A stretch of 64,000 nucleotides of DNA, taken from assembly GCA_016291495.1 (NCBI GenBank), contig JAEEXI010000002.1, positions 113,880 through 177,879 of the forward strand. Direction: 5' to 3'. The DNA comes from Prevotella sp. Lineage in GTDB: Bacteria; Bacteroidota; Bacteroidia; Bacteroidales; Bacteroidaceae. The notes below the pieces were generated by a model. It searched no databases. It was not told the origin of the DNA and worked only from the letters and a program-made list of their open reading frames with translations. Positions 1 through 64,000 of this stretch are shown piece by piece; the stretch's first letter is position 1, and each line of letters begins with the position of its first letter. The translations under genes were made by a program, and so were the position numbers.

Positions 1-1
1 T

Positions 2-325
2 GCCCAACAAGGTTCCTGCGTCTTTGTAGGTCGTTGTGCCGATTATGTGTTACGCGACTTCGAGAATGTGGTGAATGTCTTCATCACCGCTTCAATGTGG
101 TATCGTGTGGAACAGATACTCGCCAAACAGAAGGTCACACCCCAGGAGGCAAAGCAGATTATTCTGCAGGCAGAAGGGAAACGTGCTTCATACTACAACT
201 ACTATACGGGTAAGAAATGGGGACACGCTGAGTCGTATGACCTCTGTGTGGACTCCAGTGTACTTGGTATGGTGGAGACGGAGAAGTTGATAGCCGACTT
301 CGTCAGGAAGAAATTCGGACTATGA
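2..325 (+). CDS. Cytidylate kinase-like family protein, 5'-truncated by window edge
   Basis: Frame is open from position 2 (AQQGSCVFVGRCADYVLRD...); the GRCADYVL motif and C-terminal YDLCVDSS are typical; paralog at 60666-61310. Confidence 0.8.
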   Translation, partial: AQQGSCVFVGRCADYVLRDFENVVNVFITASMWYRVEQILAKQKVTPQEAKQIILQAEGKRASYYNYYTGKKWGHAESYDLCVDSSVLGMVETEKLIADFVRKKFGL

Positions 326-816
326 AGAAGATAGGAATCATCAGCGATACCCACGCCTATTGGGACGAGAAATACCTGCATTATTTCGAGCCCTGCGACG
401 AGATATGGCATGCAGGGGATATTGGAAGTGTAGAGGTGGCAGAGAAGTTTGAGGCTTTCCGCCCGTTCCGTGCCGTCTGTGGCAATTGCGATGGTGGTGA
501 CCTTCGTCTGATGTATCGCGAACTGAACCGTTTCAAGTGCGAGGATGTTGATGTGCTTATCAAACACATCGGCGGCTACCCTGGCAACTACGACTATAGT
601 GTCCGCTCTTTGCTTTATGCCAATCCTCCTCAACTGTTTGTGGCAGGTCATTCACATATCCTGAAGGTGAAGTTTGACAAGACGCTCAACATGCTGCATA
701 TCAATCCAGGGGCTGCCGGCTTACAGGGTTGGCACAAGGAACGCACCCTCGTCCGACTGACCATCGACGGTAAGGAATTCAAGGATTTGGAAGTTATTAC
801 ATTAGGAAATCATTAA
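322..816 (+). CDS. YfcE-like metallophosphoesterase
   Basis: ISDTH, HAGD, GNCD, GHSH and NPGA motifs. Confidence 0.88.
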   Translation: MKKIGIISDTHAYWDEKYLHYFEPCDEIWHAGDIGSVEVAEKFEAFRPFRAVCGNCDGGDLRLMYRELNRFKCEDVDVLIKHIGGYPGNYDYSVRSLLYANPPQLFVAGHSHILKVKFDKTLNMLHINPGAAGLQGWHKERTLVRLTIDGKEFKDLEVITLGNH

Positions 817-831
817 AATAAAAAAAGATAT

Positions 832-1968
832 ATGAAAAGAACAATTGTCATTACTGGTGGCGCAGGCTTTATTGGAAGCCATGTGGTGCGCCTGTTCGTG
901 AACAAGTATCCTGATTACCACATCATCAACCTCGACAAGTTGACCTATGCGGGTAATCTGGCAAACCTCAAGGACGTTGAGAACAAGCCCAACTACGAGT
1001 TTGTGAAGATGGATATCTGCGATTTCGACGCTTTTTACAAGCTGATGCAGGTCAAGAAGGTTGATGGTATCATTCACCTCGCTGCTGAGAGTCATGTGGA
1101 TCGCTCGATCAAAGACCCGTTTACGTTTGCCAAGACCAACGTCATGGGTACGCTGTCATTGCTTCAGGCCGCTAAGCTCTATTGGGAGTCATTGCCGGAG
1201 CGTTACGAGGGCAAGCGCTTCTACCACATCTCCACCGATGAGGTGTATGGCGCCTTGGAGTTGACACACCCTGAGGGTATCGAGCCTCCATTCACGACAA
1301 CTGCCTCGAGTGCTGAGCATCATTTGGCTTATGGCGACAAGTTCTTCCTGGAGACTACGAAGTACAATCCCCATTCACCCTACAGTGCCGCGAAGGCCTC
1401 TTCAGACCACTTTGTTCGTGCTTATCACGACACCTACGGTATGCCCGTCATCGTGACGAACTGCTCGAACAACTACGGTCCTTATCAGTTTCCTGAGAAG
1501 CTGATACCGTTGTTTATCAATAATATCCGTCACCGCAAACCGTTGCCTGTCTATGGCAAGGGTGAGAACGTGCGCGACTGGCTGTTCGTAGAAGACCACG
1601 CCCGTGCCATCGACTTGATTTTCCATCAGGGTATGATTGCCGAGACGTATAACATCGGTGGTTTCAATGAGTGGAAGAACATCGACATCATCAAGGTGGT
1701 CATCAAGACCGTCGACCGTCTGTTGGGGCGTAAGGAAGGCGAGGATATGGATCTCATCACTTTCGTGACCGATCGTGCAGGACATGATCTTCGTTATGCT
1801 ATCGACTCGTCGAAGTTGCAGAAGGAACTTGGGTGGGAGCCTTCGCTTCAGTTCGAGGAAGGTATCGAGAAGACCGTCCGCTGGTATCTCGACAACCAGG
1901 AGTGGCTCGACAATGTCACCTCCGGCGACTACCAGAAGTATTATGACAATATGTATGCTAACCGATAA
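832..1968 (+). CDS. rfbB: dTDP-glucose 4,6-dehydratase
   Basis: TGGAGFIGS, LDKLTYAGN, AAESHVDRSI, ISTDEVYG, YSAAK, NNYGPYQFPEKLIP. Confidence 0.97.
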   Translation: MKRTIVITGGAGFIGSHVVRLFVNKYPDYHIINLDKLTYAGNLANLKDVENKPNYEFVKMDICDFDAFYKLMQVKKVDGIIHLAAESHVDRSIKDPFTFAKTNVMGTLSLLQAAKLYWESLPERYEGKRFYHISTDEVYGALELTHPEGIEPPFTTTASSAEHHLAYGDKFFLETTKYNPHSPYSAAKASSDHFVRAYHDTYGMPVIVTNCSNNYGPYQFPEKLIPLFINNIRHRKPLPVYGKGENVRDWLFVEDHARAIDLIFHQGMIAETYNIGGFNEWKNIDIIKVVIKTVDRLLGRKEGEDMDLITFVTDRAGHDLRYAIDSSKLQKELGWEPSLQFEEGIEKTVRWYLDNQEWLDNVTSGDYQKYYDNMYANR

Positions 1969-1980
1969 AACAAAAACGAT

Positions 1981-3162
1981 ATGAAGAAAATCTTATTACT
2001 GGGAAGTGGAGAGTTGGGAAAGGAGTTCGTCATTGCTGCCAAGCGCGCTGGTGCCTATGTGGTGGCTTGTGACCGTTATAACGATGCGCCTGCCATGCAG
2101 GTGGCTGACGAGCGTGAGGTATTCTCCATGCTCGACGGCGATGCCCTGACGGCTGCCGTCAAGAAGCACAATCCCGATATCATTGTGCCTGAGATTGAGG
2201 CCATCCGTACAGAGCGTCTCTTCGATTTCGAGAAAGAGGGCATACAGGTCGTTCCTTCTGCCCGTGCCGTCAATTTCACGATGAACCGTCGTGCCATCCG
2301 CGACCTTGCCTCTCGTGACTTAGGACTCCGTACCGCCAAGTATTTCTATGCCAAGACGTTCGACGAGTTCAAAAAGGCTGCTGACGAGATTGGTTTCCCC
2401 TGTGTGGTGAAGCCTCTGATGTCGTCCTCTGGTCATGGTCAGAGTTATGTGCATAACGACGACGAGTTGGAGCAGGCTTTCAGGGAAGCCATGGAAGGCA
2501 GCCGTGGTGACGTGAAAGAAGTCATCATCGAGGAGTTCATCGACTTCGAGTCGGAGTTTACCTTGCTGACAGTGACGCAGAAGAATGCACCTACCATCTT
2601 CTGTCCTCCTATCGGACATGTACAGAAGGGTGGTGACTACCGTGAGTCATGGCAACCTTATCAGATCAGTGACGAAGCCCTCAAGCAGGCACAGAACATG
2701 GCCGACCAGGTGACGAAGGCCCTTACTGGATATGGCATCTGGGGTGTCGAGTTCTTCCTGACCCGCCAGGGTGAGGTTATCTTCTCTGAGCTTTCGCCTC
2801 GTCCACACGATACAGGTATGGTGACGTTGGGTCATACCACCAACCTCTCCGAGTTTGAGTTGCATTTCCGTGCTGTGATGGGTCTGCCGATTGCAGGTAT
2901 CCATCTGGAGCATGCCGGAGCCTCTGCCGTCATCCTCTCACCAGAGGAGAAGGTAGGTCCCCTGGATTACAATTTCGTTGAGGCATTGAAGGAAGACCGC
3001 ACCCGTATCCGCATCTTCGGCAAGCCTGAGGCGCATGTTGGTCGCCGCATGGGTGTCGTCCTCTGCTATGGTGAGCTGGGCGACGATGTCAATGCCCTGC
3101 GTGACAAGGCTAAGCGTCTTGCCAAGACCGTATTGGGAACAGATCCTTATATGAAGAAATGA
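1981..3162 (+). CDS. purT: Formate-dependent phosphoribosylglycinamide formyltransferase
   Basis: [49 protein letters not shown]. Confidence 0.96.
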
Positions 3163-3563
3163 TCGGACAACTCATTGACCTCCCAAAGATCGTAGACCCA
3201 CGAGGCAATCTGACGTTTGCTGAGGCACAGGAGATGGTGCCTTTTGATATCAAGCGTGCCTATTGGGTCTACGATGTGCCAGGCGGTGAAAGCCGTGGGG
3301 GGCATGCCCACAAACGCTTGAAACAGTTTGTTATTGCATTGAGCGGCTCGTTTCAAGTCACCCTTGACGATGGACGTGAACGGAAGACAGTTCTGTTAAA
3401 TCATCCGTGGCAGGGACTGCTTATTGATGTCAACACTTGGCGCACCCTCGACGATTTCTCGTCGGGTGCAGTGTGCCTCGTGCTAGCATCAGAGCACTAT
3501 GATGAGGACGACTACATCTACGATTATGATGAATTCTTGAAATACGTAGGATGTTCGAAATAG
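3159..3563 (+). CDS. fdtA: FdtA/QdtA (WxcM-like) cupin, sugar 3,4-ketoisomerase
   Basis: [27 protein letters not shown]; ATGA overlap with purT. Confidence 0.85.
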
Positions 3564-4492
3564 TAAGATATACCTCTGCGCATACTGACGAGTGGAATCA
3601 GTTTGTGGCGAAGTCGAAGAACGGCACATTCCTCTTCGATCGTGGCTACATGGACTATCACGCTGACCGATTCCAAGACTATTCGTTGATGTTCTATTGC
3701 AAAGGACACTTGCTGGCCGTTCTGCCTGCGCATGTCGTTGGTGATGCGCTCTGTACGCATCGTGGACTGACCTATGGCGGATTGCTGATGAGCGAACAAC
3801 TGACGATAGCAGAGACAATGGTGCTGTTTCGTGAATTGAATGATATGCTACGTGGCGAAGGATTGAAGCATGTCAGTTACAAAGCCATCCCCTGGATATA
3901 TCACCGCTTGTCGGCAGAGGAGGACTTATATGCACTCTACCATGAGTGCAAGGCCCGTATCGTGGCTCGTGACTATTCCACAAACATATTTCTTGGAGCC
4001 AATCTGCGTTGGGAGCGCGTTCGTCGTCGTGGCGTCACCCGTGCCGAACGGGCAGGCATCCATGTGGAAATCAGCAACGACTATGCTGACTTCTGGCAGG
4101 TGTTGGCCGATAATCTTGGTACGAAATACGGTATCAAGCCTGTACATAGCCTTCAGGAGATAGAACTACTGCATAGTCGGTTTCCAAAGAACATCGTGCT
4201 CTATCAGGCAGTTCTCGATAGAAAGGTGTTAGGTGGTGTCGTCCTTTACGTGACTCCTCAGGTGGTACATGCCCAGTATAGTTCTGCCACACCGGAGGGC
4301 AAGAGTCTTGGTGCTATCGATGCTATCTACAACCGTATCATGCACCATGACTACAAAGACTATCCTTATTTCGACTTTGGTCGTTCTACGGAGAATCCTG
4401 ACGGCAGCGGTCTTAATGAGACACTCGTCTTCCAAAAGGAAGGTTTCGGAGCCCGCGGCTTGTGTTACGATATCTATGAGTACGACCTATAA
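3551..4492 (+). CDS. GNAT/FemAB-like acyltransferase
   Basis: NGTFLFDRGYMDYH, HRGLTYGG, FDFGRSTE, KEGFGARG; family often found near sugar-nucleotide genes. Confidence 0.75.
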   Translation: MFEIVRYTSAHTDEWNQFVAKSKNGTFLFDRGYMDYHADRFQDYSLMFYCKGHLLAVLPAHVVGDALCTHRGLTYGGLLMSEQLTIAETMVLFRELNDMLRGEGLKHVSYKAIPWIYHRLSAEEDLYALYHECKARIVARDYSTNIFLGANLRWERVRRRGVTRAERAGIHVEISNDYADFWQVLADNLGTKYGIKPVHSLQEIELLHSRFPKNIVLYQAVLDRKVLGGVVLYVTPQVVHAQYSSATPEGKSLGAIDAIYNRIMHHDYKDYPYFDFGRSTENPDGSGLNETLVFQKEGFGARGLCYDIYEYDL

Positions 4493-4499
4493 TCCTTCT

Positions 4500-5108
4500 T
4501 TATTCGTCTAACAGGAGTACGGTAGCGCTTCTTGCGGCTTGGGCACCCATGACGAGGACTTGTGCGATATCAGCCGTCTTCGAGGGACCGCTGATAAAGG
4601 TGCCATAACCGTAGTCGGACAGTCCGGCAACGGAATCGCCGGCACTGAGGCGCTTGTAGGCCTCGTGCATGTTGTTTACAATCTCCGACTTCTTTAGCAG
4701 GATGACCAGATTCTCGGAGATGAAGCAGACGGCTTTCTCCTTCATCTGCTGGGGAATCCACACGCAGGCATTCTCAGCCACACCGAAACTGCCGCGAACG
4801 ACGCCCACATCGGTGCCGTTCAGGTCGCGGGCCCGTCCCACCTCGTCGGGATTGCGCGTGGCGATGGTAATCTCGGGCAGGTTGGAGGCTATCTCCTTGG
4901 CATCGGGATAGAGCTCGCGGATGAGGTCGTTCACGTCGCGCCCCTTGTCCACCTCGATGGCATTGCCGCCCACGCTCTTGGTCATGTTCATAAACTGCAA
5001 CAGCGGGTCGGGGTAGGTGATGGCCTGGATGTCGCTCAGGTCGGGCATGTCGAACTGTTCGCGGATATTAGCCCTGTATTTCATCAATATATCTTCTTTA
5101 CTTGACAT
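4500..5108 (-). CDS. lutC: Lactate utilization protein C (LUD domain)
   Basis: GVAENACVW, FISGPSKTADI, GAQAARS; downstream of lutAB. Confidence 0.88.
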   Translation of the reverse strand: MSSKEDILMKYRANIREQFDMPDLSDIQAITYPDPLLQFMNMTKSVGGNAIEVDKGRDVNDLIRELYPDAKEIASNLPEITIATRNPDEVGRARDLNGTDVGVVRGSFGVAENACVWIPQQMKEKAVCFISENLVILLKKSEIVNNMHEAYKRLSAGDSVAGLSDYGYGTFISGPSKTADIAQVLVMGAQAARSATVLLLDE

Positions 5109-5137
5109 AATAAATTTTTTAGCGGTTTATTACTTTG

Positions 5138-5202
5138 GCGGCAGCAAATTCTTCACTCTTCACTCTTCACTTTTCACTCTTCACTTTTCACTATTCCCTT
5201 AA
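5138..5202. repeat. Solo arm: GCGGCAGCAAATT plus 7 heptamers (YTTCACT/ATTCCCT), overlapping the lutB 3' end
   Basis: Read directly: cttcact x3, tttcact, cttcact, tttcact, attccct, taa. Confidence 0.9.
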
Positions 5203-6553
5203 TAATCTCGTGGAACGGTTTCTTGGGGAACTCCATCATCTTATGACCTTCGGCCCACGGGTTCAGGCCGCAGTTCATCAGCGGTGAGGGAATGAGGTTG
5301 GCCCAGTGGGCAAGTCCGGTGGCAAAATTATAGAGCCCGGGCGAGCCGTAGAGCATGGACATGCCTTGGCACATGAGCTTCTTCTGCGGATTGGCGGTGC
5401 CGAAGTCGCTGAGCTGTTGGCGCCACAGGTAAATCTGGTCGCCCAGATTGACCTTGGCAGGACAAACGGTCTGACAAGAGTTGCAGAGCGTGCAGGCCGA
5501 CACGTTGCCCGAGTGCTTCTGCGGGTCGCGCAGCATGCCCAGGTTGATGCCGATGGGTCCGGGGATGAAGTAGCTGTAGCTGTAGCCTCCCGAGCGACGA
5601 TAGACGGGACAGGTGTTCATGCAAGAGCCGCAGCGGATGCACTTCAGCGATTCCCAGTGCTCAGGATTGCCTATCCACTCAGAGCGCCCGTTGTCCACCA
5701 GGATGATGTGCATGTGGTGAGCCGTGGGGCGGGCCTTGCGGAAATGCGAGGTGTAGGTGGTGGTGGGCTGACCGGTTCCTGCACGACAGAGCATGCGCTG
5801 GAAGACGGCAAGGCACTCGTAGTTGGGGATGACCTTCTCCAGTCCGATGGCGGCAATGTGCAGCCGCGGGCATGAGGTCGACATGTCGGCATTGCCCTCG
5901 TTGGTGCATACCACGATGTCGCCCGTCTCGGCAATACCGAAGTTGGCGCCCGTCATGCCGGCGTCGGCGGTCAGGAACTCGTTGCGCAAACTCAATCGGG
6001 CACGATAGGTCAGGAACGTGGGGTCGTGGTTGCCCTTCTCGTTCGAAATGCCTTTCTCCTCGAAAAGCTCGCCCACATCGTCGTGGTTCAGGTGGATGGC
6101 TGGCATCACGATATGGCTGGGTGCCTGACCCTTCAACTGGATAATGCGCTCGCCCAAGTCGGTTTCCACCACCTCGATGCCTCTTTCCTCAAGATAGGGA
6201 TTCATGCCACACTCCTCCGTCAGCATCGACTTCGACTTCACCATCTTCTTGACGTTATGGTTCTTCAGGATGCCATACACGATTTCGTTGAACTCGGCAG
6301 CATCCTTCGCCCAGTGAACCTCCACGCCGTTCTTCTCGGCATTGGTGGCAAACTGGTCCAGATATTCGTCCAGATGGGTAATGGTGTGGCGCTTGATCTG
6401 CGAGGCTTTCTCGCGCAGTTGTTCCCACTCGTCCAAGCCATAGGCCATATTGTCGCGCTTGGTGCGAACGGCCCAGAAGGTGGCGTCGTGCCAGTGGGCG
6501 TATTGCTGGTTCTTTAAGAACTCCTTGGCAGCTTTGCTATGCTGTGTACTCAT
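5174..6553 (-). CDS. lutB: Lactate utilization protein B (Fe-S subunit)
   Basis: KSKSMLTEE, ETDLGERIIQL, CIRCGSCMNTCP, CTLCNSCQTVCP. Confidence 0.93.
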   Translation of the reverse strand: MSTQHSKAAKEFLKNQQYAHWHDATFWAVRTKRDNMAYGLDEWEQLREKASQIKRHTITHLDEYLDQFATNAEKNGVEVHWAKDAAEFNEIVYGILKNHNVKKMVKSKSMLTEECGMNPYLEERGIEVVETDLGERIIQLKGQAPSHIVMPAIHLNHDDVGELFEEKGISNEKGNHDPTFLTYRARLSLRNEFLTADAGMTGANFGIAETGDIVVCTNEGNADMSTSCPRLHIAAIGLEKVIPNYECLAVFQRMLCRAGTGQPTTTYTSHFRKARPTAHHMHIILVDNGRSEWIGNPEHWESLKCIRCGSCMNTCPVYRRSGGYSYSYFIPGPIGINLGMLRDPQKHSGNVSACTLCNSCQTVCPAKVNLGDQIYLWRQQLSDFGTANPQKKLMCQGMSMLYGSPGLYNFATGLAHWANLIPSPLMNCGLNPWAEGHKMMEFPKKPFHEIIKGIVKSEE

Positions 6554-6555
6554 AA

Positions 6556-6712
6556 TTTAAGGTAAAAGTGAATAGTGAAAAGTGAAAAATTTACTTCCGC
6601 ACTTCTTGCTATTCATCTTTTTCTTTTGATAATCGTTAATACTATTGTTAATTCTCACTCAGGGACAGCGGTAGCAAATTATTCACTATTCCCTTTTCAC
6701 TATTCCCTTTTA
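6556..6712. repeat. Empty inverted-arm element: left arm 6556-6600, 67-bp spacer, right arm 6668-6712
   Basis: Left arm is 43/45 identical to 7444-7488; right arm is GCGGTAGCAAATT plus 4 heptamers and ends at the lutA stop codon. Confidence 0.88.
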
Positions 6713-7441
6713 CAGCCCCGCTGCTAAAATCTCTACTACGTGCTTGAACTCAATCTTCTTGCCTTGCTTGCGGGCTACACCAGCCATATGCATCAGACAA
6801 GAGCAGTCTGGACCAGTGATATACTCAGCACCCGTCTGGATATGACGCTCCACCTTGTCGAGTCCCATCTGGGCGGACACGGCGGTCTCCTCGACGCTGA
6901 ACATGCCGCCGAAGCCGCAGCACTCGTCAGGACGCTCAGGTTCCACGACATCGATGCCGTCAACCAATTGCAACAGGTCCTTGATCTTATTGAACTTCGC
7001 TACATGCTCCTCAGAAGGGGAGGAGAGTCCCAGCTCGCGAACACCATGACAGGAATTGTGCAGGCTGACCTTATGGGCAAAGGTGCCCAGACGGCGGTCG
7101 ACCTTCACCACGTCGTGCAGGAACTCGACCACGTCCATGCATCTCTTGGCGCTCTCGCACTCATGGTTCAGCAGTCGCGGATAGTTCAGACGGATAAACG
7201 CCGTACAACTGACACTGGGTGACACCACATAGTCGAAGTCCTTGAAGAGGTCGTCAAACTTCTCTGCCAAAGGAATGGCTTGTTTCTCGAATCCTGCATT
7301 GGCCATCGGCTGACCGCAGCAGGTCTGTTTCTGTGGATACGTGACATCCAGCCCCAGATGCTTCAGCAACTTATAGGTTGCCAAACCCACCTCAGGATAG
7401 ACAGCATCCACATAACAGGGAATGAATAATCCAATTTTCAT
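6710..7441 (-). CDS. lutA: Lactate utilization protein A (CCG-domain Fe-S protein)
   Basis: LFIPCYVD, QTCCGQP, HNSCHGVR, ECCGFGGMF, DCSCLMH. Confidence 0.93.
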   Translation of the reverse strand: MKIGLFIPCYVDAVYPEVGLATYKLLKHLGLDVTYPQKQTCCGQPMANAGFEKQAIPLAEKFDDLFKDFDYVVSPSVSCTAFIRLNYPRLLNHECESAKRCMDVVEFLHDVVKVDRRLGTFAHKVSLHNSCHGVRELGLSSPSEEHVAKFNKIKDLLQLVDGIDVVEPERPDECCGFGGMFSVEETAVSAQMGLDKVERHIQTGAEYITGPDCSCLMHMAGVARKQGKKIEFKHVVEILAAGL

Positions 7442-7497
7442 AGTTTAAGGTAAAAGTGAATAGTGAAAAGTGAATAATTTGCTTCCGCCATTCCTTT

Positions 7498-7875
7498 TCA
7501 CTTCATTTCATTATTTTGTTTCGTTGTTTTAATTGATGAAATCAGAAGAGCAAGTAACTCTTGGCAGTCTATATTCATGCTCTCGAATTCCTTTTCATTC
7601 AAATAATCAGTATCTTTTAGGATATTGAGCCAATAGAGGGTTTCGTTGCACTCTTTTAGTGCAATAGACAGTTTGTTGATGAAATCAGCTGGGCTTTGCG
7701 CATAGGTTGCCTCACTTACCAAAGCACCAATAGCTGTACCAGAGCGGAATATTTGATTAATCATTCCATACTCTTTAGGGCTACATTTGATAAATTTCAC
7801 CATCTTTACTATTCTCACTCCGAAGCAATAGCTTTTCTTCGTGAGTGGCGTATTATTATGTTGAATATAAGACAT
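7498..7875 (-). CDS. Four helix bundle protein (23S rRNA IVS-protein/Avd-like family)
   Basis: QIFRSGTAIGALVSEA..AQS..DFINKLSIALKECNETLYWL family signature; more AT-rich than its neighbours. Confidence 0.92.
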   Translation of the reverse strand: MSYIQHNNTPLTKKSYCFGVRIVKMVKFIKCSPKEYGMINQIFRSGTAIGALVSEATYAQSPADFINKLSIALKECNETLYWLNILKDTDYLNEKEFESMNIDCQELLALLISSIKTTKQNNEMK

Positions 7876-7967
7876 GCGGCAGCAAATCGTTTCTTTATTA
7901 TGCTTTGCCTCAGCGGCGGCAGCAAATCGTTTCTTTATTATGCTTGCCTCAGTGGCGGCAGCAAATT
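7876..7967. repeat. Tandem 40/39-bp duplication plus a third partial copy, each starting GCGGCAGCAAAT
   Basis: Copies at 7876-7915, 7916-7954 and 7955-7967. Confidence 0.92.
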
Positions 7968-7994
7968 ATTCACTTTTCACTATTCACTTTTCCC

Positions 7995-9599
7995 TTAAAT
8001 CACGTGCAACCCCAGGAACACCATCAGTCCATTCATCAATATCCAGAAGATAGCGAATGGCATCGTCCTGCGCATAATGTCGCCGTCCTGCCCCTCCATG
8101 TCGCAGGCGGCAGTAGCAATGGCGATCGACTGCGGTGAGAGCAGTTTACCGCCCTCAGAACCCGCACAGTTGGCAGCCGCGAGCCAGTTGGTCTCGCTAC
8201 CCGTAACGCCAAAGAAGGTGCCTTGGTTCACCAATCCGAGGTCGCTGGCAGCGGTAGCCTGCAACTTACCAAACAGGATGTTGGCATTGGTGGCTGATCC
8301 CGTTACGAAGGTTCCGATAGAACCAATCAGTGGAGCGAAGAAGGGGAAGGCTGCACCCGTCAGCAGGACGAGTCCCTTGGCAATGTCGTTGGTCATACCC
8401 GTGTTGTTCATCAGCATCGCCATCGCTACGAGACAGCAGATGGTCACGACCGTCTTCTGCAGGTTGAGCGTGGTCTTAGCCAACAACTTCAACAACTTGC
8501 CGATACTCATACCCTGAATCAGTCCACCGATGACGGCACCCAGGAAAATCATCAGACCTGCATTCGACAACCAACCGAACTTAAAGGTATTGCCAATGAC
8601 GGGCAACTCGAACTTGGTCACCAAAGTGTTGTTCAACAGCTCATTGACAGAAGGAACAATCTTGCTGCTGATCAGGATGAAGAAGATAATCAGTCCATAG
8701 ACACTCCATGCCTTCAGCGTCTTGACGACACCGAATTTGTGGTGTTCCACATGCACCGTATCCTTCTCAGCCTCATGGCGCAGGAACAGCTTGTTATACA
8801 GCAGCATGGCTGCGATGGCGGCTACAGAGCCCAGGATGGCGGGTGTCTCAGGACCGATGAAGTGGGCACAGCAGAACTGCACAGTGATAGAACAGGTTCC
8901 CACGAAGAGGGCAATAGTGATGTTCTTCACAATCTTCGTCTTGTCCGTCATCATCAGGATAAGGAACGGGGTGATGTAGAACATCAGCGAGAGCTGTAAT
9001 ATAATAAAGGTGGCCACCTCGCAGAGCTCCTCAGGCGTTGCCGTTCCACTTGCCGCCACTTGGTTGGCCAATGTCGTGGCAGGCAGACCGACGGCTCCGA
9101 AACCTACGGCAACCGTGTTTGCCACCAGACAGATAACGGCTGAGAACATGGGCTTGAAACCCAGTCCTATCAAGATGGCCGCAGGAATGGCTACAGCGGT
9201 GCCGAAACCAGCCATACCCTCCAGCACGCCACCAAGGCCCCACGTCAACAGCAGCACCAACAGTCCCTTGTCGCTGGTCATCTGGATAAACTGCGTCTTG
9301 ATAGTCTCAATCTCCTTCGTCTCACACAGGATATTGTAACTGAAGATGGCACAGATGATGATCAGGATAATGGGGAAACATGCCTTCAGCAGTCCTTCCA
9401 CCACTGACCATAAAGTGATGCCGAAGATACTGGCATCTGCAAACTTCTCGGGAATGATACCCATTGCAGGCACGGCAAACAATGCCAGGAGGATGGTCAC
9501 GATAAGGGTGACGATGGCACTCCTGTAGCCGGAAACCTTGAATCCCATCATCAGTACAATGAGTAACAGAATAGGGATTACGGATATTAATGCTGTCAT
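7995..9599 (-). CDS. lctP: L-lactate permease
   Basis: Many transmembrane segments; LEGMAGFGTAVAI, IGTFVTGSATNANILFG, LLSPQSIAIA. Confidence 0.93.
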   Translation of the reverse strand: MTALISVIPILLLIVLMMGFKVSGYRSAIVTLIVTILLALFAVPAMGIIPEKFADASIFGITLWSVVEGLLKACFPIILIIICAIFSYNILCETKEIETIKTQFIQMTSDKGLLVLLLTWGLGGVLEGMAGFGTAVAIPAAILIGLGFKPMFSAVICLVANTVAVGFGAVGLPATTLANQVAASGTATPEELCEVATFIILQLSLMFYITPFLILMMTDKTKIVKNITIALFVGTCSITVQFCCAHFIGPETPAILGSVAAIAAMLLYNKLFLRHEAEKDTVHVEHHKFGVVKTLKAWSVYGLIIFFILISSKIVPSVNELLNNTLVTKFELPVIGNTFKFGWLSNAGLMIFLGAVIGGLIQGMSIGKLLKLLAKTTLNLQKTVVTICCLVAMAMLMNNTGMTNDIAKGLVLLTGAAFPFFAPLIGSIGTFVTGSATNANILFGKLQATAASDLGLVNQGTFFGVTGSETNWLAAANCAGSEGGKLLSPQSIAIATAACDMEGQDGDIMRRTMPFAIFWILMNGLMVFLGLHVI

Positions 9600-9641
9600 A
9601 GGCTTTGTAGTTATTTGTGATTATTCTATAAGTTCTGGGGA

Positions 9642-9649
9642 CAAATATA
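9642..9649 (-). promoter_or_regulatory. Bacteroidota -7 promoter box for the lctP-lut operon
   Basis: TATATTTG on the minus strand, ~43 nt upstream of the lctP ATG. Confidence 0.65.
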
Positions 9650-9735
9650 CAAATTTTCCGTCATACCGCCATCAATTTTATGTGAAAGAATAATAAAAGA
9701 GCTACGAATTATTGGTAGCCTTCCCTTCGATGACA

Positions 9736-9778
9736 AAGAAGAATCCGCAAAATCTTCTCAGATTCTGCGGATCTTTTC
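9736..9778. terminator. Probable intrinsic terminator
   Basis: ATCCGCAAAATC / GATTCTGCGGAT imperfect stem with A- and T-rich flanks. Confidence 0.55.
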
Positions 9779-9803
9779 CTTTTTGGCTTCGCCTGAGCAC
9801 CTA

Positions 9804-10069
9804 TTAATGAAGATACTGAGCGAAGAATTCTTCCATCTTGTCATAGGGAATCACGCCAGCACCACGTTTGTAAGTACCGTTGCGGAAGTCCTCTGTGCGC
9901 TGCTGGGCAATGGCCAGACGCTGCTTGTCTCGGAACTCCTTCGAGTCCTCGGCATCCAAAATGATCGATGCGGTTTTCCCCTCTTGGGCGATGTAAAACC
10001 GCTCTGTCTGAGCTGTTGCGACTGTCCAGGTGCAGACGCACAACAAAAAAAACCTAATCTCTTATTCAT
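9804..10069 (-). pseudogene. Frameshifted remnant of a secreted protein
   Basis: ATG at 10069; adding one T to the T8 run (10045-10052) gives the signal peptide MNKRLGFFLLCVCTWTVATAQ in frame with the 9804-10046 ORF. Confidence 0.6.
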
Positions 10070-10091
10070 AGTTGTTTACAATCCTTTATCA

Positions 10092-10748
10092 CTATTCGTC
10101 TTTTAATATACCTAAAATCTCTTCCATTCTGTCAATGATAAAGTCTGCTCCAGCCTCTTTGAGTTCCTCTCTGGTGCCGTTGCCCCAAGTCACTCCACAG
10201 GTCTTAGTTCTGGCATTGGCTCCCATCAGAATGTCAACATCCATATCGCCAACCACCAAGGTCTCGTCAGCCCTGAATCCCAGAATATCGAGAATCTTCA
10301 ATACGGGTTCTGCATTTGGTTTGGCATGAATTATGTCCTGTGCTCCAATGATGCAAGAGAAATAGGACAGCATTTCCATTCTGTTCAACAGATCCCGTAG
10401 CGACTCGCTGGTTCGTGAAGATGCAATAGCAAGACTGATCTCCTGACTCCTTTGCACTTCAAGCGTTTCTTTTACCTGAGGGAAAGGCAGTGGCGTTATC
10501 TTCTTCAGATTTTCGGCGAAATATCTGTGATGCACTTCTGCACATCTTTCCAACTCATCAGCATTAAGTTGAGGAAACATCTTGGCATAGCATCCTTTTA
10601 ATGGCAGTCCGATGGTAGAAGCACACACTTCTTCGTCCTGCAATGGAAGACTCAGCTCTTTCATGACGTCCTGCATTGTCACAACAATATTCCGTCTGGT
10701 ATCGCCCAACGTCCCGTCAAAGTCGAATATAATCAGTTTTATACTCAT
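10092..10748 (-). CDS. HAD-IA family hydrolase (phosphoglycolate phosphatase-like)
   Basis: IFDFDGTLGD, ASSR, KPNAEP, VGDMDVDI. Confidence 0.9.
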   Translation of the reverse strand: MSIKLIIFDFDGTLGDTRRNIVVTMQDVMKELSLPLQDEEVCASTIGLPLKGCYAKMFPQLNADELERCAEVHHRYFAENLKKITPLPFPQVKETLEVQRSQEISLAIASSRTSESLRDLLNRMEMLSYFSCIIGAQDIIHAKPNAEPVLKILDILGFRADETLVVGDMDVDILMGANARTKTCGVTWGNGTREELKEAGADFIIDRMEEILGILKDE

Positions 10749-10758
10749 GGCAATCCAT

Positions 10759-11226
10759 TTACTCTTCCACCTCGCAATGCAGAAATCCCATTTCCTTGGC
10801 TTTTTCCTCGTTCATCAGGAAGTAGATGGCCTCGCCCTCGTTGCAGAGTTCGCCCTTCGAATTGGTTATCTCCGCACTGATATAGGCAAGGTTTCTCACC
10901 TGTTTTGTCACTTTGGCCCGTATTGTCAATTCCGGCTCTGTTGTCGGAACTGCCTTGCGGAACTTCACACTCAACTGCACGGTATAGCCGCTGGTCTGTA
11001 GTTTCCTGGTGACTACCCATCCGCACACTTCATCAATCAGCGTACTCAGTATGCCGCCGTGCATGGTATCTACCCAGCCCTGATAGTTATGCTCAGGATG
11101 CCAGGTACTCACGATATAGTCACCATCTTCATAGAACTCCATGTGAAGCCCGATGGGATTGTCAGGACTGCAACCGAAACAGTTATATCCCTCATGGTTG
11201 CGCCAAGGATTTATTATCTTCTTCAT
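10759..11226 (-). CDS. PaaI family thioesterase
   Basis: CFGCSPDNPIGL, YQGWVDTMHGGILSTLIDE hot-dog fold motif. Confidence 0.88.
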   Translation of the reverse strand: MKKIINPWRNHEGYNCFGCSPDNPIGLHMEFYEDGDYIVSTWHPEHNYQGWVDTMHGGILSTLIDEVCGWVVTRKLQTSGYTVQLSVKFRKAVPTTEPELTIRAKVTKQVRNLAYISAEITNSKGELCNEGEAIYFLMNEEKAKEMGFLHCEVEE

Positions 11227-11765
11227 TTTATTTCCTCTAATCCTCCAGTTTCTGAATCAATGATAAACCCGCGAACCACTATATCCTTTGGTACCAACGG
11301 ATGAGTCTTGATGGTCTCAACGGTCTTGCGGACGGAGGTCGGTGTGTCCTTAAATCCTTCAAGCCACTGGTCGAGGTCAATGCCACACTTGCGGATGGTG
11401 TCAAGTGTTTCGTCTGTCACGCCACGGGCAATCATCTCGTGGTGGAAGTGGTCATAGCTCATGTGGCAGGCTCCGCAATGAGAGTGTGCCACCACCATAA
11501 TCTCCTGTACGCCCAGCTCGTAGATGGCGACTATCAGGCTGCGCATGGCTGAGTCGAAGGCAGAGATTACTAAGCCTCCAGCGTTCTTGATAATTTTCGC
11601 ATCACCGTTTTTCAGTCCGAGTGCAGCAGGCAGCAGTTCTGTCAGTCGGGTGTCCATACACGACAGCACCGCCAACTTCTTGTCTGGGTACTTGTCGGTC
11701 AGATACTTCTCGTAGCCCTTCTGAGCCACAAATGTCTTGTTGTATTCAATAATCTGGTCTATCAT
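11223..11765 (-). CDS. Beta-class carbonic anhydrase
   Basis: CMDTRL and HSHCG zinc ligands; start reassigned to MIDQII at 11765. Confidence 0.92.
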   Translation of the reverse strand: MIDQIIEYNKTFVAQKGYEKYLTDKYPDKKLAVLSCMDTRLTELLPAALGLKNGDAKIIKNAGGLVISAFDSAMRSLIVAIYELGVQEIMVVAHSHCGACHMSYDHFHHEMIARGVTDETLDTIRKCGIDLDQWLEGFKDTPTSVRKTVETIKTHPLVPKDIVVRGFIIDSETGGLEEIK

Positions 11766-11791
11766 ATCACAAATCATATTAAATCGAAGGG

Positions 11792-11829
11792 CAAAGGTAG
11801 TCAAAAATCCCATATTTTTCGTACCTTTG
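11792..11829. promoter_or_regulatory. Divergent promoter pair
   Basis: CAAAGGTA (TACCTTTG on minus) at 11792-11799 and TACCTTTG at 11822-11829. Confidence 0.7.
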
Positions 11830-11851
11830 CACCGATTATTAACAAAAGTTG

Positions 11852-11913
11852 ATTCTTGTCACGATTCGGCCAATTCTGAGCAAGCTCAATTTGGCTCTCG
11901 CTGCTCCAAGAAT
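11852..11913. repeat. REP-like palindromic element
   Basis: ATTCTTG...CAAGAAT termini, core TGAGC-AA-GCTCA hairpin, 3' TTGGCTCTCGCT shared with 13502-13563. Confidence 0.6.
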
Positions 11914-11929
11914 TAGGATAGTTTAGGAT

Positions 11930-12658
11930 TTGAGCAGTATTGTCATCTCCATATTCCTACTGAGCATAGGTGCGAGTTTCATCCAGCGCACCACGGGCTT
12001 CGGCTTCGGCATCTTCATCATGACGATGCTGCCGTTCCTCATGCCAAGCTATGGAGAGGCTACGACACTCTCAGGACTCCTGGCAATCACCACTTCTGCA
12101 GCTATTGTGTGGCGCTTAAGAAGCTACGTTACCTGGCAACGGCTTTGGCCGATTTTGTTGACGTTCATCATCGTCTCGACCATTGCCATCTTTGTCCTGA
12201 CACGTATCGAAGACCACATCTTACGACGTATTCTTGGTGTGGCACTCATTCTGATCAGCATCTACTTTATGCTGTTCAGTCAGCGCATAAAGTTGTCAAC
12301 GACGAAAAAAGTGCAGGTAGGTGCAGGAACATTGAGCGGACTGATGGGCGGATTCTTCGGTATGCAAGGCCCGCCTGCCGTGCTGTACTTCATCCAAAGT
12401 GAACCAACGAAGGAGCATTATATGGCAATGGCTCAGACCTATTTCCTGATTGGCAATGTCATGATGACTGGTGTGAGAGCCTACAACGGTTTCTTCACAA
12501 CTACTGTAGCCGTTGACTATCTCTATGGCCTCGGTGGTGTCATCATCGGCACGATACTGGGTGCATACGTCTTCAAACATATCCCCAACCGCATCTTCCG
12601 CTACATCGTCTATGCCTATATCTGCATCAGCGGTGTAATCATACTCATAACAAATTAG
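11930..12658 (+). CDS. Sulfite exporter TauE/SafE family membrane protein
   Basis: TGFGFGI, GLMGGFFGMQGPP, hydrophobic throughout. Confidence 0.88.
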   Translation: MSSIVISIFLLSIGASFIQRTTGFGFGIFIMTMLPFLMPSYGEATTLSGLLAITTSAAIVWRLRSYVTWQRLWPILLTFIIVSTIAIFVLTRIEDHILRRILGVALILISIYFMLFSQRIKLSTTKKVQVGAGTLSGLMGGFFGMQGPPAVLYFIQSEPTKEHYMAMAQTYFLIGNVMMTGVRAYNGFFTTTVAVDYLYGLGGVIIGTILGAYVFKHIPNRIFRYIVYAYICISGVIILITN

Positions 12659-13487
12659 CATATCCGCAACTGAAGGACTGTAGTTGTTCTCCCATCACGC
12701 CCTTCATTACCTCAAACACATGATCACCTGTGCAATGGCTTGTATAGAACCGCGTTGTTGGATATTGTTCTTTCAATCTTTCTGCCAGTTCCTGTAGTTC
12801 TTCTTCCGATTCCTGACCATCGAGTAAGTGAAAACCACCTACTACAAAATTTACAGGATAAGGGCAAGCAGCAAGAATATTCTCCAGTCCACTATGAGCA
12901 CAACCCGTAAATAGCAAGCCATCAACATATAGAGCTAACTCATGACGGAAATCGTCGTGGATATAGTTTCCATCAGCATCCTGCACATAGAGGTTTTGAT
13001 TGCCTTTGGGCATTGGATGGGTCTGAGGTAATCGACTCTGTCGCTTCGCTTGTCGAAGAATATGGGCGATCACATGGATACCTTCTGCTATCTCACAGGT
13101 CTGGTTGATCAAGATGAGTCTGTCATCGTCTATCTGTGGCCATTCCGTCGTAATGCTATGCAGATTTCCTCGTTTGGAAAAGAACTTACCAGTCATAGCA
13201 TCGGGCGAAACGATAATCTGAGCTTTTTGATTATGCTCCAAGAAATACCGTAAACCTCCTGCATGGTCACTATGTCCATGAGAAATGAAAACATAATCGA
13301 CATCGCTGAGATTTACGCCCAACAGCCCTGCATTTCGGATCAACACGTCACTCGCTCCTGTATCAAGCAGAATCTTGTGTCGCTCCGTTTCCAATAGAAT
13401 AGAAAGACCATGTTCTGTGTATAGACGGCTATCGCTGCTTCGATTATCTGATAATATAGTCCACTTCATCATTCCATTCGTCCCCAT
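12645..13487 (-). CDS. MBL-fold metallo-hydrolase
   Basis: EHGLS, LLDTG, SHGHSDHAGG, TGCAHSG, GGFHL, SHCTG. Confidence 0.9.
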   Translation of the reverse strand: MGTNGMMKWTILSDNRSSDSRLYTEHGLSILLETERHKILLDTGASDVLIRNAGLLGVNLSDVDYVFISHGHSDHAGGLRYFLEHNQKAQIIVSPDAMTGKFFSKRGNLHSITTEWPQIDDDRLILINQTCEIAEGIHVIAHILRQAKRQSRLPQTHPMPKGNQNLYVQDADGNYIHDDFRHELALYVDGLLFTGCAHSGLENILAACPYPVNFVVGGFHLLDGQESEEELQELAERLKEQYPTTRFYTSHCTGDHVFEVMKGVMGEQLQSFSCGYANLL

Positions 13488-13496
13488 TTCATTTGA

Positions 13497-13682
13497 CTAA
13501 CGTCGAATTCCTCCTCGCTCGGCATAGTTCAAGCAAGCTTGGCTCTGCTCTCGCTCATTCGTCATTTGATTGTCGTCTTTATAATACGACTCAAAGCCAT
13601 GCTGGAATGCCTCCTGCATTTCTTCCTTCATAGCAATGGTCTTTGCCTCCCTAAGCGGTAATAACCGTATCTCTTTTTCCAT
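13497..13682 (-). pseudogene. Truncated gene fragment (GNAT-like N-terminus) ending in a translated repeat
   Basis: MEKEIRLLPL...KEEMQEAFQHGF then NEREQSQACLNYAE encoded by the palindrome at 13502-13563; the GNAT likeness is from recall. Confidence 0.5.
13502..13563. repeat. REP-like palindromic element
   Basis: GGCATAGTTCAAGC-AA-GCTTGGCTCTGCTCTCGCT imperfect hairpin. Confidence 0.65.
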
Positions 13683-13801
13683 ACACTCAGATAAAACTAC
13701 AAATAATTCTCACAGGGGTACTTCATAATTGATTGCTTTAATTGAATACTTTTATTTCAGTTGCTTGCTCTAATTGCTGAGGTGCAGCCCGTTCTCGCAA
13801 A

Positions 13802-13847
13802 TATCTTTGCAAAGGTACTCATTTTTACTTTATTATTCGTATCTTTG
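13802..13847. promoter_or_regulatory. Cluster of -7 boxes
   Basis: TATCTTTG 13802-09 (+), CAAAGGTA 13810-17 (-), TATCTTTG 13840-47 (+). Confidence 0.5.
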
Positions 13848-13871
13848 TGCCCAACTTTACAAAATATTAAG

Positions 13872-13982
13872 ATGGAATACAGAAAGATTGGCGATAACTA
13901 CTTCATGCCTTGTTCTCATTCAAGGGAGGGTACCAGATTAGTCGCTATGGTAAAAAATTATCTGGAAAACGATTGAGATATA
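13872..13982 (+). pseudogene. Possible frameshifted TnpV-like fragment
   Basis: MEYRKIGDNYFMP then a frame change to FSFKGGYQISRYGKK; resembles TnpV N-termini from memory. Confidence 0.3.
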
Positions 13983-14326
13983 TGAGTGTACGAGACTTTG
14001 AAATGGAGATATGCTGCAGTATGCAGGTGCGTTCATTGATACATGAACTTGAACTCTGCAAGCAGGTTGGTGATACGAAGGATCGCATGGTACATCCACG
14101 TTATCCGGCAGCCCCTCGAGATGATACCCTCTTTGACTCTATGAATCTTTATGCGAAGCTTGACAAAGAAGGAAAGGTTGAACTCTCTGGTACAGTTTTC
14201 TATTGGAACCATATAGACGGTGACACACAGGAAACCACAGTTATAGAAAACTTCCCCGATATTGATGCCTGTCTTGAATGGCTCAAAAGCGGTGAAAAGT
14301 CTGATTATATTGCATCGAAATTATAA
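13983..14326 (+). CDS. Hypothetical protein (114 aa)
   Basis: ATG at 13983 within the 13910-14326 ORF; followed by a terminator-like hairpin. Confidence 0.55.
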
Positions 14327-14339
14327 TACGCCAAAAACA

Positions 14340-14375
14340 AGAAGGGCTGACTGCATTACCTCTGTCAGTCCTTCT
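14340..14375 (+). terminator. Probable terminator
   Basis: AGAAGGGCTGAC / GTCAGTCCTTCT stem. Confidence 0.55.
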
Positions 14376-14399
14376 CACCTCATTAAATTACTTCTTTTT

Positions 14400-14450
14400 C
14401 AACACAGAGGCACAGAGGTTTTAAGCTTTAAGCTCTGTGTCTCTGTGTTG
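14400..14450. repeat. Inverted repeat built from period-8 CACAGAG units
   Basis: CAACACAGAGGCACAGAG-15 nt-CTCTGTGTCTCTGTGTTG, 17/18 paired. Confidence 0.85.
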
Positions 14451-14465
14451 TAAAAAATTAAATTA

Positions 14466-14507
14466 AGCATTGAGCATTATGAATTATGCATTGTGCATTA
14501 TGCATTG
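14466..14507. repeat. Heptamer array WGCATTR x6
   Basis: agcattg agcatta tgaatta tgcattg tgcatta tgcattg. Confidence 0.88.
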
Positions 14508-14591
14508 ACTTAGTGAGGGGATACTTTAAGAAAAAAACGCTAGTGATGAACTTTTTTCCTAAGAATGAGGTGTTATTTGGATTTTTATTTG

Positions 14592-14599
14592 TATATTTG
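14592..14599 (+). promoter_or_regulatory. -7 box for the D-lactate dehydrogenase gene
   Basis: TATATTTG, 17 nt before the ATG at 14616. Confidence 0.65.
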
Positions 14600-14615
14600 C
14601 CGAAAACTAAAGCCT

Positions 14616-17600
14616 ATGAATACTACATCTTTTATCAATGACATTAAACAGTTCCTGCCTGCAGACCGTATCTATACGGACGAACTGAGACGGTTGGGAT
14701 GGGGTACGGACGCCAGTTTCTACCGGCAGATTCCCGAGGTGGTTATCCGTAGTGATGGTGAGGAGGAGATATCCCGCATCGTTGCACTCTGCCACAAGCA
14801 TCAGTTGCCCTACACGTTCCGCGCCGCCGGCACATCGCTGTCCGGACAGAGTTGTACCGAAAGCGTGCTCATCGTGGCTGGCAAGCATTGGGAGAAATGG
14901 AGCCTCTCGGCTGACCAAGAGCGCATCACGCTGCAGCCTGGTATCGTGGGTGGCAGGGTGAACGAGATTCTGAAGCCCTTCGGTCGGGTATTCCCACCTG
15001 ACCCTGCCAGCATCGGCAGTGCGATGGTGGGTGGTATCGTCATCAACAATGCGTCGGGCATGAACTGTGGCGTGCATGCCAACAGCGACCGGATGCTGCT
15101 CTCGGCACGTATCATACTGACTGACGGCACGGTGCTCGACACGGGGTCAGAGGAGAGCAAAGAGGCGTTCCGCAAGAGCCATCCCGAGTTCATTGCCAGA
15201 ATCGAAGCCCTACGCGACAAGGTGCGTGCCGACAAGGAATTGGCCGACCGCATCACGAAGAAGTATTCCATCAAGAATGTGACGGGTCTCAACCTGCGTC
15301 CATTGGTTGCCTATGACGATCCCTTTGACATCATCGCCCATTCGATGGTAGGGTCGGAGGGTACGCTGGCCTTCCTCTCGGAAGTGACGATGAGGACGCT
15401 GAAGGACTATCCGTTCAAGGCTTCGGCAATGGTCTATTTCCTGACGATGAAGGAGAGTTGTGAGGCTGTCGTGGCGATGAAGAAGCTGAAGGCTGGCGAG
15501 GAAGACCTGGCGATGAGTGCTGAGAACCTGATGGTGAAGAGTGCTGAGATGCTCGACTATAAGTCGCTTTCGTCTGTTGACGATCCAGTATATCTGCAGT
15601 ATCAGAAAGACGTGGATGCTGGCAAGATAGCGGGTGTGGAGCCTGGTGACTATCACAACCTGACAGCCATCCTTACGGAGACGAAGGGTATCACGCACGA
15701 GCAACTCTTGGAGAAGATTGCGAAGATCAAGGAGTGTCTGGGACAGTTCCGTCTCTATATCCCTGCCGAGTTTACGGAGGATCCTGCCGTCTATGGCAAA
15801 TACTGGGCTATCCGCTCAGGTATCTTCCCCAGCGTGGGTGGTACCCGTCCGGTAGGAACGTCGTGTCTGATAGAGGATGTCGCCTTCCCGATCGAGTCGT
15901 TGCCGGAGGCTACTGTGAAACTGCAGAAACTGATTGCCGACCACGGCTATGACGATGCCTGTATCTACGGCCATGCCTTCGAGGGTAACTACCACTTCAT
16001 CCTGAACCAGAGCTTTGCCGACGAGCACGAGGTGGCACGTTATGCCGAGATGATGCGTGACGTGGCGAAACTGGTGGTCGAGGAGTATGACGGTTCGCTG
16101 AAGGCAGAGCACGGCACAGGCAGGAATATGGCTCCGTTCGTGAAGTACGAGTGGGGCGAGAAGGCCTACGAGGTGATGAAGGAGTTGAAGGCTATCTTCG
16201 ATCCGGACGGACTGTTGAACCAGGGGGTCATCTTCAACGACGATCCCGACTGCTTCATCAAGTGTCTGAAACCGTTGCCCGTCCTCGACTACGACTTCGA
16301 CAAGGTGCCCGATGGCGGACATTATCTGATGGAGCCTGCACTCTCAACCGCCAAGGAGACCATCGAACAGGTGAAGCGCGCCAACAAGTGTATCGAGTGC
16401 GGCTTCTGTGAGGTCAACTGTATGTCGTGCGGACTGACGCTGTCGTCGAGAATGCGTATTGCCGTGCAGCGTGAGATACGCCATCTCATCAAGACTGGCG
16501 AGAACCCTGAGCGGCTGGCTACGCTGAAGAAGCAGTATAAATACTATGGTGACCAGACCTGTGCCACTGACGGACTCTGTTCTACATCGTGCCCGATGAA
16601 GATCAATACGGGAGAGTTGACCCACCTGATTCGTCAGATGGATATGAACGACAGTCCTACGGGCTATAAGATCGGTGAGTTTGCTGCCAACCACATGGCT
16701 GGTATCAAATCGGGTCTGCGTGTCGTGCTTGACGTGGCCCATACTGCTCATATCACCCTCGGTCCTACGATGATGACCAGTATTGCCCGTGGTATGAACA
16801 AGATGGGGCTGCCCCTCTGGACGACGGCGATGCCGAAGAAGAAACGGCAGCCGAAACCCAGCGATCTGACGCAGTTTATCATCGAGAAGAGCATTCCGCA
16901 TAAAGAGGAGGAGCACTCACCATTGAAGGTGGTTTACTTCCCCAGCTGTATCAACCAGACGATGGGACAGTCGAAGCATGGCGGTAAGATTCATGCCTTG
17001 GTGGATGAGGTCATCCAGCTGATGGCGAAGGCTGGTTATGAGGTCATTTTCCCAGAGGGAATGGATCGTATGTGCTGCGGACAGATTTGGGAGTCGAAGG
17101 GTATGCTCGACATTGCCGACCGCAAGAGTGCAGAACTGGAAGCAGCTATCTGGAAAGCCTCGGAAGAGGGTAAGTATCCCGTGCTTTGTGCCCAGAGCCC
17201 TTGTCTGCATCGCATGAAGAAAGTGATGCATAAGATGAAGCTCTACGAGCCTGCCGAGTTTATCATGAAGTATCTCGTGCCGCGTCTGGACTTCCATCCG
17301 ATTGACCGTCCTGTTGCGCTGCACCTCACTTGTTCCACCCGTCAGATGGGGGTCGACAAGGATATGGTAGCGCTGGCCAAGATGTGTTCTACGAAGGTCT
17401 TCCTGCCTGAGGGTGTGGGCTGTTGCGGCTTTGCCGGTGACAGAGGCTTCACCTTCCCGGAGATGAACAAGTATGCGTTGCGAAAACTGCGTCCGCAGAT
17501 TGAGGCCAACCATATCGAGGTGGGTTATTCGAACAGCCGTACCTGCGAGATAGGACTCGAGACGAATACGGGAATCCCGTATATGTCCATCGTCTATCTC

Positions 17601-17630
17601 GTTAACGAGTGTACGACTGCAAAAACTTGA
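14616..17630 (+). CDS. FAD- and Fe-S-dependent D-lactate dehydrogenase (Dld-II type)
   Basis: RAAGTSLSGQ, GSLKAEHGTGRNMAPF, CIECGFCEVNC, CATDGLCSTSCP, C-terminal CCG domains; start moved to MNTTSF. Confidence 0.88.
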   Translation: MNTTSFINDIKQFLPADRIYTDELRRLGWGTDASFYRQIPEVVIRSDGEEEISRIVALCHKHQLPYTFRAAGTSLSGQSCTESVLIVAGKHWEKWSLSADQERITLQPGIVGGRVNEILKPFGRVFPPDPASIGSAMVGGIVINNASGMNCGVHANSDRMLLSARIILTDGTVLDTGSEESKEAFRKSHPEFIARIEALRDKVRADKELADRITKKYSIKNVTGLNLRPLVAYDDPFDIIAHSMVGSEGTLAFLSEVTMRTLKDYPFKASAMVYFLTMKESCEAVVAMKKLKAGEEDLAMSAENLMVKSAEMLDYKSLSSVDDPVYLQYQKDVDAGKIAGVEPGDYHNLTAILTETKGITHEQLLEKIAKIKECLGQFRLYIPAEFTEDPAVYGKYWAIRSGIFPSVGGTRPVGTSCLIEDVAFPIESLPEATVKLQKLIADHGYDDACIYGHAFEGNYHFILNQSFADEHEVARYAEMMRDVAKLVVEEYDGSLKAEHGTGRNMAPFVKYEWGEKAYEVMKELKAIFDPDGLLNQGVIFNDDPDCFIKCLKPLPVLDYDFDKVPDGGHYLMEPALSTAKETIEQVKRANKCIECGFCEVNCMSCGLTLSSRMRIAVQREIRHLIKTGENPERLATLKKQYKYYGDQTCATDGLCSTSCPMKINTGELTHLIRQMDMNDSPTGYKIGEFAANHMAGIKSGLRVVLDVAHTAHITLGPTMMTSIARGMNKMGLPLWTTAMPKKKRQPKPSDLTQFIIEKSIPHKEEEHSPLKVVYFPSCINQTMGQSKHGGKIHALVDEVIQLMAKAGYEVIFPEGMDRMCCGQIWESKGMLDIADRKSAELEAAIWKASEEGKYPVLCAQSPCLHRMKKVMHKMKLYEPAEFIMKYLVPRLDFHPIDRPVALHLTCSTRQMGVDKDMVALAKMCSTKVFLPEGVGCCGFAGDRGFTFPEMNKYALRKLRPQIEANHIEVGYSNSRTCEIGLETNTGIPYMSIVYLVNECTTAKT

Positions 17631-17633
17631 TAA

Positions 17634-18443
17634 TCAGAAAGTACAGGGCAATGTGCTCAACTGATAATAGAGGGTACGGGCCATGCGCTCGTGCCCTTTG
17701 TCATTGGGGTGCAAGCGGTCTACGGCACCGTCCTTGAAGTACTGCACATGCTCGTCCATCAAGGGGTATAATCCGCTCAGCGCATTCAGGTCGATGACAG
17801 GTACTGCCCAGATATTGCCAGCCTCTTTGACGGCTTCCACGTAGCGAAGGAATGGTTCTCCGCAACGGTTGTAATAGTCTTCCGTCGGTTGCCAGTTCTT
17901 GTCGTTCCGATAGAATCCGGCACGATGGATGGGCGTGATGAGCACAATCTGTTTGGTGGGGTAGGTGCGCTTCAGTTTGTCAAGCGCGATATTGATACGT
18001 CCCTTGTAGGTGTCCGTTGTCATGACGGGAAGCATCCGCTTCCGCGTGACGATATGCTTGGGTTCGTGAATTCCTGCCATGACTTCTTCCTCTTTGATGT
18101 CATACCATTCTCCGAGAGGAATACCCTCGTTGAAATCATTCGTGCCGATGAAGATGAGAATGGCATCTACGGAGTCGCCATGCTCTGACTGCAGCTTGTC
18201 GGTCTGAACGGGGATATTATTCCATTGTCGTCCGCTCACGCCATAGACGTAGGTCGTGATATGGAGCCAATCTTGCAGAAAATTCCAATACTTTAGCTTT
18301 GAACCGTCGTTCCTGGGGTCAGTGATAGAGTCACCGAAATAGGCGACTCGTTTGTTCATCCAAGGATGTACGAAGGTGGTCTGTCCATAAACGGCTCCGC
18401 AGAGCAGAGCCGATAATATAAATAAGGTAAGTCTTTTCTTCAT
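17634..18443 (-). CDS. Secreted SGNH/GDSL hydrolase (acetylxylan esterase-like)
   Basis: Signal peptide MKKRLTLF; GDSITD, IGTND, DRLHPNDKGH. Confidence 0.88.
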   Translation of the reverse strand: MKKRLTLFILSALLCGAVYGQTTFVHPWMNKRVAYFGDSITDPRNDGSKLKYWNFLQDWLHITTYVYGVSGRQWNNIPVQTDKLQSEHGDSVDAILIFIGTNDFNEGIPLGEWYDIKEEEVMAGIHEPKHIVTRKRMLPVMTTDTYKGRINIALDKLKRTYPTKQIVLITPIHRAGFYRNDKNWQPTEDYYNRCGEPFLRYVEAVKEAGNIWAVPVIDLNALSGLYPLMDEHVQYFKDGAVDRLHPNDKGHERMARTLYYQLSTLPCTF

Positions 18444-18447
18444 GTAT

Positions 18448-18855
18448 TTAGTATTCCATCTTGGCAGGCAGTTCCTTAGCCTGGTCAATCATCTTCTGGA
18501 TCTCAACTACGGCAGGAACGCGGTTGGTCAGATTCTTCTGGGCATTCACCTCTTCGAGTTTCTTCTGCAGGTTCTCTGCTACGCGATGCTTCAGCTCCTT
18601 GACGGTATCGACACCAGCGGCTTCCAATAACTCGGCAAACTGCGGTCCGACGCCATTGATGCGGTACAGGTCGCAGTGGTTGGCCCATTTCAGAATCAGT
18701 TTCCCACTAATACCCGTCGCCTCCTCCAGTGCCTTGCGGCCTGCGGGCTTTGCACATTTCTCTAACAGTTCGGCATCCGTCTTGATGCCAACAGCAATCA
18801 GTTTCTCAGCGTAAACTTCGCCAACACCTTCAATGTCAATTACTTTGTAAGTCAT
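18448..18855 (-). CDS. DUF4332 domain protein (HhH-like)
   Basis: IEGVGEVYAEKL, WANHCDLYRINGVG, GVDTVKEL; start MTYKV. Confidence 0.85.
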   Translation of the reverse strand: MTYKVIDIEGVGEVYAEKLIAVGIKTDAELLEKCAKPAGRKALEEATGISGKLILKWANHCDLYRINGVGPQFAELLEAAGVDTVKELKHRVAENLQKKLEEVNAQKNLTNRVPAVVEIQKMIDQAKELPAKMEY

Positions 18856-18912
18856 AATGGTAAAATTAGTTTTAGTTTTCACGCAGTGGATGCACTTTGC
18901 ATACTGCAACGG

Positions 18913-19003
18913 CAAATTTACGAAATAAATCAATGTGAAGCAACTTTTTATTTTTTTTTAATACTATATTTTGCATAATAAGGCAAATAAATAACTATCT
19001 TTG
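18913..19003. promoter_or_regulatory. Divergent -7 boxes
   Basis: TAAATTTG (minus, 18913-20) and TATCTTTG (plus, 18996-19003). Confidence 0.6.
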
Positions 19004-19027
19004 CCTCGATTTTTAATAAAAGAGAAG

Positions 19028-19753
19028 ATGAATTACAACGATTATGAATTGAAAGAGTATGCAGCTACCGAGAGACAATGGGATGTCTCTGCTGCATTTC
19101 CCGTATTGATGCGTAAAGTATATGTATGGATGACACTGGCACTGGCGATTACCGGTTTCACGGCCTATGCCGTCGCTTCCAGTCCTGGCATCCTTCAGGC
19201 AATCTATAGCAACCAGATTCTGTTCTGGGGACTGATTATTGCTGAGTTCGGACTGGTCATTGGAGTGAGTGCGGCTATCAATAAGTTATCACTGAGTACC
19301 GCCACCTTGATGTTTGTGCTGTATTCCGTCATCAACGGTGCGCTGATGTCGTATATCTTCCTGGCATATACCGCCTCTTCCATCGCTACCGTATTCTTTA
19401 TCACGGCAGGTACCTTTGCGGCCATGGCGTTGATAGGATACACCACGAAGACCGACTTGTCGTCGCTGGGCAAGTATTTGCTGATGGGACTGATAGGTAT
19501 TATCATTGCTACCTTGGTGAATGTATTCTTTGTGAAGAGTACTGGCTTCGACCTAATCCTGAGCTATGCTGGTGTCTTGATTTTCGTAGGACTGACCGCA
19601 TACGACTCCCAGAAGATCAAACAGATGCTCATGGAGGCACCGGATGCAGGGGAGACAGCACAGAAATACGCACTTCTGGGTGCCCTCTCGCTCTATCTTG
19701 ACTTCATCAACCTGTTTATCTACCTGCTTCGTATTTTCGGAAAGAGAGATTAG
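19028..19753 (+). CDS. Bax inhibitor-1/YccA family membrane protein
   Basis: MRKVYVWMTLAL, LTAYDSQKIK, GALSLYLDFINLF. Confidence 0.92.
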   Translation: MNYNDYELKEYAATERQWDVSAAFPVLMRKVYVWMTLALAITGFTAYAVASSPGILQAIYSNQILFWGLIIAEFGLVIGVSAAINKLSLSTATLMFVLYSVINGALMSYIFLAYTASSIATVFFITAGTFAAMALIGYTTKTDLSSLGKYLLMGLIGIIIATLVNVFFVKSTGFDLILSYAGVLIFVGLTAYDSQKIKQMLMEAPDAGETAQKYALLGALSLYLDFINLFIYLLRIFGKRD

Positions 19754-19770
19754 AAGAATTGGGTGTAAAA

Positions 19771-19802
19771 TTTGCGTGTTTCGTAGAAAAGCACTACCTT
19801 TG
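19771..19802 (+). promoter_or_regulatory. Full Bacteroidota promoter
   Basis: TTTG-20 nt-TACCTTTG. Confidence 0.75.
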
Positions 19803-19824
19803 CACCGTCCAAAAGCCAAACGTG

Positions 19825-20289
19825 ATGAAAAAGACAGTATTTTTATTGGTATCATTGATGCTGGTGATAGCCTGTTCCAAACAGGAAAAACCATTCAACT
19901 ACCGTGGATTATCATTGGCAATGTCTACGTCTCAGTTTGTGGATTCCATGAAGGCTCGTGGCTTTGCTGTTGATAGTGCTGCCTCTGACAGCGGCCGAAC
20001 AGTGGTCTTTGCCAGTACACAGCAGAAATACAGGGTTCTGGTAGCTTTCGCAGGACAGAAGTTGGCAGCCGTACAGGAACAATACACTTTGTCGTCGAAT
20101 GATAGTACACGTCGTATGTGGCAAGAGATGCGTGACGGCTTGGAGAAGGAACTCGGTGCATGGCCTGACTGTCCGTTGTTGAAGGACGATCACAAGATAG
20201 CTAACTTTGATGCCTCAGACGGCATTATCTCAGTCATCTTAGAAAACACCTACAAGCCGACGCTGACGATACGCTATCTGCCAAAATAA
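19825..20289 (+). CDS. Hypothetical lipoprotein
   Basis: MKKTVFLLVSLMLVIAC lipobox. Confidence 0.75.
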   Translation: MKKTVFLLVSLMLVIACSKQEKPFNYRGLSLAMSTSQFVDSMKARGFAVDSAASDSGRTVVFASTQQKYRVLVAFAGQKLAAVQEQYTLSSNDSTRRMWQEMRDGLEKELGAWPDCPLLKDDHKIANFDASDGIISVILENTYKPTLTIRYLPK

Positions 20290-20335
20290 AGGAATAAGAC
20301 AACAACACAAACATACTTAAAAAGAGAGAAAGACC

Positions 20336-22180
20336 ATGTGTGGAATAGTAGGGTATATTGGACAAAAAGAGGCCTTCCCTATCTTGATTAAAGGATTACG
20401 CCGACTGGAGTATCGTGGCTACGACTCTGCCGGTGTTGCCCTTATCAACGATAATGGTGAATTGAATGTCTGTAAGGCAAAGGGAAAGGTTGATAATCTG
20501 GTAGATTATTGTAATGACAAGAACGTCAGTGGTTCTGTAGGTATTGCCCATACACGTTGGGCAACGCATGGAGAACCTTCTGCAGTGAATGCGCATCCAC
20601 ACTATTCGCAATCGAAGAATCTGGCAATTATCCATAATGGTATCATAGAGAACTATGCCGACTTGAAAGAGAAGTTGCAGGCGAAAGGGGTTTCGTTCCG
20701 TTCTGATACTGACACCGAAGTGCTGGTGCAGCTGGTGGAGTATATCATGGAGCGTAAAAATCTTGACCTGTTGACTGCTGTTCAGGTGGCATTGTACCAG
20801 GTGATTGGTGCCTATGCCATTGCTATTATTGACAAGCGTCAGCCTGACCAGATTATTGCTGCCCGCAAGCAGAGTCCGCTGGTAGTGGGTATCGGAGATG
20901 ATGAATTCTTCCTTGGTTCTGATGCCAGTCCCATCGTGGAATACACGGATAAGGTGGTGTATCTGGAAGACGGAAACATTGCCGTACTTCGAAAAGGAGA
21001 GGAACTGAAGGTCGTCAGTATCTTAGGTGAGGAACAGGAATTGGCCGTCAAGAAGGTGGATATTAATCTTGGTCAGTTAGAGAAGGGCGGTTTTGCTCAC
21101 TTTATGCTGAAGGAGATTTTCGAACAGCCGGATTGCCTGACAAACTGTATGCGAGGACGTGTCAACGTGGATACGGATAATGTCGTACTCTCTGCAGTCA
21201 TCGACTATAAGCAGCAGTTGTTGAATGCCAAGCGTTTCATCATTGTTGCCTGTGGTACTTCATGGCATGCCGGTTTGATAGGTAAGCAGATGATAGAACA
21301 GTTCTGCAGGATTCCTGTGGAAGTGGAATATGCCTCAGAGTTCCGTTATCGTAATCCTGTCATTACCAAAGAGGATGTGGTTATTGCTATTTCGCAGAGT
21401 GGTGAGACAGCGGATACGCTGGCTGCCGTACAACTGGCTAAGGAAGCCGGTGCCTTTATCTATGGTATCTGCAATGCCATCGGCTCGAGTATCCCCCGTG
21501 CTACAGACACGGGTTCCTATATTCATGTAGGACCGGAAATTGGTGTCGCCTCTACAAAGGCATTTACTGGACAGGTAACGGTATTGACAATGCTTGCCCT
21601 TGCCTTGGCGAAGGAGAAGGGAACGATTTCCAACGAGAACTATATGCATATCGTGAAGGAGTTGCATGAGATTCCTGCTAAGATTAAAGAGGTGTTGAAA
21701 CAGAATGACCGCATTGCCGATCTGAGCCGCACCTTCACCTATGCACGCAACTTCCTGTATCTGGGACGCGGCTTCAGTTATCCTGTTGCCTTGGAGGGCG
21801 CCTTGAAGTTGAAGGAGATTTCCTATATTCATGCAGAGGGTTATCCGGCAGCAGAAATGAAACATGGACCGATTGCCTTGATAGACTCTGATATGCCAGT
21901 GGTTGTCATTGCTACCCATAACGGAATGTATGAGAAGGTGCTTTCGAACATCCAGGAGGTGAAGGCGCGTAAGGGTAAGGTCATTGCTGTGGTCAGTCAG
22001 GGTGACGACACCATCAGTCGGATAGCCGATGAGGTGATCGCACTGCCAGATACGATAGAGTGTCTGGAACCGTTATTGGCAACGATACCACTGCAGATGC
22101 TTGCTTATCACGTTGCTGTTTGCAAAGGTCTGAATGTCGATCAACCAAGGAACCTTGCTAAGAGCGTTACCGTTGAATGA
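20336..22180 (+). CDS. glmS: Glutamine--fructose-6-phosphate aminotransferase
   Basis: MCGIVGYIG, LEYRGYDSAG, HTRWATHG, SQSGETADT, DQPRNLAKSVTVE. Confidence 0.99.
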   Translation: MCGIVGYIGQKEAFPILIKGLRRLEYRGYDSAGVALINDNGELNVCKAKGKVDNLVDYCNDKNVSGSVGIAHTRWATHGEPSAVNAHPHYSQSKNLAIIHNGIIENYADLKEKLQAKGVSFRSDTDTEVLVQLVEYIMERKNLDLLTAVQVALYQVIGAYAIAIIDKRQPDQIIAARKQSPLVVGIGDDEFFLGSDASPIVEYTDKVVYLEDGNIAVLRKGEELKVVSILGEEQELAVKKVDINLGQLEKGGFAHFMLKEIFEQPDCLTNCMRGRVNVDTDNVVLSAVIDYKQQLLNAKRFIIVACGTSWHAGLIGKQMIEQFCRIPVEVEYASEFRYRNPVITKEDVVIAISQSGETADTLAAVQLAKEAGAFIYGICNAIGSSIPRATDTGSYIHVGPEIGVASTKAFTGQVTVLTMLALALAKEKGTISNENYMHIVKELHEIPAKIKEVLKQNDRIADLSRTFTYARNFLYLGRGFSYPVALEGALKLKEISYIHAEGYPAAEMKHGPIALIDSDMPVVVIATHNGMYEKVLSNIQEVKARKGKVIAVVSQGDDTISRIADEVIALPDTIECLEPLLATIPLQMLAYHVAVCKGLNVDQPRNLAKSVTVE

Positions 22181-22185
22181 TATAC

Positions 22186-22221
22186 AGGGCGATTCGTCAT
22201 TGACGTTTCGCCCTTCTTTTT
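22186..22221 (+). terminator. Intrinsic terminator after glmS
   Basis: AGGGCGA/TCGCCCT stem plus T-run. Confidence 0.6.
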
Positions 22222-22247
22222 GAAAATAGAATACTAAACAAGATATA

Positions 22248-23321
22248 ATGAAAGATGTAACATTAGTCCTGGAGGACGGAACAAGATTTAAGGGGAAGTC
22301 ATTTGGCTATGATGCTCCTGTTGCCGGTGAGGTCGTTTTCAATACGGCAATGATGGGATATCCGGAGTCGTTGACGGATCCCTCGTATGCGGGACAGTTG
22401 ATGACGCTGACTTATCCGCTGGTAGGAAACTATGGTGTGCCTCGCTTCTCTATAGAGGAAAACGGTTTGCCTACCTTTATGGAGAGTGACAAGATTTATG
22501 CCTCAGCCATTATCGTCAGTGATTACAGTGAGCAGTACAGTCATTGGAATGCCTGTGAGAGTCTTGGTGACTGGTTGAAGCGCGAGAAGGTTCCTGGTGT
22601 GACAGGTATTGATACACGCCAATTGACAAAGGTGCTTCGTGAGCATGGCGTGATGATGGGTAGACTGGTGTTCTCGGAGGACTCTGAGAACAATGAATAC
22701 CCTGACTATGGAAGTATCAATTGGGTTGACCGTGTGTCCTGCAAGGAGATTATCCATTATAATGAAGGTGCAGGAAAGAAAGTCGTACTTGTCGATTGCG
22801 GCGTGAAAGCGAATATTATCCGTTGTCTGATAAACCGTGGCGTAGAGGTCATCCGTGTTCCTTGGAATTATGACTATACGCAGATGGAATTCGACGGTCT
22901 CTTCCTTGCCAATGGTCCTGGTGACCCTGATATGTGTGAGGATGCGGTGAATATTATTCGTAAGCAGATGTCACAGAGTCGTAAACCCATCTGTGGAATC
23001 TGTATGGGTAACCAGTTGCTCGCCAAGGCCGGAGGCGCACAAATCTATAAGTTGAAATACGGGCATCGTTCCCATAATCAACCAGTACGTGAGGTGGGTA
23101 CCAATCGCTGTTATGTGACCAGTCAGAATCATGGCTATGCTGTGGATGCTGCAACTCTTGGAAAGGAATGGAGGGAGTTGTTCGTGAACATGAATGACGG
23201 TTCGAATGAAGGCATCCGTCATCAGACCAATCCGTGGTTCAGTAGTCAGTTCCATCCAGAAGCTTGTTCTGGCCCCGTTGATACAGAATTTATGTTTGAT
23301 CGTTTTATAGAAGCATTGTAA
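22248..23321 (+). CDS. carA: Carbamoyl-phosphate synthase small subunit
   Basis: GEVVFNTAMMGYPESLTDPSY, NGPGDP, GICMGNQ, QFHPEA. Confidence 0.98.
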   Translation: MKDVTLVLEDGTRFKGKSFGYDAPVAGEVVFNTAMMGYPESLTDPSYAGQLMTLTYPLVGNYGVPRFSIEENGLPTFMESDKIYASAIIVSDYSEQYSHWNACESLGDWLKREKVPGVTGIDTRQLTKVLREHGVMMGRLVFSEDSENNEYPDYGSINWVDRVSCKEIIHYNEGAGKKVVLVDCGVKANIIRCLINRGVEVIRVPWNYDYTQMEFDGLFLANGPGDPDMCEDAVNIIRKQMSQSRKPICGICMGNQLLAKAGGAQIYKLKYGHRSHNQPVREVGTNRCYVTSQNHGYAVDAATLGKEWRELFVNMNDGSNEGIRHQTNPWFSSQFHPEACSGPVDTEFMFDRFIEAL

Positions 23322-23322
23322 G

Positions 23323-26300
23323 ATGAAATACGAGAATATTAAGAAAGTCCTGTTACTTGGTTCTGGTGCATTGAAAATCGGTGAGGCTGGTGAGTTTGAC
23401 TACTCAGGATCTCAGGCATTAAAGGCATTACGTGAAGAGGGTGTAAAGACAATACTCATCAACCCGAATATTGCAACGGTGCAGACTTCCGAGGGTGTCG
23501 CCGACGAGGTGTATTTCCTGCCAGTACAACCATATTTCGTGGAACGTGTCATAGAGAAGGAACGTCCGGACGGCATCTTGCTTTCCTTTGGCGGTCAGAC
23601 GGCCTTGAATTGTGGCGTTGAACTCTATAAGAGTGGCGTGTTGGAGAAGTATCATGTCAAGGTGTTGGGTACCCCAGTACAGGCTATCATGGATACTGAA
23701 GACCGTGAACTCTTTGTGGAGAAACTCAATGAGATTGATGTTAAGACGATCAAGAGTGAGGCTTGTGAGACGATAGAACAGGCTCGTCAGGCGGCTAAGG
23801 ATTTAGGATATCCTGTGATTATCCGCGCAGCCTATGCATTAGGCGGTCTGGGTTCTGGCTTCTGTGATAATGAGGAGGAACTTAATAAACTGGCAGAGAA
23901 AGCTTTCTCGTTCTCTCCGCAGGTGTTGGTAGAGAAATCACTGAAGGGATGGAAAGAGATAGAATATGAAGTGGTTCGTGACCGTTATGACAATTGTATT
24001 ACAGTCTGTAATATGGAGAATTTCGACCCGCTGGGTATTCATACCGGAGAGTCGATTGTCGTTGCTCCTTCTCAGACACTGACTAATTCAGAATACCATA
24101 AACTGCGTGCCCTTGCCATCAAGATTATCCGTCATATCGGTATTGTGGGAGAATGTAACGTCCAATATGCATTCGACCCTCAGTCAGAAGACTATCGTGT
24201 CATTGAGGTCAATGCCCGATTGAGCCGTTCTTCGGCTCTTGCCTCCAAGGCGACAGGCTATCCTTTGGCTTTTGTGGCTGCGAAGTTAGGTATGGGATAT
24301 GGTCTTTTTGAATTGAAAAACTCTGTGACGAAGACAACCTCTGCTTTCTTTGAGCCGGCTCTTGACTATGTGGTATGTAAGATTCCCCGTTGGGACCTTT
24401 CCAAATTTCATGGTGTAGACAAAGAACTAGGATCTTCCATGAAGTCTGTGGGTGAAGTGATGGCTATCGGTCGTACCTTTGAAGAGGCTATCCAGAAAGG
24501 ACTCCGTATGATCGGGCAGGGTATGCATGGGTTTGTCGAGAATAAGGAACTGTCAATTGCCGATGTGGACGCTGCCCTTCGTGAGCCTACAGACAAACGT
24601 ATCTTTGTCATTTCAAAAGCCATGCATCTGCCTCAATATGATATAGAACGTATCCATGAGCTGACGAAGATAGACAAGTGGTTCCTGTATAAGTTGAAGC
24701 ATATTATTGACATTGATGAGGCATTGAAGAAGACCCATAAGGATGCCCTGACGGAAGACCTGTTGCGAACGGCCAAGGAATATGGATTCACAGACTTTCA
24801 GATAGCTCGAGCCATTGGCATGGAGGATGAAAAAGGGAATATGCATAAGGCGATGCTGGAAGTACGTCGTATACGTAAGGAAATGGGAATTCTTCCTGTT
24901 GTCAAACAGATAGATACGCTGGCTGCGGAGTATCCTGCACAGACGAACTACCTGTATGTCACGTATAAAGGAACGGACAGTGATATACCTTTTGAAAAGG
25001 ATGGGAAAACGATTATTGTCCTTGGCTCTGGTGCCTATCGTATTGGATCGAGCGTAGAGTTTGACTGGTGTGGTGTGCAGGCATTGAACACCATCCGTAA
25101 GGAAGGGTGGAGGAGTGTCATGATCAACTACAATCCTGAGACGGTGTCAACAGATTATGATATGTGTGACCGTCTGTATTTTGATGAGTTGACTTTTGAA
25201 CGTGTCATGGATATCATCGATATGGAACAGCCACATGGTGTCATCGTATCAACAGGTGGTCAGATACCTAATAATCTTGCCATGGCACTGGATGAGCAAC
25301 ATGTCTCGATTCTTGGTACGTCGGCACAGGATATCGATGGTGCGGAGGACCGTGCGAAATTCTCGCAAATGTTGAATGAGATAGGAGTTAACCAGCCGGA
25401 ATGGAGCGCCTTGACTTCTATGCAGGATATTGATGCCTTTGTGGAGCGCGTAGGATTTCCTGTCTTGGTACGTCCTTCCTATGTCTTGAGTGGTGCTGCC
25501 ATGAATGTCTGTTCTAACAAGGAGGAATTAGAACGTTTCCTGCAACTTGCTGCAAATGTGAGTGAAGATCATCCTGTTGTGGTCTCAAAGTTTATTGAGA
25601 ATGCCAAGGAGATAGAGATGGATGCTGTGGCAAAGGATGGTGAGATTCTTGCATATGCAATCTCAGAACATATTGAGTTTGCCGGTGTTCATTCAGGGGA
25701 TGCCACTATACAATTTCCACCTCAGAAACTTTATGTGGAGACGGTGCGCCGTATCAAGCGTATCAGCAGACAGATAGCGAAGGCGTTGCATATCAATGGA
25801 CCTTTCAACATCCAATTTATGGCACGTGACAATGATATTCTTGTTATTGAGTGTAATTTACGTGCCTCACGTTCTTTCCCCTTTGTATCAAAGGTGTTAA
25901 AATTGAATATGATAGAACTTGCCACGAAAGTCATGCTTGGACTTCCCGTGGAGAAACCGCATAAGAACCTGTTTGACCTTGATTATGTGGGAATTAAAGC
26001 AAGTCAATTCTCTTTTAATCGCTTGCAGAAAGCAGACCCCGTGTTGGGTGTAGATATGGCTTCTACGGGTGAAGTCGGCTGTTTGGGTGATAATACCTCT
26101 ACAGCTTTGTTGAAGTCGATGTTGAGTGTAGGACATCGCATCCCCAAGAAGACAGTATTGCTTTCAACAGGTAGTGCAAAACAAAAAGCGGAGATGTTGG
26201 ATGCTGCCCGTATGTTAGTTGAGCATGGTTACGAACTCTATGCCACTGGCGGAACGTCGAAATATCTAGAAGATAATGGGGTTCAGAATACGCTTGTACA

Positions 26301-26553
26301 TTGGCCCAGTGACCCCGATCAACACCCGCAGGCACTTAGTTTGTTGCATGAGCACAAGATAGATATGGTAGTGAATATTCCTAAGAATCTTACCACACAT
26401 GAATTGACAAATGGTTATAAGATTCGTCGAGCAGCCATAGACTTAAATGTTCCTTTGATAACCAATAGTCGACTCGCTTCTGCATTTATTCAGGCTTTCT
26501 GTACGGTCAGATTAGACGAGATAGGTATCAAATCGTGGAAAGAGTATCGGTAA
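23323..26553 (+). CDS. carB: Carbamoyl-phosphate synthase large subunit (copy 1)
   Basis: GSGALKIGEAGEFDYSGSQA, NPETVSTDYD, GVHSGDA, MGS domain. Confidence 0.98.
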   Translation: MKYENIKKVLLLGSGALKIGEAGEFDYSGSQALKALREEGVKTILINPNIATVQTSEGVADEVYFLPVQPYFVERVIEKERPDGILLSFGGQTALNCGVELYKSGVLEKYHVKVLGTPVQAIMDTEDRELFVEKLNEIDVKTIKSEACETIEQARQAAKDLGYPVIIRAAYALGGLGSGFCDNEEELNKLAEKAFSFSPQVLVEKSLKGWKEIEYEVVRDRYDNCITVCNMENFDPLGIHTGESIVVAPSQTLTNSEYHKLRALAIKIIRHIGIVGECNVQYAFDPQSEDYRVIEVNARLSRSSALASKATGYPLAFVAAKLGMGYGLFELKNSVTKTTSAFFEPALDYVVCKIPRWDLSKFHGVDKELGSSMKSVGEVMAIGRTFEEAIQKGLRMIGQGMHGFVENKELSIADVDAALREPTDKRIFVISKAMHLPQYDIERIHELTKIDKWFLYKLKHIIDIDEALKKTHKDALTEDLLRTAKEYGFTDFQIARAIGMEDEKGNMHKAMLEVRRIRKEMGILPVVKQIDTLAAEYPAQTNYLYVTYKGTDSDIPFEKDGKTIIVLGSGAYRIGSSVEFDWCGVQALNTIRKEGWRSVMINYNPETVSTDYDMCDRLYFDELTFERVMDIIDMEQPHGVIVSTGGQIPNNLAMALDEQHVSILGTSAQDIDGAEDRAKFSQMLNEIGVNQPEWSALTSMQDIDAFVERVGFPVLVRPSYVLSGAAMNVCSNKEELERFLQLAANVSEDHPVVVSKFIENAKEIEMDAVAKDGEILAYAISEHIEFAGVHSGDATIQFPPQKLYVETVRRIKRISRQIAKALHINGPFNIQFMARDNDILVIECNLRASRSFPFVSKVLKLNMIELATKVMLGLPVEKPHKNLFDLDYVGIKASQFSFNRLQKADPVLGVDMASTGEVGCLGDNTSTALLKSMLSVGHRIPKKTVLLSTGSAKQKAEMLDAARMLVEHGYELYATGGTSKYLEDNGVQNTLVHWPSDPDQHPQALSLLHEHKIDMVVNIPKNLTTHELTNGYKIRRAAIDLNVPLITNSRLASAFIQAFCTVRLDEIGIKSWKEYR

Positions 26554-26561
26554 ATAATTTG

Positions 26562-26600
26562 GCAAATATTTGGCGATTCGCCAAATATTTGCTACTTTTG
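26562..26600 (+). promoter_or_regulatory. Promoter TTTG-20-TACTTTTG overlapped by a perfect 15-bp inverted repeat
   Basis: GCAAATATTTGGCGA-T-TCGCCAAATATTTGC directly followed by TACTTTTG. Confidence 0.75.
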
Positions 26601-26630
26601 CAGATAAATAACTAATGAACTGCAAATAAA

Positions 26631-27779
26631 ATGGAATTTGGCGATACCTTTGAATCTAAGATAAACCGAAGTGACTACAAAATACTTATCGTGGATGATG
26701 TGGTGAGCAACGTCTTGTTGCTTAAGATATTGCTGACTAATGAGAAATTCCAGGTGTGTACGGCTTCCAATGGAAACACATGCATAGAACAAGCAAAAAA
26801 GGAACATCCGGATTTAATCCTTCTGGATGTGATGATGCCGGACATTAGTGGCTTTGATACTGCTGTCATTTTGAAAAAGGATCCGGAAACGCTTGATATT
26901 CCTATCATTTTCCTGACAGCTCTGAATAATCCTAGTGATTTGGTACATGGTTTCCAGGTTGGTGCCAACGATTTCCTGACAAAGCCTTTTAATAAAGAAG
27001 AGTTGGTGATGCGTGTGATGCACCAGATTAGTCTGGTTGCTGCTAAGCGTATTATCGTTAGGCAGAACGAGGAGTTGAAGAGAACTATCTCTAACCGAGA
27101 CAAGATGTACTCGGTAATAGCTCATGACTTGCGTTCACCGATGGCTTCCATTCGTATGGTGTTGAACCTTGCCGTGAATGTGGTTTCGCCAGAAACAGTA
27201 GGAGAGGAGATTTTCGGACTACTTGATAAGGCTAATCGGGAATCGGAGGAAACACATGATTTGTTGGATAACCTGTTGAAATGGACGAAGAGTCAGACAG
27301 GACGACTGAATGTGGTATATCAGGATATTGATTTGGATGACATTGTCCCAGGTGTAGTAGATATCTTTATGATGATTGCAGAAATGAAGAAAATCAAACT
27401 GCAGTTCCTGCCTGGTGATGAGAAACTAATAGTACATGCTGATAATGATATGATTAAGACCATTATCAGGAACTTTATCTCTAATGCAATCAAATTTACT
27501 CCTGAAGACAAAGGAATCGAGGTCTTTTATAAGCGTGAAGGCGATTTTGCCAAAATCAGTGTTCGTGACCATGGCGTAGGTATTGCAGAAGACCGTTTGG
27601 ATACGATTTTCCATAAAGGAGAGACAACATATGGTACAGGTGGCGAGGAAGGTTCTGGACTTGGTCTTCAGCTCTGTCAGGATTTTGCGCGTAAGAACGG
27701 AGGTGATGCGATGGTTGAATCTGTATTGGGAGAAGGTTCCACTTTCAGCGTTTTGATACCATTAAAGAAAGACGAATAA
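26631..27779 (+). CDS. Hybrid response regulator/histidine kinase (REC-HisKA-HATPase)
   Basis: ILIVDD, LLDVMMP, AHDLRSP, NAIKF, DHGVGI, GSGLGL. Confidence 0.93.
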   Translation: MEFGDTFESKINRSDYKILIVDDVVSNVLLLKILLTNEKFQVCTASNGNTCIEQAKKEHPDLILLDVMMPDISGFDTAVILKKDPETLDIPIIFLTALNNPSDLVHGFQVGANDFLTKPFNKEELVMRVMHQISLVAAKRIIVRQNEELKRTISNRDKMYSVIAHDLRSPMASIRMVLNLAVNVVSPETVGEEIFGLLDKANRESEETHDLLDNLLKWTKSQTGRLNVVYQDIDLDDIVPGVVDIFMMIAEMKKIKLQFLPGDEKLIVHADNDMIKTIIRNFISNAIKFTPEDKGIEVFYKREGDFAKISVRDHGVGIAEDRLDTIFHKGETTYGTGGEEGSGLGLQLCQDFARKNGGDAMVESVLGEGSTFSVLIPLKKDE

Positions 27780-27794
27780 AATTCATAAATTATA

Positions 27795-28832
27795 ATGAAA
27801 CAGACTATACTTGTTACGGGTGGAACAGGTTTCATAGGAAGCCATACTACCGTAGAATTACAGAATGCCGGTTATAAAGTAGTTATCATTGATAATCTTT
27901 CGAATTCCAATGAGAACGTTGTCGATGGTATTGAGAAAATAACAGGTATTCGTCCTGCTTTTGAAAAAGTAGACTGTTGCGATATGGAAGCTATGGATGG
28001 CGTTTTTAGGAAATATCCTGATATCGAAGGCGTTATTCATTTTGCCGCTTCCAAGGCTGTAGGTGAAAGTGTGGAAAAACCATTGCTTTATTATCGGAAT
28101 AATATCGTTAGCTTGGTAAACCTGTTGGAGTTAATGCCCAAATATGGTGTAAAGGGTATCATCTTCTCGTCCAGTTGTACGGTATATGGTCAGCCAGATC
28201 CGGAGAATCTTCCTGTAACGGAGGATGCTCCAGTGAAACCAGCAGAGAGCCCATATGGTAATACTAAGCAAATCAATGAGGAGATTATTCGTGACGACAT
28301 CAATAGTGGAGCTCCGATTAAAGCTATACTGTTGCGTTATTTTAATCCGATAGGTTCTCATCCTTCTGCTATTATCGGTGAGTTGCCTAATGGGGTTCCG
28401 ATGAACTTGATTCCTTATGTCACACAGACTGCTATGGGTATAAGGGAACAGCTAAAGGTGTTTGGCAATGATTATAATACTCCTGACGGTACCTGTATCC
28501 GTGATTATATTTATGTGGTTGATTTGGCTAAGGCCCATGTAAAGGCCATGGGGCGTGTTCTTGATACTGATAGTGATAAGTTGGAAGTATTTAATGTGGG
28601 AACGGGACATGGCTGTACTACTAAAGAAATCGTGGATGCTTTCCAAAAAGCAACGGGTGTGAAACTTAATTGGACATTTGCTCCCCGTCGTGCTGGTGAT
28701 ATTGAAAAGGTTTGGGCAAATCCTGAAAAAGCAAATAAGGTACTTGGATGGAAAGCTGAAACATCTCTCGAAGATACACTAAAGAGTGCCTGGAACTGGC
28801 AGAAGAAATTACGCGAGGAAGGTATTCAATAG
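27795..28832 (+). CDS. galE: UDP-glucose 4-epimerase
   Basis: TGGTGFIGSHT, HFAASKAVGES, YGNTK, LRYFNP, GTCIRDYI. Confidence 0.97.
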   Translation: MKQTILVTGGTGFIGSHTTVELQNAGYKVVIIDNLSNSNENVVDGIEKITGIRPAFEKVDCCDMEAMDGVFRKYPDIEGVIHFAASKAVGESVEKPLLYYRNNIVSLVNLLELMPKYGVKGIIFSSSCTVYGQPDPENLPVTEDAPVKPAESPYGNTKQINEEIIRDDINSGAPIKAILLRYFNPIGSHPSAIIGELPNGVPMNLIPYVTQTAMGIREQLKVFGNDYNTPDGTCIRDYIYVVDLAKAHVKAMGRVLDTDSDKLEVFNVGTGHGCTTKEIVDAFQKATGVKLNWTFAPRRAGDIEKVWANPEKANKVLGWKAETSLEDTLKSAWNWQKKLREEGIQ

Positions 28833-28884
28833 TAGAACGTATAACCAGTCATTATTGACTGAGTTATTTTGTGTTTGTGTTGTT

Positions 28885-28914
28885 ATGAGCCCCCGATGCG
28901 AATCGAGGGCTCAT
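28885..28914. other. Intergenic hairpin
   Basis: ATGAGCCC(C)CGAT/ATCG(A)GGGCTCAT; no clear U-tract. Confidence 0.45.
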
Positions 28915-28935
28915 TCTATCAAAATGATGACGATG

Positions 28936-31224
28936 ATGAATGAAAATCTCTTAGAGCAACTGAATGACGGTCAGCGTGAAGCTGTTGTTTATTGTGACGG
29001 ACCGCAACTGGTGATAGCTGGTGCTGGTTCGGGTAAAACTCGTGTGCTGACTTATAAAATAGCCTATTTATTACAACAGGGAATTAATCCATGGAATATT
29101 CTTGCACTGACCTTTACAAATAAAGCTGCAAGAGAAATGAAGGAGCGTATTGGTCGTCTGGTGGGGGCGGAACGTGCCCGTTATCTTCAGATGGGTACAT
29201 TTCATTCTGTATTTGCACGACTATTAAGAATTGAGGGACAGTTATTAGGTTTTCAATCTAATTTCACCATTTATGATCAAAGTGATTCGCGTTCTTTGGT
29301 GAAAAGTATCATTAAAGAGATGCGGTTGGACGATAAAGTCTACAAGCCTGCCGGAGTCGCTGACCGTATATCAATGGCGAAGAATCATCTGTTGCTTCCT
29401 CAGGCATATGCACAGAGTGCTTGGGCTAGAGATGATGTTCAACGTAAGTGCCCATCAGTGAAGGATATCTATATAAGGTATAGCGAGCGCTGTAAACAGG
29501 CAAATGCGATGGACTTTGACGATTTGTTAGTGTATACATATATATTGTTGAAGAATTATAAGGAAGTCAGGCAGAAATATATTGATAGTTTCAAGTATGT
29601 TTTGGTAGATGAGTATCAGGATACGAACTATGCTCAACAAGAAATAGTACTTTTACTCACAAAAGAGCACGGACATGTATGTGTGGTTGGTGATGATGCA
29701 CAAAGTATATATAGTTTCCGTGGTGCGAATGTTGATAATATTTTGAATTTCCAAAAGGAATATGATGGAGCAAGACTCTTTAAGCTGGAACAGAATTATC
29801 GTTCAACCCAATTGATAGTCAAAGCTGCAAATAGCTTGATTCGCCATAATGAGCGCCAAATACCAAAGGATGTGTTCAGTGAGAAAGAGCATGGGGAAAA
29901 ACTCACGTTGAAACCAGGATATAGTGATAAGGAGGAGGCAATCATTGTATGTAATGATATTCAACGCATCAAACGAAAAGACAATTGTCGATATAGTGAT
30001 TTTGCGATATTGTATCGTACTAATTCACAGAGTCGTTCGTTTGAGGAACAGATGCGAAAAGATGGTATTCCATATCGTATATATGGAGGTATGAGCTTCT
30101 ACCAACGAAAGGAGATTAAGGATGTAATAGCATACTTCCGTGTGGTGTCAAACCCCAATGATGAGGAGGCTTTACGTCGTATTATTAACTATCCTTCAAG
30201 AGGCATTGGTGATACGACTGTTGCCAAAATTGTAGAAATTGCCAATACTCATGGGGTGGGGTTGTGGACTGTCATTAGTCAGCCAATGCTCTTCCATCTT
30301 AATGTTTCGAAGGGAACAGAAACAAAGCTAGAAGCCTTTCGTCAATTAATAGAAGGGTGGATGGGACGTCTTGATAAAGAAGATGCCTATGAACTAGGTC
30401 ATGCTATCATTATGGAAAGTGGTATTAGTCGTGATATCTATAGTTCAAATAATCCGGAAGACTTGTCACGTCAGGAAAATCTAGAAGAGTTTTTGGGGGG
30501 AATGCAGGATTTTGTGGAAAGCCGGAAAGAGGAGGATATGGGAGAAATGATTTCCCTAGGAGATTTCTTGCAGGAAGTTGCGTTATTGACAGATCTTGAC
30601 AGTGATAATGGGGAGGAAAATGACAAGGTAACGTTAATGACGATTCATAGTGCAAAAGGTCTGGAGTTCCCTACAGTCTTTATTGTCGGGTTGGAAGAGA
30701 ATATTTTCCCTTCTCCAATGTGTACCAATTCTATGCGTGATTTAGAGGAGGAACGTCGTTTGTTATATGTCGCAATTACTCGGGCAGAGAGAAGATGTAT
30801 ATTGACATGTGCACAGAATCGTTGGCGCTATGGTAGAATGGAGTATGATACACCTTCTCGTTTTATCAAGGACATTGATCCTGGTTTACTTCATGTGGAG
30901 TCGGGGAGAGGAGGTTATGAATCCTTAAAGATACAAAGTCGTCCTGTTTCGCGGATGCAGAACTCCAGACCTGTGGCAACGCAGTTTATGGCAGACCCCA
31001 AACCTCGTCTTATTCCTGTACGACACGAATCTCCTTTACCGCAATCAGCAATAGGTAATATTGGCCTGAAAGAAGGTAATGTGATTGAGCATCAGCGTTT
31101 CGGAATTGGAACGGTTATTAAAGTAGAAGGGAATGGTGAAAACCAGAAAGCGACTGTCGTATTTAAGAATGCAGGAACTAAACAGTTGCTATTGAAGTTT
31201 GCCAAGTATACAATTGTAAAATAA
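28936..31224 (+). CDS. uvrD: ATP-dependent DNA helicase, UvrD/PcrA family
   Basis: AGAGSGKT, LTFTNKAA, VDEYQD, GDDAQSIY, NYRS, HSAKGLEF, EERRLLYVAITRA; start approximate. Confidence 0.95.
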   Translation: MNENLLEQLNDGQREAVVYCDGPQLVIAGAGSGKTRVLTYKIAYLLQQGINPWNILALTFTNKAAREMKERIGRLVGAERARYLQMGTFHSVFARLLRIEGQLLGFQSNFTIYDQSDSRSLVKSIIKEMRLDDKVYKPAGVADRISMAKNHLLLPQAYAQSAWARDDVQRKCPSVKDIYIRYSERCKQANAMDFDDLLVYTYILLKNYKEVRQKYIDSFKYVLVDEYQDTNYAQQEIVLLLTKEHGHVCVVGDDAQSIYSFRGANVDNILNFQKEYDGARLFKLEQNYRSTQLIVKAANSLIRHNERQIPKDVFSEKEHGEKLTLKPGYSDKEEAIIVCNDIQRIKRKDNCRYSDFAILYRTNSQSRSFEEQMRKDGIPYRIYGGMSFYQRKEIKDVIAYFRVVSNPNDEEALRRIINYPSRGIGDTTVAKIVEIANTHGVGLWTVISQPMLFHLNVSKGTETKLEAFRQLIEGWMGRLDKEDAYELGHAIIMESGISRDIYSSNNPEDLSRQENLEEFLGGMQDFVESRKEEDMGEMISLGDFLQEVALLTDLDSDNGEENDKVTLMTIHSAKGLEFPTVFIVGLEENIFPSPMCTNSMRDLEEERRLLYVAITRAERRCILTCAQNRWRYGRMEYDTPSRFIKDIDPGLLHVESGRGGYESLKIQSRPVSRMQNSRPVATQFMADPKPRLIPVRHESPLPQSAIGNIGLKEGNVIEHQRFGIGTVIKVEGNGENQKATVVFKNAGTKQLLLKFAKYTIVK

Positions 31225-31234
31225 GGGAGATTAA

Positions 31235-31273
31235 AGAGCATCATCTTCCGGTCGTTCTGGAAGACGATGCTTT
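31235..31273. terminator. Terminator between convergent genes
   Basis: AGCATCATCTTCC / GGAAGACGATGCT stem. Confidence 0.65.
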
Positions 31274-31362
31274 ATGGGTAAATGTTTCTTTTTTCGTAGA
31301 TAGGCTTTTTTCCGGATTTCGTATTCTTCGTAATGCCTTTCTAGAAAATTGTCTGCCATATT

Positions 31363-32835
31363 TTATCTACTCTTGTTATATATCACGCTTATCCTAATAG
31401 GATCATGTTGATTATTAGGTCCTCCAACTAAACGTGAACTGGTAATAGACATTTCATTATTTACAGCACTAATAGAAGAAGATGTAGAATAATATGATGT
31501 AGATGTCGTCGTCGTAGTCTTTACAGGAATGAGGACTACTTTATTCCAATTAGGATGCTCAATCGTATAGTTAGCTCCACCTTCTTTCTTCTTCAAATAC
31601 ATGTAGTTGATTAATGCAGAAATATTTCCGAATGTGTATGAGTTGTAGGAAGTACTCAAGTTTGCTAAATAAGACGTTACATTGTCTGGGAGTTTATGGC
31701 GCTCAAAGAAATTAATAACGCTGTCTCTTTCAACCATCAACAGCGTAGATGGGTCTTTCAGTAACTCTCCAGCCAATTCTGTTTTGTCATTCATCTTATG
31801 GAATATCACTTTTGCAGAGGTGATTGTGTCATTCTCGTGGCCCATTTTAATCTCATCAACAGGAAGTGTTACTTCTGTATAGATTCCTGCTGGTGTTTTC
31901 AGATATGTCCACTCTGTTTCTTTTGCCATCTCTTCGATTCGATTTTTATCATTGCTGATATGGGTAGTTTGTAAAACTTCCTCAGTACTGTAAAATACGG
32001 AATTGTCAAGATAGAGCACATTGTCTTTCATGAACCGATAATAAACAGCAAGGCGTGTCGTTGATATTTCTGCCATAACTCCAACACCGTCAGTTGTCTT
32101 AAAATAGAAGCCTGGGCAGACATTCTTAGTAAAGGTGTATGAGTTCTTGAAATATTCAGGATGCTCATAATATGTACGCATTAAGTATGTTCCATAATTG
32201 TCATACACTTTATTATTCTTGTCTTTATATGGCATATCCAATAAAACCCTGACAGACAGGTTAGATTTATTTGCATTTCTTACGCTGTCGTTTTGTTGCA
32301 TATCGGTGACACTATAGACGATGTTATGCTGAAGTCCGTCGGCTCTAATATAACCTTCTGCCTCGGGATCAAAATCCGTATAGTATAATTTACCTTCCTC
32401 TATTGGCCTGTCTAACTCATACATAGTCATTTTCATAGTAGCCAAAGAGTCTCCCGTGAAATTGTTCAGTATGATAGAAAGAGCACATGAATCGGCAACA
32501 ACTTCACCGTCTTTAATACTAACTACATCCTCTTTGGGATAGAAAATGCTGTCAACGGCGTTTTCCAATGTAGCAAATTGTGTCATATAGTCTGAAGTGA
32601 TATAGGCACTGGTCTCGGGATCTTTAATACGCCCCAGATAACTATATATACTTTGTGAAAGAACTGCATCAACGGCTATGGAACGTGATGTTACATCAAA
32701 AGTGTCTGGAACAATGGCAAACAGGTCTACATTACTTGTGAGGGATTTGCCGATTCCTGCGGTATCTTCATCACATGAAGAGATTGTAAACATCAAAGAA
32801 GTTACAATCCCTGTCAGTAGCATTTTTCTCATCAT
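31363..32835 (-). CDS. DUF4270 family lipoprotein
   Basis: Lipobox ISSC; YLKTPAG motif; usual synteny with the glycogen-synthase-like gene. Confidence 0.8.
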   Translation of the reverse strand: MMRKMLLTGIVTSLMFTISSCDEDTAGIGKSLTSNVDLFAIVPDTFDVTSRSIAVDAVLSQSIYSYLGRIKDPETSAYITSDYMTQFATLENAVDSIFYPKEDVVSIKDGEVVADSCALSIILNNFTGDSLATMKMTMYELDRPIEEGKLYYTDFDPEAEGYIRADGLQHNIVYSVTDMQQNDSVRNANKSNLSVRVLLDMPYKDKNNKVYDNYGTYLMRTYYEHPEYFKNSYTFTKNVCPGFYFKTTDGVGVMAEISTTRLAVYYRFMKDNVLYLDNSVFYSTEEVLQTTHISNDKNRIEEMAKETEWTYLKTPAGIYTEVTLPVDEIKMGHENDTITSAKVIFHKMNDKTELAGELLKDPSTLLMVERDSVINFFERHKLPDNVTSYLANLSTSYNSYTFGNISALINYMYLKKKEGGANYTIEHPNWNKVVLIPVKTTTTTSTSYYSTSSSISAVNNEMSITSSRLVGGPNNQHDPIRISVIYNKSR

Positions 32836-32872
32836 TGAAGTCTTTGAATCTTAATGATTATTATCCTATATA

Positions 32873-33679
32873 TTATTCTTTACAAATCTGGTTATAGAAA
32901 GTCTCATATGCGGAACCGAATTCCTCACCGGGATAATCTAAAACGGGAATATTGTTCGTTTTTGCATATTTCAGCAAATCTTCATTTATATCTTTATGGG
33001 CGGCAATTACACCATCGCTATAGTCTATAGCAAGTTTTCCTAACTCTTCAAAATCAAAACTGTCGTTATATTTTTTCAACAAATCGGCTTTTGCTTCTCG
33101 GAACTCTATGCATTGTTTGAAATTTGCGCTGAGTACAGAGTTAAGACTTCTGGGGAAGAGTGAAGTGATGACCTTAGTGTTAGCAAAAGAAGGCTCTTCA
33201 TGGTAGGCTGTCTTTATGTATAGAGGAACAACAGCTCCCATCCATCCTTGAACGTGAATGATATCTGGTACCCAACGTAATTTTTTTACGGTTTCCAATA
33301 CGCCACGTGCAAAGAATATTGCACGTTCTCCGTTGTCAGAATAGTCTTCTCCTTTTTCATCAACAGTCATCTGCCGTTTGGAGAAATAGTCATCATTGTC
33401 GATAAAATACACCTGAATACGGGTTTGGGCAATGGATGCAACCTTGATAATCAAAGGATGATCCGTATCGTCGATGATTAAGTTCATTCCTGAGAGACGA
33501 ATCACCTCATGTAATTGTCCACGTCGTTCGTTGATTGTTCCCCATTTGGGCATAAATGTACGAATTTCGTGGCCGTTCTCCTGCATGACTTGTGGGAGAG
33601 CCTTACCCATCAGTGAGAGTTCACTGTCAGGTACATAAGGAACGATTTCTTGGTTTATGAACAGAATCTTCTTTGCCAT
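32873..33679 (-). CDS. Glycogen/starch synthase N-terminal domain protein (Glyco_transf_5)
   Basis: EIRTFMPKWG, HEVIRLSGMN, IFFARGVLE, DIIHVQGW. Confidence 0.88.
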   Translation of the reverse strand: MAKKILFINQEIVPYVPDSELSLMGKALPQVMQENGHEIRTFMPKWGTINERRGQLHEVIRLSGMNLIIDDTDHPLIIKVASIAQTRIQVYFIDNDDYFSKRQMTVDEKGEDYSDNGERAIFFARGVLETVKKLRWVPDIIHVQGWMGAVVPLYIKTAYHEEPSFANTKVITSLFPRSLNSVLSANFKQCIEFREAKADLLKKYNDSFDFEELGKLAIDYSDGVIAAHKDINEDLLKYAKTNNIPVLDYPGEEFGSAYETFYNQICKE

Positions 33680-33699
33680 ATCGATATGTTTTACCTGTG

Positions 33700-33707
33700 C
33701 AAAGGTA
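33700..33707 (-). promoter_or_regulatory. -7 box
   Basis: TACCTTTG on the minus strand upstream of 33679. Confidence 0.65.
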
Positions 33708-33851
33708 CGAAAAATAATTCACAAAACCGCAGAATCGTGCACATTTAAGGATTTTTAGTCACGAATTTGGCATATTTTTACGATATTTTTTCCTTATTTG
33801 ATAAAAATGTTGTTATTTTGCACCCGATTTGTATATACGAACCAAAGAAAG

Positions 33852-34706
33852 ATGAAAGTATTCAATAAGATTGTGGATCTTCAGAATCAACTTTTTGAAG
33901 ACCGCAAGCAAGGAAAAGAAATAGGTCTTGTACCTACTATGGGCGCACTGCATGAAGGACATGCCTCTTTGGTGAGACGTAGTGTGGCAGAAAATGGGAT
34001 AACGGTCGTGTCGGTATTTGTCAATCCGACACAGTTTAACGACAAAAATGACTTGAAGAACTATCCTCGTACACTGGATGCAGATTGTGAGTTGCTGGAC
34101 CAGTGTGGTGCAGACTACGTGTTGGCTCCCAGTGTGGAGGAGATGTATCCAACACCAGACACCCGTCAGTTTGAATATCCTCCCGTGTCAACTGTTATGG
34201 AGGGTGCACATCGTCCGGGACATTTCAATGGTGTCTGTCAAGTTGTAAGCCGATTGTTCTATATTGTGAAACCCACTCGTGCTTATTTTGGTGAGAAAGA
34301 CTGGCAACAGATTGCTGTCGTGAAGGCAATGGTACGCCATCTGGGTATCCCTGTTCAGATTGTGGAGTGCGACATCGTTCGTGACAAGGACGGACTGGCC
34401 AAGAGTTCACGTAATACGTTGTTGGCACCAGAGGAAAGAGCTATTGCTCCGACTATCTATAAAGCATTAAGTGGAAGTCTGAAATATGCTAAGAATCATA
34501 CGGTTAAGGAGACGCATGATAAAGTCGTAAAAGACATTAACAATGTGGATGGACTGGATGTGGAATACTTCTCCATTGTTGATGGAAACACTTTGCAAGA
34601 TATAGACAACTGGGAAGATTCTCCGTATGTCGTGGGATGTATTACTGTCTATTGCGGTAAGACTCCGATACGTTTAATAGATCATATCAAATACAAAGAG
34701 GCATGA
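33852..34706 (+). CDS. panC: Pantoate--beta-alanine ligase
   Basis: [46 protein letters not shown]. Confidence 0.97.
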
Positions 34707-35047
34707 TGATAGAAGTTCTGAAGTCGAAAATCCATTGTGTGACTGTAACGGAAGCCAACCTTAACTATATGGGTAGCATTACCATCGACGAGGACTTGAT
34801 GGATGCTGCCAATCTGATAGCTGGTGAGAAGGTTCAGGTTTTGGATAACAATAACGGTGAGCGTTTTGAGACTTATATTATCAAAGGAGAACGCGGTAGC
34901 GGATGTATCTGTCTGAATGGTGCTGCAGCCCGTAGAGTACAGGTTGGTGATGTCATTATCATCATATCTTATGCTATGATGGATTTTGAAGAGGCGAAAC
35001 AGTTCAAGCCTCGCGTGCTGTTTCCGAAAGAAGGTAATAAGCTATAA
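34703..35047 (+). CDS. panD: Aspartate 1-decarboxylase
   Basis: [27 protein letters not shown]. Confidence 0.97.
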
Positions 35048-35053
35048 TATAAC

Positions 35054-35085
35054 AAATAAGCCGCTCAACAAAGAGCGGCTTATTT
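35054..35085. terminator. Bidirectional terminator
   Basis: Perfect 13-bp stem AAATAAGCCGCTC/GAGCGGCTTATTT. Confidence 0.85.
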
Positions 35086-35104
35086 ATTGCTGTTAGCTAT
35101 TAGC

Positions 35105-35539
35105 TTATTCTATAACGACCAGTGCATCGTCTTCCATGACGGTCTGTCCGGGTTTTACACAGATAGCGGTAATTTTACCAGCCTTCTCTGCCTCGATATT
35201 GTTGGCCATCTTCATAGCTTCCAATACGAGAACGGTATCGCCAGCATTCACCTCGTCGCCAACATTGACGCAAATCTCTGTGATGACACCAGGCAGAGGA
35301 GCCTTGATAGCATTATTCGTATTGATATTGGCAGAAGCCTCGGAGCTCTCGGAACTTTCTGCGCTTTCTGCTGCAGCAGGTTTGCGCACCACTACTTTCT
35401 TCTCCTCTACAGGCTCTGGTTCCATTTCCACTTTGTACTCCTCGCCATTCACGGTGACGGTCGCTGTGTTTTCTGCGATATCGCCAATAGTAACCTCATA
35501 TTGGTTACCATTAATGGTATATTTATATTCCTTTTTCAT
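35105..35539 (-). CDS. Biotin carboxyl carrier protein (MmdC-like)
   Basis: APLPG...LEAMKMAN biotinylation motif. Confidence 0.93.
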   Translation of the reverse strand: MKKEYKYTINGNQYEVTIGDIAENTATVTVNGEEYKVEMEPEPVEEKKVVVRKPAAAESAESSESSEASANINTNNAIKAPLPGVITEICVNVGDEVNAGDTVLVLEAMKMANNIEAEKAGKITAICVKPGQTVMEDDALVVIE

Positions 35540-35551
35540 ATAAGTTCATTT

Positions 35552-35701
35552 TTATGGATGTTCTGTCATTGTCTGGGCATAGCCGTTCCACTGCGTCTGT
35601 TTCTCCTGAATCGTGATGATGCCAGGTTCTTTGTCGTGGACGTTATTGCCCTTGAACTCGTAAAGTGCCATAGCGATGGCTGCATATACTTCGTTCTTCA
35701 T
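35552..35701 (-). CDS. 49-aa OadG/MmdD C-terminal-like peptide (below the ORF-track cutoff)
   Basis: MKNEVYAAIAMALYEFKGNNVHDKEPGIITIQEKQTQWNGYAQTMTEHP; sits between mmdA and the biotin carrier. Confidence 0.75.
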   Translation of the reverse strand: MKNEVYAAIAMALYEFKGNNVHDKEPGIITIQEKQTQWNGYAQTMTEHP

Positions 35702-35716
35702 AAGCATTACTTTATA

Positions 35717-37282
35717 TTACATCGGAATATTACCATGTTTCTTGGCCGGCAGTGCATCGCGCTTGGTAGCCAGCTGAGCAAGAGCACGACAGATGCGGAA
35801 ACGAGTGTTGCGTGGTTCGATGACATCGTCGATATAGCCGTACTTAGCAGCCTGATAAGGATTAGCGAAGAGTTCGTTGTACTCCTCCTCCTTCTCGGCG
35901 ATGAAGGCCTTCACATCCTCACCAGCCTCTTTCTTGGCCTTGGCTTCTTTGGCGTAGAGGACTGCAGCGGCACCAGAAGCACCCATCACAGCAATCTCGG
36001 CAGAAGGCCAAGCGTAGTTGAGGTCGGTATGCAGTTGCTTAGAACCCATCACGATGTGTGAACCACCGTATGACTTACGCAGGGTAACGGTAATCTTGGG
36101 TACAGTTGCCTCTCCGTAAGCGTAGAGCAGCTGGGCACCGTGCAGGATAACAGCGTTGTACTCCTGACCTGTACCTGGCAGGAATCCTGGAACGTCAACT
36201 AATGATACGATAGGAATATTGAAGGCATCGCAGAAACGTACGAAGCGGGCACCCTTACGAGAAGCGTTTACGTCAAGCACACCCGCATAGCATGAAGGCT
36301 GGTTAGCGACGATACCCACACTCTGACCATTGAAGCGGGCAAAACCTACGATGATGTTCTTGGCAAACTTAGGCTGTACCTCGAAGAACTCGTTGTCGTC
36401 GGTGATAGCCGAAATGACCTTATACATATCATAAGCCTCGTTGGGGTTCTCGGGGATAATCTCGTTCAGCGAATCCTCCAGACGGTCGATGGGGTCTGTA
36501 CACTTCTTGCGTGGAGCCAACTCCATGTTGTTAGAAGGAATATAGCTCAACAGTGTCTTTAGCATCTCAACGGCTTCCTCTTCAGTCTTGGCAGTGAAGT
36601 GAGTCACACCACTCTTAGAGGCGTGTACGCTGGCACCACCGAGGTGCTCTTGGTCAATATCCTCACCAGTAACGGTCTTCACTACCTTCGGACCCGTGAG
36701 GAACATATATGACGTACCTTCCATCATCAGGGTGAAGTCGGTGAGGGCAGGGGAGTAAACGGCGCCACCTGCACAGGGACCAAAGATACCGGAAATCTGT
36801 GGAATGACACCAGATGCTAGGATGTTACGCTCGAAAATCTCAGCATAACCGGCCAGTGCGTTAATTCCTTCCTGTATACGGGCACCTCCAGAGTCGTTGA
36901 TACCAATGACAGGAGCGCCCATCTTCATGGCCATATCCATGACCTTGCAGATCTTCTGACTCATGGTCTCTGACAAAGAACCTGCATGAACGGTGAAGTC
37001 CTGTGCAAAGATGAATACCAGACGTCCGTCAATGGTACCACTACCTGCAACGACACCGTCGCCAAGGAACTGTTTCTTCTCCATGCCGAAGTTATGACAG
37101 CGATGCTCCTTGAACATGTCATACTCTTCGAAGGAACCTTTGTCAAGCAGCATCTCTATACGTTCACGGGCTGTATACTTTCCTTTGTCGTGCTGCTTCT
37201 GTATAGCTTTCTCACCACCACCGAGACGAGCTTGCTCACGCTTCTCGATGAGTTGTTTGATTTTTTCTAATTGCTTGCTCAT
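35717..37282 (-). CDS. mmdA: Acyl-CoA carboxyltransferase (methylmalonyl-CoA decarboxylase alpha / PCC beta)
   Basis: [48 protein letters not shown]. Confidence 0.88.
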
Positions 37283-37289
37283 AATGATA

Positions 37290-37694
37290 TTAATGTTCAC
37301 AAAGTTCAGTTAAAATACCTGCTGTTGATTTCGGATGCAGGAAAGCGATGTTCAGGTTCTCGGCACCCTTGCGAGGCTTCTCGTCGATGAGGCGAACGCC
37401 CTTCTCGCTGACCTCAGCCAGTGCGTTGGCAACACCATCCTCTACGCAGAAGGCTACATGGTGAACACCCTTGTTACCTTTGTCGAGCCACTTCTGGATA
37501 GTGCTTTCAGGAGATGTCGGTTCCAGCAGTTCCAGTTTCACCTCACCACACTTCAGAAAGGCGGTCTTTACTTTCTGATCCTCTACCGTTTCGACGGCAT
37601 AACACTTCAGACCCAGCACGTTCTCGAAGTACGGCAGGCTCTCTTCAATGCTCTGGACAGCAATGCCCAGATGCTCAATGTGTGAAATCTTCAT
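37290..37694 (-). CDS. mce: Methylmalonyl-CoA epimerase
   Basis: [35 protein letters not shown]. Confidence 0.95.
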
Positions 37695-37728
37695 ATTGTT
37701 AATAATATTAATTGTATAAATAATAGTG

Positions 37729-37736
37729 CAAAGATA
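37729..37736 (-). promoter_or_regulatory. -7 box for the mce operon
   Basis: TATCTTTG on the minus strand. Confidence 0.7.
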
Positions 37737-37747
37737 CAATTATTATT

Positions 37748-37782
37748 TAAGAACTAAGAATTAAGAATCAATAATTAATGAT
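37748..37782. repeat. Heptamer array TAAGAAT-like x5
   Basis: taagaac taagaat taagaat caataat taatgat. Confidence 0.75.
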
Positions 37783-37784
37783 TA

Positions 37785-40169
37785 TTAAAACTCGACAATG
37801 ACCTTTCCATTGATTTGTCTGCCTGTCAGGTAGTTTGGAACAGCATATTGATGATTGGTCACATCAGTTACCCAATAGTAGCTATTGACATTTGAAATTC
37901 CGAAAATATTCAGTCCGTCAATACCTACCCAAACTTTCCTAATACCAAAGGAAGAGCGGTCCTCGTTGCGCTGATAAGCGAGGTAACTCATACCGATATC
38001 TGCTCGTTTGTAGGCGGGAGCACGGAATTGTTGGTATTCCAATCCTCTGTGTGGAGGTCCGAAGGGAAGTCCGTCTGCAAAGGCGAGTCGCAAGGTCATC
38101 TTCCATCGTTCTGTACCAGGGAAATAGTCGGTAAAGTGGAGATTCACACCCCATCGCTGGTCGGTAGGTAGTGGTACACTGATTCCGTTAATTTTCTGGC
38201 GTGTACTCATGAGTGAGAAGGTTAACCAGGAGTCAGTGCCTGGCACAAACTCACCATAGAGCTTTAGGTCAAGACCTGCCGCATAACCTTTAGCCATATT
38301 CTGTCCATAATATACCACCTTCATGTTTTGTACGTTATATGGTACGAGGTTATCCATGATTTTATAGTATGCCTCAGCCGTAAAACGGAAAGGACGGTTC
38401 GCCATACGGAAACGATAGTCAAAGGCCCCGACAATATGGATAGAACGTTGGCTCTTGATATCCTTGTTCAACGCGACGATGGTCTTTCCGTTGATTGTTG
38501 TTGTGTCACGCAGTTCTTTATAGAAGGGGGCCTGATAATAGATACCCGTTGACAAACGGAAAGTCATGTTCTCATTGAAACCAGGTATCATGGCCAAAGA
38601 TAGGCGAGGTGAGATAATTGTTTCTTTGTTATAACTCCAATTGGCAAGTCTCACTCCTACATTAAGTGTCCACAGGTTAGGTTTTTCTGTATTACCTGTC
38701 TGGAAACGGTAGGTGTCTTGTAAGTAGGCTTCTATGCGTGTGGATGATATTTTGTTTTTTGAAGCCAATGAATAAATGAGATCCAGTCTCTCACCAGTAT
38801 GTGGAATACTATAGCCGCTAGAGTCACGCATCTCATATTCTTTTGCGTTCTCCTCGATGTTTTCCAATTTCATGGTGAAACCACCTTCTATGTCATGTCT
38901 CTTTGCCTTATGGTTGACAGTCAGTTTGATACTTTCCACATTGGCGGTAAGATAGTTTCGGGCATGTTCCATATAGGTTCCTACGCCCAGGTTTTCCGTC
39001 GTCTGTGTATCGTCCAGCCAATACTGGCCTTGTATATCGTAGGTCTCTTGTTCTTTTGTATGGAACGCTGCTGCCTGTAGTTTTACATGCGTTTTCTCTG
39101 TAGGATGATAAGTGATAGAGGCTGTTCCAAAGAGGGTACGGAAAATATCTTTTTCCTGTCCGTCGAAGTAAACTTTGAACGACTTTACTTCCTGCATTGT
39201 ACCGAAAGAGGTCTCACGGTCGCTGGGTACAAAATTATAGTGGTTCTCCGATATGTTTCCAATGACTTCCAAGTCCCATCGTTTATTAGGACTCCATGTT
39301 ATATAGGTCTGGTAGTCAAGAAAGTTTGGTCTGTATTCGCCTTTTGTCTCTAGCGACCCTAAGAGATAGCGGTTTGTTTTATAGCGTACGCCATGACTCA
39401 TAGAGAATTTCTTATTACCATAGCCCACAAACACACTGCCTCCCAGAAGTGAGGCTTGAAGATTTCCTTCCAGCCGAGTAGGCTTACGATATTGGATATC
39501 CAAGGCGCTGGACATCTTGTCGCCGTATTTCGCTTCAAAACCACCGGAAGAGAAACCGATTTTCTCTACCATATCGCTGTTGATGACAGAAAGTCCCTCT
39601 TGTTGTCCGCTACGGATAAGCAAGGGACGATAGATTTCTGTTCCGTTGATGTATACGGAGTTCTCATCGAAAGAGCCTCCTCTCACATTATACTGGCTAG
39701 ACAATTCATTATGTGTCGATACACCAGCCTGTTGTTGTACCAGTTCTTCTACAGCATTTCCCGTTGTAGAGGGATTCTGACGAAGATCCTTAGTGTTCAG
39801 CTGGTCTGTTCCCGTTGTTTGCCGGCGCTTCTCTGTCACTACCACCTCGTCTAATTCTTTCATAGGGTGTAGGGTAACAAGCAAACGCTGTTTCCCTTTG
39901 GGGTTGCGGAGCACACGAGTACGTGTCTGGAAACCTATCATCGAGAATTTTACGACGACAGAGTCAGCCGACTTTAGGGTCAGGGAATATTCACCCTTTA
40001 GGTTGGCAACGGTCACGGCTCCTTGTTCAAGACAACTTACAGTAGCCAGTTCAATAGCATTACCTTCCTCGTCGCTCACAGTTCCAGAGAGGGTAAACGA
40101 CTGAGCATGCATCATTGTACTGCCCATGAGCAGTAAAAGTATAGTGAGAATGGTATATTTTCTTTTCAT
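37785..40169 (-). CDS. TonB-dependent receptor-like outer membrane protein with N-terminal CarboxypepD_reg-like domain
   Basis: Signal peptide, LDEVVV, YNVRGGSFDEN plug motif, C-terminal F. Confidence 0.85.
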   Translation of the reverse strand: MKRKYTILTILLLLMGSTMMHAQSFTLSGTVSDEEGNAIELATVSCLEQGAVTVANLKGEYSLTLKSADSVVVKFSMIGFQTRTRVLRNPKGKQRLLVTLHPMKELDEVVVTEKRRQTTGTDQLNTKDLRQNPSTTGNAVEELVQQQAGVSTHNELSSQYNVRGGSFDENSVYINGTEIYRPLLIRSGQQEGLSVINSDMVEKIGFSSGGFEAKYGDKMSSALDIQYRKPTRLEGNLQASLLGGSVFVGYGNKKFSMSHGVRYKTNRYLLGSLETKGEYRPNFLDYQTYITWSPNKRWDLEVIGNISENHYNFVPSDRETSFGTMQEVKSFKVYFDGQEKDIFRTLFGTASITYHPTEKTHVKLQAAAFHTKEQETYDIQGQYWLDDTQTTENLGVGTYMEHARNYLTANVESIKLTVNHKAKRHDIEGGFTMKLENIEENAKEYEMRDSSGYSIPHTGERLDLIYSLASKNKISSTRIEAYLQDTYRFQTGNTEKPNLWTLNVGVRLANWSYNKETIISPRLSLAMIPGFNENMTFRLSTGIYYQAPFYKELRDTTTINGKTIVALNKDIKSQRSIHIVGAFDYRFRMANRPFRFTAEAYYKIMDNLVPYNVQNMKVVYYGQNMAKGYAAGLDLKLYGEFVPGTDSWLTFSLMSTRQKINGISVPLPTDQRWGVNLHFTDYFPGTERWKMTLRLAFADGLPFGPPHRGLEYQQFRAPAYKRADIGMSYLAYQRNEDRSSFGIRKVWVGIDGLNIFGISNVNSYYWVTDVTNHQYAVPNYLTGRQINGKVIVEF

Positions 40170-40223
40170 CACTATAAATAACGTAAGACAAATGAATTTA
40201 TTATTTGCAATAGCCAATAGTCA

Positions 40224-41207
40224 TCACTCTCTCCACCACCATGAGGCGAGCGCATTGACCCATCGGATGCTGATACGAAACCAACGGAAACCTGTCACCT
40301 CTTTGCCTCCGAAACTGAGAATGAAGTCGCGATATGGATTGCGACGGAAGGGGAGCCCTACGTCCACGAAACGGAAATGCTGCATACCTTCTTCCTGTGC
40401 CTGTTTGATAGCATTCCATATTGTTACGGCATTCGGGTGTAGCATTGCATAACTCTTCCTTCGTGAGGCGGAATACCAGAGAAACATGTCTCCCTCAGAA
40501 TGTACACATGCACAACAGCCAATCACTTTTTCTTTATATTTTGTAATGAACAAACGGCACCGCTGACTATCCATCATTCCCTGAAAGAAAGTATCTGCCG
40601 GCAAATGGCGTCTTGGTTTCAGCCAATTATGTCTGCGCAGTAGTTTCGAGAACTCTTGAAATTCCTCTTTTGTTTCTACCAACTTGGTTACGGCCCCTCG
40701 CTCTTGTGCAGCCTCAATACGTTTCATCTGCCGTTCCGTGATACGTTCCTCAGCTGTTTTTGAATGCAGTGAGTTGTGGATGTTCATCCATTTTACATGG
40801 AAGAATCTCATACGTCTTAGTTCCTTGTAGCCAAACATTTTCTGAGAGAGGTGACTGAACTCAATATAGAGTGTCCGGTTCTGCATTCGTTCTGTGATGG
40901 CCTCTGCCATCAGTCCGAACATTTGTTGTTTGCGATGCTCCTCGTCTGCCAGGTGAAACACACCTTCACCAATCACCCTGACGTGCATATATATATAAGG
41001 TGGAATCCATGATCTCCGATAATACATGATAGCCAACATATGAGCCACCACAGTCCCGTTAGCTTCTGTTACCACTGCCATAAAAGGCTTTTGGCGTGGT
41101 GTTCGTTCACAGAGTTCCATCAGTTCCTTACTGTGGAAATAGTTACCGTCGGGCATCTTTGGTAACTCTGTGGTGTGCTCATAGATAATGACTTTCAGTT
41201 CTTTCAT
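40224..41207 (-). CDS. GNAT/FemAB-like protein
   Basis: YLWYSAS-like segment, FVDVGLPF, FILSFGG. Confidence 0.7.
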   Translation of the reverse strand: MKELKVIIYEHTTELPKMPDGNYFHSKELMELCERTPRQKPFMAVVTEANGTVVAHMLAIMYYRRSWIPPYIYMHVRVIGEGVFHLADEEHRKQQMFGLMAEAITERMQNRTLYIEFSHLSQKMFGYKELRRMRFFHVKWMNIHNSLHSKTAEERITERQMKRIEAAQERGAVTKLVETKEEFQEFSKLLRRHNWLKPRRHLPADTFFQGMMDSQRCRLFITKYKEKVIGCCACVHSEGDMFLWYSASRRKSYAMLHPNAVTIWNAIKQAQEEGMQHFRFVDVGLPFRRNPYRDFILSFGGKEVTGFRWFRISIRWVNALASWWWRE

Positions 41208-41309
41208 GGGGGTAAAGTTACAAATATTAGTGATAAAAACCAAATTAATTTGGATTTTTTCCCATAAATCATTATATTTGCACCGTCATAAACTAAAAAA
41301 CGAATAACC

Positions 41310-41825
41310 ATGAAGCGAATCATTCTTTTCTTCAGTTTTTTCCTGATGTGTTGTGTCTGTTGGTCTCAGAAGTTGATAACTCCTAGTGAACTGATAGTGG
41401 TCTATGCCACTTCTGACGATGGTTTCTTGAATGTACGTGAAGCTCCGTCCAGTAAGGCAAGGATATTAGGAACCTTGCCCTTATGTTTCCACGGTTTAGG
41501 GCGTGGTATCCTATTGGAGTCTGGTGAGCGATGGAGCAAGGTCAAAATCGAAAATGATATTGTGGGCTGGGTATATAATAAGTATTTAGGCTATCAGTCA
41601 TGGTATGAAGGGAAAGGTAAACCTAAACTCGTTGCCAAGTATGCTCCAACTCTTCTTTATACGGATAATTATGCTGATGACGGTCCCAAGTATATCCCAT
41701 ATGGTACCGTCCGTCAAGGTTTGATTCTTGCCGATGAATACGAATTGCTTGAAGACGGCTATTACGTCCTAAAGACAGGGCACGACTATCTCTTCATCAA
41801 ACAGACAGACGTTGACGTGGAGTAA
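41310..41825 (+). CDS. Secreted SH3-domain protein
   Basis: Signal peptide; DGFLNVREAPSSKARILG...WSKV...GWVYNKYL; TATATTTG at 41273-80. Confidence 0.78.
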   Translation: MKRIILFFSFFLMCCVCWSQKLITPSELIVVYATSDDGFLNVREAPSSKARILGTLPLCFHGLGRGILLESGERWSKVKIENDIVGWVYNKYLGYQSWYEGKGKPKLVAKYAPTLLYTDNYADDGPKYIPYGTVRQGLILADEYELLEDGYYVLKTGHDYLFIKQTDVDVE

Positions 41826-42452
41826 CTATCGCTTGTCGATGTATTTGTAGCCGTTTTGGTATTGCGATTTCGGGAAGGTGAAGAAGCTGTCTGTGATGCC
41901 TCCCACCTTGAAATTGCTAATCTTGATGGTGGTATGGAAGATACCGACTTTGACACGCACGTTGATAGGGTAGTGGGTATAGTGGTCCAGCAGGACACGG
42001 GCCTCCTTGATACCCTTGACTCCTTTCTTTGCCTTTAACGTGATATAGTAGCCCTTCTTCGGATCGTCCTTGATACTATAGGTATAGTTGTCAGGCGTGA
42101 ACTTAAACTTGGCGGCATACTTGTCACGTTCTTCGGAATGGGCATCATAGACGGTGATCGTCTTTTTCTTCCGCTCTAAACGGTAATAGGTGACATCGTC
42201 GTTCCATGCGATATATTTCTCGTCTACAAACTTACTCTTCTTGCCTTTTGTCCAGATGGTTCCCTCTGTCTTGTAAATTCCAATGATATTCACGGAATAA
42301 TGCAACTGGGATCCCTCGGGTCCAAACACCATCTCGTAAGCCTGATTGAACATCCGTCGTGCCTGTTGGGCATTAGGAGAATCCTGTGCTTGCATTCCCA
42401 ATGAGAATAACAAGCACAGGATTATAAGGGGGATAGAAAATCTAACTTTCAA
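41826..42452 (-). CDS. Hypothetical secreted protein, possibly LolA-like fold
   Basis: Signal peptide; beta-rich; start codon uncertain because it lies in a heptamer array. Confidence 0.65.
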   Translation of the reverse strand: MKVRFSIPLIILCLLFSLGMQAQDSPNAQQARRMFNQAYEMVFGPEGSQLHYSVNIIGIYKTEGTIWTKGKKSKFVDEKYIAWNDDVTYYRLERKKKTITVYDAHSEERDKYAAKFKFTPDNYTYSIKDDPKKGYYITLKAKKGVKGIKEARVLLDHYTHYPINVRVKVGIFHTTIKISNFKVGGITDSFFTFPKSQYQNGYKYIDKR

Positions 42453-42476
42453 TTCTTAACTTTTAACTATGAATTA
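42442..42476. repeat. Heptamer array TTAACTT-like x5 overlapping the carB2 stop
   Basis: ctaactt tcaattc ttaactt ttaacta tgaatta. Confidence 0.75.
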
Positions 42477-45400
42477 TATTCCTGCCAGCTCTTGATTTTA
42501 ATGTCCTCTTCTTTCATGGCAGTGAATGCTTCAATGAAGGCCTTGGCGAGACGGACATTCGTCATCAATGGGATATTATGGTCAATGGCACCACGACGGA
42601 TGCGGTAACCGTTGGTCAACTCACGCTTGGTGTGGTTCTTCGGAACATTGACGATGAGGTCGAAAGCGTGGTTGGCAATCATGTCCATGACGTTGTTCTC
42701 ACCGTTCTCGTCAGGCCAGCATACTGCAGTAGCCTCTACACCGTTCTCGTTGAAGAATTTGGCAGTACCGCCAGTAGCGAATACCTGATAGCCCTTCTGA
42801 ACCAGTTGCTTGGCAGGCTCCAGCAGACTGACCTTTCCCTTGGCAGCACCACTGGAGATCAATACGCTCTTCTTCGGTAGACGATAACCGGTGGCGATAA
42901 GGGCATTGAGCAGCGCCTCGTTGAGATCGTCACCTAGACAGCCAACCTCACCTGTAGAACTCATATCCACACCCAGTACAGGATCGGCATTCTGCAGGCG
43001 GGCAAACGAGAATTGTGATGCTTTCACACCGATTCGGTCAATGTCGAACTCACTCTTCTCCGGTTTCTGGTAAGGAGCGTCGAGCATGATCTTCGTAGCC
43101 GTCTCGATGAAGTTACGCTTCAGAATCTTCGATACGAAGGGGAACGAACGGCTGGCACGGAGGTTACACTCAATGACCTTCACCTCACGGTTCTTAGCCA
43201 GGAACTGGATATTGAACGGACCACTGATGTTCAGTTCGGCAGCAATCTTGCGAGAAATCTTCTTTATTTGACGGATGGTCGAGAAGTAGATGTGCTGGGC
43301 AGGGAATATCATGGTGGCGTCACCAGAGTGTACACCAGCATACTCTACATGCTCGGAGATGGCGTACTCGACGACTTCTCCCTTGTCTGCAACAGCGTCA
43401 AACTCTATCTCCTTGGTATCGGTCATGAACTTCGAGATAACGACAGGGAATTCTTTCGAGACCTCCGTCGCCATGTTCAAGAAGCGGTGCAGTTCTTCAT
43501 CGTCATAGCAGACGTTCATAGCAGCACCAGAGAGCACATAAGAAGGACGTACTAAAACGGGATATCCTACCTCCTCCACAAATTCCTTCACATCCTCGAA
43601 CGAGGTAAGGGCGCGCCAGCGAGGCTGGTCGATACCAAGCTTGTCGAGCATGGCAGAGAACTTGTCGCGGTTCTCGGCCCGATCGATGTTCACAGGACTG
43701 GTACCCAATACGGGAACGCCCTGACGATACAGCTTCATGGCGAGGTTGTTGGGAATCTGTCCACCCACGCTGACGATAACACCGCGTGGCTGCTCCAGGT
43801 CGATGACATCCAGCACACGCTCCAACGACAACTCGTCGAAGTACAGGCGGTCGCACATGTCATAGTCGGTCGAGACTGTCTCGGGGTTATAGTTGATCAT
43901 GATGGACTTATAGCCCAGCTTTCGTGCCGTATTGATGGCATTCACCGAACACCAGTCGAACTCTACGGACGAACCGATACGATAGGCACCGGACCCCAGC
44001 ACGATAACCGATTTCTCGTTCTTGTAGTAGTTGATGTCGTGGGCAGCCGTATAGGGTTTGCCGTCGGGAGTGCCGAAGGCTGGGGTATGGGTGTATGTGA
44101 AATACAGGTAGTTTGTCAGTTCAGGATGCTCAGAAGCCACCGTTGGGATGCGCTTGACAGAGGGCAGGATACCCTTGGTCTTACGATACTGGCGGACGGC
44201 CAAGTTCTCCTTCTCCATATTGCCACCCTGTGGTTTCAGTACGAAACGGGCTATCTGGAAGTCGGAGAAGCCGCACTGCTTAACCTCTAATAATAATGAG
44301 GTTGGCAGTTCCTCAATTTTATTGTACTCCATCAACTGGTGTTTCAAGTCTACGATATGCTTCAGGCGCTCCAGGAACCACTTGTCAATTTTCGTCAGTT
44401 CCTCGATATGGTCGATGGTATAGCCTTCCTCCAGAGCCTGGGCAATGGCGAAGATGCGGAGGTCTGTCGGATTCGACAATGCGTCCTCCAGATTGTCGAA
44501 CTTCGTATGGTCATTGCCCACGAAACCGTGCATGCCTTGTCCGATCATACGCAATCCTTTCTGGATCATCTCTTCGAACGAGCGTCCGATAGACATGATT
44601 TCGCCGACGGACTTCATGCTCGAACCGATCAGACGGCTCACACCGGCGAATTTCGTCAGGTCCCAACGTGGAATCTTACAGATCATATAGTCGAGGCTCG
44701 GGGCCACATAGGCGCTACTGGTCGTACCCATCTCGCCAATCTGGTCGAGGGTGTAGCCGAGGGCAATCTTCGCTGCCACGAAGGCGAGGGGATAGCCTGT
44801 TGCCTTGGAGGCGAGAGCAGAGCTTCGGCTCAGACGGGCGTTGATTTCAATGATGCGGTAGTCGTTGGTCTTCGCGTTGAAAGCGAACTGGATGTTACAC
44901 TCACCGATGATGCCTAAATGCTTCACACACTTAATCGTGATTTCCTGCAGCATTTTCACCTGCTCCTCAGTGAGCGAACAGGTGGGAGCTACGACGATAG
45001 ACTCACCGGTATGAATGCCGAGCGGGTCGAAGTTTTCCATCGAAGCCACTGTGAAGCAACGATCGTTGGCGTCGCGGATGCACTCGAACTCGATTTCCTT
45101 CCATCCCTTCAGCGACTCTTCCACCAGAATCTGTGGAGCGAAAGTGAAGGCACTCTCAGCCAGTTCCACGAAAGCTTTCTCGTCAGGACAGATACCTGAA
45201 CCCAGACCGCCCAGTGCATAAGCCGAACGGATCATGATGGGGAAGCCGATCTCACGGGCAGCCTTCAGTGCGTCGTCCATATTTTCTACGGCATGAGAAA
45301 CGGGTACCTTCAAGTCTACCTCGCCGAGTTTCTTTACGAAGAGGTCGCGGTCCTCCGTATTCATGATAGCCTCGACGCTGGTACCCAGCACTTCCACGCC

Positions 45401-45727
45401 ATACTCTTTCAATATACCTTTCTGATACAGTTCCGTACCGCAGTTCAGTGCGGTCTGTCCGCCAAAGGCTAGGAGAATGCCGTCAGGACGCTCCTTCTTG
45501 ATGATTTCCGTAACGAAATGAGTAGTTACTGGCTGGAAGTACACCTTGTCGGCGATGCCTTCCGATGTCTGGATCGTGGCGATGTTAGGGTTTACCAACA
45601 CGGAAGAGATACCTTCCTCACGCAATGCTTTCAGCGCTTGTGAGCCTGAGTAGTCAAACTCGCCGGCCTGTCCGATTTTAAGGGCACCCGAACCTAGCAC
45701 GAGTACTTTCTTTAATTGTTTCTTCAT
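42467..45727 (-). CDS. carB: Carbamoyl-phosphate synthase large subunit (copy 2, no adjacent carA)
   Basis: GSGALKIGQAGEFDYSGSQA and all CPS motifs. Confidence 0.97.
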   Translation of the reverse strand: MKKQLKKVLVLGSGALKIGQAGEFDYSGSQALKALREEGISSVLVNPNIATIQTSEGIADKVYFQPVTTHFVTEIIKKERPDGILLAFGGQTALNCGTELYQKGILKEYGVEVLGTSVEAIMNTEDRDLFVKKLGEVDLKVPVSHAVENMDDALKAAREIGFPIMIRSAYALGGLGSGICPDEKAFVELAESAFTFAPQILVEESLKGWKEIEFECIRDANDRCFTVASMENFDPLGIHTGESIVVAPTCSLTEEQVKMLQEITIKCVKHLGIIGECNIQFAFNAKTNDYRIIEINARLSRSSALASKATGYPLAFVAAKIALGYTLDQIGEMGTTSSAYVAPSLDYMICKIPRWDLTKFAGVSRLIGSSMKSVGEIMSIGRSFEEMIQKGLRMIGQGMHGFVGNDHTKFDNLEDALSNPTDLRIFAIAQALEEGYTIDHIEELTKIDKWFLERLKHIVDLKHQLMEYNKIEELPTSLLLEVKQCGFSDFQIARFVLKPQGGNMEKENLAVRQYRKTKGILPSVKRIPTVASEHPELTNYLYFTYTHTPAFGTPDGKPYTAAHDINYYKNEKSVIVLGSGAYRIGSSVEFDWCSVNAINTARKLGYKSIMINYNPETVSTDYDMCDRLYFDELSLERVLDVIDLEQPRGVIVSVGGQIPNNLAMKLYRQGVPVLGTSPVNIDRAENRDKFSAMLDKLGIDQPRWRALTSFEDVKEFVEEVGYPVLVRPSYVLSGAAMNVCYDDEELHRFLNMATEVSKEFPVVISKFMTDTKEIEFDAVADKGEVVEYAISEHVEYAGVHSGDATMIFPAQHIYFSTIRQIKKISRKIAAELNISGPFNIQFLAKNREVKVIECNLRASRSFPFVSKILKRNFIETATKIMLDAPYQKPEKSEFDIDRIGVKASQFSFARLQNADPVLGVDMSSTGEVGCLGDDLNEALLNALIATGYRLPKKSVLISSGAAKGKVSLLEPAKQLVQKGYQVFATGGTAKFFNENGVEATAVCWPDENGENNVMDMIANHAFDLIVNVPKNHTKRELTNGYRIRRGAIDHNIPLMTNVRLAKAFIEAFTAMKEEDIKIKSWQEYNS

Positions 45728-45831
45728 ATCGTAGATTAAAATTTTGTGCTAATTTCGGGCTACAAAATTACGCATATTTTTTCTAATGCCCAAGTCTTTT
45801 AATTATTTTTTCGTAACTTTTCATGTGAATT

Positions 45832-46626
45832 TCACCTGAGTTCCCAAAAGGCGACAGCGGAGGCGGCGGCGACGTTGAGGGAGTCGACACCGTGCGACAT
45901 GGGGATGCGGACTACGTAGTCGGCTTCAAGAATGGTTGTCTGTGGCAGTCCGTCGCCCTCGGTTCCCATGATGATGGCCAGTTTCGGTTCTTGTTTCAGG
46001 ATGGGGGAGTCGAGGGGGATGGAACGGTCGGTAAGTGCCATTGCGACAGTTTTGAAACCGAGGTTGCGAAGTTGCTGGACGTCGCCCTCTATCCACGTCC
46101 ACGGTACGAGGAATACGGAGCCCATCGATACGCGGACGGCTCGGCGGTTGAGCGGATCGCATGAATTGGTGGTCAGCACGACGGCATCGATGCCCAGTGC
46201 GGCAGCAGAGCGGAAGATGGCTCCGATGTTCGTGGTGTCGACGACGCCGTCGATGACGACGATGCGGCGAGCATTGCGGCAGATGTCTTCGACGCACTTC
46301 GTGGTCGGGCGTCGCATGGCACAGAGTACGCCGCGTGTCAGGGTGTAGCCCGTCAGTTCGGCCAGCAGTTCGCGTGTCCCGGTATAGACGGGAATGTCAC
46401 CGGTGCGGCTGATGATGTCGGCGGCGTCGCCCTCGATGTGTCTTCGCTCGCAGAGCAGTGCCACGGGTTCATAGCCGGCATCCAGTGCTACGCGGATGAC
46501 CTTTGGACTCTCTACGATGAAGATTCCTTTCTCGGGCTCTATGCGGTTTCGCAGTTGTGCTTCCGTCAGTGTGCTGAACATTTCCACGCCAGGGTGGTGG
46601 AGGGATGTGATGTCGATGATGGGCAT
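45832..46626 (-). CDS. TrmH/SpoU family RNA methyltransferase
   Basis: DTTNIGAIFRSAAALG, IMGTEGDGL, VDSLNVAAA. Confidence 0.92.
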   Translation of the reverse strand: MPIIDITSLHHPGVEMFSTLTEAQLRNRIEPEKGIFIVESPKVIRVALDAGYEPVALLCERRHIEGDAADIISRTGDIPVYTGTRELLAELTGYTLTRGVLCAMRRPTTKCVEDICRNARRIVVIDGVVDTTNIGAIFRSAAALGIDAVVLTTNSCDPLNRRAVRVSMGSVFLVPWTWIEGDVQQLRNLGFKTVAMALTDRSIPLDSPILKQEPKLAIIMGTEGDGLPQTTILEADYVVRIPMSHGVDSLNVAAASAVAFWELR

Positions 46627-46645
46627 TTTTTTCTCTATTTCTCTG

Positions 46646-46704
46646 CAAAAATACTAAATAATTGAAAAAGAGCGAGCGATATATGGAATTATTTCGTATA
46701 TTTG
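46646..46704. promoter_or_regulatory. Divergent -7 boxes
   Basis: TATTTTTG (minus, 46646-53) and TATATTTG (plus, 46697-704). Confidence 0.65.
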
Positions 46705-46755
46705 CGAAACATTATACGAACTAACAATATTATTTCAACACTGAACAGAATCAAT

Positions 46756-48186
46756 ATGAAGAAACTGATGATTTTAGGGCTGGCCCTGCTGTCGATGACG
46801 ATGCAGGCGCAAAGCCCATGGGCAGGCGAGTCTGATGGCTCGGTAATGACTGCGAGAAAGTTTACGCTCGACCTGACTGCTGACGGGAAGGCGCAGATGG
46901 TTTGTTTTCTGCCTCAGGCCCCTTCGGGTAAGGCGATTGTGGGAATTCCGGGTGGCGGTTATTCCGTGCTGTCGAACGGTCATGAGGGCTATCTGGCCTC
47001 CGACTGGCTCAACCGGCAGGGAATTGCTTATTTCGTGGTGAACTACCGGCTGCCGGAGGGTGACCGCAGCAAGCCGATCAGTGACGTGGAGAATGCTTTC
47101 CGCATCGTCCGCGACTCGGCGAAGGTGTGGGCTATCAATCCGCACGACGTCGGTATCATGGGATTCTCGGCAGGCGGCCATCTCTCATCGGTCATCTCTA
47201 CGCATGCCGACTTCGATGTGCGTCCCGACTTCACCATTCTGTTCTATCCGGTCATCTCGATGGACGAGCGGGTGTCGCACAAATGGTCGTGCGTCAATTT
47301 CCTCGGCGAGGAGGGACAGAAGAATCCCGAACTGGTGCGCGACTTCTCGACGAACAATGTGGTGCGCCGTCATCTGACGCCTCCTGCCGTCATCATATCG
47401 GCCAGCGACGACCGCCTGGTGCCGTTCGTGACCAATGGTCTGGAGTATTACAAGGCGATGCGCAAGGCGGGTAACGATTGTGCGATGTTTGTCTATCCGA
47501 CGGGCGACCACGGCTTCGGCTTCGGTCCTTGGTTCAAGTATCACGACCAGTTGCTCACCGACTTGGGCAATTGGCTGAAGGACCGTCAGGCGCCGCAGCC
47601 TGATGCCATTCGCGTGGCATGTGTCGGCAACAGCATCACCGATGGTCACGGCATCGACATGGCGACGGCGTATGGCTATCCGGCTTTGTTGCAGAAGAAG
47701 CTGGGCAACGGCTATTGGGTGAAAAACTTCGGCGTGAGCGGTCGGACATTGTTGAACAAGGGCGACTATCCGTATATGAACGAGTTGGCCTGGAAAGACG
47801 CGCTGGCCTTCAAGCCCGACATCGTGGTCATCAAGTTGGGCACCAACGATTCCAAACCCCAGAACTGGCAGTTTGGCAAGGAGTTCAAGCAGGACCTGGA
47901 GCAGATGATCAAGGCAATGCGTGCCGCCTCTCCCAAGAGCCGCATCCTGCTCTGCACTCCCATTCCGGCCTTCAAACCGTCGTGGGACATCAGCGATGTC
48001 GTGATTGCCAACGACATTATTCCCATCCAGCAGCAGGTGGCCAAGAAGCTGGATTTGGAGGTCATCGATCTGCATACGCTCTTTGCGGGCTGTGAGGATT
48101 TGGTATTGCCCGACGGTATCCATCCTAACGACAAAGGGGTAGGGCGTATGGCGGAGATCATTGCCGAGGCCCTGAAGAAGAAATAA
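46756..48186 (+). CDS. Bimodular esterase: alpha/beta hydrolase plus SGNH domain (acetylxylan esterase-like)
   Basis: PGGGY, GFSAGGH, DHGFG; then VGNSIT, LGTND, DGIHP. Confidence 0.88.
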   Translation: MKKLMILGLALLSMTMQAQSPWAGESDGSVMTARKFTLDLTADGKAQMVCFLPQAPSGKAIVGIPGGGYSVLSNGHEGYLASDWLNRQGIAYFVVNYRLPEGDRSKPISDVENAFRIVRDSAKVWAINPHDVGIMGFSAGGHLSSVISTHADFDVRPDFTILFYPVISMDERVSHKWSCVNFLGEEGQKNPELVRDFSTNNVVRRHLTPPAVIISASDDRLVPFVTNGLEYYKAMRKAGNDCAMFVYPTGDHGFGFGPWFKYHDQLLTDLGNWLKDRQAPQPDAIRVACVGNSITDGHGIDMATAYGYPALLQKKLGNGYWVKNFGVSGRTLLNKGDYPYMNELAWKDALAFKPDIVVIKLGTNDSKPQNWQFGKEFKQDLEQMIKAMRAASPKSRILLCTPIPAFKPSWDISDVVIANDIIPIQQQVAKKLDLEVIDLHTLFAGCEDLVLPDGIHPNDKGVGRMAEIIAEALKKK

Positions 48187-48216
48187 TCCTATCATAACTG
48201 AAAATAAAGCGAGACA

Positions 48217-49428
48217 ATGAGAAAACTATTCGTAATGGCTGCCCTCTGCCTGACGGGTATGGCGGCGCAGGCTCAGCAGAACCTGAACTGGGGACAGGGA
48301 CCGCAAGTGGCATCGCCTGACGTACATGCCGATAACAGTGTGACGTTTAATCTGATTGCCCCCGAGGCGCAGAAAGTGCAGATTACCGGCGACATGCTGC
48401 CGGCGCAGAAAGTGGAGTACCAGGGCAATACCTATGACATGCCGGGTGTGGTTGATTTGGTGAAGGACGATAAGGGCGTGTGGAGCTATACCACCGCGCC
48501 GCTGAAGCCCGAGCTCTATACCTATAATATAATAGTGGACGGCGTGAAGATTATCGACCCGCTGAATGTCTACAACATCCGCGACATCAACAATCTGTTC
48601 AGCGTACTGCTCATTGGTGGTGACGCACGAGCCGATTTGTATAAAGTCAATAAGGTGGCTCACGGAACGGTGAGCAAGGTGTGGTACGAGAGTCCGACGG
48701 CAGGCATCACGCGCCGCCTGACGGTCTATACCCCTGCCGGCTACGAAACCAGCGGCAAGCGCGAATATCCTGTGCTCTACCTGTTGCACGGCATCGGTGG
48801 CGACGAGAATGCTTGGAGCGAGCTCGGTCGTGCCGCACAGATTCTCGACAACCTCATCGCGCAAGGCAAAGCCGAGCCGATGTTGGTGGTGATGACCAAC
48901 GGCAATATCTCGCAGGAGGCTTGCCCCGGCGAAACCTCTGAGGGTTTCCGCGTGCCGACGATGATGCTGCCCAAGACGATGGAAGGAAGTTTCGAGACCG
49001 CCTTCCCCGACGTGGTGAAGTTCATCGAGAAGACCTACCGTGTGAAGAAAGACAAGGCCCACCGCGCCATTGCCGGTCTGTCGATGGGCGGTTTCCACAG
49101 CCTCTTTGTTTCCATCAACAATCCTGACCTCTTCGGCTACATCGGCCTGTTCTCTGCTGCCGTCGATCAGCAGCAGCCCGACCCCAACGGTCATCCGGAA
49201 ATCTACGCCGACCGCAACGGGAAGATCGACCGCCTGTTTGCCAAGAATCCCAAGCTCTTCTGGATTGGCATCGGCAAGACCGACTTCCTCATCAAGAACA
49301 ACAACGACCTGCGTGCCTACCTCGACTCGAAGCAGCACAAGTACACCTACCTCGAGACCGACGGCGGTCACATCTGGCGCAACTGGCGCATCTACCTTTC
49401 CGAATTTACTCCTTTATTATTTAAATAA
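48217..49428 (+). CDS. CBM48-like plus CE1 esterase (feruloyl/acetylxylan esterase family), paralog 1
   Basis: [25 protein letters not shown]. Confidence 0.88.
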   Translation: MRKLFVMAALCLTGMAAQAQQNLNWGQGPQVASPDVHADNSVTFNLIAPEAQKVQITGDMLPAQKVEYQGNTYDMPGVVDLVKDDKGVWSYTTAPLKPELYTYNIIVDGVKIIDPLNVYNIRDINNLFSVLLIGGDARADLYKVNKVAHGTVSKVWYESPTAGITRRLTVYTPAGYETSGKREYPVLYLLHGIGGDENAWSELGRAAQILDNLIAQGKAEPMLVVMTNGNISQEACPGETSEGFRVPTMMLPKTMEGSFETAFPDVVKFIEKTYRVKKDKAHRAIAGLSMGGFHSLFVSINNPDLFGYIGLFSAAVDQQQPDPNGHPEIYADRNGKIDRLFAKNPKLFWIGIGKTDFLIKNNNDLRAYLDSKQHKYTYLETDGGHIWRNWRIYLSEFTPLLFK

Positions 49429-49433
49429 GTCCT

Positions 49434-51794
49434 ATGAAAAAGTCTATGTTTTACGTGCTCGGTATAGCAGCCCTCGTTATGGGTTGTAACGCTACCGACA
49501 AAGTGACTAAGAGCACCATCGACCAGCAGGAAGTGATGAGCAAGTTGTCGCTCGAAGACAAGGCCCACTTCGTCATCGGTGTGGGTATGGAAGGCTTCAG
49601 CGGTGACAATGCCGTCATCGGCGCCACGAAGAACCTCGTGCCCGGTGCCGCAGGTACCACCTATCCCCTCGACTCCCTTGGCATCCCAGCCATCGTTCTG
49701 GCAGACGGTCCTGCCGGACTGCGTATTGATGCCAAGCGCGAAGGCGACTCTGCCACTTATTATTGTACCCATTTCCCCATTGGTACCCTGCTCGCCTCGA
49801 CTTGGAACACGAATCTCGTGGAGCAGGTCGGTCAGGCTATCGGCGAGGAAGTGAAGGAATATGGTGCCGACGTGCTGTTGGCTCCTGCCTTGAATATCAT
49901 GCGTAACCCGCTCTGCGGCCGCAACTTCGAGTACTACTCAGAAGACCCTGTGGTGGCAGGCAAGACCGCTGGTGCCTACATTACCGGCGTACAGAAGAAC
50001 GACGTGGGTACGAGTATCAAGCACTTCGCCGCCAACAACCAGGAGACGAACCGCATGAACACCGATGCCCGCATCTCACAGCGTGCCCTGCGCGAAATCT
50101 ACCTGAAAGGTTTCGAGATTGCCATCAAGGAGAGTAAGCCTTGGACGGTGATGACCTCCTACAACTACATCAACGGCACGTACTCCAGCGAGAGCAAGGA
50201 CCTCGTTGAGACCATCCTGCGTGACGAGTGGGGCTACGAGGGCACGGTGATGACCGACTGGTTTGGCGGCAAGGACGGTGCCAAGCAGATGTGGGCTGGC
50301 AATGACATGCTGCAGCCCGGAAAGAATGAGCAGTTCGACAGCATCGTCGCCGGCGTGAAGAGCGGCAAACTGGCCGAGGCCGACCTCGACCGCAACGTCG
50401 CCCGCATCCTGAACCTCGTGGAGAAGTGTCCGCGTTTCCAGGGTTATCAGTATAGCAACAAGCCCGACCTCAAGGCTCATGCTGCCGTGACGCGCCAGTC
50501 GGCTGCCGAGGGTATGGTACTTATGAAGAATGAGAAGGCCTTGCCGTTTGCCGCGAACGTGAAGAACGTCGCCCTCTATGGCATTACGTCTTATGACTTC
50601 ATCGCCGGCGGTACGGGTTCCGGCAATGTGAACCACGCCTACGTTGTCTCGCTGCTCGACGGTATGAAGAACGGCGGCTATACCGTTTCTGAGGAACTGA
50701 AGAAAGCTTACGAGACCTACATCGCTGATGCCAAGAAGAAGGCTGAGGCCGCCCTCGAGGAACAGGCCAAGAAGGATCCGAAGAACGCCATGCTCGTGAA
50801 GTTCCTTCCCCAGCCGCTGCCCGCCGAGAAACTCTTCTCCGCTGACGAACTGGCGAAGCAGGCCGAGGCTTCCGACATCGCCGTCATCACGCTGGGCCGT
50901 TTGTCTGGCGAGTTCCTCGACCGCAAGGTGGCCGACTTCAACCTGAGCGACTCCGAGCGCCAGCTCATCACGCAGGTTTGCGACGTCTATCACAAGGCCG
51001 GCAAGCAGGTCGTTGTGCTGCTGAACATCGGTGGTGTCATCGAGACCGCTTCGTGGAAAGACCTGCCCGATGCCATCCTCTGCGCCTGGCAGGCCGGACA
51101 GGAAGGTGGCAACAGCGTCGTTGACGTGCTCAGCGGCAAGCAGTCGCCCAGCGGCAAGTTTACCATGACTTGGCCCGTGAAGTTCACCGATGCCTATTCG
51201 TCGAAGAACTTCCCCATCGACGAAGACCCGCGCATCGACATGTTCAACCAGGGCAAGAAGGGCAACGTCCGCAACGTGGACTATACCGAATATGAGGAGG
51301 ACATCTACGTCGGCTACCGCTACTTCGACTCGTTCGACGTTCCCGTCTCTTATCCCTTCGGCTATGGCCTGAGCTACACCACCTTCGCGTACAGCGATGC
51401 CAGGATAGCCCATAAGGACGACGGCTACGACATCTCTGTCACTGTCAAGAACACCGGCGACCGCGAGGGCAAGGAAGTCGTGGAACTCTACGCTGCCGCT
51501 CCCGACTCGAAGGCTGCCAACAAGCCCGCCAAGGAGCTGAAGGCCTTCGCCAAGACCAAGAGCCTGAAGCCTGGCGAGAGCGAGAAGCTGACCTTCAAGA
51601 TCAATGCCGCCGACCTGGCTTCCTACGACGAGGCCGCTTCTGCATGGGTGGTTGCCGAGGGCGATTACCAGTTCCTCGTCGCCGCCTCCGCTACCGACAT
51701 CAAGGCCTCGCTCAAGGCTACTGTCAAGGCTCAGCAGACGAAGGCCCACAACGTGCTGAACCCCCAGACGAAGATGAACCTGTTGAAAAGATAA
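49434..51794 (+). CDS. GH3 beta-glucosidase/xylosidase lipoprotein with Fn3-like C-terminus
   Basis: Lipobox VMGC, ADGPAGLR, GRNFEYYSEDP, KHFAAN, MTDW, YPFGYGLSYT. Confidence 0.95.
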   Translation: MKKSMFYVLGIAALVMGCNATDKVTKSTIDQQEVMSKLSLEDKAHFVIGVGMEGFSGDNAVIGATKNLVPGAAGTTYPLDSLGIPAIVLADGPAGLRIDAKREGDSATYYCTHFPIGTLLASTWNTNLVEQVGQAIGEEVKEYGADVLLAPALNIMRNPLCGRNFEYYSEDPVVAGKTAGAYITGVQKNDVGTSIKHFAANNQETNRMNTDARISQRALREIYLKGFEIAIKESKPWTVMTSYNYINGTYSSESKDLVETILRDEWGYEGTVMTDWFGGKDGAKQMWAGNDMLQPGKNEQFDSIVAGVKSGKLAEADLDRNVARILNLVEKCPRFQGYQYSNKPDLKAHAAVTRQSAAEGMVLMKNEKALPFAANVKNVALYGITSYDFIAGGTGSGNVNHAYVVSLLDGMKNGGYTVSEELKKAYETYIADAKKKAEAALEEQAKKDPKNAMLVKFLPQPLPAEKLFSADELAKQAEASDIAVITLGRLSGEFLDRKVADFNLSDSERQLITQVCDVYHKAGKQVVVLLNIGGVIETASWKDLPDAILCAWQAGQEGGNSVVDVLSGKQSPSGKFTMTWPVKFTDAYSSKNFPIDEDPRIDMFNQGKKGNVRNVDYTEYEEDIYVGYRYFDSFDVPVSYPFGYGLSYTTFAYSDARIAHKDDGYDISVTVKNTGDREGKEVVELYAAAPDSKAANKPAKELKAFAKTKSLKPGESEKLTFKINAADLASYDEAASAWVVAEGDYQFLVAASATDIKASLKATVKAQQTKAHNVLNPQTKMNLLKR

Positions 51795-53060
<1,266 letters not shown>

Positions 53061-53116
53061 CGCCCTTAGGTTGACGGCCAAACGATAAGGAGCACCGCCA
53101 GTTTGAAGGCAAACTT

Positions 53117-53148
53117 AAAAGGAGCACCCACCGAAGGATGCTCCTTTT
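53117..53148. terminator. Bidirectional terminator
   Basis: AAAAGGAGCA...TGCTCCTTTT. Confidence 0.75.
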
Positions 53149-53168
53149 CTTATTCCGTACCCCAATTT

Positions 53169-53255
53169 TCGTAAACTAGTTATCTTAAAATCGTAAACTA
53201 GTTATCTTAAAATCGTAAACTAGTTATCTTAGAATCGTAAACTAGTTACTTTAGA
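53169..53255. repeat. 4 x 22-bp tandem array (TCGTAAACTAGTTATCTTAAAA), iteron-like
   Basis: Copies start at 53169, 53191, 53213 and 53235; each contains the palindrome AACTAGTT. Confidence 0.93.
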
Positions 53256-53285
53256 TTACTCGCCCTACTGGCTTCCGTTGGCAAA

Positions 53286-53540
53286 TTAACGAAATTTCCG
53301 CCGTCCCCCTTTCTTGCCATTCTCGGAGGCTACCTTCGACCGCTCGGCTGAGTCCTTGCCCAACGATTCTTCGAAATTGTTCCTAAAGGCGAAGTCCGAA
53401 ACCTGTCTCGGCTTCAGTCCCAGCAGCCGCGCCAGCTTCGCCGTCGGCATCAAGCGGAAGAGCCGCATAATCTTTTCACCATACAATGCCTTGCTGAACC
53501 GCCGACCCGTCTGCGGCTCTTCATTCTGTTTCTTCTTCAT
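53286..53540 (-). CDS. Small basic hypothetical protein, possible HTH plus a KGG-like tail
   Basis: AKLARLLGLKPRQVS and SENGKKGGRRK. Confidence 0.65.
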   Translation of the reverse strand: MKKKQNEEPQTGRRFSKALYGEKIMRLFRLMPTAKLARLLGLKPRQVSDFAFRNNFEESLGKDSAERSKVASENGKKGGRRKFR

Positions 53541-53569
53541 AATTTTACTGTTTTTTATCCATAGAAAAA

Positions 53570-53592
53570 GGGAGCCCGAAGGCTCCCCGTGT
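53570..53592 (-). terminator. mnmE terminator with a UUCG tetraloop
   Basis: Minus strand GGGAGCC-TTCG-GGCTCCC-TTTTT (stem 53570-53587). Confidence 0.85.
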
Positions 53593-53628
53593 TTTTTGCT
53601 CTCTCGTTGTAGTCACTATGACCTGACG

Positions 53629-54903
53629 TCACTTTCCCACGCAGAAGTGCTTGAAGATGTTCCCTAATACTTCGTTGGGAGTAATCTGGCCGCCCGTGAT
53701 TTCGGCAAGGGTACTGAGGGTGAGGCGGAGGTCCTCGCTGAGCAGGTCGCCGCTCAACTGCGACTGCAGACCGTCGAGGACGCGCTGGAGATGCTGTCGG
53801 GCACGGACGAGCGCCTCGTAGTGGCGGGCGTTGGTGACGATGACGTCGTTGTCGGCGGTCTTGGGAGCGGCGGCGGTCAGTTGCTGGCGCAGTTGGTCAA
53901 GGCCCACGCCGAACTTGGCTTGGAAATTGTCGGTCTTGTTCTCGATGCGGATGACGGTCTGGTCGTCGCGGACGGGAATGTCGGGGTAGGGCACGCCGGG
54001 CTCGGTCATCATCAGGATAATCCGGGCACGCTGGGCGGCAGCCATCGAGCGCTCGATGCCGAGGTTCTCAATCTGGTCGTCGGTATGGCGGATGCCGGCG
54101 GTATCGATGAAGCGGAAGGTGACGCCGCCGAGCTGAATGGTGTCTTCGATGGCATCGCGGGTAGTGCCCTGTATGTCGCTGACAATGGCGCGCTCTTCGC
54201 CCAGCAGGGCATTGAGCAGCGTGCTCTTGCCTACGTTGGGCGCTCCGACAATGGCCACGGGAATGCCGTTCTTCAGGGCGTTGCCGACTTCGAAAGTCTG
54301 AGCAAGATGGGTGATGTGGGCATCGATGGTCTGTGTAAGTTGCAATAGTTCCGAGCGGTCGGCAAACTCGAGGTCCTCATGGTCGGAGAAGTCGAGTTCG
54401 AGTTCCAACAGGGAAGTGAGTTTCAGCAGTTGTTCCCTCAGGCGGCTGAGCTCCGTGGAGATGCCGCCCCGCAGTTGGCTCATGGCCAAATGGTGCGTCG
54501 CCCTGTTGGACGAGGCAATGAGGTCGGCCACGGCTTCGGCCTGCGAGAGGTCCATCTTGCCATTCAGGTAGGCGCGCTGGGTAAACTCACCGGGGCGGGC
54601 CATGCGGCAACCGTTCTTGATCAGCAGTTCCAACACCTTATTTAATATATATAGGGAACCGTGGCAGGAAATCTCCACACTATCTTCGCCCGTATAGGAG
54701 TGGGGAGCACGGAATACGGCGACCATCGCCTCGTCAATCACTTCCTCGCCATCCTTGATGCGGGTAAACCTTGTCGTGTTTGCTGCGACCCGGTCGCAGC
54801 TGATAGAACAGAGAGAAGAGACGGTGGTGAAGGCATCAGGGCCAGAAACCCTGATGATTCCCAATGCTCCGCCAGGAGCCGTTGCCAGAGCGCAAATAGT
54901 CAT
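53629..54903 (-). CDS. mnmE: tRNA modification GTPase
   Basis: GEDSVEISCHG, GEFTQRAYLNGK, GAPNVGKS, GTTRD, DTAG, NKTD, FCVGK; start taken at the ATGA overlap. Confidence 0.97.
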   Translation of the reverse strand: MTICALATAPGGALGIIRVSGPDAFTTVSSLCSISCDRVAANTTRFTRIKDGEEVIDEAMVAVFRAPHSYTGEDSVEISCHGSLYILNKVLELLIKNGCRMARPGEFTQRAYLNGKMDLSQAEAVADLIASSNRATHHLAMSQLRGGISTELSRLREQLLKLTSLLELELDFSDHEDLEFADRSELLQLTQTIDAHITHLAQTFEVGNALKNGIPVAIVGAPNVGKSTLLNALLGEERAIVSDIQGTTRDAIEDTIQLGGVTFRFIDTAGIRHTDDQIENLGIERSMAAAQRARIILMMTEPGVPYPDIPVRDDQTVIRIENKTDNFQAKFGVGLDQLRQQLTAAAPKTADNDVIVTNARHYEALVRARQHLQRVLDGLQSQLSGDLLSEDLRLTLSTLAEITGGQITPNEVLGNIFKHFCVGK

Positions 54904-55199
54904 TTCTTCTTGGTCCATGTATTGGCAAAGATAACACCGACTACGGTAATGGCAATGAAGATGGCGGTAGCCACCAATAGCGAATCCTTATTATCGCCGA
55001 TAAGGGGGAGAATGGCGCAAAAGGCGGCGGTAATCACCATCAGAATGGCCATGACAATTCTGAGTCGCTTGATATCGACTTTTGCCCGCTCTTCCTCGCT
55101 GGCGGTATTATAGCCCGCAATGAGCATATCACCTTTACCCATCAGAAGGACGATGGCAAGGACGAGAAAGAGGATTGCTAATACGATACTCACAATCAT
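54900..55199 (-). CDS. DUF3784-like small membrane protein
   Basis: KGDMLIAGYNT motif, three hydrophobic segments. Confidence 0.78.
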   Translation of the reverse strand: MIVSIVLAILFLVLAIVLLMGKGDMLIAGYNTASEEERAKVDIKRLRIVMAILMVITAAFCAILPLIGDNKDSLLVATAIFIAITVVGVIFANTWTKKK

Positions 55200-56071
55200 A
55201 TTCTATCTAATACTTTTTGGATGAGTGTTTCGATGGAGTTCTTGTATTCCGTATTCATCTCCGTGGTGTAGCGGTTGGCAATCACCATGCAGCAGGTCAT
55301 GGCACGATGTCCCAGCAGGGAGGCCATGCCGGCGAGGGCAGAGGATTCCATCTCGAAGTTGCAGACCTTCATGCCCTCGTATTCGAACGACTCCACTTTC
55401 TCGTTCTGTTGCGGGTCGGCGATGTCGGCACGCAACTGGCGACCCTGCGGACCATAGAAGCCTCCGCAGGCGATGGTATAGCCGCGCACCATGTCGTCGC
55501 CGGCAATCTGGTCGATGAGGTCGGCATCAGCAACGGCGACATACGGCGAGCCTTTGATGGGATCCCACTGCATGTGTTCCTTGAAGGCTTTCTCCATCGG
55601 GATGTCGCAAACCACATTACGCCCGGCGTAGTAGTTCAGCAGTCCGTCGAAGCCGATGCTCTTGACGCTGGCGATGAAACAGCCCGTCGGCGTGAAGGGC
55701 TGCAAACCGCCGCAGGTACCGATGCGTACGATGGTCAGGCTGCGGTGCTCGTCCATCTCCGTTCTGGTGGTATAGTCGATATTGGCAAGGGTATCGAGTT
55801 CATTCATCACGATATCGATATTATCGCATCCGATACCAGTCGACTGAACCGTGATGCGCTTGCCCTGATAAGTGCCTGTGATGGCATGGAACTCGCGGTT
55901 GGAAACCTCGCATTCTTTCTCGTCGAAATAGGCGGCAACGGTCTCTACACGTCCTGGGTCACCGACGAGGATGACGCGGTCGGCCAGTTGCTCGGGACGG
56001 AGATGCAGGTGGAAGCAGGAACCGTCGTTGTTGATAATCAATTCTGATGCAGGGAATACTCTTTTGTCCAT
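55196..56071 (-). CDS. Nucleoside (uridine) phosphorylase family
   Basis: LVGDPGRV, STGIGCDN, RIGTCGG, FYGPQGR, NFEMES. Confidence 0.9.
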   Translation of the reverse strand: MDKRVFPASELIINNDGSCFHLHLRPEQLADRVILVGDPGRVETVAAYFDEKECEVSNREFHAITGTYQGKRITVQSTGIGCDNIDIVMNELDTLANIDYTTRTEMDEHRSLTIVRIGTCGGLQPFTPTGCFIASVKSIGFDGLLNYYAGRNVVCDIPMEKAFKEHMQWDPIKGSPYVAVADADLIDQIAGDDMVRGYTIACGGFYGPQGRQLRADIADPQQNEKVESFEYEGMKVCNFEMESSALAGMASLLGHRAMTCCMVIANRYTTEMNTEYKNSIETLIQKVLDRI

Positions 56072-56076
56072 AAGGC

Positions 56077-57906
56077 TTATTTGTTTTTAGTTAGATATAT
56101 GTTTTCCGCTTGGCGGATGGCTTTTTCCTGTTGGTGGATGGCGAGATACAACTCGTTCTGCAACTTTTCGTTGTCGAGAATCTCGCGGGAGAGCGCTGTC
56201 CGCTCTTTGTCAGTAGCCTTGGGATAATACTTCCGGCTCTTCTCCAAGGCAAGAACGGTTTGCTCGTAACGCTGGCGTAGCTTGACGAGTTGCTGGTAAC
56301 GCTCCTGGTTTCCGGCTGCCTTGAAGTCTTTTACCTGATGATAGACAACCTGATCGTTGATGACTAAGGAGAAGTCTGAGTGCTTTTCCTTCGGTTGTGT
56401 CTTAGCCTGTCGCAGTCGCTTGACTGCCTCCTTGTATTGCTGTTTGTCATCCCATGTCATACTGATGCTGTCGATACGGGCAAAGCCGGCAATCTGCTCT
56501 GGCGTGTATTGCTCTGCATCATAGGTCTGGTATTTCTCCGCAGGGATGAAAGTGTAGACGCATACCATACTGTCAGGCTGGTTGCGGTCAGAGGCGAAGA
56601 AACCCAATTGGTTGTATTCGTCAATGGCAAACAGATAGTCATTGGCGGTAGAGTTGAAAGGCATGCCGATGTTCTCTGGCTTGAGGAACCTGCCTTCCGA
56701 AGCATCATAGGTAGTCATAAACAGGTCGTAGCCACCGATACTTCCTTCGCCCTCAGCGGCAAAATAGAGTGTCGTCCCGTCGGGCATCATAAAAGGATAG
56801 TTGAGGTGCTGCAGTTGCCTGTCGCTATTGATGCCGGCCAAGGTATCTGCGGCAGTCCACTGTTGTTGGAGCAGCTCCTGTGAGTAGATGCAGCTGTCGT
56901 TCCCGGCATAGAGACAACGGTTGTTGAGCGCATTCATAAATGCTATTGCCTTGGAGGCTTTCTTAGGGAAGAAAGTCGAGTAGGGGGCGATGCGTCCAGC
57001 CTCCGGTGTCAGATGGTAGGCCTTCAGGAACTGCTCTTTACGCATGACGATGCTGTCGATAAACATAATCCGTTGGGTTGCCATCGTCATTTGTCGCAGA
57101 TGCTCAGACTGTTCCGTCGGCTGCTCTTTTTTCTGTCGGACATGTTTCTTCCGTTGTGCGGGAGCCGTTACGCATACGAGAAGCAACAGCAGCAGGGTGA
57201 TTCGCTGAACCAGTTTGTTGGCTGCCTCCAAAGCATTCCAGATGGAATAGCGTGCCTCCTTATTCATCTCCTGCATCTGTTCGAAGAGTCCGTGGACGGT
57301 GGTGCGGTTGGTGTCGTGCTCATAAGGACATCGCTTCAACTGCTTTTCATAACCCTGTTGCTCCGCATAAGCCTGGATGTCAGCCTCCTCACAAAGACAT
57401 AACGGGCGGATGATAGCCAGTGGCATCTTCTCCATCTCCAGATAGGCGGGCATCGTTGAGAATTGTCCTTGGAAGGTGAGGTTCATCAACGTCGTATGGA
57501 TGATGTCGTCCTGATGATGTCCCAAGGCAATCTTATTACAGCCCAGTTCCTGTGCAAGATTGAAGAGCTGTTTGCGGCGCTGCCAGGAACATAGGAAACA
57601 GGCAGGCTTCTTATCGGAAGGCTCAAAACGGGTGGTGATGACATGAAGGGGAACACCTAAGGCATCACAGAACTGTTGCAGATAAGTGGTGTCTGTCTCA
57701 TACTGGATATTCTCCATCCGTACATGCAAGGCTTCAACGGTGAAGCGCGGAAAGAATACTTTCGATTGTCGGGCAAGCAACTCCAACAGACACAGAGAGT
57801 CTTTTCCGCCAGAGAGTCCTACGAGAATCTTATCACCTTCCTCAATAAGGCGATAGTCACGTAAGGCTTTTCGGAAGCGTTGTTGAAGTCGTTGTCCCAC
57901 ATTCAT
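56077..57906 (-). CDS. ttcA: TtcA-family PP-loop protein fused to a signal-peptide-bearing PD40-like protein
   Basis: SGGKDS, CFLC, GHHQDD, IIRPL; then RITLLLLLLVCVTAPAQ and YPFMMPDGTTLYFA...GGYDLF. Confidence 0.8.
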   Translation of the reverse strand: MNVGQRLQQRFRKALRDYRLIEEGDKILVGLSGGKDSLCLLELLARQSKVFFPRFTVEALHVRMENIQYETDTTYLQQFCDALGVPLHVITTRFEPSDKKPACFLCSWQRRKQLFNLAQELGCNKIALGHHQDDIIHTTLMNLTFQGQFSTMPAYLEMEKMPLAIIRPLCLCEEADIQAYAEQQGYEKQLKRCPYEHDTNRTTVHGLFEQMQEMNKEARYSIWNALEAANKLVQRITLLLLLLVCVTAPAQRKKHVRQKKEQPTEQSEHLRQMTMATQRIMFIDSIVMRKEQFLKAYHLTPEAGRIAPYSTFFPKKASKAIAFMNALNNRCLYAGNDSCIYSQELLQQQWTAADTLAGINSDRQLQHLNYPFMMPDGTTLYFAAEGEGSIGGYDLFMTTYDASEGRFLKPENIGMPFNSTANDYLFAIDEYNQLGFFASDRNQPDSMVCVYTFIPAEKYQTYDAEQYTPEQIAGFARIDSISMTWDDKQQYKEAVKRLRQAKTQPKEKHSDFSLVINDQVVYHQVKDFKAAGNQERYQQLVKLRQRYEQTVLALEKSRKYYPKATDKERTALSREILDNEKLQNELYLAIHQQEKAIRQAENIYLTKNK

Positions 57907-57921
57907 CGTGTCTGATTTCTA

Positions 57922-58290
57922 TCATTTCATGAAAACAAGATAGACCGCACAGATGATCAGAAAGAATGCGAGAATGTGGTTCCAATGCAGATTCTGTCCT
58001 TGGAACATGATATTGGCAATGACGGCGAAAACTCCCAAGGAGATACATTCTTGGATAACCTTCAACTGTACCAGTGTGAAGGGGCCCCCATTACCCTCAA
58101 AGCCCAGACGGTTGGCAGGAACCTGGCAGCAGTATTCAAAGAAGGCAATCATCCACGAAAAGAGGATGACGCCAATGAGCGGCCAGTTGCTGCTGACTCC
58201 CGTCTCTGATAATTTCAAATGCCCATACCAAGCAAGTGTCATAAACACATTGCTTAGTATGAGCAAAATGATGGTATAGAGTCCGTTCAT
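57922..58290 (-). CDS. DMT family protein (DUF486-like)
   Basis: SNVFMTLAWYGHLK, FFEYCCQVPANRLG, QLKVIQE. Confidence 0.88.
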   Translation of the reverse strand: MNGLYTIILLILSNVFMTLAWYGHLKLSETGVSSNWPLIGVILFSWMIAFFEYCCQVPANRLGFEGNGGPFTLVQLKVIQECISLGVFAVIANIMFQGQNLHWNHILAFFLIICAVYLVFMK

Positions 58291-58292
58291 GA

Positions 58293-60659
58293 CTACTTCT
58301 TTTGCAAGTATTCATCCATATGGGCTGCCGCACGACGACCGTCGCCCATAGCAAGAATCACGGTAGCGCCACCACGGACGATGTCACCACCGGCGAAGAT
58401 TTCAGAACGAGCCGACTGCATGCCCTCGTTGACGACGATGGTGTTCTTGCGACCCAGTTCCAATCCCTTGATAGATTTAGGAACCAATGGATTGGGGGAT
58501 ACACCAACGGCAACGATAACCTGGTCAACTTCCAAGGTAACGGTCTTGCCCTCTACGGGAACAGGACTGCGACGGCCACTGGCATCTGGCTCACCGAGTT
58601 CCATGACCTGCAGAACGGCAGCCTTGACGGCACCGTTCTCGTCAGCGATGTACTCGATAGGATTGTGGAGCGTCAGGAAGTTGATACCTTCTTCCTTGGC
58701 ATGCTTCACTTCCTCCAGACGGGCAGGCATCTCTTGTTCAGAACGACGGTAGACGAGGGTAACGTTACCACCCAGACGCTTAGCCGTACGGCAAGAGTCC
58801 ATAGCGGTATTACCACCACCCACAACAAGTACGTTCTTACCCAGATTGATAGGTGTATCCGTCGTCGGGTTGGCAGCATCCATCAGGTTCACACGGGTGA
58901 GGTACTCATTTGACGACATGATATTGATGGCATTCTCGCCAGGAATATTCATGAAGTTAGGCAGACCGGCACCAGAACCTACGAAGACACCTTTGAAACC
59001 CTGCTGTTCCAGCGTCTCGACGCTGATGGTCTTACCAACGATGACGTCGGTCTGGAAGTGGACGCCCATCTTGGCAAGGTTCTCGATTTCCACGTCCACG
59101 ATCTTGTTGGGCAGACGGAACTCAGGGATACCGTATTTCAGCACACCGCCAATCTCGTGCAATGCCTCGAAGACATACACGTCATAACCTTTCTTCACCA
59201 TATCGCCAGCGAAGCTCAGTCCGGCAGGACCAGAGCCTACAACAGCAATCTTGATGCCGTTGGCAGGTGCAATCTCCGGCAGACTGATGTTGCCGCTCTC
59301 GCGCTCGTAGTCGGCAGCGAAGCGCTCCAGATAGCCGATGGCTACAGCGGGCTCGTTCATCTTCAGATGGATACACTTGCTCTCACACTGTTTCTCCTGG
59401 GGACAAACACGTCCACAGACTGCGGGTAGGGCAGAAGTGTCCTTCAGAACCTTAGCGGCAGCCAAGAAATCACCACGCTCGATATTCTTGACAAACGATG
59501 GGATGTTGATGTTGACAGGACAACCCTCGACACAGGTAGGCTTTGCGCAGTCCAGACAACGCTTGGCTTCCGTCATTGCCATCTCCTTGGTGAGTCCGAT
59601 GTTCACCTCCTCAATACGGGTGGTAGCGCGATAGACAGGGTCCAACTCCGGCATGATGACACGCTCGATGGCCGTGCGCTCCTTGGGTTTCATGCTCTTG
59701 CGGAGCTCTTCACGCCATGCAGCGTTGCGATCGGTCAGTACTTCAATGGGGTCGTTAGTGGAGTCGCTGTCCATCGTCACATCAGTGGCGGCAGCATTTT
59801 TTTCACTCTTCACTTTTCCCTCTTCACTTCCCATCAGATGCTCCTCATAATGCTCCAGTTCTTCTTGCTCGGCACGCTTGAAGGTGCCCATGCGCTTGAA
59901 CATCTCGTCCCAATCGACGAGAGCACCGTCAAATTCAGGACCGTCGATGCAGACGAACTTCGTCTTGCCACCAATCGTCAGACGACAGGCACCACACATA
60001 CCTGTACCATCAACCATAATGGTGTTGAGGCTGACCTCACAAGGGATATTGTATTTTTGGGCAGTGAGGTTGGAGAACTTCATCATGATGGGAGGGCCGA
60101 TGGCAAATACCTTGTCGACATGCGGTTCCTGTTGGATGAACTTCTCAATACCAACAGTTACCACACCTTTCTCACCATAACTGCCGTCATCGGTCATGAT
60201 GATGACTTCGTCTGATGACTCACGTACCTTATCTTCAAGGATAATCAAATCCTTTGAACGGCCTGCCATTACAGAGAGAACACGGTTGCCGGCGGCCTTC
60301 AGAGCCTGGATGATAGGCAACATGGGTGCCACACCCAGTCCACCACCGGCACATACGACCGTACCGTAGTTCTCAATGTGGGTGGGATTACCCAATGGAC
60401 CAACTACGTCAGCCACATACTCGCCTTCTTTCAAGGCACAAAGTTTCTTGGAAGAAAGTCCTACCATCTGTACGACCAGAGTAATGGTACCTTTGTCAAT
60501 ATCGGCACCGGCAATGGTCAGAGGCATACGTTCACCTTTCTGGTCAACACGTACAATCACGAAATTACCAGCCTTACGGCTTTTCGCAATCAATGGAGCC
60601 TCAATCTCAAAAAGGAAAACCTTCTCTGAGAACTGCTCTTTTCTTACAATTTTATTCAT
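58293..60659 (-). CDS. Fused NfnA-NfnB-type transhydrogenase (DHOD-B NAD-binding plus GltD-like)
   Basis: GERMPLTI, GTGMCGACR, CIDGPEFD; CLDCAKPTCVEGCP, VCPQEKQCE, GSGPAGL, GGGNTAMD. Confidence 0.88.
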   Translation of the reverse strand: MNKIVRKEQFSEKVFLFEIEAPLIAKSRKAGNFVIVRVDQKGERMPLTIAGADIDKGTITLVVQMVGLSSKKLCALKEGEYVADVVGPLGNPTHIENYGTVVCAGGGLGVAPMLPIIQALKAAGNRVLSVMAGRSKDLIILEDKVRESSDEVIIMTDDGSYGEKGVVTVGIEKFIQQEPHVDKVFAIGPPIMMKFSNLTAQKYNIPCEVSLNTIMVDGTGMCGACRLTIGGKTKFVCIDGPEFDGALVDWDEMFKRMGTFKRAEQEELEHYEEHLMGSEEGKVKSEKNAAATDVTMDSDSTNDPIEVLTDRNAAWREELRKSMKPKERTAIERVIMPELDPVYRATTRIEEVNIGLTKEMAMTEAKRCLDCAKPTCVEGCPVNINIPSFVKNIERGDFLAAAKVLKDTSALPAVCGRVCPQEKQCESKCIHLKMNEPAVAIGYLERFAADYERESGNISLPEIAPANGIKIAVVGSGPAGLSFAGDMVKKGYDVYVFEALHEIGGVLKYGIPEFRLPNKIVDVEIENLAKMGVHFQTDVIVGKTISVETLEQQGFKGVFVGSGAGLPNFMNIPGENAINIMSSNEYLTRVNLMDAANPTTDTPINLGKNVLVVGGGNTAMDSCRTAKRLGGNVTLVYRRSEQEMPARLEEVKHAKEEGINFLTLHNPIEYIADENGAVKAAVLQVMELGEPDASGRRSPVPVEGKTVTLEVDQVIVAVGVSPNPLVPKSIKGLELGRKNTIVVNEGMQSARSEIFAGGDIVRGGATVILAMGDGRRAAAHMDEYLQKK
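59784..59832. repeat. Solo arm of the GCGGCAGCA/TTCACT family inside a CDS
   Basis: AGTGGCGGCAGCATTTTTTTCACTCTTCACTTTTCCCTCTTCACTTCCC versus 7951-7994. Confidence 0.8.
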
Positions 60660-60665
60660 AATTTA

Positions 60666-61310
60666 TTATCCAATGTATTGGAGGATCAGGTCTACTGCCT
60701 CCTGCTCGGTCTTGCCGTCCATATTGATGACAAGATCGTAGTTACGGGTGTCATAACGTGAGGTACCGGTGAATTTCTTCACATAGGTCTCACGCATATC
60801 GTCAATCTTCTTGATGACTTTCTCTGCTTCATCACGACTCAGTCCCTGCTTGTTCATGATGCGCTGAATACGATGCTCCAGCGGAGCCTGAATCAGGACG
60901 CTAAGATGGTTGGGATTGTTGGCGAATACATAGAACCCCGAACGACCGGCAATGATGCAAGACTCTTCCTCTGCGAGTTTCGTAAGGACTTCCTTCTCAA
61001 CATTGAACATGTCCTCGGTTGTCGTCAGGTGGAATTCATCACCACTCATACGCTGGTAATACCATACTTCGTTCATGTTCTGTCCCATATACATCGCAGC
61101 GTTGATGAACTCACGCCACCACTGGGTCTTGCTGCCCTTCAGGCGTTCAATCTCCTCGGTATTCAAATTGAATTTCTTCTCCAACTCTTTGATGAGAGCC
61201 TTGTCGTAGAATGAAACACCTAACTTCTCAGCAAGCATCTTGCCGATGGTACGACCACCACTACCCAGTTCGCGGTTAATGGTAATTACAAACTTCTGAT
61301 TCTTGTCCAT
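60666..61310 (-). CDS. Cytidylate kinase-like family protein
   Basis: ITINRELGSGGRTIG, IIAGRSG, YDLVIN. Confidence 0.9.
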   Translation of the reverse strand: MDKNQKFVITINRELGSGGRTIGKMLAEKLGVSFYDKALIKELEKKFNLNTEEIERLKGSKTQWWREFINAAMYMGQNMNEVWYYQRMSGDEFHLTTTEDMFNVEKEVLTKLAEEESCIIAGRSGFYVFANNPNHLSVLIQAPLEHRIQRIMNKQGLSRDEAEKVIKKIDDMRETYVKKFTGTSRYDTRNYDLVINMDGKTEQEAVDLILQYIG

Positions 61311-61337
61311 AATTGAAATGTTTTAAGTGATTTGTAT

Positions 61338-62657
61338 TTAGTCAATGATTTCAAAACCTGTATAGGGAACGAGGGCAGCAGGAATCTTGATGCCGTTCTC
61401 GGTCTGGTTGTTCTCCAGAATGGCTGCCACGATACGGGGCAGGGCAAGTGCAGAACCGTTCAGCGTATGACACAGCTCCGTCTTTTTCGTATCAGCACGA
61501 CGATAACGGCATTTCAGACGATTAGCCTGATAGGTATCGAAGTTAGAGACGGACGAAACCTCCAGCCAACGACCTTGAGCCTCTGAGTAGACCTCGAAGT
61601 CATAGCAGATAGATGATGTGAACGATTGGTCACCACCGCAGAGCAACAGAATACGATAGGGAAGTTCCAGCTTCTTCAATAGTCCCTCCACGTGTTCCAG
61701 CATCTCCTTGTGGCTCTCTTTCGAGTGTTCAGGCTTGTCGATACGCACAATCTCAATCTTTGAGAACTCATGCAGACGGTTCAGTCCGCGAACGTCCTTA
61801 CCGTAACTGCCTGCCTCACGGCGGAAACACTCTGTATAGGCACAGTTCTTGATAGGCAGTTGTGCCTCGTCCAGAATGACATCACGATAGATATTTGTCA
61901 CAGGCACCTCGGCAGTGGGAATGAGATAGAAGTCGTCCACCTCACAGTGATACATCTGTCCCTCCTTGTCAGGCAACTGACCTGTACCATATCCGGAGGC
62001 AGCATTCACAACTGTCGGTGGCATAATCTCCGTATATCCGCTCTTACGAGCCTCGTCAAGGAAGAAGTTGATGAGGGCACGTTGCAGTTGGGCTCCCTTG
62101 CCGATATAGACAGGGAAACCAGCTCCTGTAATCTTCACACCCAGGTCAAAGTCGATGAGGTTATACTTCTTGGCCAGTTCCCAGTGGGGAAGAGGATTCT
62201 CCATTCCCAGTGAAGGATTGACATCCCAATTGCCGACAGTATCGTTGGCAGTGCATTCCTTCAGATTGCTCTTGACAACGTGGTTGTCCTCAGCGGCAGA
62301 ACCCTCAGGAACTTCATCGTATGGGATATTAGGAATCTGACAAAGCAGACGGGTCATTTCCTCCTGAGCCTCGTTCATGGTCTCTTCCAACTGCTTGTTG
62401 GCTTCCTTCATCTTAGAAACCGACTCTTTGATGGCATCAGCCTCTGCCTTTTTGCCTTCTTTCATCAGTCCGCCAATCTGTGCAGCAAGCTTCTTTGCCT
62501 CACTCAGGTTGGCATCCAGTTTCTGCTGGGCCTCACGACGACGCTTGTCAACGGCAAGCACTTCGTCAATAGCTTCTTTGGCTCCTTTGAAATGTTTCTT
62601 TTCCAGTCCGCGAATCACGCGGTCTGTTTCCTCAGTAATGAGTTTCAGTGTAAGCAT
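61338..62657 (-). CDS. serS: Serine--tRNA ligase
   Basis: Coiled-coil N-terminus, GTGQLP, LIPTAEVP, FRREAGSYG, EVSSVSN, HTLNGSALA. Confidence 0.98.
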   Translation of the reverse strand: MLTLKLITEETDRVIRGLEKKHFKGAKEAIDEVLAVDKRRREAQQKLDANLSEAKKLAAQIGGLMKEGKKAEADAIKESVSKMKEANKQLEETMNEAQEEMTRLLCQIPNIPYDEVPEGSAAEDNHVVKSNLKECTANDTVGNWDVNPSLGMENPLPHWELAKKYNLIDFDLGVKITGAGFPVYIGKGAQLQRALINFFLDEARKSGYTEIMPPTVVNAASGYGTGQLPDKEGQMYHCEVDDFYLIPTAEVPVTNIYRDVILDEAQLPIKNCAYTECFRREAGSYGKDVRGLNRLHEFSKIEIVRIDKPEHSKESHKEMLEHVEGLLKKLELPYRILLLCGGDQSFTSSICYDFEVYSEAQGRWLEVSSVSNFDTYQANRLKCRYRRADTKKTELCHTLNGSALALPRIVAAILENNQTENGIKIPAALVPYTGFEIID

Positions 62658-62697
62658 AATATGTCTTTTTGTTTAATGAGTTCAAGTAAAAACGATG

Positions 62698-62705
62698 CAA
62701 AGGTA
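62698..62705 (-). promoter_or_regulatory. -7 box for serS
   Basis: TACCTTTG on the minus strand. Confidence 0.7.
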
Positions 62706-62743
62706 ATCAATTTTTTCTGAAAGACAGAAAATATTCTCTATTT

Positions 62744-63610
62744 TTATTGTACGCGCATAATAATACTTGCCCAATGGTTGTTTTCACACTGACTGACGAG
62801 TGCGAGTCCCAGTTCCTTTCCCTTGGCTTCCAGCATGGGAATGTCTTCCGTGTAGAATCCACTCATAATCAGGGTTCCGTTCGATTTCATGACCTTACGG
62901 AAACGTTCCATATCCTGCAATAGGATGTTGCGGTTGATGTTCGCCAATACGTAGTCGAAATGCTCGTCGATGGAGTCGAGTAGGGAGGCGTCTCCGCACA
63001 TGGTCGTGATGTGCTCATCGACCTGATTAATGACGGCATTATGGCGAGTGTTGTCCGCACTCCATTCGTCTATATCATAAGCAGTTACGCCTTTGGCTCC
63101 AAGTTTTAATGCTGCTATACCCAAGATGCCTGTTCCACATCCGGCATCCAATACGGTTTTGTCTTTCATAGACTCCTCTAAAAGGGTGGCACATATCATT
63201 TGGGTAGTCTCATGTGTCCCTGTTCCGAAGGCAAGGTGAGCGTCGATTTCTATGAGTTGTACCCCCGTATCCTTCTCAATAATTGCGGGAAGGTGTCGTC
63301 CATCGTGGATTACCATCTTGCCGTCGGCAATGATGATAGGGTCAAACCCCTCTTGTTCCCACTGTTCGTTCCAGTCCTTGTCTTCCGCCTCCGCAACATT
63401 ATATATAATATTCGTATTCTCTATCGGAAAGAACTGGAGAGCCTGACCGAGAGTATCCTCGTCGAAGAGCGTCTGCTGTACATAGCCTTTGAGTCCCTCG
63501 TCCGTATCTTCAAAAGTCTCGAAACCTGCCTCGCCAGCCATTGCAGCCAAGATGTCGCGGGCATCCTGTGAGAGGGGTTGAATCTTGAAATTGACCTCGT
63601 AATATTTCAT
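62744..63610 (-). CDS. prmA: Ribosomal protein L11 methyltransferase
   Basis: DWNEQW, AFGTGTHETT, VLDAGCGTGIL, DIDEWS, ANINRN. Confidence 0.96.
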   Translation of the reverse strand: MKYYEVNFKIQPLSQDARDILAAMAGEAGFETFEDTDEGLKGYVQQTLFDEDTLGQALQFFPIENTNIIYNVAEAEDKDWNEQWEQEGFDPIIIADGKMVIHDGRHLPAIIEKDTGVQLIEIDAHLAFGTGTHETTQMICATLLEESMKDKTVLDAGCGTGILGIAALKLGAKGVTAYDIDEWSADNTRHNAVINQVDEHITTMCGDASLLDSIDEHFDYVLANINRNILLQDMERFRKVMKSNGTLIMSGFYTEDIPMLEAKGKELGLALVSQCENNHWASIIMRVQ

Positions 63611-63631
63611 GCTTTTGTTAATTATTTAGTG

Positions 63632-63712
63632 CAAAATTACAAAAAATAGGGAAAAACCTATCCCAGTTTAGGGTTTTTCCCTAATTTTGCATTGAAATTA
63701 GTTGTATTTTTG
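63632..63712. promoter_or_regulatory. Divergent promoter region with a 12-bp inverted repeat
   Basis: TAATTTTG (minus, 63632-39), TATTTTTG (plus, 63705-12), TAGGGAAAAACC-13 nt-GGTTTTTCCCTA. Confidence 0.6.
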
Positions 63713-63744
63713 CATCGTGAAACCATAAAATGAAGGAAATGAAT

Positions 63745-64000
63745 ATGAAAAAGTTAGTTCTACTCTCAGTCCTCTTGGGTGCCATGCCAATCACCATGAT
63801 GGCACAGGACGACGATCTCTACTTCGTACCTACGAAGGAGAACGTGGCAAAGGATGCCGAGAAGTATGGTATGCCTACCGATACTTACTATTCGGGCAGT
63901 ACTCGTAGCACTGACGAATATAACCGCCGTGCATGGAGCCGTGTAGCCCCCATCGACTCTGCGGGTAATGATATTATCGACTTCTCTGCAGAAAAAGGTG
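63745..64000 (+). CDS. Secreted hypothetical protein, 3'-truncated by window edge
   Basis: MKKLVLLSVLLGAMPITMMAQDDDLYFVP..., open to the end of the window. Confidence 0.75.
   Translation, partial: MKKLVLLSVLLGAMPITMMAQDDDLYFVPTKENVAKDAEKYGMPTDTYYSGSTRSTDEYNRRAWSRVAPIDSAGNDIIDFSAEKG

Follow-up and report, generated by a model that had tools for sequence, protein, structure and literature searches.

The elements at the gene junctions of the lactate operon in this Prevotella genome are probably copies of a lineage-specific family within a class of mobile intercistronic cassettes that occurs widely. In the window (the whole 64,000-nt stretch of DNA analysed here), Pfam assignments place the host operon lctP-lutA-lutB-lutC at 4500-9599 on the minus strand, with all three junctions occupied. 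Along that strand the genes of this rumen Prevotella lactate operon follow one another as lctP (7995-9599, PF02652), a four-helix-bundle (4HB) gene, lutA (6710-7441), lutB (5174-6553), and lutC (4500-5108). The arm core GCGGHAGYAAATT, allowing at most one mismatch, occurs seven times in the window against 0.36 occurrences expected by chance, and none of 100 shuffles of the window reached this count. Together with a repeat comparison, this search confirms the observation in the initial annotation that arms lie at every junction, and the three states that it distinguished were borne out as well: a loaded element (7444-7999), an empty pair (6555-6713), and a solo arm (5136-5205).

The loaded cassette fills the lctP/lutA junction. 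Its left (5′) arm (7953-7999, minus strand) and right (3′) arm (7444-7490, minus strand) are 47-nt inverted repeats, 96% complementary, and they form the 47-bp terminal stem of the minimum-energy fold (MFE = -177 kcal/mol, z = -9.25). In the mRNA sense, the left arm reads UUUAAGGG, then heptamers (AAAGUGA/AUAGUGA), then AAUUUGCUGCCGCC; it starts at the lctP stop codon, the TAA falling within the arm's terminal TTTAAGG. The right arm ends in CCTTAAACT, 2 nt upstream of the lutA ATG. Arms placed so that a stem would run from the upstream stop codon to 2-3 nt before the next ATG, as had been proposed, were found at both lctP/lutA and lutA/lutB. Between the arms, and on the same strand as the operon, lies the cargo gene (7498-7875, minus strand), whose 125-aa product belongs to the 23S_rRNA_IVP/S23p family (PF05635, E = 1.2e-24) and matches PDB 2RLD (E = 8.9e-32), a structure with five chains. 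Two extra units of 40 and 39 nt (7876-7952, minus strand), each ending in the core GAUUUGCUGCCGC, triplicate the core as 40/39-nt units over 7876-7967; the innermost core directly adjoins the 4HB ATG, and 7876-7905 and 7916-7945 are 100% identical. These extra units are missing from the orthologous cassettes L011-L014. The loaded element was correctly described as lacking a transposase.

At the lutA/lutB junction, the left arm of the empty element (6661-6713, minus strand) starts at the lutA stop TAA, and the right arm (6555-6600, minus strand), which is 91% identical to 7438-7493, stops 3 nt short of the lutB ATG; the two flank an AT-rich spacer, or loop (6601-6660, minus strand). Each of these arms is 82-91% complementary to one arm of the loaded copy. 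When the two copies were aligned to see whether the empty one could be an internally deleted form of the loaded one, the arms matched at 37/42 and 48/51 positions, whereas the spacer and the cassette interior shared scattered blocks of 3-12 nt and no convincing homology. Further empty pairs occur elsewhere in the genome (C16:109536-109637 and C3:153857-153946). The solo arm at lutB/lutC (5136-5205, minus strand) is of the left type, with seven heptamers plus the core; it codes for the last eight LutB residues and the TGA stop, and 29 nt separate it from the lutC ATG. It matches the left arm of cassette L011, which occupies the same lutB/lutC junction in another Prevotella.

Comparison with relatives shows the elements at all three junctions to be recent gains. 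In the closest relative (LutB 95% identical), lutA and lutB overlap at ATGA, lutB and lutC overlap at ATGAGTAG, the lctP-lutA spacer is 57 nt of unrelated sequence, and the lactate operon has neither arms nor a 4HB gene. Within the species, the lutB/lutC solo arm is polymorphic, present in some contigs and absent from others, and the filled and empty alleles differ in their flanks (lutC start ATGTCAAGT vs. ATGAGTAGC). Presence/absence variation thus exists both between and within species. Two other solo sites (C11:94926 and C20:14390) proved fixed in every contig recovered. The filled/empty comparisons, in which the spacer was replaced or the flanks had diverged, yielded no clean target-site duplication; TTAA stands at both outer ends, but it belongs to the inverted repeat itself.

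The same cassette, at 79-89% identity and with the same arms, lies at lutB|lutC, cupin regulator|acyl-CoA synthetase, nusA|infB, and X|argG, and argC|argD is occupied by a cassette of 67% identity whose arms are related, giving five other junctions in other Prevotella. This distribution shows a cassette that, to judge from sequence comparison, moves between junctions. Protein and arms alike show the signature of purifying selection: dN/dS of the 4HB protein against its orthologues is 0.04-0.12 at pS ~ 0.68, and the arms of orthologous cassettes differ by just 1-3 nt despite saturated synonymous sites.

An immobile origin, in which the arrays are host regulatory sites made in place by slippage and the 4HB proteins are binding host factors, would account for such conserved arms, for the two fixed solo sites, and for arrays that lie close to start codons in forward orientation, here and in an earlier survey in which TAACTGA repeats upstream of start codons were proposed to be post-transcriptional or translational control sites (PMC4679880). 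We consider it unlikely, as the orthologous junctions of the closest relative are compact overlaps, the solo arm is polymorphic in the species, and one cassette is found at unrelated operons in different species. Moreover, a specific 13-nt core with heptamers recurs at 47 sites here and at none in most congeners, and array lengths cluster sharply at 4-5 units, unlike the variation in length that slippage produces.

Returning to mobile cassettes, we counted 47 members of the arm family in this genome and 23 in the closest relative; four other relatives have 9, 4, 3, and 2, and the remaining 35 of the 40 relatives have none. The expectation that these arms are concentrated at 4HB genes failed, since 46 of the ~48 copies in this genome are solo or empty. 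Solo arms are placed after a stop codon and ahead of the following ATG. They outnumber loaded cassettes, at about 376 arrays to five 4HB genes, so greatly that decay alone is an awkward explanation.

The association between 4HB genes and heptamer arms is nevertheless general, as had been suspected, when viewed from the genes. We searched for related loci with a four-sequence alignment of 4HB paralogues; the 80 loci collected, being those most closely related to the copies in this genome, sample one clade of the family. Of 77 PF05635 loci, drawn from many phyla, 62 have the gene between inverted heptamer arrays with an arm score of at least 28 (the 99th percentile over all genes of this genome being 27) and 15 are without clear arms, whereas 3 of 2239 control genes pass a stricter arm filter. 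The heptamer consensus is A-R-N-T-R-A-N, with a stop codon in every unit on the sense strand, and the left arm puts a stop in all three sense frames at 43 of the 62 loci and in two or more at 59. The upstream neighbour is co-directional and ends at the arm in 53/62 loci; the downstream neighbour is co-directional in 45/62, its ATG mostly 0-20 nt past the arm. Protein similarity follows heptamer similarity (Mantel r = 0.33, P <= 0.0005), and a single genome can hold five distinct heptamer arm types, each flanking a 4HB gene.

Heptamer arrays also co-occur with 4HB genes at the genome level. This genome has 411 period-7 arrays (63 in the shuffled genome); three frames are stopped by 199 arrays on one strand and by none on the opposite one, and 274 of 376 arrays fall in the size peak of 4-5 units. 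Among eight genomes, seven of them sampled at 340-400 kb, array density was 10, 25, 15, and 10 per Mb in those with 0, 0, 0, and 1 4HB genes, and 141, 131, 249, and 106 per Mb in those with 4, 5, 11, and 12, respectively.

These associations bear on whether the arms are ordinary MITE ends, moved in trans by a transposase encoded elsewhere, with the 4HB gene as a passenger. The 47-nt terminal inverted repeats with TTAA at each outer end, the hairpin-type empty copies, and the lineage-specific, burst-like copy number would all suit such an origin. A passenger is, however, not expected to be the constant partner of the arms across phyla (62/77 loci), nor to accompany each of five arm types in one genome, and arrays fall to background where 4HB genes are absent. 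The filled/empty comparisons gave no clean target-site duplication, and the genes examined beside them are HU-like proteins and operon genes, with no transposases; the gene repeated at contig ends beside arms encodes an HU-like DNA-binding protein. We therefore regard a MITE origin as improbable.

Neisseria Correia/NEMIS elements are nonetheless an instructive parallel. These MITEs lie in intergenic parts of operons and are co-transcribed, and their mRNA hairpins are RNase III substrates; they are numerous, with presence/absence polymorphism and defined TA duplications. They are not known to include a coding variant or to carry heptamer arrays. The elements described here are likewise short inverted-repeat intergenic elements with many copies and polymorphic presence, but unlike Correia elements they end in tandem heptamers, and their autonomous-looking form has a 4HB gene.

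The closer parallel is with the S23p-type intervening sequences (IVSs) of 23S rRNA, and the suggestion that the loaded element is IVS-like is well founded: it has a PF05635 ORF, terminal inverted repeats, and tandem heptamers. A PF05635 ORF in sense orientation and a long terminal stem are shared with the IVSs of Coxiella, Leptospira, Brucella, and Haemophilus. In Coxiella burnetii, the helix 45 IVS carries three GACAGAT heptamers and a 28-bp stem that RNase III cuts at the first repeat; its heptamers stand directly upstream of the ORF and vary in number among strains (PMC4990558), and AGUGAAN heptamers are found in the left arm upstream of the cargo ORF here. The setting differs, as S23p IVSs reside in 23S rRNA, at helix 25 or 45, whereas the lactate-operon cassette lies between protein genes, with arms abutting stop and start codons. 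It was indeed said to occupy an mRNA junction, and it is flanked by lctP and lutA with no Rfam family in the region: a scan of 4400-9700 gave no meaningful match, only sub-threshold chance ones, and 20 related loci likewise showed no rRNA. A search of the assembly for a conserved 23S sarcin-ricin loop motif gave no copy and so yielded no 23S gene for comparison. Two further differences are that the lactate-operon family is accompanied by many empty and solo arms, and that strong purifying selection acts on the 4HB protein here, in contrast to a Coxiella ORF reportedly in decay.

Intergenic heptamer arrays have been described independently, as TAACTGA repeats in Beggiatoaceae, Cyanobacteria, and Bacteroidetes (MacGregor 2015, PMC4679880), as cyanobacterial STRR, and as GGGAATC and GGGGAYT repeats (Rehm 2015, PMC4692102), and papers citing Mrazek (2007) report from it an excess of heptamers among long SSRs. 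Like the arrays here, STRR/TAACTGA-type repeats are tandem 7-nt units, typically of about four copies, intergenic, and often a few nucleotides before a start codon; in forward orientation they stop three frames, and they show occasional inverted pairs and a patchy phylogeny. The heptamer-repeat papers name no partner gene ("23S" and "four helix" occur zero times in PMC4679880), whereas the arrays here are linked with PF05635 genes, locally as well as genome-wide. Because IVS heptamers and intergenic arrays are already in the literature, the label "undescribed" given to the system applies to the link between PF05635 and heptamers and to the mRNA setting.

Avd, the accessory protein of diversity-generating retroelements (DGRs), has a four-helix-bundle pentamer fold and binds nucleic acid and a partner enzyme. 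PF05635 has been listed together with Avd (PMC10053308). This shared fold family, along with weak PF05635 matches beside reverse transcriptase (RT) genes in several relatives (e.g., G033:C646, G029:C270, and G026:C64), could suggest that the cassette moves as RNA through RT, with the 4HB protein acting like Avd. We find this highly implausible and rejected RT-mediated spread, because RT counts fail to follow 4HB or array load: one relative (G016) has 11 4HB genes, 249 arrays per Mb, and no RT, another (G015) has five 4HB genes, 23 arms, and no RT, and a third (G018) has no 4HB gene and six RTs. Unlike Avd, the cassette in the window adjoins neither an RT nor template/variable repeats, and the RT matches in this genome are confined to another contig (C22:49400-51426).

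We propose instead the following reading. A full cassette is a promoter-less PF05635 (S23p) gene between inverted arrays of 4-5 heptamers, inserted in sense between genes that run in the same direction. Its left arm starts at or provides the upstream stop codon, stopping all three frames, and its right arm finishes a few nucleotides before the next ATG; with the arms so placed, both neighbours therefore remain translatable. Empty pairs and solo arms would be derivatives of such cassettes, decayed or non-autonomous, and what stands at lutB/lutC is probably the left arm of a cassette that another Prevotella retains whole at that junction. Once transcribed with the operon, the arms would pair as a 47-bp stem, which RNase III would cut, by analogy with the homologous S23p-type IVSs, freeing the cargo RNA and parting lctP from lutABC; this genome has an rnc gene (C16:107787-108170). 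A pentameric 4HB protein would recognise its own array of 4-5 heptamers and, with host enzymes, would be needed for the spread or retention of arms. We know of no catalytic activity for PF05635. The mismatches in the arms showed no G.U excess that would point to RNA-level selection on the stem (57 G.U vs. 51 A.C), so arm complementarity may stem from common origin or protein recognition rather than from such selection.

More tentatively, and with somewhat less than even confidence, PF05635 genes and heptamer arrays may constitute one self-propagating, transposase-free system in many phyla, in which the pentamer would drive cognate arrays of 4-5 heptamers into stop/start junctions. The 23S IVSs would then be its rRNA-resident members, and the intergenic heptamer excess (STRR, TAACTGA, and the like) largely its footprint. 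Such a system would link three decades-old puzzles: 23S IVSs with their S23p ORFs, the role of "four helix bundle protein" genes, which are very common in Bacteroidota, Cyanobacteria, and other phyla, and the excess of 7-base repeats between bacterial genes, of which the element family is possibly the source. The link is testable, as protein, cis element, and insertion geometry are all defined.

The cassettes lie within essential operons (nusA-infB, acpP-fabF-rnc, arg, and lut) and may split or modulate polycistronic mRNAs. They can also distort guilt-by-association annotation; 23S_rRNA_IVP genes in cas operons have been interpreted as Cas-associated (PMC3936711). In addition, they give rise to new C-termini and gene fusions, as in the LutB tail and an NfnA-NfnB linker. 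The latter is the fourth arm reported at 59784, which is present although degenerate: it spans 59784-59832 on the minus strand, has two core mismatches, and forms the in-frame linker of a fused NfnA-like/GltD-like ORF of 788 aa.

The lactate operon lies on the minus strand and comprises lctP (7995-9599, PF02652), lutA (6710-7441), lutB (5174-6553), and lutC (4500-5108). All three of its junctions carry the same arm, which in the mRNA sense runs UUAAGG, then AGUGAAN heptamers, then AAUUUGCURCCGC. At the lctP/lutA junction, two 47-nt arms (7444-7490 and 7953-7999, minus strand; 96% complementary) enclose a minus-strand gene (7498-7875) for a 125-aa four-helix-bundle (4HB) protein annotated as '23S rRNA-intervening sequence protein' (PF05635, E = 1.2e-24); among solved structures, 2RLD (five chains, E = 8.9e-32) is its closest sequence match. 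The lutA/lutB junction is empty, an arm pair flanking a 60-nt spacer, and lutB/lutC has one solo arm, which encodes the last eight codons and the stop of LutB. The initial annotation had claimed that the same arm recurs at every junction and that the arms extend from the upstream stop codon to 2-3 nt 5′ of the next ATG; repeat comparison bore out both points, with seven occurrences of the arm core motif in the window against 0.36 expected. The same two positions distinguish left (5′ in the mRNA) from right arms both in the window and in most of the cassettes (4HB gene plus both arms) of other species, loci L011-L015: the left arm has GCU[A/G]CCGC and AAGGG where the right arm has GCUUCCGC and AAGGU, respectively, each difference giving a conserved purine-purine mismatch in the predicted stem. 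In the window 4HB protein and its L011-L015 orthologues, A and L replace (RSGTAIGALVSE) the S and N of the family motif GxxRxxxSxxxNxxE (PMC3936711); the other 4HB paralogues of this genome retain both residues.

The closest species-level relative, whose LutB is 95% identical, has a lutA-lutB overlap at ATGA, a lutB-lutC overlap at ATGAGTAG, and an unrelated lctP-lutA spacer of 57 nt; its lut operon contains neither arm nor 4HB gene. Most other congeners have equally compact lut junctions. Across contigs of this species with identical LutA, from bovine and rumen metagenomes, both the loaded and the empty element are fixed; only some of these contigs have the lutB/lutC arm. Comparison of orthologous lut operons thus established presence/absence variation, between species and, for the solo arm, within the species, and the junction elements are recent gains; comparisons of filled and empty lut junctions gave no clean target duplication. 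A few congeners carry unrelated heptamer arrays at lutB/lutC, and the differing arrays point to repeated colonisation of this junction. One example is the (AAGTTCA)x11 array of locus L005 (genome G010), which there follows (AGTGAAG)n and AATTCAACGGC; locus L003 (genome G005) has TTGAACT-type units there.

In other Prevotella genomes, cassettes with the same arms, and with 4HB proteins 79-89% identical to that of the window, occupy four further junctions (lutB|lutC, cupin regulator|acyl-CoA synthetase, nusA|infB, and X|argG); a more distant one (4HB 67% identical), with arms of a related AGTGAAG type, is located at argC|argD. Because the lutB|lutC cassette and our solo arm have a derived lutC start in common (ATGTCAAG), the solo arm is best read as the remnant left arm of such a cassette, which would have lost its cargo and right arm. 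Purifying selection on the 4HB protein is strong (dN/dS 0.04-0.12), with synonymous sites saturated (pS ~0.68). Despite this saturation, the arms of the 79-89%-identity cassettes are just one to three bases apart, so the arm sequence itself is constrained.

The association of arms with 4HB genes is general, with 62 of 77 4HB loci armed against three of 2239 genes in this genome under the stricter filter. We collected 80 loci coding for relatives of the 4HB proteins of this genome, one genome per species, from Bacteroidota, Gammaproteobacteria, Cyanobacteria, Nitrospirales, Planctomycetota, Desulfobacterales, Campylobacterota, Chlorobiota, and others, of which 77 were analysable. In the 62 armed loci, the ORF lies between an upstream array and its downstream reverse complement (local alignment score at least 28); applied to every one of the 2239 gene calls here, the same arm test gave a 99th percentile of 27, and the three genes passing the stricter filter are two 4HB genes and lutB, which is located between two elements. 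In 53/62 armed loci, the gene before the cassette runs on the same strand and terminates at or within the left arm; the following gene is likewise co-oriented in 45/62, mostly starting 0-20 nt past the right arm. Left arms are A-rich and C-poor (unit consensus A-R-N-T-R-A-N), and in 43 of the 62 they carry stops in every sense frame. Similarity of the 4HB proteins and of their heptamers co-varies across these loci (Mantel r = 0.33, P <= 0.0005), with shared descent as a confounder. This genome has only five PF05635 genes, all flanked by heptamer arrays with a different heptamer each (GTTGAGA, TTAATGC, GAATTGA, TGTCAAC, and AGTGAAN).

Period-7-type arrays (TRF score at least 40) were counted across this whole genome and, for each of seven relatives, in a sample of 340-400 kb. 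Genomes without PF05635 genes had 10 (G009), 25 (G018), and 15 (G038) arrays per Mb, and one with a single gene had 10 (G022); those with four (G017), five (this genome), 11 (G016), and 12 (G005) genes had 141, 131, 249, and 106, respectively. Array densities are fully separated between genomes with 0-1 genes and those with at least four (four vs four; exact two-sided rank test: P = 0.029), and counts in the former are close to the shuffled-sequence level. RT counts do not track the 4HB/array system, and spread by reverse transcriptase (RT) is therefore disfavoured.

The Coxiella burnetii 23S rRNA intervening sequence (IVS) consists of an S23p (PF05635) ORF with a 28-bp terminal stem and, 5′ of the ORF, three tandem GACAGAT heptamers, variable in number among strains; RNase III cleaves where the first repeat begins (PMC4990558). 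The loaded element of the window has a like architecture but lies in mRNA. The initial annotation had proposed an IVS-like, transposase-free element in mRNA junctions, and the anatomy, mobility, and generality of the elements all support this view: the elements are S23p-type IVSs outside rRNA, connected with intergenic heptamer repeats, and there is a credible chance that they form a distinct element system. Their arms give the upstream gene a three-frame stop and finish just before the next start. Sequence comparison shows a promoter-less cassette that inserts in sense orientation between co-directional genes, with both 4HB protein and arms conserved; cargo-less derivatives far outnumber loaded copies. 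The predicted transcript fold contains a 47-bp stem (MFE -177 kcal/mol, z = -9.25), which would be a substrate for the RNase III encoded in this genome, as with rRNA IVSs. The 4HB pentamer may recognise cognate 4-5-heptamer arrays and would be needed for their spread or retention. Inter-arm mismatches have no G.U bias (57 vs 51), which counts against the RNA-stem part of the model.

Intergenic heptamer repeats have been regarded as unexplained. In Beggiatoaceae, Cyanobacteria, and Bacteroidetes, TAACTGA arrays lie a few nucleotides 5′ of start codons (PMC4679880); GGGAATC and GGGGAYT arrays have been treated along with the general heptamer excess (PMC4692102), and heptanucleotide elements have been reported in Geobacter (PMC2700814). 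None of these three papers on heptamer repeats mentions the 4HB family, and we found no paper in the open literature tying heptamer repeats to it. The 23S_rRNA_IVP genes inside cas operons, e.g., between cmr3 and cmr2 (PMC3936711), fit the pattern of intercistronic insertion.

In this genome (2.88 Mb, 48% GC), the core motif occurs 41 times, and there are 69 TTCACTN arrays. Copies of the arm pattern number 47 here, against 23 in the closest relative; four further congeners have 9, 4, 3, and 2, and 35 of 40 relatives have none at all. The majority of copies here are solo and occupy the entire stop-to-ATG gap, and two further hairpin-type empty copies occur besides lutA/lutB. The lut-type arms are one family inside a much larger heptamer-array population: TRF found 411 period-7 arrays in this genome vs 63 after shuffling. 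In 199 arrays, all three frames are stopped on one strand and none on the other, and most arrays (274/376) are 4-5 units long, a sharp peak in the length distribution. The commonest heptamer family has GAGAGGT-type units (45 arrays).

On contig C16 (109536-109637), an empty hairpin of two arms and a 27-nt loop exactly fills the space from the acpP stop to the fabF ATG, within the acpP-fabF-rnc operon, which encodes RNase III. On C3 (153857-153946), an arm pair with a 22-nt loop lies in frame within a 188-aa ORF (153576-154142) resembling an ECF sigma factor, as if it were a tolerated domain linker. A 788-aa ORF in the window (58293-60659), an NfnA-like and GltD/NfnB-like fusion, has a linker, GSEEGKVKSEKNAAA, encoded by the arm at 59784-59832; one heptamer there is GAGGGAA, where the consensus GAGTGAA would give an in-frame TGA. 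Eight arms in right-arm orientation (C1:6183, C2:37135, C3:2211, C5:5369, C8:11528, C25:9505, C22:87882, and C27:29256), most with the right-arm core variant GCGGAAGC and several close to contig ends, lie immediately 5′ of Bacteroidetes-type promoter boxes (TTTG ... TAnnTTTG). Three paralogous HU-like DNA-binding proteins with G/N-rich tails (C18:196880, C11:8956, and C18:266584) each end right at an arm, followed in two cases by further array types (AGGTAAG, or AGTGAAG with a GCCAGATT-type core). Finally, in the region C27:16900-17000, beyond the cassette whose 4HB gene lies at C27:16323-16697, an ORF of 64 aa precedes an (AGGTGAG/AGGTAAG)n array.

Follow-up and report, generated by a model that had tools for sequence, protein, structure and literature searches.

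A 157-nt palindromic insert that carries no gene separates lutA from lutB in a rumen Prevotella genome, and we consider it most likely, with a probability of roughly three in four, to belong, as a non-autonomous form that lacks the gene, to a family of hairpin cassettes, inserted at the point where the two cistrons overlap. The insert occupies positions 6556-6712 of the window, by which we mean the whole 64,000-nt stretch of DNA that was analyzed, and lies between the lutA stop and the lutB ATG. The genome carrying the window is labeled G000; other G numbers denote congeneric genomes, and L numbers are mostly metagenome or MAG contigs. Family members have arms of four to five AGTGAAN heptads plus a 13-nt core, and full-size members hold one gene of the PF05635 four-helix-bundle type. 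The features of the region are collected in Table 1.

Table 1. Features of the lut region and other arm- or PF05635-bearing sites of genome G000 (positions in the window, except those with a C prefix)
Feature	Position	Strand	Details
Lactate permease (lctP)	7995-9599	-	Pfam
Loaded sister element, lctP/lutA	7444..7999	-	47-nt arms, 96% complementary; carries PF05635 gene
IVP gene	7498-7875	-	125 aa; PF05635 23S_rRNA_IVP, E 1.2e-24
lutA	6710..7441	-	243 aa, two CCG domains, Pfam; element supplies stop codon
5' arm of insert (mRNA sense)	6668..6712	-	TAA (6710-6712), then AAGGGAAT AGTGAAA AGGGAAT AGTGAAT, then core AATTTGCTACCGC
Spacer (hairpin loop)	6601..6667	-	67 nt, 70% A+T, type TGTCCC...GAATAGCAAGAAGT
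3' arm of insert (mRNA sense)	6556..6600	-	core GCGGAAGTAAATT, then TTTCACT TTTCACT ATTCACT TTTACCTTAAA
lutB	5174..6553	-	459 aa, Pfam; ATG 5 nt past CCTTA end of 3' arm
Solo 5' arm, lutB/lutC	5138..5200	-	7 heptads + core
lutC	4500-5108	-	Pfam
Solo 5'-type arm in ORF	59784..59830	-	in frame, in linker of 788-aa PRK12778-type fusion protein (ORF 58293-60659)
PF05635 gene	C22:40462		word AGTTGAG
PF05635 gene	C27:16347		word ATGCTTA
PF05635 gene	C22:64143		word ATTGAGA
PF05635 gene	C4:53515		word TGTCAAC

Arms are named here on the mRNA (minus) strand, so that the left arm of an earlier note on this DNA is our 3' arm and its right arm our 5' arm. That note had described an empty version of the element between lutA and lutB, and its account of the anatomy stands. 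The 3' arm is identical at 43/45 positions to the 3' arm of the loaded copy (7444-7488); the right arm does end at the lutA TAA, the TTA at 6710-6712 being the stop of the minus-strand lutA ORF; and the AT-rich spacer found in place of the gene has no conserved ORF, its base composition standing against 48.6% G+C for the window as a whole. The 5' arms of the two copies (7955-7999 in the loaded one) agree at 38/45 positions, and a direct repeat of 56 nt with 91% identity (6550-6605 versus 7438-7493) takes in the two 3' arms; recombination between these could, as the note proposed, delete lutA. A CTGAG motif said to be common to both copies is also there: CTCAG (coding-strand CTGAG) occurs at 6658, immediately internal to the right arm, and the loaded copy has it at 7909 and 7948; the 5-mer occurs seven times in 1.6 kb and is by itself weak evidence, while a longer form, CCGCT(A/G)(C/T)CCTGAGT, is found behind other arms of the G000 genome. 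Toward lutB, the heptads of the 3' arm (TTTCACT TTTCACT ATTCACT TTTACCTT) are followed by AAATT and the ATG at 6551-6553, placing the arm edge 2 nt, and the last conserved arm base in CCTTA 5 nt, upstream of the start codon.

The element shares its ends with the IVP-loaded copy, both arms of the insert being built of AGTGAAN heptads and the core AATTTGCTNCCGC, and the arm type that defines the family, heptads with the cores AATTTGCT(A/G)CCGC and GCGGAAGCAAATT, is present on both sides. At 157 bp, with arms of 42-45 nt and no conserved ORF, the insert has the size and terminal inverted repeats of a MITE. It sits between a stop codon and the ATG of the next co-oriented gene, with the polarity of the genes, and its loop lacks a PF05635 gene, making it a gene-less form. 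Several candidate functions were tried and rejected. A small ORF in the spacer (MNSKKCGSKFFTFHYSLLP) is not conserved, as other copies have TTG, no start codon or an in-frame TAG. No Bacteroidota -33/-7 promoter pair (TTTG...TAnnTTTG) fits the arms by eye, and the arm 3' end TACCTTAA scores only 6/8 as a -7 box. Nor does the stem have the form of an intrinsic terminator, being long and AT-rich with periodic mismatches and followed by UUAAAUUAUG instead of a U run. A search of Rfam with the element returned no family match, only two sub-threshold miRNA look-alikes.

The junction was compared across 21 genomes, comprising G000 and the lut operon of 20 other species of the genus, and across 78 metagenome contigs encoding close LutA relatives. 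In 15/21 genomes, lutA and lutB overlap by ATGA in an ancestral-type junction (...TTATGAGT...; consensus ...GGA(T/C)TATGAGTACA...), the stop TGA lying within ATGA, and the empty site reads ...GGNCTATGAGTACA.... The same overlap is seen in 33/78 metagenome contigs, among them that of the closest relative, L095, with 96% LutA amino acid identity. The 157 nt are therefore not ancestral intergenic DNA. The insert stands exactly between the last sense codon of lutA and the lutB ATG, its own TAA replacing the ancestral TGA, and comparison of the junctions shows it to be an insertion into an ancestral 4-nt ATGA stop/start overlap. Models of target-site duplication with TA, TTA or 7 nt fit none of the filled/empty pairs cleanly (lutA/lutB and XRE/acs); no clean duplication appears at either site, though a degenerate TTATGA duplicate could be present.

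On these alignments, the cistron junction is hypervariable. Some insert of 27-306 nt is found in 45/78 metagenome relatives, and other inserts occur at the same point in 4/21 genomes, two of them unrelated hairpins. Most inserts consist of four to six heptads of varied words (ATAACGN, AGTTAAG, ATTGAAG, AAGGTAA, AGTGAAN and others) with a stop triplet in each unit, and the arrays usually terminate in (A/G)(A/T)TT before the ATG, like the ancestral GATT preceding ATG. Among the closest relatives of G062, the one other sampled genome that has the element at lutA/lutB, three states occur: ATGA (L130), AGTGAA-only arrays (L124 and L129) and the full hairpin. Such variation brings up a local origin, with the heptad arrays arising by slippage or by 7-nt junction duplication and the hairpin by inverted duplication in place. 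This account, which we judge very improbable, draws on the arrays of unrelated words in those 45/78 relatives, nearly all with the same (A/G)(A/T)TT ending, and on the AGTGAA-only arrays at lutA/lutB in the closest G062 relatives; against it, copies at unrelated loci and in other species have the same spacer ends and the same core (AATTTGCTACCGC / GCGGAAGCAAATT), which is not a heptad sequence. A local origin explains neither this nor the 97% identical spacer in a non-sister species. As a separate observation, a second family of hairpins, G+C-rich and ~160 nt long with arms AGCCTCCCCAAGCCCCTCCCAAGGAGGGG..., occupies the same kinds of junction, at lctP/lutA in L058 (G080), at lutA/lutB in L106 and in L128.

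Other operon junctions, in at least eight species, also hold gene-less copies that share these arms, cores and spacer ends. Their layout is constant: a stop codon, then 5' arm, core, spacer, core and 3' arm, then 2-8 nt and an ATG. G342 has such copies at proC/XRE-cupin, XRE-cupin/acyl-CoA synthetase and aminotransferase/proC, G063 at XRE-cupin/acs, G149 and L102 at lctP/lutA, and G260, G082, G213 and G188 at further junctions. Among 22 non-redundant arm pairs, 15 are flanked by two long ORFs, one of which ends at the 5' edge while the other begins at the 3' edge, and in 16/17 cases the distance from the first base of the 3' core to the downstream ATG is 47-49 nt. The arm itself is present in 139/401 sampled species of the genus. 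When the spacer was sought genome-wide, as the earlier note had advised, the lutA/lutB spacer proved to occur once in its own genome, and its type was also met at unrelated junctions of other species; the ends TGTCCC... and ...GAATAGCAAGAAGT are related among copies, and identity between the G000 spacer and those of other-junction copies is 64-79%. Judged by these common arms, cores and spacer ends, the 157-nt element is part of a dispersed gene-less family. A chance or low-complexity palindrome, or an assembly artifact, has in our estimate a negligible probability: although the sequence here is repetitive and rich in A+T, in a draft genome of 28 contigs, the 13 occurrences of the heptad word in the window against 0.02 expected show that the pattern is not chance, the 157 nt also stand at the same site in an independent assembly, and dozens of related copies are found in other assemblies. 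In L077 (G195:C25), a gene-less hairpin lies between convergent genes, where the terminal TAAGG of each arm provides a TAA stop on each strand.

The loaded form is likewise widespread. Relatives of the cargo protein, 70-90% identical, are found between AGTGAAN arms at no fewer than 10 operon junctions of rumen Prevotella MAGs, lutB/lutC among them, and the loaded cassettes in L175-L195 (at junctions that include nusA/infB, dxr/rseP, upstream gene/argG, upstream gene/argC and permease/ABC ATPase) each lie between a stop and an ATG. Orthologous junctions exist in several states. The lctP/lutA junction is loaded in G000, empty in G149 and L102 and reduced to a 2-heptad footprint in G076. At lutB/lutC, the loaded element is found in three genomes (G062, G082 and G188); G000 has a solo 5' arm there, G063 has a solo 3' arm joined to the tail of the IVP gene, and G102 and G034 have ATGA. 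The proC/XRE-cupin junction is loaded in G076, empty in G342 and a footprint (TAAGGGAATAGTGAAAAGGGAATAATT-ATG) in G000, and at XRE-cupin/acs the loaded form is present in L177 and L182, the empty form in G063 and G342, and no element (TAA-GTT-ATG) in G000. The G000 footprint at proC/XRE suggests that some heptad arrays are collapsed elements.

Two copies document the loss of cargo. In G342c, the sequence MTYL + ALLISSIKTTKQNIENK* corresponds to the first four and last seventeen cargo codons, as expected of an in-frame internal deletion, and 185 nt of the IVP gene remain in G125:C91; by their residual coding sequence, both are internal deletions of the IVP gene. For the G000 spacer type, derivation from cargo by deletion is plausible, the deletions themselves being seen in those other copies only. 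Local alignment of the spacer with cargo-gene interiors scored 23 against 21 +/- 2.5 for shuffled sequence, with 119/500 shuffles as high, and the idea that the spacer is an IVP-gene remnant was rejected since it did no better than shuffles; its last ~28 nt align to the 3' end of the gene in one comparison only.

These deletions, together with the solo arms at lutB/lutC in G000 and G063, which are remnants of loaded copies, and the solo 3' arm with a loaded-type trailer (GAATGGCGGAAGC) at lutA/lutB in L107, lend some weight to an account in which a loaded IVP cassette at lutA/lutB was deleted internally and the empty copy never moved. We nevertheless hold loss in place to be unlikely. Gene-containing alleles, which the earlier note had proposed to look for at this junction, were found at lctP/lutA, proC/XRE-cupin and XRE-cupin/acyl-CoA synthetase, but none was present at lutA/lutB in the 21 genomes and 78 metagenome contigs; the spacer has no significant similarity to the cargo gene; and at least eight species have the same spacer type, in gene-less copies located at unrelated junctions, so the gene-less form predated its arrival at lutA/lutB. 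The note's inference of a MITE-like derivative is supported by the ancestral absence of the insert, the gene-less copies elsewhere, the loaded and empty alleles and the two internal deletions, and its opposite, a spacer of conserved ancestral lut DNA with no loaded allele anywhere, does not describe what was found.

To our minds the strongest sign of mobility is the excess similarity of the elements in G000 and G062. Only G062 shares the lutA/lutB element (121 genomes searched with the junction, 401 with the spacer). The element interiors are identical at 93/97 positions (96-97%) and the spacers at 65/67, whereas lutA, lutB and lutC are 74-81% identical overall and 45-59% at third codon positions, and the 20-40 nt flanking the insert show an ordinary 80% identity. 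In the LutABC tree, G000 groups with G065, G015 and G080 (support 94/94, within a 100/99 clade) and G062 with G096 and G034 (100/99); the unlinked helicase PcrA gives the same ranking, with 86-79% identity for the G000 group versus 77% for G062. The nearest neighbors of both genomes have ATGA at lutA/lutB. Vertical inheritance is disfavored, because many precise losses, each restoring ATGA, would be needed. Two recent gains from a common pool are a much simpler account, and the comparison suggests that the element was gained recently and independently. In their outer 5' heptads, the two copies differ at 8/27 positions, which is odd for a very recent common source. Private arm variants are shared within a genome, both G062 copies having CACTGTTCAC paired with GTGAACAGTG where G000 has A/T, which indicates that arms of copies in one genome exchange sequence.

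The spacer, with 97% identity in two species despite a divergence of 19-26% between their genes, could also be read as being under selection, in a host regulatory hairpin that is not mobile but uncouples the translation of lutA from that of lutB, shields the upstream mRNA or serves as an RNase site. The fixed stop/start geometry and polarity, and two mismatches kept in 30-33 of 33 stems, would suit such a role, and REP and ERIC elements are established to exert effects of this sort. Yet most relatives are without the element and keep the tighter ATGA coupling, and the two carriers are non-sister. In addition, same-site spacers in G063 and G342 match at only 66%, against 92% identity of the adjacent host protein, while different-site spacers within G342 are 90% alike; because the same-site copies differ to this degree, the spacer is not generally constrained. 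We therefore rate a purely regulatory hairpin as quite improbable, and a regulatory effect would in any case be compatible with mobility.

The preferred reading, that of a mobile hairpin, extends to the RNA. Folding of the mRNA strand predicts a 35-pair stem of -43 kcal/mol (z = -3.3), and 0/200 shuffles are as stable. In 33 distinct elements aligned in register, 86.9% of stem cells pair, compared with 41-50% in slid controls; cells with changes on both sides number 23 versus 15.3 +/- 2.9 in shuffled alignments, a value reached by 4/500 shuffles, although this covariation signal is modest and sequence relatedness can inflate the double-change count. The seventh heptad base is paired in only ~60% of cells. 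Of the two mismatches that persist in 30-33/33 elements, one is in the core (A/G opposite A) and the other close to the outer end (G opposite A). They make the palindrome directional, and nearly all copies, gene-less ones included, point the same way as their host genes. This polarity argues for a constraint on one strand, acting either through the RNA or through an oriented insertion step.

The G000 genome holds 44 arms by an arm-plus-core pattern (a loose heptad regular expression gives 650 matches, mostly spurious), the majority of them solo, and only three gene-less hairpins. All five of its PF05635 genes are bracketed by heptad arrays, with a different word for each; at C4:53515 the arrays are direct, not inverted. 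The nearest solved relative of the 125-aa IVP protein of the lctP/lutA element is PDB 2rld (E 9e-32). Within that element, at 7876-7967 between the 5' arm and the IVP ATG, a unit of 39-40 nt that includes a copy of the arm core (GATTTGCTGCCGC) is repeated twice, and loaded copies of other species have only 2-7 nt at this position. Two adjacent reverse transcriptase genes (C22:49400-51426) lie 9-14 kb from two of the PF05635 genes, though not adjacent to arms; PF05635 takes in the Avd proteins of diversity-generating retroelements, which would offer a possible link to them.

As for how the insert came to be tolerated and to spread, the element would be co-transcribed in the lctP-lutABC mRNA, and its RNA is predicted to fold into a stem of ~40 bp with a mismatch at every seventh base. 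The lutA stop and the lutB start would then meet at the foot of the stem, which may account for tolerance of the insert. Cleavage of the stem, possibly by RNase III, may also occur, as in rRNA intervening sequences. Gene-less copies could spread by recombination via shared arms or by whatever moves the loaded copies, perhaps host enzymes acting with the IVP protein, and the heptad arrays with unrelated words at the same junction imply that a local array-generating process could contribute. We know of no PF05635 protein that is a transposase. No enzyme gene other than IVP was found between arms in the G000 genome, where a search for a Y1/RAYT mobilizer gave one Y1-like gene (C22:817-1611) with no arms beside it, and a search for a vector gave no match among 72,556 plasmids and 50,697 phages. 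A wider proposal, in our opinion rather doubtful, is that heptad-armed hairpins form a site-directed mobile system without a conventional transposase. They would insert precisely at operon stop/start overlaps, their TAA...TTA termini re-creating the upstream stop and the downstream ATG; IVP would mobilize gene-less copies in trans, as parent elements do MITEs; short arrays would be footprints; and the 23S intervening sequences would be copies that landed in rRNA.

The PF05635 family was first found within 23S rRNA intervening sequences (IVS), and the role of these sequences and of S23p/PF05635 proteins has been a question since the early 1990s. Like the hairpins described here, 23S IVS come in loaded copies (ORF-bearing in Coxiella burnetii and Leptospira) and gene-less ones (ORF-less in Salmonella, Campylobacter and Yersinia), and they share inverted termini, a long stem in the host transcript and a patchy distribution among relatives. 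In contrast to 23S IVS, the insert lies between the protein-coding cistrons lutA and lutB rather than in helix 25 or 45, its whole arm consists of heptads and a conserved core with ends that coincide with a stop and a start codon, and RNase III excision, hypothetical here, would sever the mRNA instead of leaving a working ribosome. The IVS of C. burnetii, the closest relative described so far, has the same gene family in its loop, a 28-bp stem and tandem heptamers at the RNase III site; it is regarded as a selfish element of unknown mobility (PMC4990558). That 23S IVS have a mobile origin is an old proposal, which was never demonstrated (PMC4990558).

With the Correia, ERIC, RUP and BOX elements the insert shares a size of 100-160 bp, terminal inverted repeats, the lack of an ORF, multiple copies, presence/absence polymorphism and a place in transcribed intergenic DNA with an RNA hairpin fold, predicted in our case. 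Correia/NEMIS (Neisseria), ERIC/IRU (enterobacteria) and RUP and BOX (pneumococcus) are bacterial MITEs co-transcribed in operons, and Correia hairpins are cut by RNase III. The present element differs from them in having no evident TA or other target duplication, a full-size partner that encodes a four-helix-bundle protein and no recognized transposase, strict stop-ATG placement, near-fixed polarity and tandem-heptad arms. REP/BIME sequences, which can modulate mRNA stability and translation and are mobilized in trans by a single-copy gene (RAYT), are also palindromic repeats between operon genes; REP, however, are ~35 nt and go with a Y1 (HUH) transposase, whereas the Y1-like gene of G000 is without arms. 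A final set of relatives consists of paired tandem hepta- or octanucleotide arrays described without a gene, the STRR of cyanobacteria included; why bacterial genomes contain 7-nt tandem repeats in excess has likewise been a question since the early 1990s. These arrays also have 7-nt units, three to five in tandem, that lie on opposite strands a variable distance apart, both inside genes and between them, but they are read as protein-binding or G4 sites, and their descriptions make no link to PF05635 cargo, stop/start junctions or insertion polymorphism. Paired heptanucleotide arrays without a gene in Geobacter metallireducens were described as putative "global regulator sites" (PMC2700814), and the heptameric excess has been described as well (PMC4692102). 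PF05635 genes wedged between cas genes have been reported, with no mention of arms (PMC3936711). Our literature search found no description of gene-less hairpin derivatives at cistron junctions.

A few operon junctions of Prevotella thus provide a natural series of ancestral overlap, loaded, gene-less, solo-arm and footprint states. This allelic series and the G000/G062 case turn "possibly once mobile" into a testable claim on insertion specificity and trans-mobilization. The arms also bear on annotation, as they donate stop codons, C-terminal residues and, in one instance, an in-frame linker; what looks like a gene end or a fusion in Prevotella genomes can therefore have been produced by these repeats. 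The last eight codons of lutB and its TGA stop derive from the solo arm at lutB/lutC. The arm at 59784-59830 sits between a DHOD-B-like FAD/NAD domain and a GltD domain, at about residues 277-292 (GSEEGKVKSEKNAAA), its TGA units altered so that the reading frame is open, and the fusion protein is ~36 aa longer than the 752-position family profile. A 3'-type arm is apparently read through in frame at C7:15351 and C7:18392, in a 1026-aa ORF, the flank being present twice on the contig.

Follow-up and report, generated by a model that had tools for sequence, protein, structure and literature searches.

A unit of ~556 bp (7444-7999), comprising one PF05635 four-helix-bundle (4HB) gene and two 47-nt inverted arms, is wedged exactly between the stop codon of lctP and the start codon of lutA in a 64,000-nt stretch of Prevotella sp. 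DNA (hereafter the window). Comparison with sister species shows, at the level of sequence, that the gene and its arms constitute a heritable unit found at different operon junctions, and that this cassette has been repeatedly gained and lost, because the unit occupies different junctions, has gene-less derivatives and partial remnants, and is lacking at the orthologous junctions in the closest relative. Moreover, conservation is far higher in the arms than at neutral sites. In its behavior the cassette resembles a mobile operon insert of a kind not described so far, and our preferred reading, to which we assign a probability of about 60%, is that of an armed 4HB cassette resembling the intervening sequences (IVSs) of rRNA, repeatedly gained and lost, with arms that pair into a long stem in the RNA, where RNase III probably cuts.

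The two arms, as retrieved in a repeat search, match at 45 of 47 positions (2 mismatches; 96% complementary) and are separated by 462 nt, making the near-perfect terminal inverted repeat slightly longer than the 45 nt proposed in an earlier, sequence-only reading of this DNA. Each arm is built of AGTGAAN heptamers and a core, AATTTGCTNCCGCC. The upstream (F) arm comprises three such heptamers and the core AATTTGCTGCCGCC, and it supplies the stop codon of its host gene, since the TAA of lctP (7995-7997) lies within it; the downstream (R) arm ends 2 nt before the ATG of lutA (7441-7439). The window contains 18 occurrences of the heptamer motif, where 0.19 would be expected, and the 567-nt cassette transcript has a predicted folding energy of -177 kcal/mol, compared with -120 +/- 6.5 kcal/mol for shuffled sequences (z = -8.9); the repeat is therefore far beyond chance. 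In the predicted minimum-energy fold, the arms pair around the whole 4HB ORF. A search for Rfam families in 4400-9700 found none, and therefore no rRNA is present there, while within the arms Rfam gave only chance-level matches to known RNA families. A Bacteroidetes promoter (TAnnTTTG) in the arm core was considered and rejected, as the sequence does not fit.

Table. Features of the cassette, its host operon, and related arm copies in the window
Feature	Position	Strand	Description
lctP (L-lactate permease)	7995..9599	-	upstream host gene
F (upstream) arm	7953..7999	-	operon sense strand: TTTAAGGGAAAAGTGAATAGTGAAAAGTGAATAATTTGCTGCCGCCA
Leader units	7876..7952	-	two tandem 40/39-nt units, ACTGAGGCAAGCATAATAAAGAAACGATTTGCTGCCGCC
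4HB cargo gene	7498..7875	-	125 aa, PF05635 / TIGR02436
R (downstream) arm	7444..7490	-	sense strand: TGGCGGAAGCAAATTATTCACTTTTCACTATTCACTTTTACCTTAAA
lutA	6710..7441	-	downstream host gene
Gene-less "empty" copy, 159 bp	6554..6712	-	lutA-lutB junction
Solo F arm	5138..5202	-	lutB-lutC junction; seven heptamers and core GGCGGCAGCAAAT on + strand
Arm copy read through in frame (...GSEEGKVKSEKNAAAT...)	59787..59832	-	inside 788-aa fused oxidoreductase

The cargo protein matched both PF05635 (1.2e-24, 87 bits, cut-off 33.8) and TIGR02436 (1.8e-28, 98.9 bits, cut-off 24) in profile searches, and by sequence it resembles PDB 2RLD, its closest solved relative and an entry of 5 chains, over residues 11-121 (E = 8.9e-32). 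Further, it retains all four residues (Gln41, Arg44, Glu55, and Glu78) that are invariant in a 36-sequence alignment of the family; these residues, together with scores above the curated cut-offs and a relative of solved structure, place it in PF05635/TIGR02436, a family originally discovered within rRNA IVSs, in line with the prior suggestion of a putative IVS/Avd-type four-helix-bundle cargo. Its ORF is intact, and its subfamily is marked by the motif ...FRSGTAIGALVSEA.... The gene is more AT-rich than its hosts (G+C of 0.357, versus 0.53-0.57 for the lut genes and lctP) and is co-oriented with lctP and lutA, and the only neighboring ORFs are lctP and lutABC, with no transposase among them, all of which agrees with what had been read from the bare sequence. 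Compared with its sister homologs, it has a dN of 0.08-0.13 at saturated dS (dN/dS <= 0.06), and the protein is thus under strong purifying selection. All five 4HB genes of this genome have matched arms.

The closest relative, G015 (lctP, 96%, and lutB, 95% amino acid identity), lacks all three of the elements found in the lut operon here: it has a 54-nt spacer at lctP-lutA and stop/start overlaps at lutA-lutB and lutB-lutC, and all the other relatives compared also overlap at lutA-lutB. G015 was the only relative checked that possesses the lctP-lutA junction, as the sequence before lutA in G228 is intergenic and not lctP, and lctP is on the other strand in G248. The nearest homologs of the 4HB protein (78-85% amino acid identity) are encoded in four sister species, G229, G242, G228, and G248, within the same heptamers and core but at other junctions, namely lutB-lutC twice (G228 and G248), and PLP-enzyme-regulator and proC-regulator (G229 and G242, respectively). 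Vertical inheritance at lctP-lutA, which was to have counted against the cassette, is thus contradicted both by the missing gene in G015 and by the location of the four closest cassettes. Copies at the same junction are no closer to each other than are copies at different junctions, and this genome keeps remnants at two junctions that are loaded in its sisters: the solo F arm at lutB-lutC, and a "TAAGGGAATAGTGAAAAGGGAATAATT-ATG" remnant at proC-regulator.

The gene-less element at lutA-lutB consists of (i) an F arm (6668-6712) that contains the lutA stop, (ii) a conserved 66-nt loop (6602-6667), and (iii) an R arm (6554-6601) that abuts the lutB ATG; its predicted fold has an energy of -40 kcal/mol (z = -4). 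G228 has this element at the same junction with a near-identical loop, and G229 has a homologous element at a different junction. Between species, the arms are 94% identical, although the synonymous sites of the cargo gene are saturated. Two F/R asymmetries are kept in all five species, with one compensatory change in G228; the two conserved mismatches are purine-purine (G.A or A.A) and are equally compatible with a DNA-level role. The arm family amounts to 47 copies in this genome, of which at least 40 (about 45) have no adjacent 4HB gene, and to 71, 69, and 51 copies in G228, G248, and G281, respectively, while 50 of 61 genomes of the genus contain none. Besides lutA-lutB, gene-less hairpins with the same arms occur in this genome at acpP-fabF and at C3:153858-153931 (inside an ORF, by a crude ORF call), and G248 has many.

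The association of arms with PF05635 genes extends well beyond this lineage. When the two flanks of each gene were scored against each other and against swapped flanks, own pairs exceeded swapped pairs both in the genus (34 loci; score of 34 versus 15) and in the phylum (27.5 versus 16; p = 1e-14), and 58 of 78 loci in a many-phyla set, collected by a cross-phylum search seeded with a 12-sequence alignment, lay above the 95th percentile of swapped pairs. Homologs free of flanking arms, the other outcome that would have spoken against the cassette, were hence not the rule in any of these three sets. As judged from these sequences, the arms of PF05635 genes across bacteria differ by locus yet remain complementary, and arm similarity increases with protein identity. 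Consistent co-orientation was also observed, with 56 of 64 4HB genes pointing in the same direction as close neighbors on both sides.

How such a unit might be accommodated within an operon is suggested by the IVSs. In Coxiella burnetii 23S rRNA, an insert of 428-444 nt carries an S23p ORF together with a stem of 28 bp, and RNase III cleaves it in vitro (PMC4990558). Like the ORF-bearing IVSs of Coxiella (helix 45) and Leptospira, the cassette has an S23p/PF05635 gene as its only ORF, is of comparable size (556 nt), encloses this ORF in a predicted stem of terminal inverted repeats (47 bp, versus 28 bp in Coxiella; PMC4990558), lies inside a transcribed unit with no evident promoter of its own, and is sporadic among relatives. 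Unlike them, it is located not in a 23S rRNA gene (helix 25 or 45) but at a junction of protein-coding cistrons, its upstream arm supplies the stop codon of a host gene, and its arms are made of tandem heptamers and a conserved core that also occur as gene-less copies. Since no promoter or terminator is visible in its sequence, the cassette would be transcribed together with the lactate operon. Whatever the reading frame, the stop-rich heptamers of the upstream arm bring the preceding gene to an end. Within the operon RNA, a stem of ~47 bp with the two purine-purine mismatches would form between the arms, and host RNase III, whose gene (rnc) is present in the genome, may cut it; whereas this step was observed in vitro for Coxiella, it is proposed here by likeness. 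Cleavage would set the 4HB message free and leave lctP and lutABC on separate RNAs, as in the ORF-bearing IVSs, and such processing could allow the insert to be tolerated in the operon at little cost. Against this reading, the wobble counts, compared in order to tell an RNA stem from a DNA stem, were heterogeneous and did not favor a sense-RNA stem (48 A.C mismatches to 21 G.U pairs in the genus set, and 10 to 17 in the phylum set), no excised junction was seen, and many 4HB genes elsewhere are long settled at one conserved junction (frdA-frdB and the fad junctions).

A further argument against the preferred reading comes from the heptamer arrays themselves. Genome-wide, we counted 485 period-7 arrays in 135 unit classes, which are common at junctions devoid of any 4HB gene, and therefore the arms could be host features older than the gene. 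On this account, which we judge quite improbable, the arrays would be REP-like intercistronic stem-loops acting as mRNA stabilizers or attenuators, the 4HB gene would merely sit in a permissive loop, and there would be no mobile unit. Twenty-nine adjacent inverted array pairs, many of them gene-less with loops of 37-170 nt, agree with it, as does the acpP-fabF hairpin, which is present in all four species compared with unrelated sequences and so points to a conserved structural role. Intergenic heptamer repeats have, moreover, been described as TAACTGA in Beggiatoaceae, Cyanobacteria, and Bacteroidetes (MacGregor 2015; PMC4679880) and as GGGNATC in Xanthomonas and Nostoc (Rehm 2015; PMC4692102), the latter preferentially between aligned ORFs and near stop/start codons. 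The arms share with these arrays the 7-nt tandem units beside stop/start codons of co-oriented genes and a forward orientation that closes all three frames (PMC4679880 and PMC4692102). In the portions of both papers that were consulted, however, no gene family is tied to the repeats, which in PMC4679880 are direct with a single inverted case, whereas the arrays here are inverted, matched, and placed around a specific gene. In favor of the armed cassette over a host hairpin, one arm sequence accompanies one protein subfamily to four junctions, arm similarity tracks protein identity, and the arms keep 94% identity at saturated synonymous sites; in addition, matched arms flank five of five 4HB genes here and most in other phyla, against ~10% of this genome's junctions that hold any array, and the comparison of G015 with this genome suggests that the 4HB gene arrived together with its arms at an armless junction.

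The arms might alternatively be the terminal inverted repeats, or the single-strand hairpins, of a DNA transposable element mobilized by a recombinase acting in trans, the empty copies of ~160 bp representing its MITEs and the RNA stem being incidental; we consider this unlikely. It is favored by the dispersal of the copies and their confinement to few genomes of the genus, by gene-less derivatives with common arms and the existence of filled and empty sites (the same cassette being found at four junctions in five species), and by the conserved difference between the two ends. As in MITEs and REP/BIME elements, some of which are mobilized by RAYT Y1 transposases, many hairpin-forming copies are dispersed between operon cistrons within one lineage, and the short, non-autonomous versions have the same ends as the longer, gene-carrying one. 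The gene-carrying version nevertheless encodes no recognizable transposase, its sole ORF being the 4HB gene; no recombinase lies beside it; and its ends are tandem heptamers instead of a simple palindrome. A RAYT-like Y1 transposase, represented by a single gene in this genome (C22:820-1614), did co-occur with the arm family among the first 61 genomes of the genus (5 of 11 arm-bearing versus 2 of 50 others; p = 0.0014), but it is lacking in G281, which is 99% complete and has 51 arm copies, as well as in six others that bear arms; despite the first-set association, its absence from 7 of 8 further arm-bearing genomes led us to reject it as a required mobilizer. Nor was a clear target-site duplication visible at the lut junctions. 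The TTAA at both cassette ends, for which either a target duplication or part of the repeat had been envisaged, lies within the inverted repeat (TTTAAGG...CCTTAAA) and is not found at the empty sites of G015, so that a target duplication is not supported; the flanks are too diverged for exact breakpoints to be placed. Strict co-orientation with the host genes and exact stop/start abutment instead fit a constraint at the transcript level. Clean insertion events are not indicated either: solo arms within ORFs, considered as pure insertions, were rejected as such because orthologue alignment showed that the arm at several sites mostly replaces a variable stretch of similar length and is not added to it.

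The Avd protein of diversity-generating retroelements, whose small four-helix-bundle family is related to PF05635 (PMC10053308), bears on two other possibilities. In one of them, doubtful in our estimation, the 4HB pentamer would bind, in RNA or DNA form, the heptamer arms of its own cassette, and thereby regulate itself or the flanking genes, mobility being secondary. The conservation of arm sequence beyond pairing and far above the neutral expectation, the possession of an own unit by each protein subfamily (GAGAATT, for example, in the arms of another subfamily at C22:64143), the decay of arm similarity with protein identity, and the purifying selection on the protein are all consistent with such a cognate pair. 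Avd binds nucleic acid, and as a structural relative it serves as an accessory factor of its retroelements. Weighing against this possibility are the many arm copies with no adjacent 4HB gene, the wide divergence between species of the 4HB arms at conserved junctions such as frdA-frdB, and the presence of the arm family in G015, G056, and G053, for which no close homolog of the 4HB subfamily was among the matches listed. The other possibility, that the gene is an orphan Avd left by a diversity-generating retroelement, has the family relation in its favor (PMC10053308) and is hardly credible otherwise; unlike Avd, the gene resides in a metabolic operon between lctP and lutA, with neither a reverse transcriptase ORF nor a template/variable repeat pair close by, where the only repeats are the inverted heptamer arms and the 40-nt core units, and we rejected this interpretation.

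A broader extension of the armed-cassette reading, which we put forward tentatively as possible, would unite these elements into a single class of autonomous hairpin cassettes found throughout bacteria. The 4HB pentamer would then be the element's own sequence-specific factor, recognizing the arms of its subfamily, the gene-less hairpins of 160 bp and 110 bp would be non-autonomous derivatives, and the rRNA IVSs would be copies that landed in rRNA, with the present lineage as a live example that hops between the junctions of one operon and leaves footprints.

To our knowledge, the rRNA IVSs and their S23p/4HB ORF have lacked an explanation since the early 1990s, and so have the 7-nt tandem repeats that abound at junctions between bacterial genes; the lut locus ties the two together. 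Our literature search found no published description of an armed cassette outside the rRNA IVSs, and no report connecting PF05635 genes with heptamer arms. With five species, four junctions, remnants, and a gene-less derivative, the comparative evidence for the gene and its arms as one unit is unusually direct, and a single operon holding loaded, empty, and broken copies, in a genome with rnc, offers a compact, testable system. It raises the questions of whether such cassettes are RNase III-processed "introns of operons" and whether the 4HB protein recognizes its own arms; if either were true, a role would be assigned to thousands of genes whose sole annotation is now "four helix bundle protein".

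Two minor features of the arm family concern its incorporation into other sequences. The solo F arm at lutB-lutC contributes the final 9 codons of lutB along with its stop, and the copy at 59787-59832 is located in the linker that joins the NfnA-like half of the oxidoreductase to its GltD-like half, where relatives have an unrelated linker of similar length; this is reminiscent of Rickettsia palindromic elements, some copies of which are likewise read through in frame inside genes. In the cassette at lctP-lutA, each of the leader units, which are missing from the four sister cassettes, terminates in a further copy of the arm core, the last of which adjoins the 4HB ATG, and a second leader module, GGCAAGCGTACTAAAGAAACGATTAG, which is dispersed over 7 other sites in the genome, is related to the unit.

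The inverted repeat between lctP and lutA consists of two 47-nt arms, 96% complementary and spaced 462 nt apart in a repeat search of the window, so that the near-perfect repeat described in the sequence-only reading is real and a little longer than the 45 bp given there. The sole ORF between the arms encodes a 125-residue protein that matches PF05635 (23S rRNA intervening-sequence protein; 1.2e-24), TIGR02436 (four helix bundle protein, 4HB; 1.8e-28), and the solved Bacteroides structure 2RLD (9e-32). The upstream arm contains the lctP stop codon, and the lutA ATG begins 2 nt past the end of the downstream arm. The G+C content of the cargo gene is 35.7%, versus 53-57% in its neighbors, which bears out the earlier remark that it is more AT-rich than the lut genes. 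In the predicted fold of transcript 7438-8004, the arms pair around the entire ORF (-177 kcal/mol versus -120 ± 6.5 kcal/mol for shuffles).

Read on the sense strand, each arm comprises tandem AGTGAAN heptamers and, after them, the nonrepetitive core AATTTGCTNCCGCC; the window contains 18 occurrences of the heptamer motif, versus an expectation of 0.19. Both other junctions of the operon also carry the arm motif, lutA-lutB as a gene-less hairpin (predicted fold, -40 kcal/mol; z = -4) and lutB-lutC as a solo arm.

Coordinates of the cassette, its operon, and related features (window positions, or contig:position, C1-C28 being the contigs of the same genome)
Feature	Position	Strand	Remark
lctP	9599-7995	minus	upstream of cassette in operon
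Inverted-repeat arms	7444-7490, 7953-7999		lctP-lutA junction
4HB ORF	7498-7875	minus	
Second-module copies	7876-7952		two variant copies
lutA	7441-6710	minus	downstream of cassette in operon
Gene-less hairpin	6554-6712		lutA-lutB; 159 bp, both arms plus 66-nt loop
Mini-ORF MNSKKCGSKFFTFHYSLLP	6554-6625	minus	19 codons
lutB	6553-5174	minus	downstream of lutA
Solo upstream-type arm	5138-5202		lutB-lutC; also codes final nine lutB codons and stop
lutC	5108-4500	minus	downstream of lutB
Array examples	5150-5199, 6560-6588, 6680-6708, 14466-14507		
Translated arm copy	59787-59832		in gene 58293-60659, minus strand
proC-regulator remnant	C1:59576-59602		
Y1 transposase gene	C22:820-1614		
acpP-fabF hairpin	C16:109551-109629		
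RNase III gene	C16:107787-108170		directly downstream of fabF
In-ORF arms, among others	C20:82384, C11:38107, C11:140888, C5:54472, C4:24613, C22:101748, C21:87199		first argS-like, second rluA-like
Solo arms at promoter-like box	C1:6183, C2:37135, C3:2186, C5:5369, C8:11528, C25:9505		
Further second-module sites	C1:18615, C5:424, C15:5570, C18:96281, C22:231646, C24:4841, C27:8944		

Inverted arms are general around PF05635 genes. The own-flank inverted-repeat score had a median of 34 in the same genus (30 loci plus the four other copies of this genome), versus 15 for swapped pairs, and of 27.5 versus 16 in the same phylum (30 loci; p = 1e-14); across many phyla, including Acidobacteriota, Chlorobi, Proteobacteria, Planctomycetota, Omnitrophota, Chloroflexi, a CPR lineage, and Cloacimonadota, 58 of 78 loci exceeded the 95th percentile of swapped pairs. 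Nearly every 4HB ORF of the genus set has a stop directly before it and a start directly after it, both on its own strand, and is flanked on each side by tandem repeats (period ~7-9) that are reverse-complemented downstream relative to upstream and whose unit varies between loci. Co-oriented ORFs end and start <200 nt away on both sides of 56 of 64 4HB genes, and the upstream units, judged by eye, mostly include a stop codon. Some junctions persist across long distances, each species having different arms there; frdA-frdB is an example from the genus, and the fad operon is one of several from Flavobacteriia. All five PF05635 genes of the genome under study have heptamer arrays of their own unit on both sides (AGTTGAG, TAATGCT, GAGAATT/GATAATT, CTGTCAA, and AGTGAAN); inversion is clear in three of these pairs and only weak in the AGTTGAG pair, whose own-flank score equals background, and the CTGTCAA arrays are in direct orientation.

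The closest relative with the operon, G015 (amino acid identities of 96% for lctP, 95% for lutB, and 86% for lutA), has a plain 54-nt spacer at lctP-lutA and stop/start overlaps at lutA-lutB and lutB-lutC; lutA and lutB overlap in eight of ten other same-genus relatives, and in the remaining two, lutB starts 24-40 nt past the lutA end. The nearest homologs of the cassette protein (78-85% amino acid identity) reside in four other species, in cassettes with the same heptamers and core at other junctions: lutB-lutC in G228 and G248, PLP-enzyme-regulator in G229, and proC-regulator in G242. The two lutB-lutC copies are 78% identical, no closer than copies from different junctions. At two sites loaded in these sisters, our genome holds remnants, namely the solo arm at lutB-lutC and, at proC-regulator, a short string in which only TAAGGGAATAGTGAAAAGGGAATAATT, with three arm-family heptamers, precedes the ATG. 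This TAAGGGAATAGTGAAAAGGGAATAATT-ATG string resembles the footprint that would be left if a G242-type cassette were deleted between AATT strings, of which each arm has one. Judged from this pattern of gain and loss, gene and arms behave as one unit that comes and goes.

The gene-less element is a discrete family: its loop is near-identical in the lutA-lutB copies of our genome and G228, in G229 a homologous copy (89% mean column identity) lies beside the loaded cassette, at a junction other than lutA-lutB, and G248 has many minimal hairpins with a 12-nt loop. Arms with core number 47 in our genome (2.88 Mb, 28 contigs), 71 in G228, 69 in G248, 51 in another compared genome, G281, 34 in G242, 23 in G015, and 14 in G229, and are absent from 50 of 61 sampled genus genomes. 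The mini-ORF in the empty lutA-lutB element starts in the loop, crosses the downstream arm, and ends at a TAA placed 3 nt ahead of the lutB ATG; G228 retains it, but G229 does not retain its stop. It could provide translational coupling through the stem, or may be left over from the 3' end of the 4HB gene.

Among the five close cassettes, the protein shows dN of 0.08-0.13 at saturated dS (dN/dS ≤0.06), which indicates that the 4HB gene is functional. The 43-nt arms have stayed 94% identical across this divergence, so that their sequence is maintained as well as their pairing; this could be by selection or by conversion among the many copies per genome. The two arm mismatches counted earlier (AAGGGAA versus AAGGTAA, and GCT[A/G]CCGC versus GCTTCCGC) are not decay, since both are kept in all five species, and they make the two ends of the cassette distinguishable. 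A compensatory change in G228 gives AACAG in both arms. Distant homologs (54-70% amino acid identity) have related AGTGAAG/ACGAAG heptamers and mostly different cores, with one at 54% identity retaining the AATTTGCTGCCGC core. Arm similarity and protein identity increase together in a set of 45 genus loci, similarity being at background below 50% identity and reaching a median of 72-85 above 75%.

The closest known system is the ORF-bearing 23S rRNA intervening sequence (IVS), which shares with the cassette the protein family, a stem-enclosed ORF, and a site inside a transcribed unit. However, an IVS is defined by its 23S rRNA location, and the cassette, lying elsewhere, may work like an IVS but is not one. 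MITE/REP systems likewise have dispersed copies, nonautonomous derivatives, and some in-frame copies inside genes, but the cassette differs in containing no transposase; no target duplication is evident at it. A RAYT-like Y1 (HUH) transposase is encoded by a single gene elsewhere in the genome (264 residues; motifs NHFHLL and YIHQNPLKAGIV), has no flanking arms, and has homologs (42-65% identity) in a minority of genus genomes; we rejected it as a required mobilizing factor, as it fails as a consistent partner of the arm family. Heptamer arrays at gene junctions have been published (PMC4679880, PMC4692102), in the text consulted without a link to the PF05635 family, and no account of a PF05635 gene flanked by inverted heptamer arms outside rRNA turned up in our literature search.

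By analogy with IVSs, the cassette most likely works as an operon-transcribed insert whose arm stem is cut by RNase III. Transcription within the lactate operon is suggested by the arms abutting host codons and by the cassette, in which no promoter-like box was seen. The stem formed by the arms in the transcript would then be 47 bp long, far exceeding the ~two helical turns required by RNase III. Cutting of this stem by the RNase III encoded in the genome is suggested by the Coxiella IVS (444 nt, 28-bp stem, same ORF family), which RNase III cuts in vitro (PMC4990558). Cleavage would detach the 4HB message and leave lctP uncoupled from lutABC. The stop-rich heptamers terminate the upstream gene in every frame, which would make a junction a harmless landing site. 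A wobble test on arm mismatches in the genus and phylum sets gave no support for a sense-RNA stem.

Tandem arrays of period 7 number ~485 in the genome and fall into 135 unit classes, led by GAGAGGT, AAGAGGT, AGTGAAG, AGTGAAA, GATAATT, and GAGAATT; there are also hundreds of period 8, 9, and 11 arrays, and 29 adjacent inverted array pairs, many around just 37-170 nt. At acpP-fabF, a gene-less hairpin belongs to the cassette's arm family; G005 (GATAATT heptamers), G013, and G015 (a plain GC stem) each have a hairpin there, of unrelated sequence. Of the 47 arm copies, ~15 are located within long ORFs, in both orientations, and in four sense copies the variant heptamer AGTTAAG removes an in-frame TGA. 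A 788-residue fusion of an NfnA-like Fe-S/FAD subunit with a GltD-like subunit has one copy in its linker, translated in frame (GSEEGKVKSEKNAAAT); in an alignment, the linkers of G015, G013, and G005 are unrelated and just 3-6 nt shorter, so the arm patch replaces sequence and is not added. At the argS and rluA sites, the corresponding position in G015 is occupied by another repeat-like stretch, which indicates turnover of repeat families in these protein loops. Six solo arms directly adjoin TGCAAAG(G/A)TAC(A/G)AA, which on the opposite strand reads as a Bacteroidetes-type -7 promoter box (TAnnTTTG) and would place the arm directly upstream of a promoter there. A second dispersed module, (heptamers)-AATTCTTGCTAA-GGCAAGCGTACTAAAGAAACGATTAG, includes a small CTTGC/GCAAG hairpin and occurs at seven further sites 8-25 nt upstream of start codons. 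In the cassette, two copies of a variant precede the 4HB ATG, and the sister cassettes lack them; the module may be a portable 5' leader.

Follow-up and report, generated by a model that had tools for sequence, protein, structure and literature searches.

In the 64,000-nucleotide stretch of Prevotella sp. DNA analysed here (the window), four 22-bp direct repeats lie between the 3′ end of an 84-aa ORF on the minus strand and the terminator hairpin of a convergent esterase gene on the plus strand, raising the question of whether such an array is the relic of an integrated replicon, a set of binding sites for the small protein encoded beside it, or the remnant of something else. The repeats and their internal palindrome, as reported in the initial annotation, were borne out by direct reading, by TRF (period 22, 3.6 copies, 98% matches, score 153) and by shuffling, with three matches to the unit at up to three mismatches against 0.00 expected in 100 shuffles. 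A perfect 8-bp palindrome, AACTAGTT, is present in all four units; along the strand of the module described below the unit reads TCTAAGATAACTAGTTTACGAT, and the array is a single occurrence in the 2.88-Mb genome. It forms an AT-rich island in GC-rich surroundings, as had also been stated, with a GC content of 0.28 against ~0.6 in both flanks, and its four units at a period of 22 bp are tandem, in-phase direct repeats within the 17–22 bp range by which iterons are recognised. The array and its neighbours in the window, several of which are components of a recurrent module, are as follows.

54918–53629, minus strand: mnmE.
53569–53588, found on both strands by terminator scan: bidirectional terminator hairpin (GGGGAGCC-TTCG-GGCTCCC) after mnmE.
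53540–53286, minus strand: 84-aa ORF from the ORF list, encoding a small helical HTH protein.
53304–53305: deletion junction, with 48–49 bp missing relative to intact modules, placed by alignments to the paralogue on contig C6 and to the class-B loci L017, L038, L033 and L014.
53256–53304, minus strand: conserved spacer, ACGGCGGAAATTTCGTTAATTTGCCAACGGAAGCCAGTAGGGCGAGTAA.
53282–53289: promoter-like box TTAATTTG inside the spacer, with a CGGAA motif on either side.
53169–53255, minus on the strand of the module (plus-strand reading TCGTAAACTAGTTATCTTAAAA): array of four head-to-tail 22-bp units.
53169–53190 and 53191–53212: units 1 and 2, each TCGTAAACTAGTTATCTTAAAA in the plus-strand reading.
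53213–53234: unit 3, ending TTAGAA.
53235–53255: unit 4, a 21-nt variant ending TTACTTTAGA.
53153–53168, minus strand: final stretch of module homology past the array, AAATTGGGGTACGGAA in the window against AAAGTCGGGGTATTGG in L017 and L018.
53116–53149: bidirectional terminator-like hairpin (AAAAGGAGCAccc..ggaTGCTCCTTTT) of the convergent esterase gene, with a 13-pair stem by RNA folding.
51816–53060, plus strand: esterase gene.

The array is one component of a module that recurs across loci and consists of (1) a gene for an HTH protein of ~85 aa, (2) a ~60-bp spacer with a TTnnTTTG box, (3) a tandem array of dyad-symmetric units and (4) a downstream gene. Twenty-eight loci with enough downstream sequence were compared, comprising the window, the C6 paralogue in the same genome, four GTDB loci and 22 metagenome loci; in all 28, TRF located a tandem array 31–88 bp past the stop codon of the small ORF (31 bp in the window), with a period of 22 bp in most loci and of 41, 42 or 44 bp in the rest. 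Unit sequences are specific to the locus, each with a dyad core (AACTAGTT, GACCACGGTC, GGGCACGYCC, GGGGCGCCCC, AGTACT, AAGTATACTT, GAATTC or AGAAT..ATTCT). The spacer is conserved in 27 of the 28 loci, as an A-run/T-run element followed by GGCGGAAnTTTCGTTnATTTGCnGnCGGAAG, the TTnnTTTG part of which resembles TAnnTTTG, the −7 element of Bacteroidetes promoters. In the module loci compared, no conserved sequence was found between the array and the downstream ATG, and wherever the sequence continued a downstream gene starts 14–115 bp past the array.

Downstream genes fall into four classes, all of whose products carry glycine-rich acidic tails. Class A (MAQLKLRIKKV...) matches the HU-HIG family (PF18291, E = 3.6e-14) and class D matches it at 30 bits; class B (MAKVKYTIKEN...) scores 22.7 bits to HU-HIG, under the 26.2-bit Pfam cut-off, but BLASTP shows it to be a homologue of class A (E = 7e-6); class C, which lies behind 42-bp arrays, is DUF6261 (PF19775) and not HU-HIG. 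This branch of 42-bp units (L011, L019, L020, L023, L025 and L026) has 4.8–7.4 copies ahead of a DUF6261 gene with a glycine-rich tail. A search for the class-B HU-like protein in 301 genomes across the order returned no match at E ≤ 1e-10, and a PDB sequence search with the HU-like alignment returned nothing significant. Intact modules have two genes only and sit amid ordinary housekeeping genes that differ by locus, for example asnS and an aldo-keto reductase gene. On contig C6 of the genome under study, the module has 6.6 copies of the 22-bp unit CGAGCACGCTCAATTGACGAAT, with the dyad core GAGC-AC-GCTC, followed after 37 bp by a 175-aa gene with an HU-HIG match (PF18291, E = 3.6e-14), and has in common with the window the upstream hairpin, the leader and the ORF–array spacer. 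At the 5′ edge of the module, the conserved sequence comprises the mnmE-side hairpin and ~45 bp up to the start of the small ORF, a stretch nearly identical in the C6 copy; the hairpin is also found in L014, and the genes upstream differ. The hairpin GGGGAGCCTTCGGGCTCCC and leader TTTTTCTATGGATAAAAAACAGTA at 53554–53600 of the window correspond, nearly identically, to 6780–6830 of the C6 copy (L010), and no promoter-like box is visible between the mnmE-side hairpin and the ATG of the small ORF.

The small protein belongs to a family of 17 clusters, with 27 representative clusters at E ≤ 1e-10 among 1.84 billion proteins, whose loci (five in GTDB genomes and 27 in metagenomes, from rumen metagenomes and MAGs) are those of rumen Bacteroidales, namely rumen Prevotella and other Bacteroidaceae. 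Identity of the window ORF to family members is 45–71%, and to its paralogue on C6 49%; across 40 relatives, the small protein was matched in its own genome only, and the unit pattern of the array was not found. Pfam returned generic HTH matches below threshold for the protein and its distant relatives, and no DUF4248; an AlphaFold model (pLDDT 74.7) has five helices and a disordered tail, and Foldseek against the PDB gave weak LuxR/GerE and homeodomain-like matches (E > 1). The family alignment has a conserved C-terminal tail, GKKGGRPRKK, which is basic and AT-hook-like, and the window copy lacks both the GRPRKK end and its own stop codon, and now ends ...GGRRKFR.

A 48–49-bp deletion at 53304|53305 took these last codons, the stop codon and the A-run/T-run element AAAAAGCTAAnnCnTTTTT, so that the 84-aa ORF now ends in the promoter-like box, its present stop codon falling inside TTAATTTG. 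The remaining spacer, ACGGCGGAAATTTCGTTAATTTGCCAACGGAAGCC, aligns with those of 27 other loci, its 5′ part having been deleted. Class-B loci of the L017 and L038 type, whose unit is CTGGAAGTATACTTTTACGGAG, share homology with the window in the spacer, in the unit (..TTTACG..) and over ~15 bp past the array, and just past the array the window has AAATTGGGGTA where L017 has AAAGTCGGGGTA; homology to the module stops ~15 bp past the array, at the esterase terminator. No ORF for an HU-like protein follows the array, and there is no class-B HU-like gene anywhere in the genome, in which none of nine PF18291 matches is class B. The family ORF, the spacer with its box and an array with a dyad core within 90 bp are all present in the window, and the downstream gene is missing. 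With no HU-HIG-type or DUF6261 gene past its array, the window therefore holds a truncated copy and not a complete member of the module, of the class-B type, from which the HU-like gene has been lost; with no class-B HU-like gene left in the genome, the array is an orphan. The proposal that it might be the relic of an integrated element is thus half retained: it is a relic, because its module is truncated here, whereas for an origin in a plasmid, ICE or phage no support was found.

Strains were compared through contigs from other samples that encode the identical or a 99%-identical ORF. Flanks and truncation in these conspecific contigs are identical to those of the window, and the arrays differ in copy number by whole units, with three in L043, L048 and L049, four in the window and L044–L046, and five in L047. 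Within the species, the array behaves as a VNTR, and variation of this kind had been listed in the initial annotation among the outcomes that would count against a functional array.

On balance, we regard the window array as the orphaned repeat component of a truncated module, an operator-type array probably once read by the lost HU-like protein. In intact modules, the array would offer in-phase, operator-type sites, two helical turns apart, to a dimeric DNA-binding protein, the likeliest binder being the product of the downstream gene, which would control its own promoter; the small HTH protein would instead have its site in the conserved spacer, about the promoter box. The orphan array in the window may keep its form through slippage and recent homogenisation, drifting at 3–5 units, and would yield at most a short orphan transcript ending at the esterase terminator; the hairpin there would also end any transcript reading through the array. 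The likeness to a protein-binding array noted at the outset holds up, in the helical phasing, in the dyad core and in the preservation of the dyad by two-sided changes in related arrays. That the HU-like product binds the array, that the small protein binds the spacer, and where the promoter lies are all inferred. DNA-level binding is ranked first, as the best reading, and a role in an RNA leader second. Against an operator stand the class-C arrays, which sit before DUF6261 genes and not HU-HIG genes, and the varying position of the array relative to TAnnTTTG among other HU-HIG loci.

The assignment of the array to the downstream protein, and of the spacer to the small one, derives from how unit type is distributed. 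In 16 of 16 locus pairs with one unit family, the downstream proteins are at least 90% identical, and the small proteins down to 45%; L017 and L038, for instance, have an identical unit and small proteins only 45% identical. Small-protein pairs 86–87% identical are found with unrelated units, and in L034 and L014 the small proteins (86% identical, with one residue different from position 31 on, both HTH helices included) have the same predicted recognition helix, yet the units are unrelated (GGGGCGCCCC... against GAGTTAGTACTG...). Unit type follows the downstream gene and not the small protein, which makes the small protein an unlikely binder of the array; the array goes with the gene behind it, and the conserved spacer is the better partner for the conserved small protein. 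This co-travel could merely reflect recombination in the conserved spacer, with no functional tie between array and downstream gene.

The 46 distinct units of class A can be aligned on an 18-bp dyad, AATCGnnC-AC-GnnCAATT, in whose arms two-sided changes have occurred (GACC/GGTC, GAGC/GCTC, GGGC/GCCC and GGGGC/GCCCC). Cells with two-sided changes number 44, against 20.6 ± 3.1 in shuffles (0 of 500 reach 44), and slid controls collapse, the count being drawn from few independent lineages. Across loci with different dyad arms the class-A HU domain is 88–94% identical, so that a private code between protein and array would rest on very few residues; residues co-varying with the dyad arms were sought in the class-A HU-HIG proteins, which are highly conserved and come from few lineages. 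This conservation weakens a strict reading of one protein, one code.

Linkage of an array to an HU-HIG gene extends beyond the module. In a census of 30 HU-HIG loci sampled from 60 Bacteroidaceae genomes, of which 28 were usable, ~12 of the 28 have a 20–22-bp or 44-bp array, mostly with a dyad core, no more than 240 nt upstream, against a background of such arrays in 0.7–1.6% of 400-nt tiles in the genome of the window; in that genome, four of seven non-classical HU-HIG genes have the array layout. Within the HU/IHF superfamily, the HU-HIG clade (PF18291; Burroughs et al. 2017) is fast-diverging and lineage-specifically expanded, with a glycine-rich C-terminal motif, and the published survey reported no conserved genomic linkage (PMC5499826). 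The class-A and class-D module genes are alike in matching the family, in their fast divergence and lineage-specific expansion and in the glycine-rich C-terminal motif; unlike the clade as described, they have a conserved upstream array and, in the rumen subfamily, also a small HTH gene, with class B scoring below the cut-off and class C being DUF6261. No account of arrays like these, in Bacteroides or Prevotella, emerged from a literature search. HU-HIG proteins form a large, fast-evolving, Bacteroidota-specific branch of HU/IHF; what is new is the conserved linkage of their genes to a private, helically phased upstream dyad array and, in one rumen subfamily, to a dedicated small HTH gene and a promoter-like spacer as well, making the question of what HU-HIG proteins bind directly testable. 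The window copy amounts to a natural deletion experiment, in which the loss of the HU-like gene has left the array and the small ORF in place, with the array behaving as a VNTR.

Phased tandem repeats by the promoter of their own small dimeric binder occur in the ParR–parC systems of R1 and pSK41 and in the heptad arrays of the omega repressor (pSM19035), where binding is cooperative, the operon is self-regulated and the unit sequence is private to each system. The module arrays are likewise tandem, helically phased short repeats beside a promoter-like element, with a unit private to the system; they differ in having no partition ATPase or plasmid context, in a presumed binder with an HU fold and not a ribbon-helix-helix, in units that are each themselves a dyad, and in the absence of the protein gene from the window. 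Dispersed intergenic palindromic units are tied to an HU/IHF-superfamily protein in the REP/BIME elements with IHF-binding sites (RIB/RIP) of enterobacteria. Similarly, the unit that stands upstream of one HU-HIG gene also recurs in dispersed copies in the genome of the window, whereas the module arrays keep a strict 22-bp tandem period by a promoter and not at a gene 3′ end, and the window unit is unique in its genome.

It is conceivable, if rather unlikely, that the array acts instead at the RNA level, lying in the 5′ leader of the downstream mRNA, where hairpins formed between neighbouring self-complementary cores would govern stability or translation, or recruit a protein; in the window, this would give an orphan RNA of ~160 nt running from the promoter-like box to the esterase terminator. 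In 27 of 28 loci the array is preceded by the sole conserved promoter-like element, so that it is probably transcribed, with nothing conserved between array and ATG, and three HU-HIG genes of the same genome (C22, C21 and C6:42816) have the same order of perfect TAnnTTTG, 21–22-nt repeats and ATG; in other HU-HIG loci (L078 and L097), however, the array comes ahead of the TAnnTTTG match. The predicted 165-nt window RNA folds with pairing between adjacent AACUAGUU cores (z = −3.3, partly owed to the terminator), and some predicted leaders reach z = −3 to −4.8, but leader z-scores are inconsistent, from +1.0 to −4.8, with several near 0 or above. In favour of an RNA role, the arms vary freely in sequence but remain self-complementary beside conserved proteins. 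Mismatches in the dyad on the sense strand have no G:U bias, however, with 34 G:T against 49 A:C, and in the absence of a G:T excess a DNA dyad is favoured over RNA stems. For periods held strictly at 22, 42 or 44 bp (two or four helical turns) across unrelated units, DNA offers a ready explanation and RNA does not. An Rfam scan of the window region and ten related loci gave nothing near any gathering score.

A bolder version of the operator reading, which we hold to be doubtful, treats the small-HTH gene and the promoter box as a fixed ‘expression pad’ onto which cassettes of array plus gene (HU-HIG classes A, B and D, or DUF6261) would be swapped by recombination in the spacer, each cassette protein reading a private 22-bp dyad code and orphan arrays being footprints of cassette loss or persisting decoy or address sites. 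Were it true, HU-HIG proteins would gain a defined DNA target and a mode of turnover.

There is little chance that the array is a binding site (operator, centromere or iteron) of the adjacent 84-aa HTH protein, as the initial annotation had proposed. Small ORF and array are adjacent in 28 of 28 loci, the protein has a predicted HTH with a basic, AT-hook-like tail, and the dyad core of the unit would suit an HTH dimer; specificity of the unit nevertheless fails to track the small protein, as in the L034/L014 and L017/L038 pairs, a conserved protein fits the conserved spacer better than the variable array, and the window protein is without the conserved basic tail.

Equally improbable is a neutral, slippage-prone repeat that hitch-hikes with the module and has no sequence-specific function at any locus. 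The window array resembles VNTR/MLVA loci as an intergenic repeat with whole-unit differences among conspecifics whose flanks are identical, it persists without its gene, copy number also varies among close relatives (5.8–8.4, 3.1–6.7 and 4.8–7.4 units), and the genome is rich in tandem arrays of periods 7/14/21 and 11/22/33. Neutrality does not account for the same array position in 28 of 28 loci despite units that are unrelated between classes, for a period held at 22 or 42–44 bp, for dyad symmetry kept by two-sided substitutions or for the enrichment of arrays upstream of HU-HIG genes across the family; this type of array is conserved in position and symmetry across species, and the window array is thus no random product of slippage.

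We give almost no credence to a replication origin (iterons) or partition centromere left by a plasmid, ICE, phage or satellite integrated next to mnmE. An AT-rich island of direct repeats, in phase at 22 bp, does have the look of iterons, but comparison of the module DNA and of the small protein with 72,556 plasmid and 50,697 phage records yielded no match, the intact modules are two-gene units among housekeeping genes, and the array units are dyad-symmetric, which typical iterons are not. Plasmid iterons (the Rep_3-type, R6K/P1/F/pSC101 class) are in-phase direct repeats of ~22 bp, in 3–7 copies and AT-rich; the window array shares the phased repeats of ~22 bp and the AT-rich setting, and departs from iterons in being palindromic, in its association with an HU-like gene and in lacking rep, a DnaA box and a plasmid homologue. 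Its distance from any rep gene, remarked on from the start, is genome-wide: profile searches of the whole genome had no match for Rep_3 (PF01051), for which controls matched, and found no DUF3987 primase-helicase. No DnaA box (TTWTNCACA) occurs near the array, all three matches in the 64-kb window lying far off, and no ATPase gene was present in the module in any locus whose ORFs were read. A Rep_3-type iteron origin was rejected, with no adjacent rep gene (the neighbours being mnmE, the 84-aa HTH ORF and the esterase gene), no DnaA box and no plasmid relatives, as was a partition centromere, with no par operon of ATPase and adaptor beside the array. For annotation, 22-bp ‘iteron-like’ arrays in Bacteroidales chromosomes give no grounds for assuming a plasmid or ICE remnant.

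The 3′ end of mnmE had also been raised as an integration site, and this has one piece of indirect support. In L056, from a relative of the same genus (G012:C10), an ORF resembling a tyrosine integrase (MAKKTITQKELVKLREKKLANGSISLYLDIYRNGKRNKEYLKLY...) lies ~260 bp past the mnmE stop codon, directly after mnmE, which fits the mnmE 3′ end as an insertion site in that genome; an integrase gene in this place in one relative means that the idea of a hotspot is not absurd, but it leaves the 0.5-kb module unexplained, and the 0.5-kb remnant in the window has no mobility gene. In the comparison with empty sites, the closest MnmE in the sampled relatives has only 71% identity, and there is no synteny past mnmE.

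On the other side of the array, two paralogous CBM48-esterase genes with the same C-terminal ending (48217–49428 and 51816–53060, plus strand) flank a GH3 beta-glucosidase gene (49434–51794), an arrangement suggestive of a small xylan or feruloyl-esterase cluster. Antisense to the GH3 and esterase genes, a frame of 1001 aa stays open (50076–53081, minus strand); it is almost certainly a shadow ORF arising from high GC at third codon positions, and no gene; calling by longest ORF is unreliable in this genome.

Tandem repeats elsewhere in the genome have a TRF period histogram with peaks at 7/14/21 (186, 65 and 65 rows) and 11/22/33 (65, 63 and 10 rows), periods 19, 20 and 23 having 3, 3 and 7 rows. 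Dyad cores occur in many of the intergenic arrays of 21–22 bp, among them TTCCCA-N4-TGGGAA (C3:151600, C11:162967, C16:24822 and C22:207604) and AATAAGG-N5-CCTTATT (C11:144140, C16:9361 and C23:72900); several of the 21–22-bp intergenic arrays end 2–120 nt before long genes for exported proteins. A genome-wide rule placing 21/22-bp arrays downstream of a TAnnTTTG box was tried and fails, the contexts of the arrays being heterogeneous. A dispersed composite element of ~350 bp is present at C2:18354, C6:138618, C16:92689, C28:5281 and C28:31102, with a short form at C22:172707, and is built from a promoter-like TATCTTTGTAACTAGAAAAGTTAT, four 21-bp units of GTTCAAGGGCnGTAAACATAA, a 22-bp array of TCACGTCnTTCTCACATTTTTC and arrays of an 11-mer, CCTATGAG. 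A long ORF follows four of the five full copies, in three cases with an N-terminal sequence resembling a signal peptide, and none was found after the C2 copy; the first part of the element alone lies 57 nt upstream of the HU-HIG gene at C22:172851.
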